This document shows positions 1 through 56,818 of a DNA stretch of 56,818 nucleotides, piece after piece. How positions within the stretch are numbered: position 1 is the first letter of the stretch; each line of letters opens with the position of its first letter. Source of the stretch: a virus (taxonomy: Duplodnaviria > Caudoviricetes). The notes beneath the pieces were generated by a model, which did no database searches, was not told the origin of the DNA, and saw only the letters and a list, made by a program, of their open reading frames with translations. A program made the translations under genes and the position numbers. The stretch is taken from positions 1-56,818 of the IMG/VR virus record IMGVR_UViG_3300017530_000090. One strand, 5' to 3'.

Positions 1-151
1 TGCGATCCTCTGCTCCCCTGCCTGTCATGGGCGGGCGGCCTAGCTGTCCCTGCCGTAGACACCCTGACTGCGCGCTGTGCTCCTGCCTGCTAGCCGTGCG
101 ATCCTCTGCTCCCCTGCCTGTCATGGGCGGGCGGCCTAGCTGTCCCTGCCG
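1..151. repeat. 55-bp direct repeat, 2 copies (1-55 and 97-151), in a pyrimidine-skewed non-coding stretch
   Basis: tgcgatcctctgctcccctgcctgtcatgggcgggcggcctagctgtccctgccg occurs identically at 1 and 97; the first copy may extend beyond the window. Confidence 0.9.
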
Positions 152-280
152 CTGCTGCTGTCCGCTGTGCTGCGCCCGCGTCGGCTGCTGCTCCCCGCTG
201 TGCTCGGCTCTGGCTGGTACTCCCCTAATCCCCCTCGCCGACAACCCCCCGCATGGGCGAGCGGGCAGGGAGCAAGGCAC

Positions 281-310
281 AAAAATAGACCCCCTTGCCA
301 GCAAGGGGGT
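281..310 (-). terminator. Rho-independent terminator of the leftward small-gene cluster
   Basis: Minus strand reads acccccttg-ctgg-caagggggt (9-bp stem) followed by ctattttt. Confidence 0.65.
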
Positions 311-613
311 AGGTTGACCGACGCGCAAGCGCACACCTTGCGCTTGTGCTCGCCGCCGGGTTGCTTGTGCGTTCGTTTACTGCGCGGCTGCCCGTGCAGC
401 CGTATCGACACAGAGCGTCACGTCGGCATATGGTGGCGGGAGCGTGGTGTCATGCGCATGGCATGGTTCGGTGTGATAGTTTACCGTTCCGCCTGCTCTG
501 TCGCTTGTAGGGACTACGATGATCTCGCCGGTGCGCCCGCCTTCCTGCTCAAGCTGCGCCAGCGGCACACAACGGTAGCCGTCGTTACCACTGCCTGCCC
601 GCCAGCAGCGTGG

Positions 614-736
614 TTAGATAATCATGACAATGATCGAGTAGATCACCATTGCCAATAACACCATGCCGATGACCGGAGTAATGCCCGACTGCGACCTGGC
701 AGCATATTGCATCTCAAGCATCTGCTGTTTGCTCAT
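614..736 (-). CDS. small hypothetical membrane protein
   Basis: MSKQQMLEMQY...VIGMVLLAMVIYSIIVMII has a hydrophobic C-terminus; start uncertain. Confidence 0.35.
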   Translation of the reverse strand: MSKQQMLEMQYAARSQSGITPVIGMVLLAMVIYSIIVMII

Positions 737-805
737 AGATGCGTGGGTAGATTGCTCCTTGTCCTTGCCACCCTTCTTCATACCGCCGCTTCCGCAGCCC
801 ACGGG

Positions 806-1042
806 TTAAGCCACCTTCTTGGCGGTGCGCGTCGGCTTCGCGGCCGTGCGCGCAGGCAGCGCAGCGTCAAGCGCTACCTTCGCTTCCTCTAGCCGCTTGA
901 CCGCCGAGCGCTTCCGCGAATTGCCGCGTGTTCCTTCCCCCGTACTGCCAGGGAAGTAAATGGGTGGCATGAATTGCGCGCACTGTGCGAAGACCGTCAC
1001 CGCTAGCATCATCACTGCCAGTAAATAAACCATGTTGTGCAC
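806..1042 (-). CDS. hypothetical protein, hydrophobic N-terminus and basic C-terminus
   Basis: GTG start preceded by GGAAGGAAA; in line with neighbouring minus-strand ORFs. Confidence 0.45.
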   Translation of the reverse strand: MHNMVYLLAVMMLAVTVFAQCAQFMPPIYFPGSTGEGTRGNSRKRSAVKRLEEAKVALDAALPARTAAKPTRTAKKVA

Positions 1043-1066
1043 TTTCCTTCCGTCGCCAATGGCGAC

Positions 1067-1276
1067 TTACGCGGCAGGGCGACGCCTGCCGACATGACGG
1101 GCGATCCGGTTCGGCAGCCGTCCTAGAGCGCCCGCGCTCTCTAGGTCACGCCGTAGGTAGCGAAGGCGACGATCAGCGAAGTGTTGCACTGCCACGCAGC
1201 GGGCGTTCTCGACGCCGAGCATCGAGGGGGCGACCCCCTCATTCATGCGGATCGGGTTGCCGTTACGGTCTCTCAC
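1067..1276 (-). CDS. hypothetical protein
   Basis: GTG start overlaps the upstream stop (GTGA coupling at 1273-1276). Confidence 0.45.
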   Translation of the reverse strand: MRDRNGNPIRMNEGVAPSMLGVENARCVAVQHFADRRLRYLRRDLESAGALGRLPNRIARHVGRRRPAA

Positions 1277-1515
1277 GATGCCCACCGCCCACCGCTCGCT
1301 ACTTCCGGCCGCCAGCCGTTCAGTACATCGGGAGCACTTGTCAGCACGCGAACCGATGTGTTCGCGGGTAGTACCTCCGGCGGCTGCTCGAATCGAACCG
1401 ACCGCGCCGGAAGTAGCGGGCTGTAGTGGTAGGCGATGATCCAATGATCGGGCATCGCCGACGCAAGGATCGTCGCGCCGCAGCCATCGAACGTGCAACG
1501 CTCTAGGCGTGTCAT
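1273..1515 (-). CDS. hypothetical protein (MTRLERCTFDGCGA...)
   Basis: AAGGAAGG RBS before ATG at 1515; first gene downstream of the promoter at 1572-1598. Confidence 0.55.
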   Translation of the reverse strand: MTRLERCTFDGCGATILASAMPDHWIIAYHYSPLLPARSVRFEQPPEVLPANTSVRVLTSAPDVLNGWRPEVASGGRWAS

Positions 1516-1571
1516 TGTGTGCCTTCCTTTCGGGGGTTTGTATGTCTGTTCGTTTTCCCCTCTCATATATA

Positions 1572-1598
1572 GTATCGGCATCGGGCCGATGTTCTGAA
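1572..1598 (-). promoter_or_regulatory. sigma28 (FliA/WhiG/SigD)-like promoter, leftward
   Basis: TTCA-N15-GCCGATAC; sigma28 consensus is TAAA-N15-GCCGATAA. Confidence 0.55.
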
Positions 1599-1650
1599 GG
1601 GGCGCGCCGATCTTTTTCGCGCCTATCTTTAGAACATCGGCCCGATGCCG
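1576..1650. repeat. long inverted repeat/hairpin, 20-bp perfect arms
   Basis: cggcatcgggccgatgttct (1576-1595) / agaacatcggcccgatgccg (1631-1650), with an inner ggcgcg/cgcgcc stem. Confidence 0.9.
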
Positions 1651-1730
1651 GAACGTTACACCCTGGCGGGCCAAGGCAGGCCACAGGAGCAGGGAGCCAC
1701 AGTTGCGGCCAGACGTGGCCGTCTATCCTC

Positions 1731-1910
1731 AATTTACACTATTGCTGACGAGCGTTCACAAATTTACACTATTGCTGACGAGCGTTCACAAATTTACACT
1801 ATTGCTGACGAGCGTTCACAAATTTACACTATTGCTGACGAGCGTTCACAAATTTACACTATTGCTGACGAGCGTTCACAAATTTACACTATTGCTGACG
1901 AGCGTTCACA
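1731..1910. repeat. perfect tandem array, 6 x 30 bp
   Basis: aatttacactattgctgacgagcgttcaca repeated six times with no spacers. Confidence 0.97.
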
Positions 1911-2032
1911 ACTATGGCCCGGTACGCGCACGATAGGACGATTTTGCACTATCAACCGACCGACGGCCAACTATGGCCCGATTCCATCCCACGGGGCCAG
2001 CTATGGCCGTCCACGCTCCACGATCTACGTGT

Positions 2033-2142
2033 GGGCCAAGACAGGGAGCTACACTACGGGCCACGGGCCAAGACAGGGAGCTACACTACGGGCCACGGGC
2101 CAAGACAGGGAGCTACACTACGGGCCACGGGCCAAGACAGGG
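2033..2142. repeat. tandem array, 3.4 x 32 bp
   Basis: gggccaagacagggagctacactacgggccac at 2033, 2065 and 2097, plus a partial copy at 2129. Confidence 0.95.
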
Positions 2143-2344
2143 TGGCGGACTTCCCAACTACTATTATAAAACGTGTACGTCGGAGCCGGGCCAGGGAGCT
2201 AAGGGTCGAGCAAATACGCGGGCGCTGGAGCCACAGCACACCCCCTCCCGGCCACACTTACCCATTTTCCCCCACATCGTACCCGTACCTCACACACCCT
2301 ATCCGGGCCCGTATAGTATGGTGGCCGGGACTTCGGCTGGCGGG

Positions 2345-2408
2345 CGGAAAGCCGGAAACCCCCCAAAGCCTCTTCCTCGGAAAGCCGGAAACCCCCCAAA
2401 GCCTCTTC
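2345..2408. repeat. tandem duplication, 2 x 33 bp
   Basis: cggaaagccggaaaccccccaaagcctcttc(ct) occurs twice. Confidence 0.93.
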
Positions 2409-2499
2409 TCATGAGCCAGTAGGTCGGAAAGAGGGTGGCCCGACTCAATGAGCGGGCTGGCAAGCGGGAAAGCTCCTCTCCTAGCTACGATTGCAGCCC

Positions 2500-2526
2500 T
2501 TCAGACTCCAGCGGCAATGCCGATAC
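2500..2526 (+). promoter_or_regulatory. sigma28-like promoter, rightward
   Basis: TTCA-N15-GCCGATAC, with the same extended context (CCCTTCAGA-N11-ATGCCGATACTA-N3-ATGAG) as the leftward copy. Confidence 0.55.
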
Positions 2527-2590
2527 TACTAATGAGGGTGTAACGTCTGAAGGGGCGTTGCGTTATACTCTATAGTTGGAGGGTACTGAC

Positions 2591-2859
2591 ATGAGACAAC
2601 CAGGAACACGACGGCCATGCAGGAAGGGCCAACGGCATCGGTGGCTGATGGGCAAAGGCGCTGGTGCTCAACTCTTCGGGGCGGCGGGGTCAGTGGCCTC
2701 AGCGGCAATCGGGCCGGCGACCATCTCAAGGGCACCTGTCGCAAGTGCGGCAAGCGCCGGTATCCCATCGTGGCAGCCAGACAGCCAGACGGCAAGCTGT
2801 TCAAGTTCCCCGCAGGGCCAGTAGCGAGTGCGCTTAAGCGCCAGAGAGGAGGCCAATGA
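2591..2859 (+). pseudogene. small zinc-ribbon-like protein, apparently frameshifted
   Basis: GGAGG RBS and MRQPGTRRPCRKGQRHRW in one frame; GTCRKCGKRRYP... in another frame that couples (ATGA) to the next gene. Confidence 0.4.
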
Positions 2860-3065
2860 TGATGCACGAATTCACCATTGAAGTTACGGTACAGGTGGAC
2901 ACCGACGATCCGACTCGCAGTCAAGAAGCACTTGGCCGGGCAGCGGTCGCGGCCATACGACACGCCGTTGAAGAGGCGGATGCGAACGGCTTTGTCCATC
3001 CCCTGGCCGACGAAACGAGTATCGGCGTGCGGGACGTGCTGCTACAGGAAGGAGGCCAAGCATGA
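2856..3065 (+). CDS. hypothetical protein
   Basis: AGGAGG RBS; protein-like composition. Confidence 0.7.
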   Translation: MMMHEFTIEVTVQVDTDDPTRSQEALGRAAVAAIRHAVEEADANGFVHPLADETSIGVRDVLLQEGGQA

Positions 3066-3256
3066 CGGTAACAGCGGCCAACCACGCAGGAATGCACCGA
3101 CACTTGAAGCGGGAGGCCAACCTCAGCGGCAGGTAGCCACCCATGCGAGAGATGCGGCCAGCCGGTGAGCGGGGCCAAGATGTGCGCGGACTGCTTCCGT
3201 GCGCTGACCATCCGCGACCCCGACGCGGCAGGCCATCACTGCGAAGGAGGCCACTA

Positions 3257-3571
3257 ATGAACGGTACACCGATGATCTTTCGTCTAGTCCATGCCATCAT
3301 CTGCGCCCGTAGCTCTGCCGACGGTGAGCGAGCCTTCGCCGCGCTATGCCGCAAAGACCTAGAGGCTGCCGAGCACCTAGCCATCGTGCTCACGGCTGCG
3401 GTGCCGTCGACGGCTCCACTCTGGCGCATGATCCTGGCCGAAATGGAGCAGACAAAGAAGGATGAGGCCAAGATGATTGCTGGCCCACCAATCGCCGAGT
3501 GCGATGCGGCGGACACGGCGACAGCATTCGCCGATCATCTAGGCTGGCGGGATATGGAGCGGCGGGCATGA
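3257..3571 (+). CDS. hypothetical protein
   Basis: AAGGAGG RBS before ATG at 3257. Confidence 0.6.
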   Translation: MNGTPMIFRLVHAIICARSSADGERAFAALCRKDLEAAEHLAIVLTAAVPSTAPLWRMILAEMEQTKKDEAKMIAGPPIAECDAADTATAFADHLGWRDMERRA

Positions 3572-3576
3572 GGCGG

Positions 3577-3953
3577 CTACTGCTTGCGTGAACGCTGGCA
3601 ATGCTCCTCGTGCTCCTCGAACGAGGCTAGAGCACGGGCGATAGCATGAGGGGCTGTGTAACGTGCGGCACGGCGGGCACGTTCGCGCACACGTCCGCAG
3701 GCACGGCAACCGCGCCTACCATCGGGGCGGATGTACAGGTTGTCCCCGGAGTAGGGATGGGGCCAGCGGGGATGGGGCCATAAACGGCCTCGTAGGCCCA
3801 ACGGTGGGCGTAAATCATTCGGCCATCAAACCAGAACCGCCCGTAGCCATTATGGACGATTGTGGCCGTCCACAACCAGCAGCGGCCAGGCACTCGATCA
3901 GAGAACGGCCCATGCTTGTCGACCTTAGCCAAGAATCGGGTTGCGGCATCCAT
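3577..3953 (-). pseudogene. HNH endonuclease remnant, catalytic core deleted and frameshifted
   Basis: RFLAKV..CWLW..GYG..AHRWAY..GPIPAG then, in another frame, HPYSGDNLY..CRAC; the DHLC...N..H core is missing. Confidence 0.85.
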
Positions 3954-4061
3954 GCCTCATTATATCGAATCGAATCTAGCTGTAACAAGAGACGCCTACT
4001 GGCGTTCTACGCTATGGAGCAACAGGCAAGGAAGCCGAGACGGAGCAACTGCGGGGTGGCT

Positions 4062-4138
4062 CCGTCGCCGATCAGCAGTCCAAGCGGGTCAAGTCGTCTC
4101 AGCTTGGCCCCGCCTTCCTTCCTGCTGATCGGCGACGG
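4062..4138. repeat. long inverted repeat/hairpin, 17-bp perfect arms
   Basis: ccgtcgccgatcagcag / ctgctgatcggcgacgg with an imperfect inner stem. Confidence 0.9.
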
Positions 4139-4177
4139 GCTACCCGGCCCGAACTAATCAAGAGAGGAGGCCAAGAT

Positions 4178-4735
4178 ATGGCAAGACAGACATTCGAGAA
4201 GGGCCAGACGGTGTACGTCGCCCGCTACAGCCGCAACCACTGGCGGAAGGCAGTCGTGGCCAACCCGGACATCGAGAAGACGGCCTACGGATTTGGCCCG
4301 GCCAACCGCACGATTCACTACGTCGGAATCAGTTACGTCAAGGACGACGGCACGGTCGACGAAGGGAACGAGTGGCCGATCCTGAACAACCGGCAGCAGA
4401 TCGTGACCGCCGAACGGTACGCGGAGATCGCCCAGGCCAATGACATCGCCAAGCTGCGCGGCACAATTCGGGCCCATCGGAAATTCGAGGAAGACCTCGA
4501 CAGGTTTACCAAGCAGGCGACGGCCATCATCAATACGATGGTGACGCGCGACGGGAGCATCGATGTGCTGGAGTTGGCCCTGCACCTGCGCGGGGTGTTC
4601 AGCTTCCGATCCTCGTACATTCAACAGACGGCGGCACAAGTCGCTCGCACACGCGCCGAGTACCTAGCCGGCGCGCACAAGGCGCAGACGGCGCTACACA
4701 AGCTAGGCGTACAGCCGCCAGAGCTAGCACTATGA
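4178..4735 (+). CDS. hypothetical protein
   Basis: AGGAGG RBS; 185 aa with GC3-rich codons. Confidence 0.85.
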   Translation: MARQTFEKGQTVYVARYSRNHWRKAVVANPDIEKTAYGFGPANRTIHYVGISYVKDDGTVDEGNEWPILNNRQQIVTAERYAEIAQANDIAKLRGTIRAHRKFEEDLDRFTKQATAIINTMVTRDGSIDVLELALHLRGVFSFRSSYIQQTAAQVARTRAEYLAGAHKAQTALHKLGVQPPELAL

Positions 4736-5230
4736 GGATGGAGACGCGCACGGTAACGATACGCCTAGTGGTTAGGCTCCCGCGACTTCTACAAGCGGGC
4801 GGCGTCACTGGACGCGGCTAAGGCAAAGAGGAATTCCTCATGCGCCTGGTCGACCTGGAGGGCCAACTACACCTGTTCGCCGATGCGATCAAGGAACGGC
4901 TTGGCGAGCTAGAGCGGGAAGGGGCCTTGGCAAGTGGCTGCTAATCGGGCCTTGGAGTTCACGCCCATCCGCATCGGGGCCATCGTGAAGCAGGGCGGCG
5001 AGCTATGCTCGGACTGCGGGCCAGAGCATCTTGGCCAGCAACCGCATCTTCAGCCATACTGCCGGTTCACACTATTGGTGTATATGCCGGTCATAACATC
5101 GGCCCCATCTGGTATGGCCAACGCCATGCCGTTCATCGGCCACCAGCGCACTCCGCCGGTCGACATCGGCGGTGCGCAGACGACCAACCATCCGGCGGCA
5201 GCGCAATTCGTGAGGTTCCTGAATTGGAAT

Positions 5231-5257
5231 TAAAGGGCCAGCGATTCCTGCCGATAC
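5231..5257 (+). promoter_or_regulatory. sigma28-like promoter
   Basis: TAAA-N15-GCCGATAC, 30 bp upstream of the ATG at 5288. Confidence 0.6.
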
Positions 5258-5287
5258 TACTATTAGTGGAAAGGGGGGTAGAGAACT

Positions 5288-5962
5288 ATGCCACGAAAGC
5301 GAGTCAAGCAAACGGAGCCAACCCTGCCAATCCTCAAGCTGGACAACGTGCCGGGGCCAGAAGCCAGTGAGGCCGAGCTTAAGGAGCACTACGGGCGGGT
5401 GCAAGAGATCATGGCCACGCATCGGTACGATGACGTGATCCACGCCTGCCACTGGTGCTGCGATATGGAAGCGGGCCTCGCCTATACCAAGCCGGATCAG
5501 ACGAGGGGCAGCCGGGTGTTCTGTTCGGGCCGCTGTGCCAGTGCCTTCGGCGCGTACCAGGTGAGGGTGCTGCACTTGAGCCGAAAGCCGAAACCGGCAT
5601 CGCCGTCCGAGGGCGACGAAACGGCGGACACTGCCGATGAGGCCCAATCGCCCGATGACGATGATGCGAAGGCGTCCCTCACACGGACAGCCGAGACACA
5701 GTGGAAGCCGACGGGCGAACGGCCACGCAGGAGCAGGCGTGTGAAGGATGTAACCAAGGTCGTCGGCCAGGAGGGCACCGGAAAGACCACTGCCGGGCCA
5801 AAGCGGTCACGGGCCAGCAAGCCCAAACGCACGGATGGCAAGTGCGCCAAGGGTCTTCACAAGATGACCGAGGCCAATACCTACACCTATCAGGATAAGG
5901 TCTGGTGCCGTGAATGCCGGAAGGCATCAAGGGCTAAGAGCGCCAACGGGAAGGGCAAGTGA
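5288..5962 (+). CDS. hypothetical protein with Cys motifs and a C-terminal HNH-associated-type zinc finger
   Basis: CHWC...FCSGRC and C-terminal CAKGLH...NTY...CREC. Confidence 0.75.
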   Translation: MPRKRVKQTEPTLPILKLDNVPGPEASEAELKEHYGRVQEIMATHRYDDVIHACHWCCDMEAGLAYTKPDQTRGSRVFCSGRCASAFGAYQVRVLHLSRKPKPASPSEGDETADTADEAQSPDDDDAKASLTRTAETQWKPTGERPRRSRRVKDVTKVVGQEGTGKTTAGPKRSRASKPKRTDGKCAKGLHKMTEANTYTYQDKVWCRECRKASRAKSANGKGK

Positions 5963-5967
5963 TGATG

Positions 5968-6183
5968 CTAGGCTGCGCGGGCACAATGACGAATACGGCA
6001 CAGATGGTCGATGGTCAATCCAGCGGGGATGGGGCCATAAACGGCCTCGTAGGCCCAACGGTGGGCGTAAATCATTCGGCCATCAAACCAGAACTGGCCA
6101 TAACCATCGCTAATCGAGGCCGTCCAGAGCCAGCAGGTCGACGTCTTCTGAACCTTGGCCCAGAAGCGTTGCTCTGTATTCAT
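5968..6183 (-). pseudogene. HNH endonuclease, 3'-truncated
   Basis: RFWAKV..CWLW..AHRWAY..IDHLCRIRHC then stop before the Asn/His of the HNH motif; shares a 75-bp identical block with 3763-3837. Confidence 0.85.
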
Positions 6184-6219
6184 GGCCTCAATATAATCGA
6201 TCAAGGTAGCCGAAGCAAG

Positions 6220-6300
6220 CCGGCCCCCATCGCTGCCAGCGAGTTAGCACCCGCGCCCGTGGGAGCTAGTCACACCCTCGCTGGCAGCGATGGGGGCCGG
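6220..6300. repeat. long inverted repeat/hairpin, 24-bp perfect arms
   Basis: ccggcccccatcgctgccagcgag / ctcgctggcagcgatgggggccgg; the loop can also pair. Confidence 0.92.
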
Positions 6301-6330
6301 AAGACTCCACTCTATAGAAGGGTGATTAGT

Positions 6331-6741
6331 ATGGCACAGATGGTACGCCTGCACTTCGAGGGCCAAGTCGATGTCGAGGTCGATCACGACGGCGAAGACC
6401 CTGAAGCGTGGGCAGCGGCCATCCTGGCGACTTGGGAGACACTGAACGAGCACAAGATAGCCGAAGCCGCCAAGATGAACGGACACACGATCCTGAACGA
6501 GTCGTGCGGCCCGCACGGGCAAGAGAGGAGCAACGTACATGGGATACTACATCGAGGTTCCGCACCCGAAGGGCAAGGCGCAGCAGTTGGCCGATCTGCA
6601 CGGCGCGACCACGCTGGCAGCAGGGCCGCCCACCGCCTTCACGGAAGTGCCAGAAGGCATGGCCCTGATCTGCGTCGTGATCGACCTGCATCTGGCGTTT
6701 TGGTTCCGAGTCGCGCAGCTTGCCCTAGAGGTTCCGCTTGA
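6331..6741 (+). CDS. hypothetical protein; 3' part probably read-through
   Basis: AAGGGTG RBS; protein-like up to about 6520, then an off-frame overlap with the next gene. Confidence 0.5.
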   Translation: MAQMVRLHFEGQVDVEVDHDGEDPEAWAAAILATWETLNEHKIAEAAKMNGHTILNESCGPHGQERSNVHGILHRGSAPEGQGAAVGRSARRDHAGSRAAHRLHGSARRHGPDLRRDRPASGVLVPSRAACPRGSA

Positions 6742-6877
6742 ATGGTGTAACGCTTTCGCCCGCAGGGGCGTTAGAGAGAGTGAGGATAGCTATGCCAGCA
6801 GAGATGACGCAAGCGCAAATCGATGTGTTGGGCGAGATTCGGGAGAGGGTCGCCAAGCACCGGCTGACGCGGGGTAA
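6539..6877 (+). CDS. hypothetical protein, possibly truncated or fused
   Basis: GAGGAG RBS; MGYYIEV...ICVV N-terminus is protein-like. Confidence 0.55.
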   Translation: MGYYIEVPHPKGKAQQLADLHGATTLAAGPPTAFTEVPEGMALICVVIDLHLAFWFRVAQLALEVPLEWCNAFARRGVRESEDSYASRDDASANRCVGRDSGEGRQAPADAG

Positions 6878-7325
6878 GTACACACTAGGGCGACCGGCCT
6901 ACGGCGGTGAGCACCGCTCCATCGTGGTGCCCGTCCTACGGGGCGGAATCGCAATCGGGTACGTCCGCATCGGCCCTGGCGGCAATGTGGGTCTCCAAGG
7001 GTGCTGCGGGCCGTGTTCGAGGAGCAGGAACATGACCAAGACGCTTGACGAGCTACGGCTACAGATCGCCGAGTACGCGCCGATAGTGGACACGCCGGTC
7101 GACCCGTTTGCCCACAACATCGTGGGCCTCTGCCTGTCGCAGATCGACCGCGAGTTTGGCACGGCTGAAGCGAACAAGGCCATCGACGCATTCGATCTTG
7201 AGGAGAAGGGCTGGCACAAGTTGGGCGTGTGCAAGGCGGGCGACGTTCGCTATAAGCGCCATCGGTACGAGACCACGGGCCAGTGTGTGCGCTGCGGCGC
7301 ACCGAACCCACGAGGGGGTGACTGA
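6792..7325 (+). CDS. hypothetical protein, possibly a fusion of two genes (second start at 7032)
   Basis: GAGG RBS at both ATGs; C-terminal H..CVRC motif. Confidence 0.55.
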   Translation: MPAEMTQAQIDVLGEIRERVAKHRLTRGKYTLGRPAYGGEHRSIVVPVLRGGIAIGYVRIGPGGNVGLQGCCGPCSRSRNMTKTLDELRLQIAEYAPIVDTPVDPFAHNIVGLCLSQIDREFGTAEANKAIDAFDLEEKGWHKLGVCKAGDVRYKRHRYETTGQCVRCGAPNPRGGD

Positions 7326-7762
7326 TGTCTTCGTACAACCAGGTTGAAGAGACCCGCACCCTGGCCGAGACGTTGGGCCTGGCGACCACGGAAATCTTGG
7401 CCCTCTACGACGAGATGGCTGATCTCTGTGCCACGATTGCGGCCCAATTCCCCGCAACGCACGAAAAGATCGGTAAGTATCGGCAGGCGTTTCGCGCCCT
7501 GACGGCCCTGGACGAAGCAAGGGGAGTGCTCAACGAGCTGCTAGAACGTGTAGACCCGCCGGAGCGGAACCTGCCGGTGGCGATCACGGTGGGTAAACAA
7601 ACGGGGTACAACCGGGCCACGTCGCAGCGTGTCCGGCTTGGGAATGCGGTAGTGCGGCTGGTGGGAGTTAAGGACGCTTTGATGGATGAGGGCCTGGCAG
7701 CAGACCTGACCAAAATCATCGAGGAGCTAGGGAATGTTACTTTCCCCCAGCGATACGGTTAG
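7325..7762 (+). CDS. hypothetical helical protein
   Basis: TGATG coupling with the upstream gene; GAGGGGG RBS. Confidence 0.75.
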   Translation: MSSYNQVEETRTLAETLGLATTEILALYDEMADLCATIAAQFPATHEKIGKYRQAFRALTALDEARGVLNELLERVDPPERNLPVAITVGKQTGYNRATSQRVRLGNAVVRLVGVKDALMDEGLAADLTKIIEELGNVTFPQRYG

Positions 7763-8348
7763 CCCACGCCCGTCGATTGCGGGCCTGCTTCGACGCAGGG
7801 TTGGCAGCGTAGTATTGTCGATCCCGTGCGCGAATCAACTCGCGGTTGGCCTCTCGGTATTGGCGTTCGCCGAGGAGAACCGGCGCGAAATGCTCGAATC
7901 CATCTACGATGCGTTCGGTTCGCTGCGATGGCCGGACTTGGGCATCGACTTGACGGTCGACACCCATCACAACTTCGCGGCGATGGAGCACCACGCCGGT
8001 GAGAACCTGATGATCCACCGGACGGGCGCGGTCAAGGCCACGGGCCTTGTAACCATCCCTGGCTCAATGGGCACCGCCAGCTACATCGGTGAGGGTCTGT
8101 CATCGCCGGACTCGTTCAACACTTGCTCCCACGGAGCGGGCCGGTTGATGGGCCGGAAGGTAGCGAACCGTACCATCACCCGCGCGCAGGCCGTCAAGTC
8201 GATGGCACACGTGGTCTACGGCGTCCGCGAGGGCAAGTATGACGAGATGCCGGACTGCTACAAGAAGATCGACGAGGTGATGGCCACGCAGTCTGATCTA
8301 GTGGAGCCGCGCTACCGGCTGACGCCGCTGACTGTGGTAAAAGGATGA
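7734..8348 (+). pseudogene. rtcB: RtcB RNA ligase, C-terminal half only
   Basis: HHNFA, HRTGA (normally HRKGA), IPGSMGTASY, SHGAGRLMGR, DEMPDCYK and C-terminal VVKG; the N-terminal DIGCG/GNH half is absent. Confidence 0.85.
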
Positions 8349-8405
8349 CAACTATTGCGCGCGAGTACGTGACAACTATTGCGCGCGAGTACGTGACAAC
8401 TATTG
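8346..8405. repeat. tandem repeat, 2.5 x 24 bp
   Basis: tgacaactattgcgcgcgagtacg twice plus tgacaactattg. Confidence 0.93.
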
Positions 8406-8434
8406 TTCACGAAAATCCGATAGGAGGTACGACA

Positions 8435-8962
8435 ATGCTACACAGGAAACTCGAACCCACAACCAAGCAGTTTAGCGCCGCCGCCCGGCGACTGCTGAAC
8501 GGGTACGCCGAGGACATCTCCTTGGCCAAGCTCCATGCCGATGTCGCCGATAGTACGCGCCGCGAGGTACGAGACGCGCTCATCGATCTGTTCGACGATC
8601 CGGGCAGTGCGGCCTACCATGTAGATGACGGCCCGCACAAGGGACGCCTGCTGTGTCTCGACCTGGCCATTCGCTACGAGCCGGACATGAACAAGCTACG
8701 GACGGTGCTGGGCGACCGCTTGGCCACCGTGACCGTAACCGAGCCGGTGTTCAAGCGGGAGAAGGCCGAGGCCGCGATCACAGCGGGCATCGTGACCGAG
8801 GCGGAGCTTGTAGCTTGCGTAGCCGCAGTCCCCAGGATTGCCGTCGTCCTACGAGACGCGGGCGATAGTAGGACTCCGAAAGGCATCGAACCAGGCAAAG
8901 CCCGTGTGACCCCGATCCAACTGGTAAAGCCCCTCAAGCTCAGCGGGATGCCAAAGGCATGA
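8435..8962 (+). CDS. hypothetical protein
   Basis: AGGAGGT RBS before ATG at 8435. Confidence 0.8.
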   Translation: MLHRKLEPTTKQFSAAARRLLNGYAEDISLAKLHADVADSTRREVRDALIDLFDDPGSAAYHVDDGPHKGRLLCLDLAIRYEPDMNKLRTVLGDRLATVTVTEPVFKREKAEAAITAGIVTEAELVACVAAVPRIAVVLRDAGDSRTPKGIEPGKARVTPIQLVKPLKLSGMPKA

Positions 8963-9252
8963 GCCAATACCGATGGGACGACGAACGGGGAATGGCGTCC
9001 ATCAACCGTAGCCCAGACACCCGCGACCTCCCGACTGCCGACGAGTTAAAGCGGTGGCTGACAGAGGGCGCAATGCCCTACACCCAGGAGCCGGATCGCT
9101 GTCCGGCCTGCGGACGGGCGGAACAATGCGAGTGCCCGGACTGCCGGTTCTGCGACGGCGGCATTCCATGCCCTGATCTGTGGAGTCCGACGGAGCAAAA
9201 GCGCTGGGGCGTGGGGCCATATCAACCGAATGATCCAACGGGGACAGAGTGA
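8959..9252 (+). CDS. Cys-rich hypothetical protein
   Basis: ATGA coupling; CPAC..CECPDCRFC. Confidence 0.6.
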   Translation: MSQYRWDDERGMASINRSPDTRDLPTADELKRWLTEGAMPYTQEPDRCPACGRAEQCECPDCRFCDGGIPCPDLWSPTEQKRWGVGPYQPNDPTGTE

Positions 9253-9407
9253 TGCCTTCACAGCGGGCCTGGCCATCTTTTTCATCCGAGGCATATGAGG
9301 GCAAGCATGGCAAACGCTTGGATATGGCTCGTGATCTTCTTCGTGGCTATGGTCATCGCCGTGGGTGGGCAGATCGCGCTTTATACTTACCTGGGAGGGA
9401 TGTGGCC

Positions 9408-9611
9408 ATGAGCAATCTACCGGCGACTTGCCCGCGATGCGCGGGCGCCATGATGCCAACCCAGCACGACCTCTATGGAGAGTACCGTGAGTGCCTGTCG
9501 TGTGGCTATCACGCCGACCGACTGGTGGAGCCGCACATTGACCAGACGCCCAAGCGGATTGGCGGACGGGTCGGCGTGCGCCCGAAGCGCAAGCGAGCAC
9601 CAGGAGGATAG
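9408..9611 (+). CDS. small zinc-ribbon protein
   Basis: GGAGG RBS; CPRC...DLYGEYRECLSCG. Confidence 0.7.
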   Translation: MSNLPATCPRCAGAMMPTQHDLYGEYRECLSCGYHADRLVEPHIDQTPKRIGGRVGVRPKRKRAPGG

Positions 9612-9616
9612 AAGCT

Positions 9617-9742
9617 ATGATGCGGGCAGAGGAGCGGTTCTGGGCCAAGGTGCGGAAGAGTTGCGATCCTAACGGGTGCCGAACCTGCCGAAGCAAACGC
9701 GACCGGGAACGCGCCCGCGCCCGACAAGTGGAGGTCGCCTGA
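9617..9742 (+). pseudogene. HNH mini-gene with in-frame internal deletion (41 aa)
   Basis: MMRAEERFWAKVRKSCDPNGC joined directly to RTCRSKRDRERARAR; AGGAGG RBS; TGATG-coupled to the Fic gene. Confidence 0.75.
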
Positions 9743-10311
9743 TGTACTCGAACGAACTTCTGTGCGAAGCCACACAACAAAGCCAGTTAATTGAGCAGGA
9801 GCCAGTGCGGGGGAAATCTTTTACAAATCACTGGCGTGCGACGCTGCTCTGCCGGACGGCGGCGGAGCAAGGGCAACTACTCCACCCCCGTGTGATTCAA
9901 CAAGTCCTCTCCGAAGGGCTATCGCTGCCGCCAGGCCACCAGCCAGGAGACTATCGGCGCATACGTGTCTATGTCAATACCGCCGATGGCCCACATCATT
10001 TCCCTCCACCGGAGCAGGTAGTTGGACTGATGCAAATGTGGTGGGGCAAGATTCAAGAAGCGTTGCTGCGTGGCGATCCCGATCTGCGGCAAGAGCGCGT
10101 TCGTTGGGCCTTCCATGCCTGGTTCGAGTCGCTGCATCCATATCCTGATTTCAACGGCAGGGTGGGGCGCTGTACATTATGGGGGACAGATATGCTGGCG
10201 GCACGGGAGCTTACTACTATCACCTTTGAGGCCAGGCATCAATACTATCAACGTCTCGGAGATTGGCGGGCGGAGAACCCGGATTGGAAGCAAGGACAAA
10301 TCAGGTGGTGA
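9742..10311 (+). CDS. Fic/Doc family protein
   Basis: HPYPDFNGRVGR resembles the Fic motif HPFxDGNGRxxR; PGDYR motif upstream. Confidence 0.88.
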   Translation: MYSNELLCEATQQSQLIEQEPVRGKSFTNHWRATLLCRTAAEQGQLLHPRVIQQVLSEGLSLPPGHQPGDYRRIRVYVNTADGPHHFPPPEQVVGLMQMWWGKIQEALLRGDPDLRQERVRWAFHAWFESLHPYPDFNGRVGRCTLWGTDMLAARELTTITFEARHQYYQRLGDWRAENPDWKQGQIRW

Positions 10312-10355
10312 AGTGCCTGTAACAACCATCCCTAATCAGCGTTTAGGCAGGTGAG

Positions 10356-10559
10356 ATGGCACGCAAACTATATGAGGTCAAGACTAGCGTGGTGAGGCGC
10401 ATCACGGTATGCCACCACGTATTCGCCGACAGCAGCACCGAGGCAATACATCTCGTCTTCACAGGCCGGGGCGAACGCATCGGGCGCGCCGAAGAGAGAT
10501 GGGTTGAGAAGCCCAGCCATAATGCGCGTCTGGTGCGGCCCATCCAGGAGGAGGAATAA
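10356..10559 (+). CDS. hypothetical protein
   Basis: AGGTGAG RBS. Confidence 0.65.
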   Translation: MARKLYEVKTSVVRRITVCHHVFADSSTEAIHLVFTGRGERIGRAEERWVEKPSHNARLVRPIQEEE

Positions 10560-10587
10560 TGGGTTGGCTCCTAACTGACGGCCTGGC

Positions 10588-10683
10588 TTCAACGAAGAAA
10601 ACACTTACCGAGGAAGGAAGGGCTGGCGTTATTGTCGAAGGTGTGGAGCGGATAGCAAGCGGCGGGCACGTGCGAGAGGATAG
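10588..10683 (+). pseudogene. HNH C-terminal zinc-finger remnant
   Basis: FNEENTYRGRKGWRYCRRCGADSKRRARARG* with no start codon; same pattern as the tail of the intact HNH at 47591. Confidence 0.6.
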
Positions 10684-10691
10684 GAGCTAGC

Positions 10692-10913
10692 ATGAGCGAG
10701 CAACATCCGGCAGGGGAGGTTCACTCCTGGACGGCCACAGCCGATCGCCGGTGGTTCGCACGGTGTGATCTATGCCGTGTCCGGCGGCTGGTAGCCGACT
10801 ACTTCGAGGGCTACCTGCACCACAACAGCCAGGACGTGTGGCTATGGGCGTGCTCTGGCTGCTTGGTAAATGAGATTAGCGACCGGCTAGACCGAGAGAA
10901 GGAGACATCATGA
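10692..10913 (+). CDS. hypothetical protein with two CxxC motifs
   Basis: AGGAG RBS; CDLC, CSGC. Confidence 0.65.
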   Translation: MSEQHPAGEVHSWTATADRRWFARCDLCRVRRLVADYFEGYLHHNSQDVWLWACSGCLVNEISDRLDREKETS

Positions 10914-11149
10914 GCCAAAACTTATTGAACAGGTGTATTCTTGAACTCCAACGCGTTGGGGTGCGGATCACAACGGAGCGTGACACGGTGACGTGCGTGT
11001 TCCCGCCTGATCCAAACGACCTTCACGCTGCGCCGGACGGCGAGGAGCGGGCGTACTCCGAGCTATACTTCACGATGCTCGTGACCCGCACGTTCTTCGA
11101 CCTCGCGGAGCGTGGCATCATCGACGCGGAGACAGGCGAGGCCGTATGA
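10910..11149 (+). CDS. hypothetical protein
   Basis: AAGGAG RBS, ATGA coupling. Confidence 0.7.
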   Translation: MSQNLLNRCILELQRVGVRITTERDTVTCVFPPDPNDLHAAPDGEERAYSELYFTMLVTRTFFDLAERGIIDAETGEAV

Positions 11150-11335
11150 GGGCGCTTACCGCAGCCGAAATTCACGGCCTGGCCCGCGAGGTCTCCGCCC
11201 GACCCCGTTATACCTACTACCTGCGCCGGAGCACGTGGCGGGCGCCGAGGCTGCTGAGCAGGGCGCACTGCCATGTCCGCACATGATCGCGCTCAACCTG
11301 GACTTCCGGGTGCGCGTACAGCAGGCTGGGATTAG

Positions 11336-11632
11336 TTAGCGGACAATGTCACCGGCCACCGGACGGTTGGCCGTTACCGCGCGCAGGCCCATCTCGACCA
11401 ACACGGCCTGCGTCGCGTCGTAGAAGACGTCCATGTCCTCCACAGCCAGGCTTGGAAGCGGCCTGGCCTCGGCGTCCAAGAACATCACGTGATAGGAGAT
11501 GGGCGCGCCGCCCTCGGTCTGCCGTTCGAGGATCATGACGTAGCCGAGAATGGTGCGGACGCCCGGTGGCTCGTTGAGATCAACTACCGGCCATCTCCAC
11601 TCGCTCGTGCGGGCCTGAAAGCCACTAGTCAT
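11336..11632 (-). CDS. hypothetical protein, last gene of the leftward block
   Basis: Protein-like ORF at the point where the two transcription blocks converge. Confidence 0.6.
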   Translation of the reverse strand: MTSGFQARTSEWRWPVVDLNEPPGVRTILGYVMILERQTEGGAPISYHVMFLDAEARPLPSLAVEDMDVFYDATQAVLVEMGLRAVTANRPVAGDIVR

Positions 11633-11677
11633 TGTCGTCACACACGCCAAAGCGCCTGAATCGTTCGAGCGATGCCC

Positions 11678-11911
11678 TCATGGAAGCATCCGATCAGGGA
11701 TTTGCTTCGCCGAAGTTTCCAGACGTTTCATCATTACAACCATTGGCGCACGAGTCGGCACCTCTAGCCGACGGGCCTCACTGTTGCAGGTGGGGCAGCG
11801 AATGCAGGCTGAGTCCCGCTCCGCCATCAGGAGCCGGGCCTCGAACGTCTCGCCATCACGCGAGCACTGACTGCTCAGGCATCTAAAATCGTAGGTCGGA
11901 ATCGCAATCAC
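11678..11911 (-). CDS. FmdB-family zinc-ribbon protein
   Basis: (I)PTYDFRC...C...FE...CPTC...RR pattern. Confidence 0.7.
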   Translation of the reverse strand: MIAIPTYDFRCLSSQCSRDGETFEARLLMAERDSACIRCPTCNSEARRLEVPTRAPMVVMMKRLETSAKQIPDRMLP

Positions 11912-12345
11912 CCCTTTCGGCCCCAACGGGCGAGTGCGGCCCTTCGGGATTGTTCAGATCGTTGTTCAGGTGTCATTCGGCCAAACCGACCGCCCGCCGC
12001 ATAGAACTCGGCCATCGCCGCCTGACGCCGGACTACTTGTTGTGACGACTGCTTGCGGCCCTTGTGTGTCCGCGACTTTAGCGCGCGGGCTTCGGGTGTA
12101 TTCTGAGCCGCCGACATCCTCGCCCGCGTCACAGCGTTTCGACGGCGACCAAGATGGTGATGACGCTGATGCGCGGTCGTAGTCATCAGCTTCAGGTTCT
12201 CCAGCCGATTATCGGTGATGTCACCGTTCCGATGATGAATCACATGGTCATCCGGGACGGAACGGCCGTTGGCCTCTTCCCATACCAATCGATGCTCTCG
12301 AACACCATTGCGGCTAGGATACGTCGCCATAACAACCCTCGGCAT
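11908..12345 (-). CDS. HNH endonuclease with NUMOD3-like basic tail
   Basis: EHRLVWE...IHHRNGDITDNRLENL...H...H; TRARMSAAQ. Confidence 0.88.
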   Translation of the reverse strand: MPRVVMATYPSRNGVREHRLVWEEANGRSVPDDHVIHHRNGDITDNRLENLKLMTTTAHQRHHHLGRRRNAVTRARMSAAQNTPEARALKSRTHKGRKQSSQQVVRRQAAMAEFYAAGGRFGRMTPEQRSEQSRRAALARWGRKG

Positions 12346-12778
12346 GGGCCGCCGTTGGCGCTAGCGCTACGGAACAGCCCGGACACTCCTTGTACTCCGC
12401 CTTCGCACAAGTGCAGATGATCGCCAACTCACGGCAACCCGTGCAGCGGTCGGCCATCATCGGCTCAGCCTCCAGCCCGCATTGCTTACAGGAGCGCGGC
12501 GGAATCTTGATGTCGTTGTCCGGGTGATCATCATTCGGGATAGTCAGGCCGAAATCGATCCACAGGAAAGCGAAGCTGAACTTGAACTCTGGCCCACGGG
12601 CCATGTCTTGCTCACCGGGGACTTCGGCCGTGTGCGGCGGAACGAAGTGGATGAAGAAATCGAAAGCGAAGCCGATGTACGGGTGCCAGGAACCCCAGAC
12701 ATTGACGATTCGAGACGTGCGCCAGTCGAAGGATCGGGTGTCGAACAGCAGGTGCCAGAACCATTTGAGTGCGTTCAT
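12314..12778 (-). CDS. hypothetical protein, aromatic N-terminus and Cys-rich C-terminus
   Basis: ATGA coupling; CKQC, CTGC, CPGC. Confidence 0.65.
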   Translation of the reverse strand: MNALKWFWHLLFDTRSFDWRTSRIVNVWGSWHPYIGFAFDFFIHFVPPHTAEVPGEQDMARGPEFKFSFAFLWIDFGLTIPNDDHPDNDIKIPPRSCKQCGLEAEPMMADRCTGCRELAIICTCAKAEYKECPGCSVALAPTAAHAEGCYGDVS

Positions 12779-13011
12779 GAACGGCCCCCCAGCTTACCAC
12801 GGGCCTCGGCCCATACCACGACTGCGCGGGCGTAACCGAGCTTGTTGATCTCCTGCGTCAGCCGTCCGACCTCGCGGCGACAAGCGATCAGCGCCGCCTC
12901 GGCGGTCGCCTTGCCGAACATGGCCTTATGCAACCCATCGGCAAGCTCTAGCTCGTCCGGTGTCAGGACGTGGACTTTGGGCTTGGCGGTCGACGTCTTC
13001 GTTCGGGCCAT
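12775..13011 (-). CDS. hypothetical protein
   Basis: Coupled ORF in the operon. Confidence 0.65.
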   Translation of the reverse strand: MARTKTSTAKPKVHVLTPDELELADGLHKAMFGKATAEAALIACRREVGRLTQEINKLGYARAVVVWAEARGKLGGRS

Positions 13012-13092
13012 TAGGTTCCCCCATTTCGCTTGCGGTGATTGCGGCCGCGTACCTGCTTCTCTACTACGTCCCTGTAGACCTCCCCGGTGCGC

Positions 13093-13275
13093 TTACCGTG
13101 AAGCCGCATCCTCTTGCGGGTCTTCCGGTCGCGGCGACTCCACGGTGTCCTGTCCCGCTTGTGCATGGCGACTACGCCACCAGGCGCGGAAGCCGAACCA
13201 AGTGGCAACCAAGAACAGCCCACCGGCTGCGGTGTCGATGGTGTTGAGGATGGTCAAGATGTCCTGCCAAGGCAC
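13093..13275 (-). CDS. small membrane protein (holin-like candidate)
   Basis: GAGGAGG RBS; one hydrophobic segment. Confidence 0.45.
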   Translation of the reverse strand: MPWQDILTILNTIDTAAGGLFLVATWFGFRAWWRSRHAQAGQDTVESPRPEDPQEDAASR

Positions 13276-13348
13276 GTCGATGGCCCTCCTCGGTGTCGCG
13301 GCTGGTGCTCATGACTCTCTTATTGTAGCAGCGGAAGCGGGCCTATGT

Positions 13349-13585
13349 CTAGTCCTTTTCCTCGAACGAGTGCTGGTAGCAGCCCTGTTCGGTGCACCGA
13401 TCCGTAACCGGATGCACGTTCGTCACCAGACGCGACACGAGCTTTTGTCCAACGACCTCGCCACGCTTCTTGTCGTCCACGAGCGTGCGCGCGATGTCCT
13501 TGCTGCTAGCCGCGTCAATCGCATACGTCCAATAGATGACTTCCTGCATCTCTACATGGAAGAGGGTTGGAGCAGCTTCAGCCAT
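13349..13585 (-). CDS. hypothetical protein
   Basis: GGAGG RBS. Confidence 0.7.
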   Translation of the reverse strand: MAEAAPTLFHVEMQEVIYWTYAIDAASSKDIARTLVDDKKRGEVVGQKLVSRLVTNVHPVTDRCTEQGCYQHSFEEKD

Positions 13586-13612
13586 GCTTGTATCCTCCGA
13601 TCTGCGTATCGG

Positions 13613-13771
13613 CTAGCGGGTGTGTGGAGCAGTCGCGGGTGTGGTCGTCAACGGCGCGCGGCGTGGTGATGCCGGAAGCAGGAGGGGGGCGCGATCCTTT
13701 TCTTCCTGCTTAGGCAATGTCGCGGGCGGGCGTGTTCGCACTTCGTCCGGTTGGCTGTCCGTATCGAACAT
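13613..13771 (-). CDS. small Pro/Thr-rich protein (52 aa, not in the ORF track)
   Basis: AAGGAGG RBS directly downstream of TGGTATAAT. Confidence 0.55.
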   Translation of the reverse strand: MFDTDSQPDEVRTRPPATLPKQEEKDRAPLLLPASPRRAPLTTTPATAPHTR

Positions 13772-13795
13772 TGGTTGGTTCCTCCTTCGGCCTCT

Positions 13796-13804
13796 ATTAT
13801 ACCA
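13796..13804 (-). promoter_or_regulatory. extended -10 sigma70-type promoter
   Basis: TGGTATAAT followed by RBS and ATG. Confidence 0.6.
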
Positions 13805-13806
13805 GG

Positions 13807-13998
13807 CTACGATAGTTGACGCACGCCGTTTTCGACGATCAAGGCCATGAGCGCGAGATCGCCGTCACTGTCGCCGGTGTTCTCTATAAGCTGATCGATG
13901 GCGATCTCGCGCCCGTTGGGAGCCACCCAGGTACGGGTGATGTAGTTGTACTCCCATTGATAGCTTTCAAAGAGAGTTTTTTCTTGCCGGGAATTCAT
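13807..13998 (-). CDS. hypothetical protein
   Basis: GAGGA RBS before MNSRQEK. Confidence 0.6.
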   Translation of the reverse strand: MNSRQEKTLFESYQWEYNYITRTWVAPNGREIAIDQLIENTGDSDGDLALMALIVENGVRQLS

Positions 13999-14150
13999 TT
14001 GACAAGTCCTCTGGCGGGCGCTATGATGGGGGTGCGGCACAAGGCGGGCTGACTGGTTTTCCTCCCCATCCCCCAAATAACCCCCACTGGTCGGCTCGCC
14101 GCTTCTTCTACGGTACGGCTCCCGGCCCTGCCGGTGACGCGCCCCCACTC

Positions 14151-14396
14151 CTATCGCAGGGCCAGAGCACCCAGATCACGGCTGCCGCGATCAAACTGAT
14201 TACCGCGACCAGAATCGGATCGGGCATCTCGCTCCTCTCGTTGTTGCTCTTGCTTCTCAAACTTGAGCCTGCGGCTCTTCATCTTGCGGTTTCGCCCCCG
14301 CCGATACTCAGGCGGAAGCTCGCCGATCCACAGGATAGCATCCTCGGACGTGACCTTATCGTCACGGCGCAATCTCACCCGGATAGGCAACCTCAT
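14151..14396 (-). CDS. basic hypothetical protein
   Basis: ATGA coupling to the endonuclease VII stop. Confidence 0.5.
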   Translation of the reverse strand: MRLPIRVRLRRDDKVTSEDAILWIGELPPEYRRGRNRKMKSRRLKFEKQEQQREERDARSDSGRGNQFDRGSRDLGALALR

Positions 14397-15028
14397 TGCA
14401 CGATCCCCACATACTGCGTAGCTCGTTTGGGCCAATCGAGATCACCAATTAGTTCGTCAAGCCGCACATTGCATCGAGAACAAAGGAGGCCACGAATCCG
14501 GCCCGTCTTATGATCGTGATCTACCACCAAATTAGTAATCTCACCCCGATAACGACGAGTCTCCGGCTGGCCACAGATCGCACAAACACCACCTTGCTTA
14601 CCGAACATTCGATCATAATCATCAAGGCTAAGGCCATATTGTTTGATAAGGTGCCGCCGCCGAGTACTGATACGATTCTCTTTCTGCTGGCGACTGCGCC
14701 TATCGGCACAAGACTGACAAGTCGTTAGACCAGCGCGAGGCGATTTATACCCGCATTGCATACACAGGCCCTTCACACGTTTGTCCTCTCGCCGACGACG
14801 ATATTTGTCGGTACACTGTTCACAATAAGCGCGGTTGCGCGTGGCCGACCCAACCCCACACTGCACACACAGGCCCTTCGTGCGCCTGACCTCCAGCCAA
14901 CGGCGACGCTTGTTAGTACAACGCTCGCAGTGAGTACGGTTAGGTAGGGCCAACTCAACTCCGCAACGGGCACATAGGCCCTCAGCGCGCTTGGTCTCTC
15001 GCCACTCACGGGAACGATTTCTGCTCAT
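14393..15028 (-). CDS. endonuclease VII-family (homing-type) nuclease with N-terminal CxxC repeats
   Basis: YGLSLDDY..Q.GVCAIC...VDHDHKTGRIRGLLCSRCN; three GLCxxC...CxxC repeats; AT-richer than its flanks. Confidence 0.92.
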   Translation of the reverse strand: MSRNRSREWRETKRAEGLCARCGVELALPNRTHCERCTNKRRRWLEVRRTKGLCVQCGVGSATRNRAYCEQCTDKYRRRREDKRVKGLCMQCGYKSPRAGLTTCQSCADRRSRQQKENRISTRRRHLIKQYGLSLDDYDRMFGKQGGVCAICGQPETRRYRGEITNLVVDHDHKTGRIRGLLCSRCNVRLDELIGDLDWPKRATQYVGIVQ

Positions 15029-15034
15029 GCAATC

Positions 15035-15063
15035 ATTCTACCGCATCCTTGGTTTTTTGTCAA
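15035..15063 (-). promoter_or_regulatory. consensus sigma70 promoter, leaderless, for the endonuclease VII gene
   Basis: TTGACA-N17-TAGAAT, then 6 nt, then ATG. Confidence 0.8.
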
Positions 15064-15748
15064 AAAACATATAACAACAGGCCGCGCGTTTAGCATCACA
15101 ACAATCACCCAGCTTATGAGCAATCCGTCCAACAGGCCGAAAACTGCGCCGATGATGTGGCGAGAGTCCATACTTCTCCATTGCGGCCTTGTGGTCTAGG
15201 GAGCCGTAGGCGGCGTTGTGTTCCCAACCGTACATCGGAAAATCCTTGGCCAACTCGACCATGTGCAGGTCGCGGTCGACCTTGGCGATGATGGATGCGG
15301 CGGAGATGGAAGGGATGAGCGTATCGCCGTAACGGATGAATCGAACGGGCAGATCGCGTAGCTCGATGTCGAAGGCGTCACCGTCGATGGCCACGGCCGG
15401 GATAGGCACACGCTTGCGCTTGAGACCGGCGACTGCGCGTTCGATAGCCTTGGCGTGGGCGGCGCGGATACCAAGTCCATCAATCTCCGTAACCTCAGCG
15501 CGGCCGATGGCCCACTTGCATTCTTCCTTAATGCGTTTGGCGAGGAAGGTGCGCTTGCGCGGCCCAATCGCTTTCGAGTCGCCTAGCTGGTCGACCTCCG
15601 GCCAATCGTAGTTGGTGATGACGACGGCGGCAGCGAAGATGGGGCCTGCGAAGCAGCCGAGGCCAACCTCATCAACCCCGACGTAGGCTCCGAATTCTTT
15701 CTCAAGATGGGAAGTCAGCCACAGGGAGACGCCCCGCTTTTCACTCAT
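15038..15748 (-). CDS. rnhB: ribonuclease HII
   Basis: GVDEVG.G..AGP, DSK, IDG, ISAASIIAKVDRD, HRRSF. Confidence 0.95.
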   Translation of the reverse strand: MSEKRGVSLWLTSHLEKEFGAYVGVDEVGLGCFAGPIFAAAVVITNYDWPEVDQLGDSKAIGPRKRTFLAKRIKEECKWAIGRAEVTEIDGLGIRAAHAKAIERAVAGLKRKRVPIPAVAIDGDAFDIELRDLPVRFIRYGDTLIPSISAASIIAKVDRDLHMVELAKDFPMYGWEHNAAYGSLDHKAAMEKYGLSPHHRRSFRPVGRIAHKLGDCCDAKRAACCYMFFDKKPRMR

Positions 15749-15751
15749 GCA

Positions 15752-16150
15752 CTAATTCTCGTCCCTTCGACGATATTCCCGAATGGTGTGGCAGTTAGCA
15801 CACACCAAATCACACCTATCTAACTCAGTCTGTAGTCGGGCCTTACTGATTCTGGTAATGGAGATGGTATTCGGAACGCCGCGCTCTTGAGTATGATCGA
15901 ATTGGGCAACCTCTGGATGCTCAGCGAATCCGTAACCACAATCGACACAGGAGCCTCCCTTATACTCAACGGCCCAAACTTTTTGTCGGCGTCGCCATCT
16001 CCGTCTCGCTTCACGCCGGGATGATCGTTGAATAGGCGTTAGGTTTCGATCCTTCTCCCGTACACATTCGCGGCATTCTCTACTAGACGTTCTCCCGACA
16101 TTGGCGATGATATGGCCCCGCAAACAGCGCCGCTTTCTAGTCGGGGCCAT
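15752..16150 (-). CDS. HNH-type endonuclease (CANCH subgroup)
   Basis: YKGGSCVDC...FDH...CDLVCANCH. Confidence 0.85.
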   Translation of the reverse strand: MAPTRKRRCLRGHIIANVGRTSSRECRECVREKDRNLTPIQRSSRREARRRWRRRQKVWAVEYKGGSCVDCGYGFAEHPEVAQFDHTQERGVPNTISITRISKARLQTELDRCDLVCANCHTIREYRRRDEN

Positions 16151-16349
16151 CAGTCAACCCCAACAGCTTTTCGCCCCGCCGCCATGCGAAGTGGGCTTCG
16201 AGCATAGCGAAGGAAGCAAGAATATAAGCAACACCAACACGCCACCATTGCCGCCGCTCTAGCGCCCAGACGAAGTGCTCTTGGGCCATACCGAGCGTCA
16301 CGGCCGCTGCTAAGAAGCTGAACGCTGCCCGGACAATATCTTCACGCAT
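16137..16349 (-). CDS. small two-TM membrane protein
   Basis: GGAGGT RBS; two hydrophobic segments. Confidence 0.6.
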   Translation of the reverse strand: MREDIVRAAFSFLAAAVTLGMAQEHFVWALERRQWWRVGVAYILASFAMLEAHFAWRRGEKLLGLTDGPD

Positions 16350-16385
16350 CGAGGACCTCCAGCCCCATTATACCGTGTCAGACGA

Positions 16386-16598
16386 CTACTCGCTTTCCCC
16401 GCCGCCCGCAGTGAACGAGCGCTTGTGTGGTGCGCTCACCCGAACCGGAGCGATGTACTCGTCATTGGCGAAGGTGATCCCGCCTGCGAGATCGACTTCG
16501 ACGCGCGCATCCTTGGCCGTATCGGCGAAGAAATCGTTGATGGTGCGCTCCAAGCCATCAAGTGATGACGCCCGGAGCAACTTGATCATGGATGCCAT
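16386..16598 (-). CDS. hypothetical protein
   Basis: AGGAGGT upstream; protein-like. Confidence 0.65.
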   Translation of the reverse strand: MASMIKLLRASSLDGLERTINDFFADTAKDARVEVDLAGGITFANDEYIAPVRVSAPHKRSFTAGGGESE

Positions 16599-16613
16599 TT
16601 TGCACTCTACCTC

Positions 16614-17498
16614 CTAGTCCTCTGCCTTGGACTCATGACACGTGCACGGACAGCCTTCCTCGCAGTCACGGCCGTCCGTACCATGCGGGCAATCCTTCAG
16701 TGACAAGCGGCCGGGTACGAACGTGTGCTCAGCCGTGCACTGATCGTCGGTATCACCGCCCTTGCCGCCGAAGCACAGGCCACACAGGTCAACGGCGTCC
16801 TCCTCCGGGACGCGGATCGCCCTGCCACAGCATCGACATACCGTGTCGATCACCGCCGGGTTCTCCTCGGCGGGCGTGCCTCCTTCGATCTCCGGCTCAT
16901 ACGGGGTGAGATCAGCGCCACAGTCAGCGCAGCCGACAACTGAACCGTCCGTGTTCGACTCCTTGTTGGGGTGCTCACACACCGCCTGCGTGGTCGTTTC
17001 CTCCAGCGCCTTCTCCAGCACGGGCGTGGCGTCGGGGATCGCCGAATGATCGACCTCGCCCTCCGCCGTCTTAGGAAGCGCTGGTGGCGCGCCGCTTGCG
17101 GCCGTCGCCCGCGTTTCCTCAATCAATTCCTTGCCCCGCTTTAGGCCGTGGGCGAGCGACTGTCCCGTTCGCGCCAACTCCTTCGGACAACAGCCGGGGC
17201 CGCAGACACCGCAGTCGTTGTCGCATGGCTTGTCGGGGTGGTTGCAGCACGGCTCCTTCGGCGGCTCTAGCTCTTCCGGCCGGGGAGTGCAATAGGCGTA
17301 CATGGGCTTGATGCGAGTGTTCAGGAACTTGCCCTTCGACTCGGCCGCCATCATCCGCTTGTACTCCGTCTCAGGGCACATGGGATAATCATAGGCCCGT
17401 CCCCCACGGAAGATGACACGAAGCGTCGACGTTTGCCGATGATAGCCAATGGCCTCGATGTTGGATGACTCCACCGACTCAACTGGAATGTAGGGCAT
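16614..17498 (-). CDS. KTSC-domain protein with Cys-rich extension
   Basis: VESSNIEAIGY...L.V.F..G..Y.Y...AESKGKFLN..IK; AAGGAG RBS. Confidence 0.9.
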   Translation of the reverse strand: MPYIPVESVESSNIEAIGYHRQTSTLRVIFRGGRAYDYPMCPETEYKRMMAAESKGKFLNTRIKPMYAYCTPRPEELEPPKEPCCNHPDKPCDNDCGVCGPGCCPKELARTGQSLAHGLKRGKELIEETRATAASGAPPALPKTAEGEVDHSAIPDATPVLEKALEETTTQAVCEHPNKESNTDGSVVGCADCGADLTPYEPEIEGGTPAEENPAVIDTVCRCCGRAIRVPEEDAVDLCGLCFGGKGGDTDDQCTAEHTFVPGRLSLKDCPHGTDGRDCEEGCPCTCHESKAED

Positions 17499-17542
17499 TG
17501 TTTTCTCCTTTCATTATGGCCGCTTCTATGTTATAATAACAT

Positions 17543-18004
17543 ATGATGAACAAATGCGCAATTCCTGATTGTGATAATCCGGCCCGCGCTCGTGGGTGGT
17601 GCAATACACATTACCAACGTTGGAAGAAGCACGGTGATCCACTAAAGACTTCCCGCCGCAGCCCGCGACGACACCCGCGCCCAAGAGCATGTGGCCCGCG
17701 CAAGCCGTCCGAAATTAAGGAGATGACCGACATCGAGGCGGCCCAGGTCGGTCGGATGATTGATACGGATGGTTGGGTTGCTCTCTGCCGCCCCCGTAGT
17801 TGGGTAATCGGATTCTACGCTTCTACGCTCCCGCGACTGACCTACGATCTCCAAGAGCTTACGGGAGGCGGATCGGTGAGCAATCTGCGAAAAGGAAAAC
17901 AATGGTACGTAAGCCGCTTTTTGTCCGTCGTAGATTTGCTTACCCGAATTGCACCTTGGAGCTACAAGGCCCAGGCAGCGCTCAAGAAGATTCATAGCTC
18001 CTAA
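17543..18004 (+). CDS. degenerate LAGLIDADG-like endonuclease with N-terminal zinc finger, antisense to the operon
   Basis: CAIPDC..ARGWCNTHYQRW..HGDP; AAQVGRMIDTDGWV; own TGTTATAAT 5 nt upstream. Confidence 0.75.
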   Translation: MMNKCAIPDCDNPARARGWCNTHYQRWKKHGDPLKTSRRSPRRHPRPRACGPRKPSEIKEMTDIEAAQVGRMIDTDGWVALCRPRSWVIGFYASTLPRLTYDLQELTGGGSVSNLRKGKQWYVSRFLSVVDLLTRIAPWSYKAQAALKKIHSS

Positions 18005-18071
18005 TCTTCCTCCTCGTCATCCTTATCGTGGCCGAGCAGCAAGAACCAGAGCGTGGCCAGCAACGTCTCCA

Positions 18072-18914
18072 CTATCGTCTTGGCTCCTTCCTATAGATAT
18101 AAAGCGAGAAGTGATCCACAAGAGGTACATAGGCACGGCCCCAACCGAACACCTGGCGGCGAACGTTCAGCGGCCGTTGGATGTAGTGCTGAACGCCCTT
18201 GAGCCGGAGGCCGCTGGTCTCCTCAATGTACGCCTGGGCCTCGGCACCAACCACGCGATACTTGCCGCCTCGATGTCGGTCGCCGAGCCACCAGAGCGCG
18301 TAAGCGCCGGGCTTGAGTAGCTTATCGGCGTAGTGGGCGACCTGGCCGATGTACTGATAGAAGTAGTTCCACTCCTTGAACGTGCCGATGTCCGGCTTAT
18401 CCGTACCGCCGAGGTTGACCATGTTGAACGGCACTGCACCGCCCTTGTCCAGCGTGCGGCCGTGGTTGATTCCCCACGGCGGGTCGGTGAACATCAAGTC
18501 CTGGGTCTCAGCACCGTTGCGTTCTTCGACCAGCCAGCGCAGCCAGTCCACGGCATCGGCCTGCATCATTCCCCACCCATTAGGAGGTGGGAAGCCGTAG
18601 TGCGCGCCGACCTTCGCCGCCGTCTCGCGGTTCTCGGCGTACAGGTCGCAGCCAGCACCCAGACGTTCAGCCATCGCCGCGCCCACCAAGATTCCGCCCT
18701 CACCGGCGAATGGATCGAAGACCTCAGCATGGGGTTTGGTGAAGAAGCGGATAATGTCGGCGGCCAGGGGCGGCGGAGTGAGGACGCCCATCTTCAGGTG
18801 CTTCCGAAGCTCCGACGGCACCTTCCACTCGTACTCTTGCACCGAATGCAAACGCTTCACCCACTCCTGGGTATCTAAGTCGTTTAGAACGTTGTTCTTG
18901 ATCTGCTTCCCCAT
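18072..18914 (-). CDS. DNA (N6-A/N4-C) methyltransferase
   Basis: Motif I VFDPFAGEGG precedes motif IV TDPPW. Confidence 0.88.
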   Translation of the reverse strand: MGKQIKNNVLNDLDTQEWVKRLHSVQEYEWKVPSELRKHLKMGVLTPPPLAADIIRFFTKPHAEVFDPFAGEGGILVGAAMAERLGAGCDLYAENRETAAKVGAHYGFPPPNGWGMMQADAVDWLRWLVEERNGAETQDLMFTDPPWGINHGRTLDKGGAVPFNMVNLGGTDKPDIGTFKEWNYFYQYIGQVAHYADKLLKPGAYALWWLGDRHRGGKYRVVGAEAQAYIEETSGLRLKGVQHYIQRPLNVRRQVFGWGRAYVPLVDHFSLYIYRKEPRR

Positions 18915-18915
18915 A

Positions 18916-19749
18916 CTACCGATCCAGAGCGTCCAGCGTCGTTCGGCGGAGCACGATGTTGAGATCGCCGTAGAGCGCTTCGAACTTCGCAACGTCCTCG
19001 GCCTCAGTGATCCACCGAGCGCCCCAAGGCCCGACCAGATAGATGCGGCTTCGATTCTTATCCCATGCCAAAAATGGCTTCATGTCGCCCTCCTCTTGTT
19101 CCTCTTGCTTGAATGCGTTCCGATGAAAGACGTTACTGTCGACGCTCTCGCCGCAGAAGTCCGGGACGGTGCCGGTCGTCTGCCAGCCCACCAGGTCATC
19201 GATGTCCCAGCCGCCAATGCGAGAGTTGCCGAGCGCGTACTTAGGGAATGCGGCATCGAAGCCGGGATAGTAGAATCCATCCGGCCGCTGGTAGCGCAAT
19301 AGATAGCGGGCCAGCCAGAGCTTGCGGTCGGAGTACCGAGCCGTGTCGCCCATGATTGTGGCCCATGAGCTAGGCGACGCATAGATGCGCGGCTCCCGGC
19401 CTGCCTGTTCGACACCATTCACGATGTCGTCATTCACACCTGCTCCGGCCTCAACATCAAGGTATACGGCCCCGGACATATGCTGCTTGGAGGGTTCGAT
19501 CCAGTCAAGGGCTTCACGCCAGTCGCTCGGCGGCCAGATGTACGGATCGATGTTGAAGATACCAGCTTGACGGAAGGCGTGAACAGCCTGATGGAAGTAT
19601 TCGTTGCGGCGGCCAAGTACATGCCCGCTGCCCCACGCCTGAAGGATCACTCCCTGGACATTGTGGCGTTCGGCCATGCAGCGGGCGTTCTCGACGGGAA
19701 CCGGCCCCGTCCATTCACTTAGATCAACCACTCGAATAGTTCTGCTCAT
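18916..19749 (-). CDS. endolysin, GH25 muramidase-like
   Basis: VDLSEW, YLDVE, IYAS, LWLARY, GWQ, VDSN. Confidence 0.85.
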   Translation of the reverse strand: MSRTIRVVDLSEWTGPVPVENARCMAERHNVQGVILQAWGSGHVLGRRNEYFHQAVHAFRQAGIFNIDPYIWPPSDWREALDWIEPSKQHMSGAVYLDVEAGAGVNDDIVNGVEQAGREPRIYASPSSWATIMGDTARYSDRKLWLARYLLRYQRPDGFYYPGFDAAFPKYALGNSRIGGWDIDDLVGWQTTGTVPDFCGESVDSNVFHRNAFKQEEQEEGDMKPFLAWDKNRSRIYLVGPWGARWITEAEDVAKFEALYGDLNIVLRRTTLDALDR

Positions 19750-19751
19750 AG

Positions 19752-20129
19752 TTAACGGTTCTCTCCCTTGTCCGCTAATCGCTTACGGGTGCGGATGGCG
19801 TGACAATTGGCGCATACCAAATCGCACAGATCGAGTTCCACTACCATACGATTGCGTTTCATACGAGTGATGGTCTGGCCATGCGGAACGTTATTTCTAC
19901 CATTCCGGTGATCAAACTGGGCACACTCCGGGCGTCCCTCGAAATCGAAGCCACAGTCTTTACAGAACGCGCCCTTATAGGCGATGGCCCAGAGCTTTAC
20001 CTCCCGCTGCCACTTTAGCATCTTGCCGTGAAAGTGAGCCGTACAACCCTTACATCGGCCAGTGGGATAGCGGCCAACAATAAGGGTATCATGTCCTCGT
20101 GGACAATAGCGTTTCTTTGGAGGGGCCAT
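19752..20129 (-). CDS. HNH-type endonuclease (CANCH subgroup)
   Basis: YKGAFCKDC...FDH...CDLVCANCH; TGTTACACT 8 nt upstream of ATG. Confidence 0.85.
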   Translation of the reverse strand: MAPPKKRYCPRGHDTLIVGRYPTGRCKGCTAHFHGKMLKWQREVKLWAIAYKGAFCKDCGFDFEGRPECAQFDHRNGRNNVPHGQTITRMKRNRMVVELDLCDLVCANCHAIRTRKRLADKGENR

Positions 20130-20135
20130 ACCGTA

Positions 20136-21314
20136 TTAGTGTAACAGAAATACGACATCGTTGCAAGTTCCCCGAATACAAAAATTACAACTTTGGCAGT
20201 TAGCCTTCCGACCCGTCTCCTCTGGACAAACATAGGCCGGCTGCCCGTCAAATGTCGTGAAGTTCTGTTGGCCTTCACCAAGCCAGAAGTCCAACCCTTG
20301 TTCGGCTCCGGGGCCGCCGCCACTGATGGCGCGCAGATCGTCTTCCAGCCAGGCGCGCCGCCAACCTGGGGGCGGCAACTCGGTCATGCTCTTATCAATC
20401 GACGCGAACAACTGGACGTTAGGCAAGGCCCGCAAGCGCTCCAAACACGCCAGCAATTCTGGAATCCTCCACGAGCGAGAATAAGTGAAGAAGGCCACCT
20501 CCGGGCGGCTCTCGGCCAGCCTAATCCACTCCTCAATATACTCGACCGAGGAGAAGTCGCCGCTGACATGGATGCGGACGATCTTGGCGTTCGGCGGCAG
20601 CGGGTCTTCGTCCCCTGGTAGCCGTTCGCTCCGACTGTTGGCTTCATAGACCCACCAGAGGGCCACGTTCTGGCGAATTCGGAAGGCATAGCAGATTGAC
20701 AAGCAATCGTCAGATGCGGCTGGGCAGGTTCCACCATCCTCATCGGGTAGACCAGGCTTGCGCGAGTAAGCATACACGTCGGGGCCGAGCTTCCGATTGC
20801 CCTTACCCCAGCGAGAGAATGTTACACCGCTCTCGTCCGGTAGATAGACCGTCTCCGCAATCTTCTCAGCCAAGGGCGAATAAGCATCCCCGCCCTCGAT
20901 GCGACGCTTGATGGTCGTCGCCATGAACGGTTCAACATCAACGATGACGCCATGCCGCTCCAACGTGTGGACGGCCTGATGGACTACGCGCGGCATGACG
21001 GCCAGATTCTTAATGGAGTCTCCACCCCGTCCTTTCTCTAAGATATGATGGACAACCTCGCGCTTGGGATCAAAACGCAATCCGAGATAGTCCTCTACGG
21101 CCCGTCGATACGAAACCTGCGTTCGGGCTTCCCGTGGCTCCTTTGGCCCGCCGCGCCGAGATGCGCCAATCCGTTCCTTCGTCGCCTCCGTGAGTGGGTA
21201 GCCAGTTGATCCCTTCGGACGACGGAAGGGACGGCCACCAAACGGCGCAATATCCGGCCGACATTCCTTACACCACGGATGGGCCTTGCCGCAAGACTTT
21301 ACCCTGAAACTCAT
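20136..21314 (-). CDS. GP88-like protein with N-terminal HNH/NUMOD-like fusion
   Basis: GNRKLG, TCPAASDDCLSICYA, RIHVSGDF, YSRSW, CPE..CQSCNFC; N-terminal VVHH...NL....H...H. Confidence 0.85.
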   Translation of the reverse strand: MSFRVKSCGKAHPWCKECRPDIAPFGGRPFRRPKGSTGYPLTEATKERIGASRRGGPKEPREARTQVSYRRAVEDYLGLRFDPKREVVHHILEKGRGGDSIKNLAVMPRVVHQAVHTLERHGVIVDVEPFMATTIKRRIEGGDAYSPLAEKIAETVYLPDESGVTFSRWGKGNRKLGPDVYAYSRKPGLPDEDGGTCPAASDDCLSICYAFRIRQNVALWWVYEANSRSERLPGDEDPLPPNAKIVRIHVSGDFSSVEYIEEWIRLAESRPEVAFFTYSRSWRIPELLACLERLRALPNVQLFASIDKSMTELPPPGWRRAWLEDDLRAISGGGPGAEQGLDFWLGEGQQNFTTFDGQPAYVCPEETGRKANCQSCNFCIRGTCNDVVFLLH

Positions 21315-21316
21315 TC

Positions 21317-21538
21317 CTATTCCGCCTTCGGCGCGAGCGCTTCATTAAGCTCTCGATCACCCCAACCCCCGGCCGCTTCAACCGCCGCCGTCAAGTCCTG
21401 GAACAGTTGCGGGTCGCGCTGGGCAATCAGGTTAGCATAATGCTGAATAGCCACCCGTGCCGCGATGTCCGTGAACGGAAGAAACACGCCTTCCTTAGTG
21501 ACCGTGAGGGTGTGCGACTTCTTCTTGCGTGCTGCCAT
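21317..21538 (-). CDS. hypothetical protein
   Basis: AAAGGG RBS. Confidence 0.7.
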   Translation of the reverse strand: MAARKKKSHTLTVTKEGVFLPFTDIAARVAIQHYANLIAQRDPQLFQDLTAAVEAAGGWGDRELNEALAPKAE

Positions 21539-21540
21539 AA

Positions 21541-21792
21541 TCAACCCTTTCGAACAATCTGCACGATTGCATATGTGACTGCGACGGTAGACACTACGTT
21601 GGCCGCCATCAGCAATTTCAAGTCGGCGAGCAGGCCCACGAGCGTCAGACAGATCACGGCCACGAGTAGTGACACCCACGCTGGAAGGCTGAACCCACGC
21701 AACTCCCTGGCACGGTGCATGGCAATGACCTGTGGGATGTAGAACATGATTAGACCTACCGTAGCCGCCGCGCCCAGAACGTCAACTAGCAC
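21541..21792 (-). CDS. PQ-loop/SemiSWEET-like membrane protein
   Basis: YIPQV....R...GFS, three TM segments, C-terminal AN. Confidence 0.8.
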   Translation of the reverse strand: MLVDVLGAAATVGLIMFYIPQVIAMHRARELRGFSLPAWVSLLVAVICLTLVGLLADLKLLMAANVVSTVAVTYAIVQIVRKG

Positions 21793-22238
21793 GATGGCCG
21801 TCTTCCGAAGCGCTGGATCGCCTTCACAAGCTCGTCTACGGTCTTGCACAAGATCGTTACATGAGCACCGACCATTGCGTTCAGCGGCGCGGCCGAGTCC
21901 CCGTAAGTCCTGATTACATCAGTCCGCAAGCCCACGACCGGCACGTGCCGGTAGCCCAGCCCCACCAAGTACCCAAGCTCGAACGCCGTGCCATCATCCG
22001 TGGGGATCGTGTCCAGCAACACCACGAGGATGTCACAGTCCTTCACCCCCTGCTTGCAGTCCTCCGCGATGATCTTCTGCACCTCGGCCGGATTCTTTCC
22101 TTCCAAGTTCAGCTTCACCACGCTGTCGAAGGGCCAGTTGACCTCAACACCGGCCTCACTTCCCAGCCGGTCTCTAACGTAGCAGCACCATCGCTGTTCT
22201 GCCTCTGAGAACAAGGGGCCAGCCAGATAAACCTTCAT
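21786..22238 (-). CDS. nucleoside 2-deoxyribosyltransferase / nucleotide N-glycosidase family
   Basis: KVYLAGPLFS, D.GTAFELGY, GLRTD, NAMV. Confidence 0.92.
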   Translation of the reverse strand: MKVYLAGPLFSEAEQRWCCYVRDRLGSEAGVEVNWPFDSVVKLNLEGKNPAEVQKIIAEDCKQGVKDCDILVVLLDTIPTDDGTAFELGYLVGLGYRHVPVVGLRTDVIRTYGDSAAPLNAMVGAHVTILCKTVDELVKAIQRFGRRPSC

Positions 22239-22822
22239 CACGGCAGGCCCGTTTCCTTTCGTAGCTCCACGAGCCATGACCACGTGAGCGCGTGCAACTC
22301 GGCACGCACTTGCTGCACCACGTCGGCCATTAGCGTGTTGCCGATCTTCACCTCAGTCTCAGCGAACAGCAGGGCCTCCAGCTTGTCGGCATACTTGACG
22401 ATCTGCTGCTCAAGCGTTCGGTACTCTTGGTGTACCATCTGCCGAACGCAGGCGCGATAGCGTGCCGCCATCGTATCAGGTAGGTCAGAAAAGATCAGAC
22501 TGTCCGCGATCTTGCGCTCCACCTTATGGACAGCGCGGGCCAGATCGGGGAAGTCGCGCTTCGCCGCACCTGACACGTCACCAGACTCGAACTCTGGCGC
22601 GTCGTGGAAATGCGCCATCAGAAGAATCTGAAGCTCATCCGGCTCTTCCAGGCCCAGCTTCTCGAAGATACGGTAGTGTCGCAGCGCGTCCAGGATCACC
22701 AGAGAGTCATGTAGCACGAAATAGTGGTGCTCGGCCAGCGACTCCTGGCGCTGGGTCTGGCGAGCGTGCCAGCGCCCAATGAAGCCAGCACGCCGATCCT
22801 GCAAGAAACTTAGAATGGTCAT
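22238..22822 (-). CDS. HD-domain 5'-deoxynucleotidase (YfbR-like)
   Basis: RW...ESLAEH, HDAPE..SGD, VKYADKLEA. Confidence 0.92.
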   Translation of the reverse strand: MTILSFLQDRRAGFIGRWHARQTQRQESLAEHHYFVLHDSLVILDALRHYRIFEKLGLEEPDELQILLMAHFHDAPEFESGDVSGAAKRDFPDLARAVHKVERKIADSLIFSDLPDTMAARYRACVRQMVHQEYRTLEQQIVKYADKLEALLFAETEVKIGNTLMADVVQQVRAELHALTWSWLVELRKETGLP

Positions 22823-22835
22823 CTAACCCACCTCG

Positions 22836-23276
22836 TCATGCGGCAGTCCTACCACGCCGTTTGAGACGGCGCAATTCATTATAATACCACTCCCGACGAG
22901 CAATTTCGTCCGGCGTCGTTCGGGGCGCACTCCGCGCATTTCCTGTATGACGACGACTATCCCCTTTGTTAGCCAAAAAGTCCAACGCCACGGCAATTTG
23001 CTCAGACTTAACCCGCGTATGAGAATGAATATCCCGAAGGAATGCACCGGCCTTCTGGCTCATGATCTGCCATACCCACATATGGCGACGCTTCTCTTGA
23101 CTCAATGTGCCACCCCAACGTTGCCTAAGTTCCCGAAGCACCGCAGGTTCAGATTGACCAACTTGCACCTTCAAAAGATATGATGGCCCCGAAGGTCTAT
23201 CAGATCGTTTTTGCCGACCCACATAAACACAACCTTCGCCGTCGAAGAAACCGGCAGCATATTCATCACTGATCAT
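22836..23276 (-). CDS. LAGLIDADG homing endonuclease, free-standing
   Basis: YAAGFFDGEGCV; ATGA-coupled to the polymerase stop. Confidence 0.9.
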   Translation of the reverse strand: MISDEYAAGFFDGEGCVYVGRQKRSDRPSGPSYLLKVQVGQSEPAVLRELRQRWGGTLSQEKRRHMWVWQIMSQKAGAFLRDIHSHTRVKSEQIAVALDFLANKGDSRRHTGNARSAPRTTPDEIARREWYYNELRRLKRRGRTAA

Positions 23277-25882
23277 GCGGCGACCTTTTCCTCCCCTTCG
23301 CACACTTGGCACTTATCCGGCGCGCCCTTGTGCACCTGCTCGCTCTGAGTAAGGTGATGGCTCACGTCCTCCCACGCTGGCCCCCACTCTACGTCCACCG
23401 GCACGATCCACGGCCGTCCAACACGGTCAGTCTCCTCGTAGGCTGCGTCCTGCATGACCTTCTGGACGTAACGGGCTACCTCCTCCGCCTGGTCAATGTC
23501 AACTTCCATCATCACGCTGTCGTGAATAGAGGCCACAATCAATACCTTATGGTAACGTAACCACTCATCTTTGTCAAGTCGGATAGTGGCAAGCGAGTGA
23601 ATTTCCGAAGCGCTGGACTGGACAGGATAGTTATAACTTTCACGATAGACGTGCCCCATCTGCCGCTTGTATCCACCGAAATGCTTCATCGTCTCTACGC
23701 CCCAGAACAGGCGGCGACGGTCGAAGATGTTGTAGACCTCGTGCCGGTTGCGGACAGTGCGGCGCTGCTTGGCGAAGTAATCGGGCAGTTTCTCGACAAT
23801 GCCAAAGTACATATCCAGAAGCTCGGCGGCCCGTTCCTTCGAGCAGCCCAACCGCTTCGAGATCGTTTCTTCGGTCATCCCGTAACCGAGGCCGAAGTTG
23901 AAGGTCTTCGCCTGACGACGCTGCTCTTTGGTCACGGGCGTGCCTTCCGGCACATTGAACAGCCGCCGGGCCACGAAGTCGTGCACGTCCGCCCCTGGCG
24001 TCTCCAGCACGCCGATCAGTCGCTCATCCTCCGCGATGTACGCCAGCCCTCGCAACTCGATCTGTGAATAGTCAGCGGACAGCAATACGCGGCCGGGCGG
24101 CGCGATGAAGATTTCGCGGATCGGTGCACCCTCCTCGGACTTGCCCTCGCCGACGACGTTGGCGATGTTCGGACTGTGCGACAACCGGCCCGTCTCGGTG
24201 CCGTCCACGCGGTAGTTGGTGTGCAGCCGGTTATCGACCTTCGAAATCTTGTTCAGCAGCCCCTTCTTGGACTTCTCGCGGGTCTCTGGCTTCGCGCCCT
24301 TGAGGAAGGTCTTCATGATCTGCTCCAGCCCCGCCAGCCGGATCAGGATGGGGATGATCGGGTGTGCGTCTACGCCGACCTCCTCTAGCGCTTCCCTCTT
24401 TACGCTGGGCAGCTTGGCCTTGTCCGTAACGATCCCCGACGGCTCCAGGCCCAGCCCGCCTTCGGAGCGCTCGCCAAACAGGAGTTTGCGCTTCTGCTGG
24501 TCGCTGCGATGATTGAACTTCTCCGGCACCTCCGGGATGGCGTCCAGCAGGGCACGCTGCTCCACTACCAGTGCGTCGTAGGTCTCGACCAGTTTCTCGG
24601 CCTTCTCCCCATCGACCAGGACGCCGTTCTCCTCCATGTGCATAGCCGCCTCGGAGAGCGGCATGGTGACGTGTTCAAACAGCCACCGACGCTTCGGCTC
24701 GGCGTCAAACTGCTTGTCAATTTCAATCGCCACCCGCAGCGTGCAGTCAGCGTCCGCGCCCTGGTACTTCCAGAGGATGTCTAGCGGGCAATCCGCCATG
24801 TGCGTCTTGTACTCGGCGGCTTCGCGGCCGTAGTCACCCATATTTGTGTAGAGGTTGCACAGCGTTTCCAGGGCGTGGCCCGCCTCCTCGTTGAACAGGT
24901 GGTAGCCAAGCATCGTGTCGAACGTGACGTTCTTGAGGTAAATTTCGAGATCGTGTGCGAGGAATAGCTCGTCGAATCGGATGTTCTGTCCGATCTTCGG
25001 CACGTCACTCTGGAAGATGCGGCGGAGGGCGCGGATGATGCGCTTCTTATCGGCGGGCGACCACATCTCCTCGGCCCCCAATCCAAGCACCGGCACAATA
25101 TATGCGGTGCCGGGTTGCCAGGAGACGCCGACGCACAAGACGTTGCCGGTCTGCCAGTCCAGTGAAGTCGTCTCGGTGTCGAGGGAGAGCACACCCGCCT
25201 CGGCCTCAACGAGATCAGCCAGGTGCTCGACGCTCTCTACATCAAGACAGACCGTATACTTGCCGATGCCGTCGTCGAAGACGTCGGGCTGTCTGCTCTC
25301 TTTCAGGGCCTTCGTGAGATCGGCGATGCCGTACTTTTCATTGCTCCACACGTGGAAGGCGGCCGCTGGATGGATGGAGGATACCATCTTCTTGCCTAAC
25401 TCCTCCTGCCACAATACCGCGCCGCGCATCCGCGTGATCGGCAGCGGCTGGCCGCCAGCAAACTTCGCCTCGTTGTACAAGTTCTCTAAAGCGACTCCGC
25501 CCACCGGAACAATTAGATCGGGGTCGGCCCATTCTAACTCATCGAGTAAGAAGCTGCGGCAGTTGCGCACCTCGTCCGCCGTCGGCGCGCGCTCTTTACC
25601 ATCGGCATTTTTCGGGCCGACGCAACGAGTGCTGTTCGTATAATACACATCCTTCTTCGGATCAAATCCCGCTGCAATCAACCAATTGCGAAGCGTCTGC
25701 CCAGCGGGGCCAACAAACGGCTCACCACAATTATCCTCCTCGCGGCCTGGGGCTTGCCCAACAACCGCAATCTTGGCGTGACGAGGCCCGCGCCCCCCGA
25801 CAATACAATTCCGACTCTGAACCAATTCCGGGCATCGATTACATTCGATCACCCGAATACCGTCCCGGACTACACCGCCCAC
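23273..25882 (-). CDS. polA: DNA polymerase family A with N-terminal uracil-DNA glycosylase (family 4-like) and 3'-5' exonuclease domains
   Basis: CNRC..GQAPG..PFVG..RC..HPA; DTET, NIRFD, YQGAD; ADYSQIELR, AKTFNFGLGYG, IHDS. Confidence 0.96.
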   Translation of the reverse strand: MGGVVRDGIRVIECNRCPELVQSRNCIVGGRGPRHAKIAVVGQAPGREEDNCGEPFVGPAGQTLRNWLIAAGFDPKKDVYYTNSTRCVGPKNADGKERAPTADEVRNCRSFLLDELEWADPDLIVPVGGVALENLYNEAKFAGGQPLPITRMRGAVLWQEELGKKMVSSIHPAAAFHVWSNEKYGIADLTKALKESRQPDVFDDGIGKYTVCLDVESVEHLADLVEAEAGVLSLDTETTSLDWQTGNVLCVGVSWQPGTAYIVPVLGLGAEEMWSPADKKRIIRALRRIFQSDVPKIGQNIRFDELFLAHDLEIYLKNVTFDTMLGYHLFNEEAGHALETLCNLYTNMGDYGREAAEYKTHMADCPLDILWKYQGADADCTLRVAIEIDKQFDAEPKRRWLFEHVTMPLSEAAMHMEENGVLVDGEKAEKLVETYDALVVEQRALLDAIPEVPEKFNHRSDQQKRKLLFGERSEGGLGLEPSGIVTDKAKLPSVKREALEEVGVDAHPIIPILIRLAGLEQIMKTFLKGAKPETREKSKKGLLNKISKVDNRLHTNYRVDGTETGRLSHSPNIANVVGEGKSEEGAPIREIFIAPPGRVLLSADYSQIELRGLAYIAEDERLIGVLETPGADVHDFVARRLFNVPEGTPVTKEQRRQAKTFNFGLGYGMTEETISKRLGCSKERAAELLDMYFGIVEKLPDYFAKQRRTVRNRHEVYNIFDRRRLFWGVETMKHFGGYKRQMGHVYRESYNYPVQSSASEIHSLATIRLDKDEWLRYHKVLIVASIHDSVMMEVDIDQAEEVARYVQKVMQDAAYEETDRVGRPWIVPVDVEWGPAWEDVSHHLTQSEQVHKGAPDKCQVCEGEEKVAA

Positions 25883-26175
25883 AACTTGATCTCCCTATGT
25901 GCCTGTGCTACACTGAATTGTAATCGAAAATGAATAAGACGTGTAAAATCCTGGAATGCGACAAACCAGCGCGCGCGGCGAACATCCTTAGCGTTCTTAG
26001 CGCGCTGCCGACGCCCGGCTTCTTGCAGCTTCGTAATATTCCGCGCCGCATGTAGCCCGTACCAGATTGGTTCGACCGCCGTGATGAGCGTGCGCCAGGT
26101 ATGCGGGCGCTTGAGCAACCACACGCCGCCCGTCCACAGACCGATACCAACCACGAGCCAGATCATTAGTCTCAT
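25870..26175 (-). CDS. membrane-anchored hypothetical protein
   Basis: N-terminal TM; the 3' end runs through an antisense endonuclease remnant. Confidence 0.55.
   Translation of the reverse strand: MRLMIWLVVGIGLWTGGVWLLKRPHTWRTLITAVEPIWYGLHAARNITKLQEAGRRQRAKNAKDVRRARWFVAFQDFTRLIHFRLQFSVAQAHREIKLWAV
25930..25977 (+). pseudogene. N-terminal remnant of an endonuclease zinc finger with its promoter
   Basis: MNKTCKILECDKPARA resembles MNKCAIPDCDNPARA at 17546; upstream TTGATC-N17-TACACT (25886-25914). Confidence 0.55.
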
Positions 26176-26176
26176 G

Positions 26177-28420
26177 TTACTTGCGTCCAATAACCTCGAT
26201 CTGACGAACTTCTTCGACCTCGGCGAGATGGATGCGATAGTGGTGCGTCTTGCCGCGCTTAGGATGGAACAGCATGAATTCCTGCGACGGCAGGCTTGCC
26301 GCCGCGCGGCTCATCTCCACCGACAACAGCGACGGGCCGACGAAGCAGCCGTTCTGCATGACTTCGCCCTGGATTTCCGATTCGCTGGACTGCGCTTCGT
26401 GCAGGTGCGCCTTGAAGTAGTAGTTGATGATCTCGCCCACCACCGCGTTCAGTCGGAACTTGTTGTCCAGCGCGCCCGTGTAGGTGGCCTGGAGACCTCG
26501 GATGCCGTGCCCGTGACGGCCCGAGCATAGCCACCCCAGGATGTCGAACAACGCAATCGCGCCGTAGTGGATGTGGAAGTCGATCTGGCCGCCCGTCAGC
26601 GACCGCACACCATTCGCGCTCGTCGTCCACTCGCCGCCCGTCTCGTGACGCACACGCTCGGCGATAATCTCCCAAGCCATTAGCTCGAAGTTGTCCGGCG
26701 TGTACGCGCCGCGTGCGCGGGCTTCCGTGCGGCCGTGGTTGCCAGGCACCTTGATGATGGTGATGTGCGGATAGCGCTCCAGGTAGCTCAGGATGATGCC
26801 CGTCATGTCCTCGGCGAATCCCATCATCTGGAAGATAATGGACTCGGACATCTGAAGCGCCTGGCTGTTGCCAGTAATAAACACTTTACCATTCCGCCGC
26901 GCTACCCAAGTGCCTGTACTGGTGGTCGGGCACCAAACCACACCACGATACGGCACGGAACGTCGGCTTGTCTTTCCTCGCAAACCATGCCAACGATAAT
27001 TCTCGCGTATAAAGACAGGCTTGGCGTTTTGGCAACTTTGCCCTTGCGTTGCGGTATAGCCCAGTCGGACACACAGAGCTTGGAAGTCTGATAGACGATT
27101 TGCCGTTTCTTTTTGAACGAAGGTATGTCCACCGCGTCTGCGACCGCGCGGGCCAAAAGAGTGACCATCGCCAGCCATCAGCCCTTGGTATAGAGCGATC
27201 AGATGATCGGTAGACCACGACAAGAACCGTACTGGGAAGGCTTTATTTGGACAAAGATCACGAATTCGCCCAGCCACATAACCTTTAATTCGAAATGTCC
27301 GCCCGCCGGAAATATCACCTAGACCGGATTCCACCCAATCGGCGTCAAGCGCACCAAGTAGGGCACGAATCCGATCACATTTCTCAGGGTTAGCTTTGTC
27401 ACTTTGTGAAATCTCCACTGAGTAGCCACGTTGCTTGTCGGTGCCTTCGGCCAAATACCAACCGAGAAGCTCCGCAAACTCATCAGTCATATCAGTAGGT
27501 GAGGCTGACTCCGTATGCGCTCCCCACGGAGCCGACATCGGGAACTCTAAGTGGCTACTTAGTTCTGCTGCGGGGCGAAGCTCCTCACGACCAGTATTAC
27601 GAGATCGAACTACACAGCGATGATTGGGGGTCAGAAGCATGTCGGCAGCACGGGCTTTAATCTCTACCATATCCGTGTGCGCATCGGGGTAAATGTTAAT
27701 GGTTTGTGCCTCTCCCCAACCAAGTGACCCATCCTTATATGTCATCACGATTTGTCCTGGAGCCATCTCGTCATACCGACGCCAACCTTCGATGGTCAGG
27801 CACTCAGTATCAGCGTCGACGCACTGAAACATCTGGCCGTGCCCTTCCAGGTCGTCGCCGAGAGCCAGGATGAATAGCTCGTCCAGATCGACCCAGACCT
27901 GGTTCATCTGCGTGAACCGAAGCACGCCGTTGCGCCAGCGCGCCAACCGATCACGGGCGATGTCGATATTGTACTCCGCCAAGCCATTCGAAGCGCGGCG
28001 GTCAATGCGGCTGTAGTAGTGCAGGTCAGAGAATAGGGCCACGCCAACTTGCGACGACTCGAACCCCATATCTTCGACCTTCGTGGCGCGAATGAACTCC
28101 GGCACTGGCGGCAAGGATCGATACTCCGCCAAGAATTGCGACGCACGCTCTTGGATGTCTAGGAGCATCTGTTGGCGCTCATCAAGAACGTCCGTCTGTT
28201 CCACCTTCACCTTCGGAGGCTTCACGCCCTTGCTACGCAGAACGGCCCGCACGGTTTCAGCCGGGAGGTTGACCTGACTAAACTCGGCCTTGATGCGAAC
28301 CGCGATGGCCACAGGATTCAGGGCCGCCTCTTGCGTCCGCAGCACAATAATGCGCTCACGGACAGCGGTTGCTAGCTCGGCAGGCATCTCTCGGAGACGG
28401 GTGTAGGTCTGCTTTGCCAT
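26177..28420 (-). CDS. calcineurin-like metallophosphoesterase containing an intein
   Basis: SDLH, GDDLEG, GNHG, HGH, AHLH motifs flank the intein. Confidence 0.92.
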   Translation of the reverse strand: MAKQTYTRLREMPAELATAVRERIIVLRTQEAALNPVAIAVRIKAEFSQVNLPAETVRAVLRSKGVKPPKVKVEQTDVLDERQQMLLDIQERASQFLAEYRSLPPVPEFIRATKVEDMGFESSQVGVALFSDLHYYSRIDRRASNGLAEYNIDIARDRLARWRNGVLRFTQMNQVWVDLDELFILALGDDLEGHGQMFQCVDADTECLTIEGWRRYDEMAPGQIVMTYKDGSLGWGEAQTINIYPDAHTDMVEIKARAADMLLTPNHRCVVRSRNTGREELRPAAELSSHLEFPMSAPWGAHTESASPTDMTDEFAELLGWYLAEGTDKQRGYSVEISQSDKANPEKCDRIRALLGALDADWVESGLGDISGGRTFRIKGYVAGRIRDLCPNKAFPVRFLSWSTDHLIALYQGLMAGDGHSFGPRGRRRGGHTFVQKETANRLSDFQALCVRLGYTATQGQSCQNAKPVFIRENYRWHGLRGKTSRRSVPYRGVVWCPTTSTGTWVARRNGKVFITGNSQALQMSESIIFQMMGFAEDMTGIILSYLERYPHITIIKVPGNHGRTEARARGAYTPDNFELMAWEIIAERVRHETGGEWTTSANGVRSLTGGQIDFHIHYGAIALFDILGWLCSGRHGHGIRGLQATYTGALDNKFRLNAVVGEIINYYFKAHLHEAQSSESEIQGEVMQNGCFVGPSLLSVEMSRAAASLPSQEFMLFHPKRGKTHHYRIHLAEVEEVRQIEVIGRK
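26867..27823 (-). mobile_element. intein (319 aa) with LAGLIDADG endonuclease
   Basis: Starts CVDADTE, block B TPNH, LLGWYLAEG and GLMAGDG, ends WVARRNGKVFITGN followed by Ser. Confidence 0.95.
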
Positions 28421-28893
28421 TACTTCTTTCCTCCTGGCGGCATAGGCGCGCGGCCATTACCCCACGCTGCGATGCACGCGGCATCATAAACATCCTGCGG
28501 TTGATCGGCCGGGATATGTAGCACCTTCTGTGCGTAGGCCGCGATCTCTTCCTTCGAAGCGTGGCCGTTGCCGAGCACGCCCTTCTTCCACGTGCCATTA
28601 TCGACCATCGAATGGGACTGGTTGTTGCTCCAGAGCCAGAACCGAATCATACCCACGACCACGGCTTGGTCGCGGAGCGCCTTCGCATTGACGCCCATCA
28701 CGGGTGTCTCGATGTACACCCAATCGACCGGCTGGTCGAAGAAGGTGATTCGGAGAGACGTGTACAGCCCCTCAATACGATCTTCGGCTCTCCGCCCCTT
28801 GGCCTCGACCCGCCAGATATGGGGTTCTTTTCCAGCCTCCAAGACGACGCCGGTAATGGCACGAGTATCAGGATCAATCCCGACGATTCGCAT
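28420..28893 (-). CDS. ruvC: RuvC-like Holliday junction resolvase
   Basis: IVGIDP, YIE, WKK...GNGHASKEE, DVYDA. Confidence 0.9.
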   Translation of the reverse strand: MRIVGIDPDTRAITGVVLEAGKEPHIWRVEAKGRRAEDRIEGLYTSLRITFFDQPVDWVYIETPVMGVNAKALRDQAVVVGMIRFWLWSNNQSHSMVDNGTWKKGVLGNGHASKEEIAAYAQKVLHIPADQPQDVYDAACIAAWGNGRAPMPPGGKK

Positions 28894-29230
28894 ATGCAAG
28901 TACCTCTTCGGCCCGACCATCTTTACTAGTCAGATAAGGAATCAATTGTGGTAGCAGTTCAAACAAGCTATTGATTTTGGCCAAATGCCAGCGCCACATC
29001 GGTTTGCGTCCAATCGCACTGCTCGGTTCACCATCATAGATGACCGTTCCGTCGCCTGCAAGACGCAGACACGTTGCAACCGTCTCCACCTCGCTAGAAT
29101 AAACGGCAATGTAGCGAGGCCGACGACCACGGAGACAAATCGAGCCTTCGCCTTCGACCATTGCTCCGAGCCAAGCCGCCTCTGGTGAAGAAAGTTGACG
29201 CACAGTGGACTTCTGACGCGGTGGTGCCAT
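28874..29230 (-). CDS. LAGLIDADG homing endonuclease, free-standing
   Basis: AAWLGAMVEGEGSI, LIPYL..K; TGCTATACT and GGAGG upstream. Confidence 0.85.
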   Translation of the reverse strand: MAPPRQKSTVRQLSSPEAAWLGAMVEGEGSICLRGRRPRYIAVYSSEVETVATCLRLAGDGTVIYDGEPSSAIGRKPMWRWHLAKINSLFELLPQLIPYLTSKDGRAEEVLAYANRRD

Positions 29231-29284
29231 AGCTCCTCCAGTATAGCACGTCACGCCGGGGCCGCCACCTCTGGTGCTTGCGCC

Positions 29285-29374
29285 CTTCGAGACAATGATT
29301 GGCCCGAAGGCTTTCAAGTCCTGTGCTGGAATTGCAACGCTGCTAAGCATCAGTTTGGCTCTTGCCCCCACCAG
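29285..29374 (+). pseudogene. HNH C-terminal remnant, antisense
   Basis: LRDNDWPEGFQVLCWNCNAAKHQFGSCPHQ. Confidence 0.7.
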
Positions 29375-30044
29375 GATTCTTCAGCACCTCGACTTCGGTA
29401 GCGGCCCGAACCACACGAAACCTATAAGCCACATCCGCCGCGTCAACATATTCTGGCTCTTGCGTCACCATCAACAACTGGAAGCCGAGACGGTCGATGA
29501 GCGCGGCCGCCATTTCCGCGAGGGGTTGGCGGTAGTCGGGGCTGACATGAGCAAATGGTTCATCTAAAATAAGTACCAGTCGAAGCAATGGCCGGGACGC
29601 CATGATCAACAGGGCGCGGAGCAGGAAGGCGATAATGCCAATGTAGCCCCCGCCTTGTCCGGCCATGACATCCTCTTCTTGCCCATTCTTGATGAGCACG
29701 AATTCCACGGCACTCATGTCGGCCTTTGTTGATGGCTCAATCTTTAGCCGTAGCTCTCCCCCGAACACGTGAGACAGCCCTTCGGAGACGATGGTCTCGG
29801 TCGACTTCTGGAACTTGCGCTGCCAGACCTGCTCCATCCCTTGAAGCAGATCGAGAACGGTGCGCAGAATCTCGGCCTCATCGCCGGTCGCGGCGACTCG
29901 CGCCTCGGCCTCAACGAGCGTGGCGGCGACGGCCTCCCGCGCGCCTTCGTGCCGGGCTAGCTCCTGGCTGATCTGTTCGAGGCGCGTCTGGAGACGGCCC
30001 GCGATCTCGTCAACTTCGTGTAAAGACGGACTCGGCTTCGTCAA
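29343..30044 (-). CDS. SbcC/Rad50-like ATPase, C-terminal half
   Basis: Coiled coil, signature-like QGGG, Walker B LILDEPF, VTQ switch. Confidence 0.88.
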   Translation of the reverse strand: MTKPSPSLHEVDEIAGRLQTRLEQISQELARHEGAREAVAATLVEAEARVAATGDEAEILRTVLDLLQGMEQVWQRKFQKSTETIVSEGLSHVFGGELRLKIEPSTKADMSAVEFVLIKNGQEEDVMAGQGGGYIGIIAFLLRALLIMASRPLLRLVLILDEPFAHVSPDYRQPLAEMAAALIDRLGFQLLMVTQEPEYVDAADVAYRFRVVRAATEVEVLKNPGGGKSQTDA

Positions 30045-30276
30045 GGTGCTCCTCCAGTTGCTCCAAGTTCTCTTGGATCGCAGCGACCAGCCGGTTCGTC
30101 TGACGCCCTAAATCACGATCAGGGTCGAGACCAAGTTCTTCAATAGCATCGTCAGCAGCCGCGAGTTGATCCTCGGCCGCGCTCTTCTTCGTGCTCGCCT
30201 CAGTCACCCGCGTCTTGGCGCTATCCACACGCTGTCGCAAGTCAAGCACCTGTTGTGTAGCATCCTTCTCAGCCAT
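30010..30276 (-). CDS. short coiled-coil protein (part of the split SbcC module)
   Basis: Heptad pattern; GGAGATGTG RBS. Confidence 0.75.
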   Translation of the reverse strand: MAEKDATQQVLDLRQRVDSAKTRVTEASTKKSAAEDQLAAADDAIEELGLDPDRDLGRQTNRLVAAIQENLEQLEEHLDEAESVFTRS

Positions 30277-31246
30277 TGATCACATCTCCGCCTTCCAAGT
30301 AATAATGCAGTTTCTCGACCACGGTTGGCGGCTGCCCCTTCGTGTAGCGAGCGATCAATTCGTCCATCGGAGTCTCTTCAATCTCCAGGGATGACGCCAG
30401 ATTCTCGGCGAATTCGCTAAGCTGCCGCTCCGTCGCCACCTCCTGCTCGAAGAATACCTCCTCGGCCGGGCGGGCAGACGTGAGTGGGTGTCGTTCAAAC
30501 TCAATCTCACCATGATCGAGCGTCACAACCAAGACTCCCGGCCGCCGCTCTAGGTTGTGCTTGGTGCGCTCGACACGAGCGATGGAGCCGATGTTAGTGA
30601 ACCAGCAGCCGGACGACAGTTGGTGGATACCCAAATCCTCGTGGATATGCCCGGCGTGAAGCACGTGCAACAAATCGGTCGGCAGCTTGTCGGCATCGTG
30701 ATGCGGATACGGCCGGGAATCCCCCGGCGGCAGGATCGAGGCGTGTGCAACCATGATCGTGTACCCGCCCTTTGGCCGCAACGCTACTTCCTCCTTCTTG
30801 AGCTTGAAGATGTGTGGCAGGTTGTCGATGTATGGCTCCCAGTTTCGGGGCACGAACAGCGCCTTCTCGCCATTCGCCTCGATAACGCGGGCCTTGTCCA
30901 ACCAGATCAGCGCGCCCGCCTTGATCATGACTCCGAATGGCATCGAGAATACCGACTCAACGCCAGAGTATGAGAAGTCGTGATTGCCGCCGACGCCGTA
31001 GATATCAACAGGCCGCCGCTCGTACAATTCCAGGAGCCGCGCCAGCAGCCGGTTGATGTTGATGACGCCCCGAAACTTGTGGAACCAGTCGCCGGTATCG
31101 ATGATGAAGTCACAGCCGGTGCGCGCAGCGATGTCGAACGTCTCCTCCTGCTTGGCCAGAACGTCCTCCATGTATGAGTCCGTGCGGCCAAGCGGCGGCC
31201 GGTCAGCGTTGTGTAGGTCGCCCCTAACGAGGTATTTAATGCTCAT
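30269..31246 (-). CDS. SbcD/Mre11-like nuclease
   Basis: GDLH, GDWFH, GNHD, GHIH, NIGS. Confidence 0.92.
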   Translation of the reverse strand: MSIKYLVRGDLHNADRPPLGRTDSYMEDVLAKQEETFDIAARTGCDFIIDTGDWFHKFRGVININRLLARLLELYERRPVDIYGVGGNHDFSYSGVESVFSMPFGVMIKAGALIWLDKARVIEANGEKALFVPRNWEPYIDNLPHIFKLKKEEVALRPKGGYTIMVAHASILPPGDSRPYPHHDADKLPTDLLHVLHAGHIHEDLGIHQLSSGCWFTNIGSIARVERTKHNLERRPGVLVVTLDHGEIEFERHPLTSARPAEEVFFEQEVATERQLSEFAENLASSLEIEETPMDELIARYTKGQPPTVVEKLHYYLEGGDVING

Positions 31247-32183
31247 GCTCGCCCCACGCTTCAGTTGAGCCACAGAGCGGGCAGGCTCCTAGCTCCGTTA
31301 CCAGCTTCTCGTACCGCTGCTCTAGCTCCGCCAGATCATCGCGCGCCTGCTCCTCCTCGGCCCGGCCCACACCAGCCGCGGCCGCCGCCTTCTTCGTGTG
31401 CTGGATGGCAGCCACAATCCCTTCCAGCGCCGTCACGCGCTCATCCAGAGCCTCGACCTCCTCCGGTCGCGGGAGCGTCAGATCAGCGATGCGCAGGGAG
31501 CCAGCGATGTCTTGAACGATGTCGTCGGCCTGCTTTGCGGCACCAAGTTGCTCTTTGGCCACCCGCATCAGCTTGTTGGCCCGATCCATGACGTCGCGGG
31601 CGCGGTGCACATTCGGCAACTCGGCAAGCTGCGCCTTCGTCCGCTCGGCCTCCTCTTCGGCTGCCGTATTCGCGCGCTGGGCGCGTTTCAGATCACGGCG
31701 GCAGTCCATCTGCGCCTCCACCAGCACCGAGAGCTTGGTGAGCTTGGCCAGGGCGCGGGCAGCAAGCGTCGAGGACTCCGTGAGCAGGAGCGGTAGATCG
31801 TGCTGCGAATGGAATTGCGGCGTGAAGGACAGGCCCTTATCAATCTCGATCCGCCGAATGCCGAGCACGTTCTCGATGTCCTCCGGCACCGCGCGGCCGG
31901 TGCGCGTGTACACTTGATCGTCCGAGGTGTAGGTCGCGCTCTTGTCGCGCGGCTTCTCCCACTCGACCGTCTTGCCGCCATCGAGCGTGAGACGTACCCA
32001 CGCTTTCTGGCTCTTATGGTTAATGAACCGATGCCCTACCTGATTAAACGCCAGAGCTTTCAGGGCACGGATCATGGAAGACTTACCGTTCCCCGACGGG
32101 CCGACAATGACCGTGAATCGGCCAAGCACCAGATCGATGTCCTTGATGGACTGATAGTCTTGAATTTCCAGCCGCTCTAGCAC
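31236..32183 (-). CDS. SbcC/Rad50-like ATPase, N-terminal half ending in a zinc hook
   Basis: YQS, Walker A GPSGNGKS, Q-loop, coiled coil, terminal CPLC. Confidence 0.92.
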   Translation of the reverse strand: MLERLEIQDYQSIKDIDLVLGRFTVIVGPSGNGKSSMIRALKALAFNQVGHRFINHKSQKAWVRLTLDGGKTVEWEKPRDKSATYTSDDQVYTRTGRAVPEDIENVLGIRRIEIDKGLSFTPQFHSQHDLPLLLTESSTLAARALAKLTKLSVLVEAQMDCRRDLKRAQRANTAAEEEAERTKAQLAELPNVHRARDVMDRANKLMRVAKEQLGAAKQADDIVQDIAGSLRIADLTLPRPEEVEALDERVTALEGIVAAIQHTKKAAAAAGVGRAEEEQARDDLAELEQRYEKLVTELGACPLCGSTEAWGEHEH

Positions 32184-32268
32184 TTGCCTTGGCCTCCCGA
32201 ATCGGATACAATATGGGAAAGGTCGACCTCATGAAGCGCGTCCACCACCGTCCTAATGATGTTCCACA

Positions 32269-33354
32269 TTATGCCACCTCCGGGAAGCGCTTCCGCACGG
32301 TCTCCGACCAGAACTCCTCGCGGGCCGCCACGGCGATACGCTCGCGCAGCCCTGGGGAATCCGCCAGAATCTCGTGGAAGTTCGCTTCGTGGAACGACTC
32401 GTCGACGTCGGCCATCTTGTACCAGGAACCCTTCTTCACGATCATGCCGAGCTTCACGGCGGCCTGGAAGTGGGCATAGTCGTCGTCGAAGCCGTAGTCG
32501 AACGTCACCCGAATCTCGGCCTTGCCGAACGGGTTCGAGCACTTGTTCTTGCTGATCTTGGCCCGCGACATAATGCCGTAGGCCGGGCTGTCCCTATCCC
32601 CGCGTCGCAACTCTTGCGCCTTCCGCATGTCGATGATGGTGCTGGCATGGAATTGCAACGGGCGCTTGGCGATCATCGTGCTGCTGTCCATGCTGCCGAA
32701 CGGGCCGGTATCGATGTTCTCCTTATTCTGGTTGACGATGATCAGAACAATGTTCTCTTTGGCCACGATGGGCATGATGCGACGTAGGGCGGCGCTCATG
32801 ATCTTGGCGTGCTCACCAATGGCCTTGGACTCACCGAATTCGCCTTCGGATTGAGCTTTCGTCTGCGTACCGCCCACGCTGTCCCAGACGATGGTGGCCA
32901 ACGTGTCGGGCGTCTCCTCCCGTACCGCCTTGATGCTGTTTTCGATTAGCCGGATCGCCGCTTCAACCGTCTCCGGTTGCGCCAGCAACAGGTCTTCGCG
33001 GCGCAAGCCCAGGCGGGCAGCGCGGGATTCATCAAACGCGAATTCCGCGTCAAGCAGAATAGCGATCCCATCACGGCGCGCGGTTTCGGCTAGCAGGTGC
33101 GTGATGAGCGAGGTCTTGCCGGAGGATTCCCAGCCACGCACTACCGTCAGGCGGCCGACCGGAATGCCCGGCATATTCAACGCCAGGTCGAGAGCGAGGT
33201 TCTGAGTCGAGAGGTAGTCCTTGGCCCCGGCCACCTCGCCGGTCAGAATGCTCGACTCCTCGCCCTCGCTCTTGCGGATATGCTGGACTACAGCGTCAAT
33301 GAGGCGGGCGGGCTTTCCGTCGCCCGCCTCCGCCCGCTTCTTGCCTCGCTGCAT
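32269..33354 (-). CDS. recA: RecA/UvsX-like recombinase
   Basis: GIPVGR, GWESSGKT, DAE, VWDS, NQ, KNK. Confidence 0.95.
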   Translation of the reverse strand: MQRGKKRAEAGDGKPARLIDAVVQHIRKSEGEESSILTGEVAGAKDYLSTQNLALDLALNMPGIPVGRLTVVRGWESSGKTSLITHLLAETARRDGIAILLDAEFAFDESRAARLGLRREDLLLAQPETVEAAIRLIENSIKAVREETPDTLATIVWDSVGGTQTKAQSEGEFGESKAIGEHAKIMSAALRRIMPIVAKENIVLIIVNQNKENIDTGPFGSMDSSTMIAKRPLQFHASTIIDMRKAQELRRGDRDSPAYGIMSRAKISKNKCSNPFGKAEIRVTFDYGFDDDYAHFQAAVKLGMIVKKGSWYKMADVDESFHEANFHEILADSPGLRERIAVAAREEFWSETVRKRFPEVA

Positions 33355-33355
33355 C

Positions 33356-34372
33356 TTAGTCCAAGTCCTTCACGCGGCCACGGACTCGGCTGCTGCCGGA
33401 GCTACTCTTCGTGCCGCTGCTCGGCTTGGCCTTGCGCTTGCGCGGCGGTGGATCGTCCTCCGGCTCCGTCTCCTCCTCCGTCTCCTCCTCAGTCTCCTCC
33501 TCCGGCTCCTCCTTGGCTGCGCGCCGTCGGCGGCGCGGCGGTGGATCGTCCTCCGGCTCCGTCTCCTCCTCAGTCTCCGCGCAGCGGGAGCGTCGACGCG
33601 GCACGGGATCGTCGTCCTTGCTATCGGACTTCTCCTCCGGCTCCTCGTCCTCGCTATCACCGTTGTCGTCCTTCGACTCCGTGCGGGCGCGACCGCCCGA
33701 CCGGCCCTTGTACGTGCGCTCCATCTCATCGTCGGTGGTGAACGCCTGCACCTTGGCCAGATCAGGCAACTCGAATTCCTCGTCCAAGAGCGCCTGGAAC
33801 ATCTCGCCAACGGTGTCGCTGCGATGGTTCAGGAGCTTGTCGGACGGGAACGCCTTCGGGCGCGTCGGCGTGGCGTCGTACTTGGTGTTGATGCCGCTGC
33901 CGGTCTTCTCGACCAGGATGTCGAAGCCCTCTTCGAAGCTCGTGAAGTCGCCGTAGTCCTCCTCGTTGAGCCAGAACTTCTTCAACTGCCGGAAGATCGT
34001 CTTGGGGCAGGGCCAGACCTGCACGCCATTCTGCGGCTTCTCCAGATCGACGATGTTGAGCAGGTAGCGCGGGCGAGCACCCATTGCCTCGGACTCGGCC
34101 TTCTCGTCGTCATCGCCGTGCGCCAGGCGCTTCACCAGGCGGCACAGGAAGCAGGAATCGGCCACGCCGGACATATCCGGGCACGGCACGGCACGCTCGT
34201 CGGGGCCGACGTTGAAGTGCGTCCCCGTGACGAACCAGAATTCCTTCACGCCATCCGCCCACGGTGGCATAACGCGAATGCGGCTCTCGCCCTCTGGGGG
34301 GTTCCAAAACTCCGCGCCGCCCCCGACCGGCGCGCTTTCGACTGCTTCTCGGCTCGGCTTACCGTAACCCAT
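33356..34372 (-). CDS. single-stranded DNA-binding protein (T4 gp32-like) with long charged tail
   Basis: RIRVMPP, HF..CP..CFLC, GFD..KTGSG..TKY; repeated EEETEPEDDPPPR. Confidence 0.82.
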   Translation of the reverse strand: MGYGKPSREAVESAPVGGGAEFWNPPEGESRIRVMPPWADGVKEFWFVTGTHFNVGPDERAVPCPDMSGVADSCFLCRLVKRLAHGDDDEKAESEAMGARPRYLLNIVDLEKPQNGVQVWPCPKTIFRQLKKFWLNEEDYGDFTSFEEGFDILVEKTGSGINTKYDATPTRPKAFPSDKLLNHRSDTVGEMFQALLDEEFELPDLAKVQAFTTDDEMERTYKGRSGGRARTESKDDNGDSEDEEPEEKSDSKDDDPVPRRRSRCAETEEETEPEDDPPPRRRRRAAKEEPEEETEEETEEETEPEDDPPPRKRKAKPSSGTKSSSGSSRVRGRVKDLD

Positions 34373-34390
34373 GTGTGCGTTCCTCCCTCT

Positions 34391-34546
34391 CTATGATAGT
34401 CGGCTGACGATCAGCGTCAGCGCCACAGCGACCAGTAGCCAATAGGCCGTGCTGAGAGCCAGGGTCGCCAACTGGCTCACTACCCGTTCGACGGGCGACT
34501 GCCCGAAGTCCCACCGGAGCAGCAACCACAAGTTGAGCAAGTCCAC
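34391..34546 (-). CDS. small membrane protein (51 aa, not in the ORF track)
   Basis: GGGGAG RBS, GTG start, hydrophobic C-terminus. Confidence 0.5.
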   Translation of the reverse strand: MDLLNLWLLLRWDFGQSPVERVVSQLATLALSTAYWLLVAVALTLIVSRLS

Positions 34547-34548
34547 GA

Positions 34549-34737
34549 CTAGCTCCCCTCTAGCCCGAACGCCTTGCGCAGTCGTCGCGCTGACCGCTCC
34601 AGCAAGAGGATGGCATTCTCGGCCTCGTCCCCCGGCAGATTGAACAGCACGCGGCCACGTCGCGCATTCGCTAGGTGGCGGTCGGCAGTCGCCACATCAG
34701 CCTGCGCGATCTTGCAGGTATCGGCTCGACTTACCAT
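34549..34737 (-). CDS. hypothetical protein
   Basis: GGAGGG RBS. Confidence 0.6.
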   Translation of the reverse strand: MVSRADTCKIAQADVATADRHLANARRGRVLFNLPGDEAENAILLLERSARRLRKAFGLEGS

Positions 34738-34738
34738 G

Positions 34739-35203
34739 TTAGCCCTCCCTCCCCGTGGCCGCCATCTCAGCACGGTCACGGTTGTTCACGGCAATAAGTG
34801 CGCTGAGCCGTTGCTCCAAGGCACGCTTGATGACGCCGAGGTATCCGGCGTTGCGCCGGGCGTTGATCATGGCTTCCAGCGCCTCTGCATAGTCCTCCTC
34901 ACGGAGAATACGGCGCTGGATGATAGCCTCCGTCACCTTCTCTTCTTCCTCACGGGCCTCCTGCCGGAGCCGATCATCCACCTCGGCCTCGACGCGATCC
35001 AGCCGCCGCTTCTCGGTCAACAAGATCACATCGGCCTCCTCCGAGAGCGATGACCAGTAGGCATAGATCGACGGCTGCTCCGTAAGCTGATCGATCACGT
35101 GCGTCGGATCAACCTTGAGCGCGTCGTAAGCGTCATCGAGATCGAATGGCACACCATCGACCTTGATCGCGCCATCAATCGGTAGGTTCTTAAGTACTGA
35201 CAT
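34739..35203 (-). CDS. UvsY-like recombination mediator
   Basis: QPSIYAYW, KVTEA.I, ALEQR..L helical pattern; next to SSB and RecA. Confidence 0.7.
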   Translation of the reverse strand: MSVLKNLPIDGAIKVDGVPFDLDDAYDALKVDPTHVIDQLTEQPSIYAYWSSLSEEADVILLTEKRRLDRVEAEVDDRLRQEAREEEEKVTEAIIQRRILREEDYAEALEAMINARRNAGYLGVIKRALEQRLSALIAVNNRDRAEMAATGREG

Positions 35204-35843
35204 TGTTGATCCGCTCCTCCAAAATGCGCTCGATGGCGTCGTAGAGTCCTTGCATATCTCCACGCACGCTGGGAATCACCGCGTCGAACTCGGCCTCCTG
35301 CCACTCGCGTTCGCTGGCGTGCGATAGTCGGGCCAGCGTGACCTCGCGGGGTTCGCCGCGCGCTTCGGTGTAGACCAGTACGTCCTCAACCGACATATCG
35401 ACCTTGATGACTACGAAGCCGCGCTCATGCAGCAGGTCGATCTCGTTCTGGAAACGCACATCATTGAACACGAACGGCCCAGCGGCGCTGTCGATCTTCA
35501 ACGCGGCCTGCTTGACCCAGTAGTCCGGGTCTTGGGCGCGCCGGAATTCAGTACCCCAAACTTGGAGCACTGGCCGCACCTGTGAGCGCAGCGGCTCCTC
35601 ATCCAGATCGTCAGGCGTGCAGCCAATCCCACGGGCGACCTCCTCCTTGAGCGCCTGCGCGAATCCGAAGCGCTTGTAACCGTGCTTGGCGATCAGATAG
35701 TCCGCGATGGTGTCCTTCCCCGACCGCATGTACCCGCTGAGACCGATACTTGGCACCCGAATCTTCTCATGATGGCACACGCACTGGTGCTCATTGCAGG
35801 CCGTGCATGGCGGCGCGGGCGGCGGCTCGACTTGGAATGCCAT
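35190..35843 (-). CDS. deoxynucleoside monophosphate kinase
   Basis: GYMRSGKDT, FAQALK, LQVWGTE.RR, DVRFQNE, HASE. Confidence 0.93.
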   Translation of the reverse strand: MAFQVEPPPAPPCTACNEHQCVCHHEKIRVPSIGLSGYMRSGKDTIADYLIAKHGYKRFGFAQALKEEVARGIGCTPDDLDEEPLRSQVRPVLQVWGTEFRRAQDPDYWVKQAALKIDSAAGPFVFNDVRFQNEIDLLHERGFVVIKVDMSVEDVLVYTEARGEPREVTLARLSHASEREWQEAEFDAVIPSVRGDMQGLYDAIERILEERINNVST

Positions 35844-35846
35844 GTG

Positions 35847-36515
35847 CTATCTCCCAATCACTTGCGTAACGTACTCGGCGATGGAGTCGACTTCCTCGAC
35901 CCCGTATGCACCGGCGGACGTGGTTTGGTCGGCGTCCGGCTCGTTGGGGTGCAGCACGACGAAGCGCTGGTTCCACGGCTGCCGAAGGAGGAACACCTTC
36001 GCCTGGCTCTGGAGCGCGATGCTCGTGACGTGGGCCACCGCGTCGTCCAGGTGGAAGCGGATGTTCTTCTCCCGAATCACGCCTGCCTTGTCCGGCGTCA
36101 GTACGACGTGGGCCAGGTCGGCAGGCAAGTTATTACGGAGCAGCCACTCCAGCGTGATACGCTGGAGCGTCGCCGTCGATTCTTCGCTGAAGCTGCGGCC
36201 CCCGAAGAACGAGCGGGCGCTGACCCAGAACACCTCGCAATCCTGCGCGGCGGCGCGCTGGGTAGCACTGCGATCCTCCGGCGTCGTCAGACAACCAAGG
36301 CCAAGGAAGAACTCCTCCAGATTGTCACTGATGTGCTGACGCATCGCCGCGTTGATGGCCGCCAATCGCTCCCGCATGAAGGCATCCATGTCAGCGGGTG
36401 GCAGGCCCACCGGCTGCGAGATCGGGCGGATGCCGAGCTTCTGTGCGACTTCGGCGCGAGCGGTGAAATAGTCCGCCACTACGCCATCGATGTCCAAGGA
36501 GTATTTAACCATCAC
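35847..36515 (-). CDS. HAD-family 5'(3')-nucleotidase-like protein
   Basis: DIDGVVAD, SAR, DK, LDD, QPWN. Confidence 0.88.
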   Translation of the reverse strand: MMVKYSLDIDGVVADYFTARAEVAQKLGIRPISQPVGLPPADMDAFMRERLAAINAAMRQHISDNLEEFFLGLGCLTTPEDRSATQRAAAQDCEVFWVSARSFFGGRSFSEESTATLQRITLEWLLRNNLPADLAHVVLTPDKAGVIREKNIRFHLDDAVAHVTSIALQSQAKVFLLRQPWNQRFVVLHPNEPDADQTTSAGAYGVEEVDSIAEYVTQVIGR

Positions 36516-36777
36516 ATCCCCTATTGGAGAACCGCCAGCGCTTCACGCGGATGTTGCTGACTCCCCTGGTCGCGGCCAAGAACCGCTCTGCTTTTCGGCC
36601 CGCTTCTTCGGGATCGTGGGCCGCGATCCGATTGACCCAACACTGGACGTGGAGCACACCTTCGATCTGATCCCCCGACTCCGTTCCGGGCGGGTCGTGC
36701 TCCACGAGAATGTCGAACCATACGGCCTCGCGGCGGGTGATGATGTTTGGCAGGCTGTTGTCGTCCACGCTTTCCAC
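36505..36777 (-). CDS. hypothetical protein
   Basis: Probable GTG start downstream of the iteron cluster. Confidence 0.55.
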   Translation of the reverse strand: MESVDDNSLPNIITRREAVWFDILVEHDPPGTESGDQIEGVLHVQCWVNRIAAHDPEEAGRKAERFLAATRGVSNIRVKRWRFSNRGCDG

Positions 36778-36827
36778 CTTACCGGCCTCGTCTTCGTGGG
36801 TCAAGGGCTTTGGGAGCACTTTCGGTG

Positions 36828-37000
36828 TGTTGAAGATGTTGATCACGGCTCCTTGATGTTGATCGCTGTTGATCGTGTTGACCGCCCTTATATAGTAGAT
36901 CGCGCGCCCGTTAGGGGGAAACATCTCTGAATAGAATTGAATTTAATAAGGATTCGTTAGCCCATAAACACGATCAACACGATCAACAGCGATCAACAGC
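36828..37000. other. candidate replication origin: inverted GATCAACA iterons around an AT-rich core
   Basis: 25-bp perfect inverted repeat (36857-36881 / 36974-36998) built from TGTTGATC units; AT-rich 36929-36950. Confidence 0.6.
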
Positions 37001-37297
37001 CAGATACGCGACGGCGGTATGCAACCACGCTGCGTCCTCGACAATAGCGAGCTTCTGATTGCAACGTCGACACAACAGACCGCGAACCTGTCCCGTGCGG
37101 TGATTGTGATCGACGGACAACGGCTGTACTCGGCCCTGATTGTCCCGTCCACTCTCTGGTTGGCGGCAGATCGCACAGACACCATTTTGCTCGTGACGCA
37201 TCCGATCATAATCGTCGAGGCTAAGCCCATATTGGCGGCGAAGCGCTTTTCGTCGATTGATTCTAGTCGTCCGCAAGGATGTAGCCCCTAGCAACAT
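36983..37297 (-). CDS. endonuclease VII-family nuclease, short (possibly 5'-truncated)
   Basis: YGLSLDDY..QNGVCAIC..VDHNHRTGQVRGLLCRRCN. Confidence 0.85.
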   Translation of the reverse strand: MLLGATSLRTTRINRRKALRRQYGLSLDDYDRMRHEQNGVCAICRQPESGRDNQGRVQPLSVDHNHRTGQVRGLLCRRCNQKLAIVEDAAWLHTAVAYLAVDRC

Positions 37298-39590
37298 TCT
37301 GGACGACGCCCAATGACTCCATCGCGTCGAGAATGATCTTCAACTGAGGCGTCGGTACGCGACGGAAGTGCTGCTGGAGATCACGCTTCTTGATCGGTTG
37401 GTTCTGGCCGATGTAGTCCTTGATCTGCTCCTGCCAGCGCGCCTGCTTCTCCTCGATGAGTTGGCCCATCAGCCCGCGCGTCACGCTCTCGGCGTAGCGA
37501 GCGGCCTTCCAACCCAGGTCGACGTCTTCCCCGACGATGCTATTCCGGTGGCCCTCGGTCATGACGGCGTAGATGAGAGCGAACTTCATAGCGTAGTCTG
37601 GCACCCGCTCGGTGGCGGCGATCTCCTGCTCATCGCTACCCTCCCGACGCCCCTCCATCCATGAGAGGTAGTTTTCGTCCCAGACCTCCTCCGCGTCCGG
37701 GGCCAAGGCAAACTCGACATTGTACGTCTTGCCGCCCGGCCCTGCCACGGCTTCGAAGGCTTCACGGATGTGATCGACGACCTTTGCCCACGCCTTCGGT
37801 GCGGGCGGCCGGGTGCGAGGCAACGGCTCGACCTGATGGCCATCCACGAACAGGATACGGTTGCCGAAGCCGCTCGTCCACTCGATCTCATCGAAGTGCT
37901 GGCTGAGCTTGCTGAGCGTGCTGTCAGAGAGGATGCTAGTACAGGAGTTGACGAGCACCAGCGGGCGCTTGCGCGTGCGGAGCCGGATGTCCTTCGGACA
38001 GTCGAAGGCCGTCAAGAGGTGCGGGATGAATCCTGCCCCGCCGCCACCGGCGGTGGCCTTCGACAGCAGACGACAGAACTCGTCTTGGTGGATGAGCAGA
38101 CGGCGCTCCGGCTTGGTCATCAAGTCCTCTTCGTCAAGCTCGTGGCCATCCCTAGTCTTTTCCTTCCAGCCCATCATCACCTTGATGGCATCGTATTCAT
38201 CCGATCCCTCGGCGTCCGCGAACACGGCTGCCTCCAGCAGCCCCTCAGCGCTGCCCATCGCCTGTTCGATGGTCAGGGCCGTGCCAGGGAGCCGGTCAGG
38301 GTCTTCCTTGTCGTACAGCGTCTCCACAAGTTCGATGGCCCGTGAGTTGGCGGTGGACTTGAAGCTCGCCGTCGGCCCGATCAACACGGTGTACATATTG
38401 GGGTAGAGACGGCGACCTTGATAGACGAAGGCGCGGCGGCCCAACACCGCTCCGATCACGGTCATGAGTGCGAAGAAGTGGTATTCGTCGCAGGCGGCCG
38501 TGTTCAGGCGCAATGACCGGCGATAATCCTCCCACGGCTGCACCCAACACTCGTCCGGCAGACCAGCCGGATCGTGGTTCCGCCGCGAGCGCGCGGCCCG
38601 CTTCTTGTCGCGGGCAGGCACGTCCTCGGCGGGCCAGACCCGCTTCTCGGCCTGGTCGAGCGCCTGTTCGAAGGCATCGGAGTCGCCCTCGACGCGCAGC
38701 CACAAGTCAGTCAGATCGCCGCCTTTGCCCAGGTCTTCCGGTAGTTGGATGGCCGTGACCGCGAGGCCCGCCTGCGCCAATTCGATAGCCAACTTCTCGG
38801 TCGCCTCCGCGCCGGTAGGGTCAACATCGTAGATGACATAGACCTCCTTGATCCCTGCCTCAGTCAGCTTGTTGATGGCGCGCTGGTTGGGCATGTTGCC
38901 CTCGCCTGCCAAGAAGCTGATGGCCGGGAAGCCAGCGCGGGTCATCACCCACACGTCCGGCGCTCCGGCGCAGACGTACACCAACTTCTCGCGCGGCAGC
39001 TTGGGGATGACGCGGTATAGGTTGTAGACGAGGCTCTGGCTCTTGACGCCGGACTTCGAGAGCTTCGGCTCCCAATGGTACTTAGGCCGCGAGGTAATGT
39101 TCTTGTCGTACCATGCACCCCGCTTGATCTGGTAGTGTCGCTCCCGCTTCTTGATGCCGTCGATCTCGTAATCGATCTCGATGTCGAGATCGACTTCGGG
39201 ATCGTCCACCGGAATGCTGTAGCCGCCTGCGCCTGCTCCGATACCGAACGTGTCGATCAACCAGTCGCGGGGCAGCAGTCGCCGCTCCGCGAGATCGCCG
39301 ACCACATCCTTCGGCCGCTTTCCGCGTTGCCGTTTGGTCGTGCGGTCAAGGATAAAATCATCTAGTGCGTTCAGGTTCGTGACATCGCTCATAGGCGAGC
39401 AGGATGCCATACATTTAACGCCCCCACTTTCCGGGTTGATCCGCAGAGATGGCGTTTCGTCCGCGTGGCCCGGACAGTGAATAGACAACCAACCATCCTC
39501 GTTTGGGGATAGATCACAACCATCAAGGATGGCGGGCCGCAGCGCCAGAATGCTCTCCCAAACATCTCGCCACGGAGGAAGTTTTGCCAT
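37263..39590 (-). CDS. primase-helicase-like replication protein (zinc finger + TOPRIM + DUF3987-like domain)
   Basis: CPGHAD..PS..C...C; YDVDPTG, GDLTD; GPTASFKS, SAEG, DEF, SGFGNR. Confidence 0.88.
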   Translation of the reverse strand: MAKLPPWRDVWESILALRPAILDGCDLSPNEDGWLSIHCPGHADETPSLRINPESGGVKCMASCSPMSDVTNLNALDDFILDRTTKRQRGKRPKDVVGDLAERRLLPRDWLIDTFGIGAGAGGYSIPVDDPEVDLDIEIDYEIDGIKKRERHYQIKRGAWYDKNITSRPKYHWEPKLSKSGVKSQSLVYNLYRVIPKLPREKLVYVCAGAPDVWVMTRAGFPAISFLAGEGNMPNQRAINKLTEAGIKEVYVIYDVDPTGAEATEKLAIELAQAGLAVTAIQLPEDLGKGGDLTDLWLRVEGDSDAFEQALDQAEKRVWPAEDVPARDKKRAARSRRNHDPAGLPDECWVQPWEDYRRSLRLNTAACDEYHFFALMTVIGAVLGRRAFVYQGRRLYPNMYTVLIGPTASFKSTANSRAIELVETLYDKEDPDRLPGTALTIEQAMGSAEGLLEAAVFADAEGSDEYDAIKVMMGWKEKTRDGHELDEEDLMTKPERRLLIHQDEFCRLLSKATAGGGGAGFIPHLLTAFDCPKDIRLRTRKRPLVLVNSCTSILSDSTLSKLSQHFDEIEWTSGFGNRILFVDGHQVEPLPRTRPPAPKAWAKVVDHIREAFEAVAGPGGKTYNVEFALAPDAEEVWDENYLSWMEGRREGSDEQEIAATERVPDYAMKFALIYAVMTEGHRNSIVGEDVDLGWKAARYAESVTRGLMGQLIEEKQARWQEQIKDYIGQNQPIKKRDLQQHFRRVPTPQLKIILDAMESLGVVQNVARGYILADD

Positions 39591-39755
39591 CTAGTCCTCG
39601 TACCTTTCGTGCGGACACTGCCGTCCATTTCGCACAGCGAAATTGCAATTATGGCACAATAGGCGATAGCCGTTTGGGAAGCCACTCGCTTGGAGCCGTC
39701 GATACAATTGTCGTCCTGTCAACTTTTTCGGCCCTTCCCGAATGATGCCATCAAT
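39591..39755 (-). pseudogene. HNH C-terminal remnant
   Basis: IDG...LYRRLQASGFPNGYRLLCHNCNFAVRNGRQCPHERYED*, no start; abuts the primase ATG. Confidence 0.7.
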
Positions 39756-40042
39756 TACTCCTCATCGTGATCGCACTCGTTCTCGCTGATCCCGCTGTGC
39801 GCACACACGTGCACATCATGGGCAACCGTGGCCATGTCGAAGTCGCTATTGAGATGGCCGGTGAGGGCCTTGGCCGCCGCATCGTCCACGGACGTAGCAC
39901 GGACAAGAATTGCGTAGTGGGTGTCGATGTCCACTAGGTACTCGTCACCTTCTCCGGCATCCTGATCGTCCTGCGGCCCCACCGGAAACTGTTCGATGAC
40001 AGCGGGGCCGGGTGCGCGAGACAACTCATCATGTTGGTTCAT
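39755..40042 (-). CDS. acidic hypothetical protein
   Basis: GGAGG RBS, ATGA coupling. Confidence 0.7.
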   Translation of the reverse strand: MNQHDELSRAPGPAVIEQFPVGPQDDQDAGEGDEYLVDIDTHYAILVRATSVDDAAAKALTGHLNSDFDMATVAHDVHVCAHSGISENECDHDEE

Positions 40043-41793
40043 GCGTTCCTCCCTTTCAAGCGCTGTAGCGCAATCCCACAGTATTCGCGGCTGATGTCGA
40101 TCCCAATGAAGCCGAAGCCCTCCTCCGTGGCCGCAACCAGTGTTGAGCCACTGCCACAGAACGGGTCAAGCACTACGCCATCCGGCGGCGTTACCAGACG
40201 GACGAGCCAGCGCATCAGGGCGATGGGCTTGACCGCTGGATGCGTTGCGGGACTTCCGGCGTTGCCGTTTAACGTCAACCGCATCCCGGATCGAACACGC
40301 CCGACAACGGGAAGAGATACCGACCTTTCGACGATAATACTCAGTTTCGGACTGAAGTCGTCCGCACTTTCGGCACGGCTTCCACCAGATTCCTTCTCGG
40401 AGTTCGCACCCACCGTGTAGTCGCTTGTGAGTGAGCGCGTCAACCAACTCAAGGTTCCCGATTCGGTTGTCGAGTTTGTCTTCATTTCGATGGTGGAGTT
40501 GGTATCCTGGAGGGATGGAGCCACAGTGCCGCTCCCAAACAATAACGTGCTCCATTCGTTGGTGTCCCCCAACCCAAATGCGTCGATAACCTTTGGGGGT
40601 GATGGTGCCGTATCCACCAGGAGCTTTGCTTCGCGGGCCTCGCCTTCCCATGACTCCCATTCTAGCAAAACAAGCTCAAGATCATCAAGCCCTTGTTCGC
40701 GTTCCTTCTTCGTGGCCTTTGGACAATACTTAAACCTTGTTACGGAGGCCGCTGCCCCAGCTTCCGTATCAGAGTATCGCATGGTGGCGAAGAAGCGCGA
40801 CACGCCCGCAACTTGCTCGTCCAGCATCCCGGCCGGGCAATCCGGCTGATGGATGAATCCGCCACCTTCGCGGCGCGGGCCGGGCTTAGCAGCAAGATTC
40901 GTGACCCCCCTTCTGTCGTAGCGGCGCTCCTGCGACCGTTCTCCACGGCGTTTGCGCACCTTCTCCGGCACCGGCTGCGGATCGTCGCACGTGCATTGCA
41001 GCACGACATTAGCTGGCCAGCGACCCTTTTGCTCTGGGCGCTCAAACTCGGAGCGTTGCCCGCCGCCTTGCGCCTTACCAGCCAATCGCCCAGAGCGGGA
41101 CGTGGTGCGGCCCTGTGGCTTCGCCGAAGCCTTGTCCGCCTCGCCCTGGTACTCCAGGCGCGTTGTATCAATGTTGAGCGCTCCCGTGCCAAACTTGAGC
41201 ACATTGGCCGCAACGTTCTGCTCAGCCAAGGGCTTGCGCGCCAACAGGATCGGCTCGACCGAGGGCTTGAGGCCAGTGCCCCATCCCGCCCACTGTTGTG
41301 CGTCCTCCGTCGTCAACTCCACCGACCCGCCGGTGTCACTGATTAGCGTGCCTTCCGCGTCTCCACTAAAACGATGACGGGTGCAATTGCCGAGATCGCG
41401 GTCGGGACGGCGCGCGGCCCCAATCGTCTGTAGCTTTTCCACGGCCTGGCCGACATTGTAGGACTTGGGCATCCCCTGCCCATAGAGCCAGAGCAACGCA
41501 TCGCGCACCTCGAAGCCCGCATCCTCGACGGCGCACCACATCCGGTGATGCGTGCGGGCGCCGCCGAACACGACCATGTGGCCACCAGGCTTCAGGACGC
41601 GCAGACATGCCTCCCAGGTCGCGGCCCGGAACGATACGCCCCGGTCATCCCACGCCTTGCCCATAAATTTTAGCTCGTAAGGCGGATCAGTGATGATGGC
41701 TTCCACCGATTCATCCTCCAGCCGCGCTAGGGCATCCAGGATGTCGCCCTCGATGATGAGGCCGTCCATCTCGTCCAACCAGTGCTGCCTCAT
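40039..41793 (-). CDS. DNA methyltransferase (beta class, N6-A/N4-C) with a ~140-codon overprinted insert
   Basis: TDPPY, GTGLKP..EPI, GRWPAN, SRFF, HPAVKP, LDPFCGSGST. Confidence 0.93.
   Translation of the reverse strand: MRQHWLDEMDGLIIEGDILDALARLEDESVEAIITDPPYELKFMGKAWDDRGVSFRAATWEACLRVLKPGGHMVVFGGARTHHRMWCAVEDAGFEVRDALLWLYGQGMPKSYNVGQAVEKLQTIGAARRPDRDLGNCTRHRFSGDAEGTLISDTGGSVELTTEDAQQWAGWGTGLKPSVEPILLARKPLAEQNVAANVLKFGTGALNIDTTRLEYQGEADKASAKPQGRTTSRSGRLAGKAQGGGQRSEFERPEQKGRWPANVVLQCTCDDPQPVPEKVRKRRGERSQERRYDRRGVTNLAAKPGPRREGGGFIHQPDCPAGMLDEQVAGVSRFFATMRYSDTEAGAAASVTRFKYCPKATKKEREQGLDDLELVLLEWESWEGEAREAKLLVDTAPSPPKVIDAFGLGDTNEWSTLLFGSGTVAPSLQDTNSTIEMKTNSTTESGTLSWLTRSLTSDYTVGANSEKESGGSRAESADDFSPKLSIIVERSVSLPVVGRVRSGMRLTLNGNAGSPATHPAVKPIALMRWLVRLVTPPDGVVLDPFCGSGSTLVAATEEGFGFIGIDISREYCGIALQRLKGRNA
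40166..40651 (-). CDS. HNH endonuclease nested in an alternative frame inside the methyltransferase
   Basis: GYRRI..MEHVIVWE..IPPGYQLHHRNEDKLDNRIGNL..H...H, CRKC...CRAC; own TGCTAGAAT 7 nt upstream. Confidence 0.9.
   Translation of the reverse strand: MGRRGPRSKAPGGYGTITPKGYRRIWVGGHQRMEHVIVWERHCGSIPPGYQLHHRNEDKLDNRIGNLELVDALTHKRLHGGCELREGIWWKPCRKCGRLQSETEYYRRKVGISSRCRACSIRDAVDVKRQRRKSRNASSGQAHRPDALARPSGNAAGWRSA
40659..40667 (-). promoter_or_regulatory. extended -10 promoter for the nested HNH
   Basis: TGCTAGAAT-gggagtc-ATG. Confidence 0.6.
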
Positions 41794-42578
41794 TCGAACA
41801 TTGCCCTCACCCGTGGTTCCGCCACCTCATCGACGAGCTTCTTGTCTAGATCGATGCCAATGGCGTTGCGGCCCAGCTTCAGAGCCGCGAGCATCGTGGT
41901 GCCAGTGCCGACCATTGGGTCGAGCACGGTGTCACCAGGCAGCGCGAATAGATCGATGTACCGTTCCGCCTCCGCTTGCGATTGCGTCCAGCCCTCCGGG
42001 TGCTGGCTCTTGTCCACCGGCTCGCTCGTGGACGTATCGAAGCGCCACCAGCGCGTGAAATGCCCGCGTCGGCAGGAGTGTTGGCAGTTATCGCGGTCGA
42101 GCGTCCAGGCAGGCTGCTCCACGACGATCTCTTGGCCCTCACGGCGACGCTTCTTCCGCTGCATCTTGCCCGTCAACACGCGACAGCCGCCCTCGTCCTT
42201 GAGCTTCTTGCACTCGTCGACGCAAGTGATGTCATACTTTCCCTTGACGAAAATGAGCATAGGCTTCCAGCGACTCTTGACCCGCACCGGGCGCATGAGC
42301 GCGTTGCTGTGAGGTGTGTACAGGCAGTCCACCCAGACGAACTTTAGACCAGCGGAGAGCTTCGCCAGAACAGTAGGTAGGTGATACTGGCCGCTATACG
42401 TCACGAGCAGCCCGCCATCCACCAGCACGCGGGCCGCCAACTCGGCCAGCGGACTCCAGAGATCGAGATATTGTTGGCCATACGGAGGATCGGTAAAGAT
42501 AAGCTCAATACTATCGTCTGGGATGTGCTCCGGCGTGAGCTTGCGGAAATCGCCTCGATAGAAGGTGTAGTCAACCAT
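41790..42578 (-). CDS. DNA methyltransferase (beta class)
   Basis: TDPPY, HP..Q, VLDPMVGTGTT; Cys-rich internal insert. Confidence 0.92.
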   Translation of the reverse strand: MVDYTFYRGDFRKLTPEHIPDDSIELIFTDPPYGQQYLDLWSPLAELAARVLVDGGLLVTYSGQYHLPTVLAKLSAGLKFVWVDCLYTPHSNALMRPVRVKSRWKPMLIFVKGKYDITCVDECKKLKDEGGCRVLTGKMQRKKRRREGQEIVVEQPAWTLDRDNCQHSCRRGHFTRWWRFDTSTSEPVDKSQHPEGWTQSQAEAERYIDLFALPGDTVLDPMVGTGTTMLAALKLGRNAIGIDLDKKLVDEVAEPRVRAMFE

Positions 42579-42990
42579 TGTTATGCCGATTCTTAGTGCG
42601 TGTTTTGTGGCAGTTGGCGCAAACCAAATCGCAATTCTCCAACTCGGCGGCCAACTTCTTCCATCCAAGATCGGTAATCTTACTGTGCGCGGGCAGCACC
42701 GAAGTTCGGCCCCGAATGTGGTCAAATTCAGCGCACTCTGTGCGGCCATCGAACCGCATTGAGCAGTCCGCGCATTGGCCGCCCTTCTGTTCCATAGCCC
42801 ACAGCTTCTTCTGTTGAGCCAGAGCACGGCCGCCGCCCAATCCAGCAGCCCGGCGCTCGCGGTGATAGGATTTATCGCATTCGCGGCACCAATAATGCAG
42901 GCCATCCTTAGAGGAAGTACGACGACCAAAATGCTCGCTCGTTGACGGCTTACTTCGGCCACAGCGCGTACATTCTTTCTTAGCGATCAT
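42571..42990 (-). CDS. HNH-type endonuclease (CANCH subgroup)
   Basis: CTRC..DGL..WCREC; KGGQCADC..FDH..CDLVCANCH; TGTTATACT and GGAGGT upstream. Confidence 0.88.
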   Translation of the reverse strand: MIAKKECTRCGRSKPSTSEHFGRRTSSKDGLHYWCRECDKSYHRERRAAGLGGGRALAQQKKLWAMEQKGGQCADCSMRFDGRTECAEFDHIRGRTSVLPAHSKITDLGWKKLAAELENCDLVCANCHKTRTKNRHNNG

Positions 42991-43048
42991 TCCTACTCAC
43001 CTCCAATGGGGGATAAGTAAGTATAACATAGCCGCTCCCTGGCCGCAA

Positions 43049-43678
43049 TCATTCCTCCCTCATCTTCGGCATCGCCACGCCGCCCTCGTCCTTCCACTCG
43101 CTCACCAGGCGCGGCAGATGGAATTGGAAGAATGGCAACGTGGACGGCTCGTCGGCTCGCCGGTGGCGGAAGAACCAGGTGGCGACCTGCTTCAGCGTCT
43201 CCAGTGAGTACGTGCGCAGCATCTCGTCAATGAGTACCGTATCGCGCCCTCGACCTCGCTCCGGGCGCGGGTACGGCTCCTCGACGTGTCGCTCATGCAG
43301 CCCACACCAGTGATTGATGAACTCCCAGACCAAATGCCACGAGGTTTTCGGGCGTTTCCTAGCAGGCGGAGCGAGAGCGTTGGGATCGACCTCCGGCACA
43401 TCATTCAACGCAATGCTGGGCGGCCGCTCTTCGGTATCCAACCAAAGAAAACCGTGGTTCTCTAACTCTTGGATGACGGCACCGAAGCGAGTTTTGGTGA
43501 TGCCAAGATAATGCACCAAGCGCTCGATGCTCATTTCAGTTGAGGCCAAGCGATTGTCCCGCAGCACCTCATAGACCGACCCAGCTTCGGCGGTAAGAAT
43601 CAGCTTCCAATAGGTATTCCAATGATCGGGTAACTGACTTAACGGTTCGTTGTGGTGCAAGTGAAATACGGCGTCCAT
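43049..43678 (-). CDS. winged-helix protein, possible replication initiator/origin-binding protein
   Basis: SIERLVHYLGITKTRF..VIQELENHGFL wHTH pattern; AAGGA RBS. Confidence 0.6.
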   Translation of the reverse strand: MDAVFHLHHNEPLSQLPDHWNTYWKLILTAEAGSVYEVLRDNRLASTEMSIERLVHYLGITKTRFGAVIQELENHGFLWLDTEERPPSIALNDVPEVDPNALAPPARKRPKTSWHLVWEFINHWCGLHERHVEEPYPRPERGRGRDTVLIDEMLRTYSLETLKQVATWFFRHRRADEPSTLPFFQFHLPRLVSEWKDEGGVAMPKMREE

Positions 43679-43722
43679 CAAAATCCTTGCTTTGTGTGCA
43701 TACATTGTGGTATAATGTATGC

Positions 43723-43839
43723 ATGGAGCGGCAATCTAATCCAAGTACTCGCCAGCGGTACGCACAAGAAGGGCTGCAACTCCTTTGCGCTAACTGCAAC
43801 AGTGCCAAGTCGTGGTTCGGCGAGTGCCCGCACCAATAA
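43723..43839 (+). pseudogene. HNH mini-gene with internal deletion (38 aa), antisense
   Basis: MERQSNPSTRQRYAQEGLQLLCANCNSAKSWFGECPHQ*; TGTGGTATAAT 6 nt upstream. Confidence 0.75.
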
Positions 43840-43863
43840 TTCCTCCCTCTTCAAATGTTCCCC

Positions 43864-45339
43864 CTAGCTGGGACGAATATCGCCTTCTGTAATCTTAGCC
43901 ATCAGCGCCTCTGGTGTCAACTCCTGCCAAGCGAACCCCGCGTCCTTTACTGCCTGGAGTCGCTGACGGCTGTGGCCAAGCAAATGACGTGGTGAGTGAT
44001 CATCCCATACATCAAAAACAGCAAGGTAATCCTTTCCTTCGACGACCCGCAGTCCCCGGCCAATTCGTTGTAACACTTTATGACGAGCTTTGCCCCCGCC
44101 AGCCAGGATTAGTGCACCGATTTCTGGTACATTGATTCCTTCATCGAAGATGGTGGTAGCGATAACACAACCAATACGGCCATCACGCAGTCCGTCCATC
44201 ACCGCGAGCCGATTCTCAGTCGAGTCATGACCTGAGATGAATTCAGCACGTACCCCAATCTCCCGGAGCGCGCGCTTGATGTTGCGGCCATGTTCAATCC
44301 ATGCCACCAAAATCAAAGTTGGCACACCCCACCTCTCGGATGTGCCCTGTGCGATCTCCGCAATCAGACGATTGCGTTTCACGTGATCGACAAGGTCTTC
44401 TCGGTAAGAAGTAATGTATTGCGCCTCTTCATCCAAAACAACAGGGAAGTTTGGCTTCACGATAGTCACAAACGGCTCCGTGAGCCATCCCTCTTCGATG
44501 GCCTCCTTAGCCTGGAAGGAAAAACACACTTCCCCGGTCGCCCCAACGAGCTTCAACTCGGTGATAGGGTCGGACTTGAATGGCGTTGCCGACAGGCCCA
44601 TCCGCCAGTAGGCGGGACAGGCGTTGATCACGGGCCACCATGTCTTGGCGGGCGCATGGTGTGCTTCATCCAATGCCAAGGCGTCAAATGACGCTAACCA
44701 TTCGCGGGTCTCCTCTGGCTTCTCCTCTAGCCGTCGCGCAAGGGTCTGATACAAGGCCGCCGTGATTAAGCCAGGTGAATCAATACCATCTCCCACAATC
44801 CCGTACAAGGTCTCTGTGTCTGCGTGAGGGAAGCTGAGGCTATCACGGAATCGGCGGATGGTTTGATGGGCTAAATCGCGGGAGGAGACAATAATCAGAG
44901 TACGGCAAGCTGTCTGTTGAATCCATGCTCCAAGTACCTCAGTCTTCCCGCTGCCCGTAGCTGCTTCCAACACACCCCGCTTTGCTTTAATGGCCGCACG
45001 CAAAGCATCTGCTTGATACGGGCGAAGTACGATGTCGCTGGTTCCGCCCGCTAGCTCCGGCTCAGCCAGGGGCGGCTGCGCACGATCCTCAATATCGACG
45101 TCGACGCCTAGCTCCCGGAGCCGATGGGCGATACGCCCAAGCAGCCCGCCAGGGAAGGTGCCAGCGCGACGCTGGTAGAGGCTAATCCATCCATCCCATG
45201 CCCCGGACTTAAACTTGGGCATGAACGCATAGCCATCCGGCCGGAACCGAAGGAGCCGGTACGCGGCGTCCTCGACACCAGGGTCGTCGTCGGTATTGTG
45301 GAGCTTGGCCCACACCTCGTTGTGGACGAGACGGGCCAC
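43864..45339 (-). CDS. superfamily 2 helicase (UvsW-like)
   Basis: LRPYQ, ATGSGKT, DEAH, SATP, EGIN, QRIGRGLR. Confidence 0.95.
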   Translation of the reverse strand: MARLVHNEVWAKLHNTDDDPGVEDAAYRLLRFRPDGYAFMPKFKSGAWDGWISLYQRRAGTFPGGLLGRIAHRLRELGVDVDIEDRAQPPLAEPELAGGTSDIVLRPYQADALRAAIKAKRGVLEAATGSGKTEVLGAWIQQTACRTLIIVSSRDLAHQTIRRFRDSLSFPHADTETLYGIVGDGIDSPGLITAALYQTLARRLEEKPEETREWLASFDALALDEAHHAPAKTWWPVINACPAYWRMGLSATPFKSDPITELKLVGATGEVCFSFQAKEAIEEGWLTEPFVTIVKPNFPVVLDEEAQYITSYREDLVDHVKRNRLIAEIAQGTSERWGVPTLILVAWIEHGRNIKRALREIGVRAEFISGHDSTENRLAVMDGLRDGRIGCVIATTIFDEGINVPEIGALILAGGGKARHKVLQRIGRGLRVVEGKDYLAVFDVWDDHSPRHLLGHSRQRLQAVKDAGFAWQELTPEALMAKITEGDIRPS

Positions 45340-45434
45340 GGCCCCTGGTTGGGGTAGGATGGGCTTGCGGCTTGCGGCGCGTTTCTTGGCACGCCATCGT
45401 TTGACGCGCCAATAACTGCTCTTGCGGGCCAGGG

Positions 45435-45770
45435 CTAGGACTCCTTGGACTCCGGCTTCTCGTCGCCCTTCTTGGATTTCGGCTTCTTCAGCGTCTCCAC
45501 TTCCGCCTTCAGCGCCTCGTTCTCCCGCTGGAGAAACTGATTCTGCTGGATGAGTTGGTCTCGTTCACCCTCGGCGATGGTCGCTCGCACCTCGGCATCG
45601 GCGAAGCGCTGCTTGAGAACAGCAAGCTCGACGCGGGCGCGTTGCTGCTGCGCCATGATCTGCGCTTGCTCCTCCGGCGTCGCCGGACGGTTTGGTGGGC
45701 CTCCCTCCGGTGGTGGCGCAACTACAGTGGCCGTAGTACCCGGTTTCTTTCCCCTTGGCTTTGGAACCAT
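45435..45770 (-). CDS. coiled-coil hypothetical protein
   Basis: GGAGG RBS, heptad pattern. Confidence 0.75.
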   Translation of the reverse strand: MVPKPRGKKPGTTATVVAPPPEGGPPNRPATPEEQAQIMAQQQRARVELAVLKQRFADAEVRATIAEGERDQLIQQNQFLQRENEALKAEVETLKKPKSKKGDEKPESKES

Positions 45771-45806
45771 ATCGGTCTCCTCCCTCCCATTGATACTCTG
45801 TCAGTC

Positions 45807-45836
45807 AGTCTATCACGGTCGTTCGGCTTATTGCAA
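45807..45836 (-). promoter_or_regulatory. sigma70-type promoter heading the replication block
   Basis: TTGCAA-N18-TAGACT with extended TG. Confidence 0.55.
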
Positions 45837-47591
45837 TAGGCCATACGCTTGAAGGTCATCGATCACAGCATTAACCAGCCGCTTGAGGTCATCCACCGTC
45901 ACGCGGAGCGCGGCGAATTCGGCGATAGCTTGATCGCGGTTCGCGGCCGTGTCCCAGCCTCCCGCAGCGGTGCCGCCACCACCAGCAGGCATATCAGCGG
46001 AACCATCGGCGGCGTGCGTCTTGTCCGCCGTCGCAAACGTCTGGGTGTAGGCGCTGGCGCGGGCAACGGGTGCCACACCGAAGAATCCGATGCTCGCTCC
46101 ATTATGGTCGAGATCGCCACCAATCAGCACATGACCTTGATCGAGAACGCGGAAGAGAAGCGTGTTCGCCCCGTCCGAATCAATATGCGATTCGATCATC
46201 GAGCGGCCGACGGGGTTCTGCGTGGCTGCAACGTTGAGCACTGGAACGGAAGCGTTCGTAAGCGCACCATCGATTAGAACACGAGCGGTGATACCAAGTT
46301 GCAAGCTAGCGGCTCGAAATAGCGAAACATCCGGGCCGAGGAGAATCCCGCCTGCCGCCCCTGCTGTGTTGATTCGCAATTGCCCTGCCGGACTAAGGCT
46401 CATCTTCTCTGACGCCGTGATGCTGCCAACCGAGGTAGTGAAGAAAACCAACTCCCCAGGAGTATCGCCCACCGCAGGAACGCCCTCTACCTTAGCGCTG
46501 AGCTTGGCCACAACGCTACTGTTGAATACTCCGTCATCGACAGACCACGCGAGGGAGCCCGCGTCGTCGCCATCCTGCACAATTGTCTGTGAACCGATAG
46601 CAGGGTCACGACTCTTCAAGAAAACCATCTGCGGCCCTGCTGCATCATTCGACCATCGGCCGAACCCCATTCGCGTGTCCGCAGCCCCAGTACCAAGGAA
46701 GGACAGAGAAACGTCGCCTCCGAAACTTACGCCTACATCGTTGCCAATCACCAAGCGACGCAGATCGGGAAGAACCACGTTGGCGTTGATGTACATCTCA
46801 CCTGGGTTGGAACGGTAGAAGGGAACATCGCCACCCATACGGATTCCCGCAAATGACCCCTGACCAGGAAGTTGTAAACTGCCCTCAGCGGTCATCATGT
46901 TCACAATAGCCGCATCCGAAGTGGAGAACCGAAGGTCGTTTTGATAGGCGTCGATGCCCCAGTGTTCGAAGGTGGCGTCGTGATCTGCCGCAAGGTGCAG
47001 CCGCATCGCGCCGCCCAAGTCCGAACCGGCACCATCACCGTATAGAATGATCGTGCCTGGCGCCGTATCGTCCGTACCGACGAGGAGTGGGTTGCCCAGG
47101 ACGACGCCACCGCCGAATCCGCCTTGCACGAGATAGGAACGCCGGTCGTTGACCGAGGTGATGTCCCCGGCTGCCGTCACAACCGTCGCCAGCGGTACAC
47201 TATCGGACGGGAAGCTCGTGGTGTTGGATGCCACCGCGCCCGCATTGTTCACGAACACGTAATTGGTCGTGGCGTCCGTCATCAGCAACGTACCCGCGAC
47301 GATGCTGAAGAAGCTGCCGCCAATCCAAATCTGGCCCTGTTCATAGCTGATGACGAGGCTGACACCTTCAGCCGCCGTCACACGGAACGATCGCGTGTGC
47401 TTAGAGCCATACAGCACATGATCGGCCACCGCCATCGGCGGGATTTCGCCTGCGCCCGGATCATCACCTGGAATCAGCACGATCTCACGGCCGTCCGTGA
47501 TCCGAGTCGTGATCGCCTTCAGGCGCTCAATCTCGGCCAGAGCCAGCTTTAGCTCATTCTCCGGTCGTGCAGTACGGTATCGTCGTACCAT
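45828..47591 (-). CDS. tail fibre/spike-like structural protein
   Basis: Gly-rich beta-structure repeats; C-terminal IGFFG...VNAVIDDLQAYGLL seen in tail proteins; position in the tail module. Confidence 0.75.
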   Translation of the reverse strand: MVRRYRTARPENELKLALAEIERLKAITTRITDGREIVLIPGDDPGAGEIPPMAVADHVLYGSKHTRSFRVTAAEGVSLVISYEQGQIWIGGSFFSIVAGTLLMTDATTNYVFVNNAGAVASNTTSFPSDSVPLATVVTAAGDITSVNDRRSYLVQGGFGGGVVLGNPLLVGTDDTAPGTIILYGDGAGSDLGGAMRLHLAADHDATFEHWGIDAYQNDLRFSTSDAAIVNMMTAEGSLQLPGQGSFAGIRMGGDVPFYRSNPGEMYINANVVLPDLRRLVIGNDVGVSFGGDVSLSFLGTGAADTRMGFGRWSNDAAGPQMVFLKSRDPAIGSQTIVQDGDDAGSLAWSVDDGVFNSSVVAKLSAKVEGVPAVGDTPGELVFFTTSVGSITASEKMSLSPAGQLRINTAGAAGGILLGPDVSLFRAASLQLGITARVLIDGALTNASVPVLNVAATQNPVGRSMIESHIDSDGANTLLFRVLDQGHVLIGGDLDHNGASIGFFGVAPVARASAYTQTFATADKTHAADGSADMPAGGGGTAAGGWDTAANRDQAIAEFAALRVTVDDLKRLVNAVIDDLQAYGLLQ

Positions 47592-48028
47592 TATGGGCCT
47601 ACCTTCAATGAGATCAGTGATTCCTTCCGGCGTCGTGTGTTATGGCACGTTCGGCAACGACGGCTGCCGTTCCGTTCGACAATCAGATTGCCATTAGAGT
47701 AGGAGTGCCCGGCCGGGCATTCCGTCTTGCGTGCGTACCGGGCCGCCAGGCCGTTGCCGCGAAGGGTATTAACCCGGCCCGTAACTGCTTCCATATGATC
47801 CGTATTCTGACAGGCCCGGTTGCGACAGAGATGATCGATGGTGAGGCCATCAGGGATGGGGCCGACCAGCAACTCATAGACCAGTCGGTGAGCATATTGC
47901 ACTCGGCGTGGGCTGCTAAGCCGAAATACACCATATCCATCAGCATTCAGGGCAGCCACCCACAACCAGCAGCCGTTGGGCTGCGGAGCAATCTTAGCCA
48001 GGAGTCGCATAGCGGTTTGATCGTCCAT
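47591..48028 (-). CDS. HNH endonuclease, intact
   Basis: GCWLW..GYG..AHR..IDHLCRNRACQNTDHME..N..CPAGH..CRTC; TAGCAT 6 nt before ATG. Confidence 0.93.
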   Translation of the reverse strand: MDDQTAMRLLAKIAPQPNGCWLWVAALNADGYGVFRLSSPRRVQYAHRLVYELLVGPIPDGLTIDHLCRNRACQNTDHMEAVTGRVNTLRGNGLAARYARKTECPAGHSYSNGNLIVERNGSRRCRTCHNTRRRKESLISLKVGP

Positions 48029-48032
48029 CTTA

Positions 48033-51000
48033 CTATGCTACTACCTCAAGTCCTTCCTGCAAGATGAAGCGCGGATCGGATGGGATCGAATCGTTCGACC
48101 ACACACCCAGCACCGTCGGGTTCTTCATCCGCAGCACGTTGTTGGCCGTGTCGGCACGGCCGATGTACAGCGCTGATTCGCCATTATCGTAAGTGACAGC
48201 CATGATGGACGCGCGGTCATCGCCGGTGAAGGGTGCCCAAGTGTCACCGTTGTCCGTCGATACCACCACGCGACCGTCCGTGGCGTCAGCGGCCCCGCCG
48301 CCGTTGCCCGCCATGTACAGGTTGCCGCCACCAGCACGCACCGAGTCCACCCAGCCGTTAGTGACGGCCGTCGTGACGACCGTGTATTTCTGCGTCCAGT
48401 TGGCTCCAGCATCCTCACTCGTAAAGATGAACTTGGCCAGACCGTTACTCTGCGACAGGCCAATGATCCATCGGCTCGCGCCACCCGCCTCCAGATTGAT
48501 GAAGTTACCAATTGCTGCCGTGCCGTCGCGGAAGCTCATGCTGCCAGAGCGGAACGTCCAGGTCGTGCCACCATCCGGCGAGTAGGCCGAGCGCATCGTA
48601 TCGGTTTCGAGACCACCGACGGCCATGATTCGGTTGGCGTTGTTCGGATCAACGCGAATCTGCGTGTACTTCGTCATAACGGCTCCAGCACCGGCCATCG
48701 TGTCCGTGCCCTGGAGCACCCACGTGATGCCATTGTCAATGCTGCGATAAATGGAACGGGGCTGGAAGCTCGCTGGTGCGCCACGGTCGTCGGCGGTGGC
48801 CCACAGGTATCCGTTGCGCCCGCGCGCCAGCGAACCAGCATTCGACAGCACCATCGCCCAGGTGAGTCCTCGATCAGTGCTGCGCTCCAGCAGGCCGCCA
48901 TAACCGCTCGCGGCGCTACCCAGGTCGCCAATCTTGAGCCGGAACATCGTATCACCCATACCGTCGAAGTGCCAGATCGGGAAGCGGTTTTCGGCGGCAA
49001 TCGTGTCCGGCATGTCCAGATAGTTGCGCCAGCCGTCACTGATGGCCTCGCGCAACCAGATGTCCGTATCGCCGCCCGCCACCGCTAGTTGGGCGATAGC
49101 CCATAGCTCCGTCGGCGCACCAGTCGCGGCGGCACGGCGCAGGATCGCCATGCCCTGCGTCGAGACTAAGCAGTCGAGCGTGTAGCCCATCGCAGCCTCT
49201 AGCCCATCATCGATGCCCAGATACCAGGTCGCACCTGGTTCTGGCGGTTGAGCATACGGGAATCGGTCAACAGCCGGAGTCGCACGGCGGCCGACGATTA
49301 GCATATCCGTTAGCGAGTCCCACACACCCGCCCCCACCGCTGAGTGCGATGCAATCGTTTCCCAAGTCTGGCCATTATTGAGTGAGCGCAACTGTGGGTA
49401 GCTATTTACCGCATCGATCTGAGTCCCTAGCACGTACAGGATATTGCCCGCTCGGAAGCGCTCGGCGAAGCCGTAGGTCGCAACGCTGGTCGTCACGTCG
49501 TACCGCAACGTCCACGCAGCCGGAACGCCATTCTGGTCATTCGTGTAGATGCGCAGGCGATTCACACCCGATGGCTGGAGACCCATGATCCATCGCTCGG
49601 CGTCCCCTGCCATGATGAATGGCGTGCAGTAGCGCGGCGCAATACCTTCGAACGTGAGACCAGAAGCGGCGCGTGTCCAATTGGAGGCTAGGCCATCCGT
49701 TGCGTCATTCGAGAACAACGTGGTGATGTTCGTCGCCGGGTAGTGTCCGACAGCCATCACGCGGTTCGAATCATTCGGGTCGACCGCGATGTCCTTGTAC
49801 ATCGCGTGCGTGCCGCCCGTCGTGTCCGTATCCTCGAACACCTTCTCCCAGGTGAGACCCTCATCGGTGCTGCGGAAGATTTCGTGCGCGAAGAAGGCAC
49901 CAGCGGCATGGCCGCCAGCGTGAGACTCACCCGTGGCCCAGAGCGTGCCGTCGGGTGCGTGGGCCATGGCGTAGGTGTACAACATTGGCGCAACGCCCAA
50001 GCTCACCCAAGTCGTGCCCTGATCGGGCGTGCGATACAGCACCTCGGAGTGATCCATCGTTACCGCCGTATATCGAACGTGGAAGAGTACCTGGTCACTG
50101 ATCTGTGGGAAATGCCACAGACGATGCGGCCGGTTGATACGGGCGGTCGGCACCGGGCCGTGATCCTCCCAGCCACCGCTTTGCGTGCGGACGGCCAGGG
50201 CATTCTCCGACGTGGGGTCAGCCGCAGCCGACATGACGATGGCTGCCAGGTTGAACTGTCGCGGACGACGATATTCAATCGCAATGTCCCAGCCGATGGC
50301 ACCGGCGGGCCAAGTCGTGTTGATTGGTGCACCTACCGGCCGGAAGAAGGCCCAGGTCGCGCCATAGTCGATGCTCTTGGCGATACCCTCATCCGTGGCC
50401 GCGAGGTAGATGTCCTTCCAGGCCGCAACGTTCACCAGATCGTGCGGGCGGTTGGCGACGGTGCCTGGTAGCACGTCCACAATCGGCCACCAGCTTCGGC
50501 CGTCGTTTGCCACGTAGAACGTCCTGTTATCAAGCAGTGCACCGAATTGCTCAACCTGGTTATTATTCCCTGCAACGGCCACGCCATCCACGCCCGGCGC
50601 GACGAACGCGCCGCCGCCGACCAGCCAATTAGCCGCGCCGACAGGGAAGAAATCCGTGCTGTAGATGTAGGGATTGGTCGGGACGCCTGCGCCAGTGCGC
50701 TCGAAGATGAGGCCCAGGTCTCCCGACGTGCCGTGAGAGACAACGAAATCGACGACCGTCTCGTTGGCGTTGCGCACGGCGGCACCAACACCATCGCCCT
50801 GCGAAATCTCCGACCACCAGATCGCGCCGCCATCCGGCAGATGGTTGGTAGCGAACCAGGACTCGACAACATCGCCCGTGCCGCCGAAAATCCAGATGCG
50901 GTTGACACTCGGATCAGAGACCTCGATAGCGTTGATCGGTCGAGGGTCAGTCGGGCCCGTATTGACGTGTCCGGCTCCATGTCGTGGCCAGTTGGCGCTA

Positions 51001-53360
51001 TTGTTGAAGTCCGTGTATACGCCCCAGGTGTCACCATAATCGAGCGACAGCAGCACGCGGTCGGTCGTCGTGGCCCAAACGATGCCGCGCCGATGCGTGT
51101 CGGCCTTGATCGCCGTGATTGCGTCGCCGTCGGCGTCCGTGTACTCCAGAACCAGGGTCGCCATCCCGTCAATCGAGCGGTAGATGCGCCCCGTGGTCGT
51201 GCCGAACAGTACGACCATATTCGCCTGCGGCTCGGCCGGGTTGTACGTGATCGCCGTCTCGCGGGCTTCGCCGCTAGGCGTAGCGATGTCCTGCCAGGAT
51301 CGACCTCCGTCGAACGTCGCCATGCAGGTATTGCCTGCGGCACAGGACACGACTGGCGCGTAGACGTCTTCGTTATCGGTCGTCACGTCAATGCTGTACG
51401 TGACGCTGGCCGTGTTGCCGTCATTGTCCGTGACCGTAAGCGTCATGTCGATGGCGGCGTCGACCGCAGGATCGTAGGCGAACGTGACACTCGTGAGTTC
51501 GCCCGTCACATCGTTCGCGCCTCCGGCATAGTTATCCACCCAGCGATAATTGGTGATCCAACCGTCCAAGTCCTGCGAGGTACTGGTGAACGTCACAATC
51601 GCCATAAGCGCGGTGCCGATAAGCTCGCGCTCGATGACCCAAGTGAAGTCCGGCTGCGGCAGCAGCAGGCCGGTCGTCCCCGACTGGTCGCCTCCGAACA
51701 GGCTCAACTGCGTGACCGCGTTGCCGGGCGTGAGTGAGTGCCGGTATCCGTGCACCCACCAATTGCCGGTTCGCCCCGTCACGGCCGGGTCGTCGATGGT
51801 GATGGTCGTGCCCAACTGCATTCGCGGATCGAACGGCACCTCGACCTCCATAGTCTCAAGTACGCGGTGGTACTTGTCGATCAGTCGGAGCGCGACATCG
51901 GCCGCTACCTGCGCCGTGTCGATGAGATCATTCTGGTAGGTCATGGCGAACAATTCAGGATCGCCTGCTACTAGCTCATCACTGTCGATTGCGACGGTCT
52001 GCTTGACTTGCGCCTGGAAATCACCGTCGTCATTCGTGTCAGGATACACCGCGCCGCGTACAGTGAACTTCTTCTTGATCTGATCTTCGTCCTCGTCATC
52101 CCCGATGTCCAGCATGCGCAAGGCAGCGAACGAATTGGTGATGATCTCGAATGGATGATCGGCCCCGTCACCGCCTGCGTCCTCGGCGAGCCAGGATACA
52201 CTGCCGTAGACACCCGCGACGCCATCAGCGTAGCCCGGCGCGGCTTGTTCGATACCAATATCATAATGGTTGACAGCATCCAGCGCGCCCGTTCGGTCGA
52301 TGACCAAGTGATAGGTGTCGCCACTAACTAGCTGAGCGGCAGCCGGGATCGGGATCGTCACTTTCGTGTAGGTTACGAGATCGAGAAGTTGGCCGTTGAA
52401 GTTAAATTGGCCCTCGGCCATCACGGCATCGGCCGCGGTGCTGGGCAAACCGCTGCCATCATCTCGATAGATGAAGAGGCGCAGACCATCCAGGGGAGCA
52501 CCAATCCTGCGCGCCCAAATGGATACCGACACGGGGCCACCGGACGCACCAGCAACGAAGCCCTGTGACCGACGAGTATTGGCCGCAACATTACCCAGAA
52601 GGGATACCGCATCAATGTTGGCATCGCTGTAGGTCAGCGTGCTTTGCGTCGTCGATTCGGCCCCAATCGTGTCCGTCGTGTACGTGCGGAAGCCAGTCGG
52701 AGCCGGAACCTCAAGCAACTCACGGATTCGAAGCGTGCCGGACGGAAGCTCATACACACGATTCCCGTACACGTCTGCGATTTTGCGAATCATATCCGAG
52801 GGCGGAGCCATGTCCAGCACCGCATCGACTTTCGTCCCCATAATCCACGGGTTGCCATCGCTCATCAAGATGGGATCGATGTCATAGGATTCGCCGTTTG
52901 CGGGCGTGAAGTCGACACCGTAATCATCCAAGATGTCGATGATAGCTGCCCGTGCGTCCGTTGCTACGAAGACCTTCGCCGGTTCCACGCGGTACGGGCG
53001 CGTGAGCTTGCCCGTGCGTCCCACACAGTCAATAGTGTCGGCCCCAACTCCGTGTCGGCGCTTCTTGATACGGCCCGTGAAGATGCGAGTCAATTCGCCG
53101 TCGTAGCCGCCATCGATCAACACATCCATCCCGCGCTCGACCCAGTTAGGGATACCGGACTTCTTGTCGGGCTGCTGTTCCTTGGCGAAGGTCATGGCGG
53201 CCGTCGGCGGAACCTGTTCGATGTCGAAGTCGACATCGACACCTTTGATGTTACCCGATGCATCCAAGCCAACAGGGATGACCTGGCCACCAATCGTGAC
53301 CACAAGTTGAGCCTTGCGGTCGGTGGCAAAGATGCGTTCTTCGAGAGCCGAGAGGGTCAT
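48033..53360 (-). CDS. large tail/baseplate protein: hub-like N-terminus, PKD-like domain, multiple Asp-box beta-propellers
   Basis: About 12 S/TxDxGxTW motifs; LTVTDNDG PKD-like motif; follows the tape measure and distal tail genes. Confidence 0.85.
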   Translation of the reverse strand: MTLSALEERIFATDRKAQLVVTIGGQVIPVGLDASGNIKGVDVDFDIEQVPPTAAMTFAKEQQPDKKSGIPNWVERGMDVLIDGGYDGELTRIFTGRIKKRRHGVGADTIDCVGRTGKLTRPYRVEPAKVFVATDARAAIIDILDDYGVDFTPANGESYDIDPILMSDGNPWIMGTKVDAVLDMAPPSDMIRKIADVYGNRVYELPSGTLRIRELLEVPAPTGFRTYTTDTIGAESTTQSTLTYSDANIDAVSLLGNVAANTRRSQGFVAGASGGPVSVSIWARRIGAPLDGLRLFIYRDDGSGLPSTAADAVMAEGQFNFNGQLLDLVTYTKVTIPIPAAAQLVSGDTYHLVIDRTGALDAVNHYDIGIEQAAPGYADGVAGVYGSVSWLAEDAGGDGADHPFEIITNSFAALRMLDIGDDEDEDQIKKKFTVRGAVYPDTNDDGDFQAQVKQTVAIDSDELVAGDPELFAMTYQNDLIDTAQVAADVALRLIDKYHRVLETMEVEVPFDPRMQLGTTITIDDPAVTGRTGNWWVHGYRHSLTPGNAVTQLSLFGGDQSGTTGLLLPQPDFTWVIERELIGTALMAIVTFTSTSQDLDGWITNYRWVDNYAGGANDVTGELTSVTFAYDPAVDAAIDMTLTVTDNDGNTASVTYSIDVTTDNEDVYAPVVSCAAGNTCMATFDGGRSWQDIATPSGEARETAITYNPAEPQANMVVLFGTTTGRIYRSIDGMATLVLEYTDADGDAITAIKADTHRRGIVWATTTDRVLLSLDYGDTWGVYTDFNNSANWPRHGAGHVNTGPTDPRPINAIEVSDPSVNRIWIFGGTGDVVESWFATNHLPDGGAIWWSEISQGDGVGAAVRNANETVVDFVVSHGTSGDLGLIFERTGAGVPTNPYIYSTDFFPVGAANWLVGGGAFVAPGVDGVAVAGNNNQVEQFGALLDNRTFYVANDGRSWWPIVDVLPGTVANRPHDLVNVAAWKDIYLAATDEGIAKSIDYGATWAFFRPVGAPINTTWPAGAIGWDIAIEYRRPRQFNLAAIVMSAAADPTSENALAVRTQSGGWEDHGPVPTARINRPHRLWHFPQISDQVLFHVRYTAVTMDHSEVLYRTPDQGTTWVSLGVAPMLYTYAMAHAPDGTLWATGESHAGGHAAGAFFAHEIFRSTDEGLTWEKVFEDTDTTGGTHAMYKDIAVDPNDSNRVMAVGHYPATNITTLFSNDATDGLASNWTRAASGLTFEGIAPRYCTPFIMAGDAERWIMGLQPSGVNRLRIYTNDQNGVPAAWTLRYDVTTSVATYGFAERFRAGNILYVLGTQIDAVNSYPQLRSLNNGQTWETIASHSAVGAGVWDSLTDMLIVGRRATPAVDRFPYAQPPEPGATWYLGIDDGLEAAMGYTLDCLVSTQGMAILRRAAATGAPTELWAIAQLAVAGGDTDIWLREAISDGWRNYLDMPDTIAAENRFPIWHFDGMGDTMFRLKIGDLGSAASGYGGLLERSTDRGLTWAMVLSNAGSLARGRNGYLWATADDRGAPASFQPRSIYRSIDNGITWVLQGTDTMAGAGAVMTKYTQIRVDPNNANRIMAVGGLETDTMRSAYSPDGGTTWTFRSGSMSFRDGTAAIGNFINLEAGGASRWIIGLSQSNGLAKFIFTSEDAGANWTQKYTVVTTAVTNGWVDSVRAGGGNLYMAGNGGGAADATDGRVVVSTDNGDTWAPFTGDDRASIMAVTYDNGESALYIGRADTANNVLRMKNPTVLGVWSNDSIPSDPRFILQEGLEVVA

Positions 53361-53363
53361 CGC

Positions 53364-53723
53364 TTATGCCCTTTCCATGAATTCGATGGTGTATCGATAG
53401 CGGCCAGTCGGAATGATCGTCTGGAAGTCGGTGCGGACAATGCGTGCGGTAATGCTTCGCCCCTCCGAGTCAGTGAGCGCGGCAACAGTCCCAGCGCGAT
53501 GGAACGTGCGCATCTGATCGCGGGTCATCTGGCCGCAGACGCCGCTAATGGGACGGCGGCGGCTCCTGAAGCCCCAGGAAGTCAGGATCGTCACGTTCGC
53601 GTTCAGCGGGTCGTGCTCAACCAGCTTCTCCTCATCGTTCCACTCGTCACTCTGGCCGCGGCCAGGCGAGTCTGCGGTCGGGAACGTATACGTGGAAAAA
53701 ACCCAGTTTTGAGCCATCGTCAA
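53364..53723 (-). CDS. putative distal tail protein
   Basis: Small gene between the tape measure and the tail hub (synteny inference). Confidence 0.6.
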   Translation of the reverse strand: MTMAQNWVFSTYTFPTADSPGRGQSDEWNDEEKLVEHDPLNANVTILTSWGFRSRRRPISGVCGQMTRDQMRTFHRAGTVAALTDSEGRSITARIVRTDFQTIIPTGRYRYTIEFMERA

Positions 53724-53729
53724 TTACCT

Positions 53730-56700
53730 CTATGTTCGCGGAATCCCGGCACCCAATGTTCCCAGTCGTGGCTTCGCTAGACCTGCCGTGGCGGCCGCAT
53801 CATCCAGCTTCTCCTCCACGTCGCGGAGCAGGCGCGCCTTCAACTCCTGGTAGTCCTTGAGCAGCGAGGTCGTGATGTTCACCTCCGCGCTCACACTCAG
53901 GCCACCCGCGCCCCGGAGCGTTTGGCCAACATCCTCGCGGCGGAACACATCCGCGCCGCGCGGCAGCCGGACAAGCTCAGCGCCGCGTTCGCCGACTAGC
54001 GCCAAGCCGCCCATGAAATTGCGAACTCCATGTGCGAAGCCACGTACACCGCCACGATACGGCGCGTTGTTGCCACCATCTTCTTTAAGCCAATTGATGA
54101 TATCATTCATACCAGGAATGATTCCACTAACGAAGTCAAGAACGAATCCCGGTACGATGGCGACTGCACTTCGGATCGCGTCCATGAGAAATTCACCAAG
54201 CCCGCTGAAGGCAGACGTGATACCATCCCGGATGCCTTGGGCGATGGCCGTGCCAATACCGGCGAGCAAAGGGGCCACCCGCTGAGTCACCAGATCGACG
54301 AAGGTTTCGATAAGAGTCTTGAAGACACCCCACCAGGCTTCGGGGTCAACCAAGAACCCGATGATGTCCTTCCAATGCTCACCAATCCACGCCGCAATCT
54401 TGCCCGAAAGCGCGATCATGACTGGGGCCGCGCGGAGGATGAATTCAGCGATCTTCCGTTCCAGGTAGAAGCTCCACTTAGCGACATCGACCAAGAAGTC
54501 GAGGACATCCTTCCAATGATCGCCGATGAACGCAGCGATTTGACCTGGAATTCCTGCCACGAACGCCGCGACCTTACCTTCGAATTCGAGCACCTTCATC
54601 TCGAAGGCCACGGCCCACTTAGCGACATCGACCAACCAACCCAAGATGATCTTGGCCGCTGGGCCAATCTTCGCAGCGATTAGACCCGGAAGATCGGCCA
54701 AGAACCCGCCTACAGCCTGTACGAAGCCACGCAGCTTTTCGCGGAACTTGTAGATAAGTACAGCGGGCCAGAACACAAGCAGGATGGCCGACATAAGGAT
54801 TCGACCGAACCATCGCCCCATGTTCTCCCCCGTGAATTGTCGCTTGGCCCAAGCTGGTAGCGTCTGTGTGAAGAACGTCTTCATACCATCAAGCAGTGGC
54901 TGCATCATCTCCGGGAGCTTTTGGGTGAAGAATTCCTTCAGGATACGGCCCAGCGTCTTGAGTCCTGCCCAGATTTCTTTGCGATACTTGTAGATCAGGA
55001 AGCCCGCGATAATGGGGGCAATGATTGCTTGCACAATCACAGCGACGATGGCAACCGCAGCTGCGACGGCAATCGTCTTAAGGTTTGCTGGTAGCGTCTG
55101 TGTGAAGAACGTCTTCATACCATCAAGCAGTGGCTGCATCATCTCCGGGAGCTTTTGGGTGAAGAATTCCTTCAGGATACGGCCCAGCGTCTTGAGTCCT
55201 GCCCAGATTTCTTTGCGGTACTTGTAGATCAGGAAGCCCGCGATAATGACGCCAATGATTGCTAAAACAAGCGCAGCGGCGATGATGAGGGCGGCCGCCG
55301 TAACACCCACCAGGGCGAGTTGGAGACCAGCTACGATAGCGCCGCCGATACCTAATGCGATGCCTTGCGGCAGCCCCTTAATCAGGCCGGCAATAATGCC
55401 CTTCTTGACAGCCTTTTTACCGGTCGCGGCCGCTTGCTCCGTGACCTGAATCGTCTTTACAGTGACAGTAATAACGCCACTGGCCGCCTTCGTAATAATG
55501 TCACCTAGGGCGCGCGCCACACGCCATGCCTTGTCTCCGGCCTGCAATGCGGAGTCTCGGATCGAAGTGAAGAAGTAAATGACTTTACCAACCGTTTCAA
55601 GCACCGCTCGCCGGAGGTTGATAACCGCTGCTTCGATGAAGCCCACGCCCTTACCACCAGCAATTCCGCTGGCCACACCTTGGAACAGGAACATTGCGGA
55701 GCGTGTCATCATGAAGGCGTCCCGCAGTTGCATGAATGCCGATACCGCGAGTACCACTGCTGCTGTGACACCAAGAATCTTAACCCGCCAATCACCCCAA
55801 TTCTGATCCATATACCCAACGAGAATGAAGAGAGCCTGGAACACCGCAAGCAACGGGTGAGCTTGAGCAAACATCAGCCCGAATGCTAGCGAAATAGCAA
55901 TGATAACGGCCTTGTTTTCGACAGCCCACGTACCGACACGCAGGAGAATAGCCAGAAGCTCCATGATACGTGGAATGCCATCACGTAGCACAATGAACAT
56001 ACCGGCAAACATGAGGGGCAGTTTACCGCCGCCCTCGCCCTTTAGCCTTTGAATAGCACCCGTGAAATCTTCCCAGGATTCGGTTAGACCTTCGATTCCT
56101 GCCATACGCTTAAGCCAAACAAAGAGGCCCGATTCGTCGGCAATAAATCTGCTTATAGCGTCAGCAGCGTATGACAAACTCTTCGAAAATGGCTGAAGTG
56201 CCGGTACGATTACACCAAGGATGGCCGACTTCATTAGCCCCAAACGAATAGTTAGTGACTTTTGTCGCTGCTCCCATGCCCGTTCCAGCGCACCGAGGTC
56301 TTCCTGCGCGCCGTTCATCTTAAGCAGAGTTGCCTCGTAGGTCTTAGCGTTGTCATTCAACAACGTGAATCCACCAACCAGCGCCCGCTGGCGGTCAAAC
56401 ATATCGGCCAGGAGTTCGACATCACCACCCGTCGCTTCATTGAGCTTCTTCATCGCACCCATCAAGCCATACGTCTCGATAGTTTGAGCACTAAGAGAAA
56501 AACCAACACTTTCCGCTGCGGCCACTGCGGACTCCGATGGATCAAGGAATTGCATCAAGATTCGCGTCAGGGAGGTCAGTGCGCGGGCGGCAGGCATTCC
56601 CTTAACTGTCATGGTTGCAATCGCTGCGCCAAGCTCCTCCAGCGGCACGCCTAACGCGGCAGCCGGGGCCATGGCAACACCGAGACCTTGTGCCAATTCT

Positions 56701-56816
56701 TCGAACTTGACAACACCAGTGTCGACCGTTTGGAAGAGAATGTTGGCCACATAGCGCGCCTTATCAGCTTCCATACCGAAAGCGAGCAGTGACCCAGTAA
56801 TGACGTTACTGGCGGT
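53730..56816 (-). CDS. tail tape measure protein, 5'-partial
   Basis: TP901-type core, W/F periodic repeats, FAHG...LVGERGAELV motif; frame stays open to the window edge. Confidence 0.93.
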   Translation of the reverse strand, partial: TASNVITGSLLAFGMEADKARYVANILFQTVDTGVVKFEELAQGLGVAMAPAAALGVPLEELGAAIATMTVKGMPAARALTSLTRILMQFLDPSESAVAAAESVGFSLSAQTIETYGLMGAMKKLNEATGGDVELLADMFDRQRALVGGFTLLNDNAKTYEATLLKMNGAQEDLGALERAWEQRQKSLTIRLGLMKSAILGVIVPALQPFSKSLSYAADAISRFIADESGLFVWLKRMAGIEGLTESWEDFTGAIQRLKGEGGGKLPLMFAGMFIVLRDGIPRIMELLAILLRVGTWAVENKAVIIAISLAFGLMFAQAHPLLAVFQALFILVGYMDQNWGDWRVKILGVTAAVVLAVSAFMQLRDAFMMTRSAMFLFQGVASGIAGGKGVGFIEAAVINLRRAVLETVGKVIYFFTSIRDSALQAGDKAWRVARALGDIITKAASGVITVTVKTIQVTEQAAATGKKAVKKGIIAGLIKGLPQGIALGIGGAIVAGLQLALVGVTAAALIIAAALVLAIIGVIIAGFLIYKYRKEIWAGLKTLGRILKEFFTQKLPEMMQPLLDGMKTFFTQTLPANLKTIAVAAAVAIVAVIVQAIIAPIIAGFLIYKYRKEIWAGLKTLGRILKEFFTQKLPEMMQPLLDGMKTFFTQTLPAWAKRQFTGENMGRWFGRILMSAILLVFWPAVLIYKFREKLRGFVQAVGGFLADLPGLIAAKIGPAAKIILGWLVDVAKWAVAFEMKVLEFEGKVAAFVAGIPGQIAAFIGDHWKDVLDFLVDVAKWSFYLERKIAEFILRAAPVMIALSGKIAAWIGEHWKDIIGFLVDPEAWWGVFKTLIETFVDLVTQRVAPLLAGIGTAIAQGIRDGITSAFSGLGEFLMDAIRSAVAIVPGFVLDFVSGIIPGMNDIINWLKEDGGNNAPYRGGVRGFAHGVRNFMGGLALVGERGAELVRLPRGADVFRREDVGQTLRGAGGLSVSAEVNITTSLLKDYQELKARLLRDVEEKLDDAAATAGLAKPRLGTLGAGIPRT
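54853..55248. repeat. 162-bp direct repeat inside the tape measure gene (period 234 bp)
   Basis: 54853-55014 and 55087-55248 differ at one position. Confidence 0.92.
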
Positions 56817-56818
56817 TG

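What the first reader, a model, noticed from the sequence alone, without database searches (positions are those of the whole stretch)
40039..41793. Intact HNH gene fully overprinted inside a methyltransferase that stays in frame, with no intron or intein
Seen: the MTase ORF runs without a stop from DPPY to the SAM-binding motif. Between KATKKERE and HPAVKP it reads about 140 codons of Ser/Thr-rich off-frame-looking sequence. The same DNA, in another frame on the same strand, encodes a complete HNH protein (40651-40166) with its own TGCTAGAAT promoter. No intein termini (Cys/Ser start, HN/GN end) and no obvious group I core flank it. Known: homing endonucleases normally avoid damaging the host gene by sitting in introns or inteins, lying between genes, or splitting the gene. 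Inference: this is a further strategy, in which the element inserts in a variable loop and keeps the host frame free of stops, so it is tolerated as a disordered insert.
Basis: partly seen in the sequence, partly recalled or inferred. Interest (0 to 1): 0.8.

Follow-up and report, generated by a model that had tools for sequence, protein, structure and literature searches.

The report
Hidden HNH gene inside phage methylase
A selfish HNH nuclease gene sits in a shifted reading frame inside this phage's DNA-methylase gene, and selection keeps the methylase frame free of stop codons so it can be read straight through; the trick was published in 2025, and this is a new, widespread lineage of it.

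Summary
Window 40039-41793(-) is an unbroken 584-aa N6/N4 DNA-methyltransferase ORF. About 441 nt, absent from uninterrupted homologues, lie between KKER and HPAVKP. That stretch encodes a complete HNH_3 nuclease (40166-40651) in the -1 frame.

The window alone is not significant: 40% of synonymous shuffles also lack stops. The family is decisive.
- All 118 embedded copies among 127 related loci keep the methylase frame open.
- In 55 non-redundant copies (GC 31-60%) there are 0 stops against 66.7 expected. The third frame has 654 against 620.
- Seven free-standing relatives (5 distinct) have 3-7 stops in that frame.

No intron or intein signature was found. The element carries its own promoter: TTGATG-18-TAGAAT, then 7 nt to the ATG. 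This arrangement recurs strictly in 11 of 52 usable lineages. Presence is patchy on the methylase tree.

Arsenault, Gosselin and Gogarten (2025) described the same design, the 'ShiLan domain', in mycobacteriophage methylases. The window's element uses a different insertion site and a different HNH lineage, and occurs in uncultured phages. This scan has noted the same kind before on other DNA (26 notes). Verdict: new member of a known kind. Splicing, translation and enzyme activity remain untested.

The parts
40039..41793 (-). Full-length N6/N4 (beta-class) DNA methyltransferase ORF, 584 aa, with DPPY near the N-terminus and FCGSGST near the C-terminus; open through the insert
   Evidence: PF01555, E 1.2e-31. 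PDB relatives M.RsrI, CcrM, DpnA and MboIIA match residues 17-80 and 513-580.
40243..40698 (-). Linker plus insert: MTase residues 366-517 (152 aa), where uninterrupted homologues mostly have 5 aa. Net insertion is about 147 codons (about 441 nt). The exact ends within the linker are not resolved.
   Evidence: Alignment A1; linker lengths in 120 homologues; GC dip; mean pLDDT about 54 over residues 371-510.
40166..40651 (-). HNH_3 endonuclease ORF, 161 aa from the second ATG (an upstream ATG at 40660 gives 164 aa), in the -1 frame of the MTase. It has an HNH core and a C-terminal CxxC...CxxC zinc ribbon. The last ~25 codons run into the conserved MTase C-terminal part.
   Evidence: invariant H56, H57, N69, H78, H82, C96, C99, C119 and C122 in alignment A2; stop position is an outlier at +74 nt.
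40659..40688 (-). Sigma-70-like promoter inside the MTase ORF: -35 TTGATG (40688-40683, in MTase codons G-L-D-D), 18-nt spacer, TG-extended -10 TAGAAT (40664-40659), then 7 nt to ATG 40651. This predicts a leaderless or near-leaderless HNH mRNA.
   Evidence: The same TTGAC-17/19-TAnnnT-5/9-ATG arrangement, in frame with the HNH, occurs in 11 of 52 usable non-redundant relatives, against 17 hits in all 422,542 nt scanned including those 11.
40039..40242 (-). MTase C-terminal part (HPAVKP ... FCGSGST ... end), in frame with the N-terminal part

Best explanation
A mobile, intron-less and intein-less homing-endonuclease cassette sits in the short surface linker of a phage beta-class DNA methyltransferase, between the K..KxER helix and the HPTVKP motif. 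The cassette is about 441 nt and consists of a promoter, an HNH_3 ORF and a stop.

The HNH is read in the -1 frame from its own start. In the window it most likely comes from an internal sigma-70 promoter whose transcript starts at or next to the ATG, giving a leaderless mRNA.

The methyltransferase is translated straight through the cassette in its own frame. This yields a 584-aa enzyme carrying a roughly 150-residue, poorly structured, Ser/Thr-rich excursion. Purifying selection removes any stop codon from that frame.

Shown here: the anatomy; stop-codon depletion across the family; its absence in free-standing relatives; conserved expression signals; patchy distribution. Inferred: that the long protein is made, is not spliced and is active, and that the HNH cuts empty alleles (homing).

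The -1 arrangement is the frame in which an Arg/Lys/Gly-rich HNH gene intrinsically makes few stops: about 1.2 expected per copy, against about 11 in the other frame.
For: (1) Same architecture in relatives. Of 127 loci with a homologue of this HNH (window, L001-L003, L012-L134), 118 have the MTase C-part directly downstream in the HNH+1 frame. All 118 are open through the HNH. Two more embedded copies cut by contig ends also have 0 stops. In 88 loci the MTase N-part lies in the same open frame.

(2) Stop depletion. 55 copies non-redundant at <85% nt identity, GC 0.31-0.60, have 0 stops in the MTase frame against 66.7 expected from synonymous shuffles. The summed log10 P(0) is -45.3. The third frame has 654 observed against 619.6 expected.

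(3) Natural control. 7 free-standing copies (5 distinct), each just downstream of a complete MTase gene, have 3-7 stops in that frame. 2 further copies without an MTase C-part downstream, in genome contigs, have 4 each, while 6 embedded ones there have 0.

(4) No room or signal for splicing. The HNH frame is closed 0-13 codons before its ATG. Its stop lies within -7 to +11 nt of the His codon of HxTxKP in 46 of 55 copies. Rfam found no intron in the window or in 15 relatives. Pfam found no Hint/intein domain.

(5) Own expression signals. Promoter in the window. Of 52 usable relatives, 11 (plus 1 loose) have the -35/-10/ATG arrangement and 15 have a Shine-Dalgarno 4-9 nt before the ATG.

(6) Mobility. 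46 of 120 MTase homologues carry the insert. At least 18 changes are needed on the tree, 12 of them forced by well-supported branches. The window, P0002 and P0003 lie in three separate supported sub-clades of a 38-row clade that is otherwise empty. Yet their inserts are 74-77% identical, against 54-60% for the N-parts.

(7) AlphaFold2: MTase core pLDDT is 86-98 at both ends, and the insert blocks are 35-78.

(8) The same design is published for another HNH and site (PMC11855218; sections 1, 3 and 4 and legends read).
Against: For the window alone the open frame is compatible with chance (P 0.40).

No transcript, protein or activity data exist, and no public sequencing run holding this DNA was listed.

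The shuffle test treats 55 related sequences as independent.

25 of 52 relatives match neither of my strict promoter or Shine-Dalgarno patterns, so HNH expression signals are not universal or were not recognised.

Selection for an open frame shows only that translation must continue. It does not show that the full-length enzyme methylates DNA; avoiding polarity on downstream genes could contribute.

Two loci (L019, L043) have the MTase N-part in a different frame upstream of the insert. This may be assembly error or real decay.
Confidence: 0.75

Rival explanations
1. Unrecognised RNA splicing: the insert is a degenerate or novel self-splicing or host-spliced intron whose ORF fills it, and the open MTase frame is incidental.
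For: HNH genes are common in phage group I introns (established knowledge; also discussed in PMC11855218 section 3.5). The absence of an Rfam hit cannot exclude an undescribed ribozyme.
Against: A spliced insert would not need an open host frame. Yet 0 stops occur against 66.7 expected in 55 lineages, and free-standing relatives have 3-7. Only about 40 nt at the 5' end and about 0 nt at the 3' end lie outside the HNH ORF, far less than a group I or II core. That 5' stretch looks like a promoter.
Confidence: 0.07
2. Neutral accident or decaying gene: a homing endonuclease gene has recently disrupted a dispensable MTase, and the frame happens to be open in GC-rich DNA.
For: For the window alone, 40% of synonymous shuffles have no stop. 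Phage MTases are often dispensable (argued in PMC11855218 section 4.1).
Against: The family-wide depletion includes copies at GC 0.31-0.40 with per-copy P(0) of 0.004-0.02. HNH proteins have diverged to about 50-65% identity while staying stop-free in the other frame. The DPPY and FxGSG motifs and the C-part are conserved.
Confidence: 0.05
3. Post-translational removal: the insert peptide is excised by a non-canonical protein-splicing or proteolytic step after read-through translation.
For: This is compatible with the need for an open frame. The published ShiLan work first considered an abnormal intein (PMC11855218 section 3.2).
Against: There is no Hint/intein domain. The MTase-frame peptide is the shadow of the HNH frame: its Ser+Thr content is 22.6% observed against 21.8% in shuffles. 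Junction residues vary between lineages. There is no conserved Cys/Ser/Thr at the N-junction or Asn at the C-junction (by inspection).
Confidence: 0.05
4. -1 ribosomal frameshift fusion: ribosomes translating the MTase slip into the HNH frame and make an MTase(N-part)-HNH fusion nuclease.
For: The HNH is in the -1 frame of the MTase in every copy.
Against: A stop closes the HNH frame only 0-13 codons upstream of its conserved ATG, and in L055 immediately before it. No X XXY YYZ heptamer is visible in the window's 5-codon gap (by inspection). The start Met is invariant in A2. A promoter or Shine-Dalgarno precedes the ATG in about half of the lineages.
Confidence: 0.03

Closest known systems
ShiLan domain: hidden out-of-frame HNH endonuclease in mycobacteriophage DNA methylase gp65 (Gosselin et al. 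2023, PMC9957025, passages read; Arsenault, Gosselin and Gogarten 2025, PMC11855218, sections 1, 3 and 4 and legends read)
   Same: The host is a homologous N6/N4 phage methylase; the window protein matches mycobacteriophage methylases at 38-46%. An HNH ORF lies in the third (-1) frame on the same strand, and its stop is at the 3' end of the insert. There are no stops in the methylase frame and no detectable intron or intein. The distribution suggests homing. The authors propose the same retained-loop model and leaderless translation.
   Different: The insertion site differs. ShiLan and Murica carry it between ALKP... and EPIVVARKP, equivalent to window residue ~176; the window carries it between KKER and HPAVKP, residues 366-517. 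The nuclease differs: 195-aa HNH with two zinc fingers against 161-aa HNH_3 with one zinc ribbon, alignable only at 35% over 66 aa. Insert size is 606 nt against about 441 nt. The hosts here are uncultured phages and prophages of several phyla. No close copy was found in 50,697 GenBank phage records. In the parts I read, the papers give no stop-depletion statistics and no promoter.
Pacc40 gp60 hidden ORF (PMC11855218, section 3.6)
   Same: An out-of-frame nuclease-like ORF of about 160 aa lies in frame +2 of a methylase ORF that stays open. Relatives of that ORF stand free next to methylase genes, as 7 relatives of the window's HNH do.
   Different: There is no detectable sequence similarity to the window's HNH (best pairwise E 1.3). 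The host protein is a helicase-methylase fusion, and the site differs.
Free-standing and intron- or intein-borne phage homing endonucleases (for example HNH genes in group I introns; gene-splitting insertions such as mobE/nrdA of Aeromonas phage Aeh1, recalled from memory and not checked here)
   Same: A selfish nuclease gene targets a conserved phage gene and is spread patchily among alleles.
   Different: There is no ribozyme and no protein-splicing domain, and the host gene is neither split nor bypassed. The host ORF is kept intact by dual coding.

Membership tests
Hidden out-of-frame HNH insertion elements in phage DNA methylases (ShiLan-type, as a kind) | Extra segment inside a DNA methylase ORF relative to uninterrupted homologues | tested here: met
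   The linker is 152 aa against mostly 5 aa in homologues.
Hidden out-of-frame HNH insertion elements in phage DNA methylases (ShiLan-type, as a kind) | Methylase frame has no stop through the segment | tested here: met
   The family shows 0 stops against 66.7 expected.
Hidden out-of-frame HNH insertion elements in phage DNA methylases (ShiLan-type, as a kind) | Complete HNH endonuclease ORF in another frame of the same strand, filling the segment | tested here: met
   PF13392, E 5e-14. The frame is -1, as in ShiLan and Pacc40.
Hidden out-of-frame HNH insertion elements in phage DNA methylases (ShiLan-type, as a kind) | No recognisable intron or intein | tested here: met
   Rfam and Pfam found none. 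Absence of a hit is not proof.
Hidden out-of-frame HNH insertion elements in phage DNA methylases (ShiLan-type, as a kind) | Disjunct distribution among methylase alleles (mobility) | tested here: met
   At least 18 changes on a 120-row tree. The window's nearest rows are all empty. The insert is more conserved than the flanks.
ShiLan domain proper (the published element) | Same insertion site and homologous HNH sequence | tested here: not met
   The site differs. Only the HNH core aligns, at 35% over 66 aa.
HNH_3 endonucleases (Pfam PF13392) | Profile match above the curated cut-off with conserved His/Asn/His residues | tested here: met
   52.1 bits against a cut-off of 24.8; invariant H56, H57, N69, H78 and H82.
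N6_N4 DNA methyltransferases (Pfam PF01555, beta class) | Profile match; DPPY (motif IV) before FxGxG (motif I) | tested here: met
   110.9 bits against a cut-off of 26.7. The motifs are seen in the translation. PDB relatives are listed. Enzyme activity is not testable here.
Group I/II intron-encoded homing endonuclease | Ribozyme core flanking or surrounding the ORF | tested here: not met
   No Rfam match at E<=1 or E<=0.1 in 15 relatives. Only about 40 nt lies outside the ORF.
Intein | Hint splicing blocks in the host frame, with Cys/Ser/Thr at the N-junction and Asn plus Cys/Ser/Thr at the C-junction | tested here: not met
   There is no Hint domain. The window's junctions read ...KKER|EQGL and ...SPAT|HPAV, and junction residues vary among relatives.

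The most novel reading that the evidence does not exclude
Dual-coding 'read-through' insertion is a general fourth persistence strategy for homing endonuclease genes, alongside introns, inteins and intergenic or gene-splitting insertion. It is not a mycobacteriophage curiosity. This HNH_3 lineage alone has spread through methylase genes of phages and prophages of several bacterial phyla. It is kept stop-free by selection at GC contents from 31 to 60%. It always uses the -1 frame, the frame in which a basic nuclease gene makes the fewest stops. It carries a portable promoter whose -35 box is written in the G-L-D codons that the cassette itself adds to the methylase reading frame, giving a leaderless nuclease mRNA.
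Probability: 0.55. Interest if true: 0.6.

Novelty: new member of a known kind. Interest (0 to 1): 0.5.

Why it matters
Homing endonuclease genes are thought to survive inside genes only if an intron or intein removes them. The 2025 ShiLan report proposed a third way on the basis of about ten nearly identical mycobacteriophage copies.

This window belongs to a second, unrelated and much larger lineage, with at least 55 non-redundant copies. That lineage supplies the statistical proof of selection on the host frame that I did not see in the sections of those papers I read. It also supplies a natural control (free-standing relatives) and a concrete, testable expression model (internal promoter, leaderless mRNA).

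In practice, gene callers annotate these genes as one long methylase and miss the nuclease. The linker between KxxKxER and HPTVKP is also marked as a permissive site for large insertions in beta-class methyltransferases.

Tried and rejected
- Rfam at permissive thresholds found no intron family in the window region or in 15 related loci. The one sub-threshold hit, c4-a1b1, lay on the opposite strand of L020, far from the insert. A first attempt with 20 loci exceeded the size limit.
- Public sequencing runs for a splicing or expression test: the first try gave a tool error. On the second try none was listed and no RNA holder was listed.
- GenBank phages: tblastn with the HNH gave only distant free-standing relatives, all <60% identity and none covering >=80%. 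No record held the long insert-bearing MTase.
- Pacc40 hidden ORF as a relative: no similarity.
- Extra selection on the composition of the MTase-frame peptide: Ser/Thr richness is almost entirely the intrinsic shadow of the HNH frame, 22.6% against 21.8% in shuffles. I therefore do not claim selection for disorder.
- HNH identity against MTase identity between pairs gave r = -0.003. The 250-aa MTase segment used is highly variable, and one row (L131) was mis-extracted, so I rely on the tree instead.
- Notes of this scan for this genome: none.
- Complex prediction and the atlas search were not used, because no binding or orphan-protein claim is made.
- Supplementary files of the two papers were not seen. 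They may list further insert-bearing phages.
Full report
**Observation.** The minus strand of window 40039-41793 is one 584-aa ORF. It matches the N6_N4 DNA methylase family in two stretches (PF01555, E 1.2e-31). Solved relatives are M.RsrI, CcrM, DpnA and MboIIA, which match residues 17-80 and 513-580. A second ORF lies on the same strand at 40166-40660, with HNH codon position 1 on MTase codon position 3 (the -1 frame). It matches HNH_3 (PF13392, E 5e-14). Between R365 of KATKKER and H518 of HPAVKP the MTase frame reads 152 residues, 23.7% Ser+Thr. The closest uninterrupted homologues read KKER, then 5 residues, then HPTVKP. GC drops from about 0.64-0.67 to about 0.54 over the insert. The second ATG at 40651 follows after 7 nt. 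Translation from it gives a 161-aa HNH.

**Is it more than chance?** For the window alone, no. Shuffling synonymous codons of the HNH gene gives no stop in the MTase frame in 40.2% of 1000 trials, with 0.66 stops expected. This is because the DNA is GC-rich and this relative frame is intrinsically poor in stops.

**The family settles the question.**
- Scans with the HNH protein and with a four-sequence alignment (A2) returned 7 IMG/VR loci, 80 metagenome loci kept from 142 relatives and 43 IMG/VR loci.
- I analysed 127 loci: the window, L001-L003 and L012-L134. I left out L004-L007 as distant hits of 32-55% identity over parts of the protein.
- In 118 loci the MTase C-terminal part follows the HNH directly, always in the HNH+1 frame. 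In all 118 that frame is open across the HNH.
- In 88 loci the MTase N-part lies in the same open frame. In 26 the upstream DNA is too short to tell. In 2 (L019, L043) the N-part is in another frame further upstream. In 2 (L022, L132) no N-part was detected.
- Of the 9 loci without a C-part, 2 (L038, L123) are embedded copies cut by the contig end, with 0 stops. The other 7 (L053, L060, L098, L124 and the near-identical L078, L114 and L129) are free-standing genes just downstream of a complete MTase gene. These have 3-7 stops in the equivalent frame.
- After reduction to 55 copies with <85% nucleotide identity (GC 0.31-0.60), the MTase frame has 0 stops against 66.7 expected from shuffles that keep each gene's protein and codon usage. 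The summed log10 of the per-copy probabilities is -45.3. The third frame has 654 stops against 619.6 expected.
- The sequences are related, so that probability is not exact. But HNH proteins differ by 35-50%, and the AT-rich copies individually reach P(0) of 0.004-0.02.
- Eight loci from bacterial genome assemblies repeat the pattern. Six embedded copies have 0 stops, among them an Oceanobacillus sojae isolate and MAGs labelled Rhodobacteraceae, Deltaproteobacteria, Bacillota, Bacteroidota and Muribaculaceae. Two copies without an MTase C-part have 4 stops each.

**Anatomy of the element.**
- The HNH frame is closed by a stop only 0-13 codons before its start codon.
- The HNH stop codon lies within -7 to +11 nt of the His codon of HxTxKP in 46 of 55 copies, usually built from MTase codons.
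- The window is an outlier. Its HNH runs 74 nt further, about 25 codons into the conserved MTase C-part.
- The element is therefore little more than the ORF plus about 40 nt upstream. That leaves no room for a ribozyme core.
- Rfam found nothing in the window at E<=1 and no intron family in 15 relatives at E<=0.1. Pfam found no Hint or intein domain in the long ORF.
- The upstream 40 nt look like a promoter. In 11 of 52 usable non-redundant copies, TTGAC, 17-19 nt, TAnnnT, 5-9 nt and ATG occur in frame with the HNH. One more copy matches with a looser -10. The pattern has 17 hits in all 422,542 nt scanned on both strands, those 11 included.
- A further 15 copies have a Shine-Dalgarno 4-9 nt before the ATG. 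25 copies match neither strict pattern.
- The -35 box is written in the MTase-frame codons G-L-D. These belong to the insert, since most empty alleles lack them.
- The spacing in the window predicts a leaderless or nearly leaderless HNH mRNA starting at 40651.
- The HNH catalytic His/Asn/His residues and four Cys of a C-terminal zinc ribbon are invariant in A2.

**Mobility.**
- Among the 120 best MTase homologues, 47 including the window show similarity to the insert read in the MTase frame. 46 of them align over at least 100 residues. Their linkers are about 148-168 aa, against mostly 4-5 aa and sometimes 34-42 aa in the rest.
- The query contained the insert, so this proportion is biased upwards.
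- On a tree built without the insert, presence needs at least 18 changes, 12 of them forced by well-supported branches. Shuffled labels give a mean of 36.9.
- The window's five nearest rows are all empty. The window, P0002 and P0003 lie in three different supported sub-clades of a 38-row clade that otherwise holds 35 empty alleles.
- Their inserts are 74.3% and 77.0% identical to the window's, against 59.9% and 53.9% for the N-parts. Empty alleles reach 66-73% in the N-part.
- This is the signature of horizontal spread into empty alleles, consistent with homing. Cleavage itself is untested.

**How the methylase copes.** AlphaFold2 with an 86-row alignment gives pLDDT of 86-98 for the first 100 residues and 89-96 for residues 521-580. 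The ten-residue blocks over 371-510 score 35-78, with a mean of about 54. Two hairpins are predicted at 372-394 and 483-509. The Ser/Thr richness is a by-product of reading a basic protein's codons one base out of step: 22.6% observed against 21.8% in shuffles over 55 copies. I therefore see no evidence that the peptide itself is shaped by selection beyond the absence of stops. The frame choice has a simple reason. In the frame used, stops require T at the second position of an HNH codon. About 1.2 stops are expected per copy there, against about 11 in the other frame. The published ShiLan and Pacc40 elements use the same relative frame.

**Comparison with what is known.** A full-text search found Arsenault, Gosselin and Gogarten 2025 (PMC11855218). 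I read sections 1, 3 and 4 and the legends. I read passages of the 2023 precursor PMC9957025. They describe the 'ShiLan domain', a 606-nt insert in mycobacteriophage DNA methylases. It has no stop in the methylase frame and encodes a 195-aa HNH in the third frame, with no detectable intron or intein. It has a disjunct distribution, a predicted looping structure and proposed leaderless translation. They describe a second case in Pacc40 gp60. A genome announcement (PMC12613952, passages) annotates one more. A preprint (10.1101/2025.01.02.630785, passages) reports out-of-frame EndoVII-like genes inside inteins. Two further searches found no other description.

I fetched ShiLan gp65, the Murica methylase and Pacc40 gp60. 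The ShiLan insert lies between ALKP... and EPIVVARKP, equivalent to window residue ~176, which is a different site. Its HNH aligns with the window's only over the catalytic core, at 35% over 66 aa. The Pacc40 ORF shows no similarity. No close copy of the window's HNH or of the long methylase is present in 50,697 GenBank phage records.

The window's element is therefore an independent lineage of a published kind. In the parts of the papers I read, I saw no stop-depletion statistics, no free-standing control and no promoter evidence. Their supplements were not available to me.

**Earlier notes of this scan.** I consulted these after my own analysis. They list 26 findings of hidden nucleases in methylase genes in at least 24 other genomes. 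One (e1-6065529) shares short words with this HNH and describes a self-promoted HNH with its promoter and stop written in methylase codons. They agree with my reading, but they are not independent evidence.

**Verdict.** I class the find as a new member of a known kind, with interest 0.5. What remains open is experimental: that the mRNA is unspliced, that the 64-kDa protein is made and is active, where the HNH transcript starts, and what the HNH cuts.

Noticed in passing
window 41790-42990 (-): A second, free-standing HNH gene (42571-42990; PF01844, weak, E 0.0014) ends 5 nt before ATG 42578 of a second N6_N4 methyltransferase (PF01555, E 1.4e-20). The MTase ORF is formally open upstream to 42962, through most of the HNH gene in the HNH+1 frame. 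That frame has 1 stop and the other has 9. This is the 'HNH next to methylase' arrangement also seen for relatives of the embedded element.
   Followed up: partly
window 12151-12300 (-): A third stretch resembles the embedded HNH: 45% identity over residues 33-81, E 3.4e-7, in a 150-aa open frame.
   Followed up: no
window ~40700-40830 (-): Just upstream of the insert, the MTase reads a doubled motif (VSRFFATMRY ... SVTRFKYCPKA) where homologues have a single ASRFFYCPKA. GC already falls from about 40790. This may be a co-conversion tract or an imprecise repair left by the insertion event.
   Followed up: no
proteins P0019, P0070: Homologous methylases carry other mobile inserts. P0019 (781 aa) has LAGLIDADG_1 (PF00961). 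P0070 (950 aa) has LAGLIDADG_3 (PF14528) together with the HNH insert. The gene family is a hot spot for selfish elements, as reported for mycobacteriophages.
   Followed up: no
L061, L104; P0006, P0010: In two lineages the insert is flanked, in the MTase frame, by CxC at the 5' end and CxxC at the 3' end. Some empty alleles have a 35-aa Cys-rich linker at the same place. The HNH may have landed inside a small zinc-binding linker that could hold the insert's ends together. The window's insert has no Cys.
   Followed up: no
L053, L060, L078, L098, L124: Free-standing relatives of this HNH all lie immediately downstream of a complete DNA methyltransferase gene. This suggests the lineage targets methylase genes in both of its lifestyles.
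   Followed up: partly
L019, L043: In two embedded copies the methylase N-terminal part is in a different frame upstream of the insert. This is either an assembly frameshift or real decay of the host gene.
   Followed up: no
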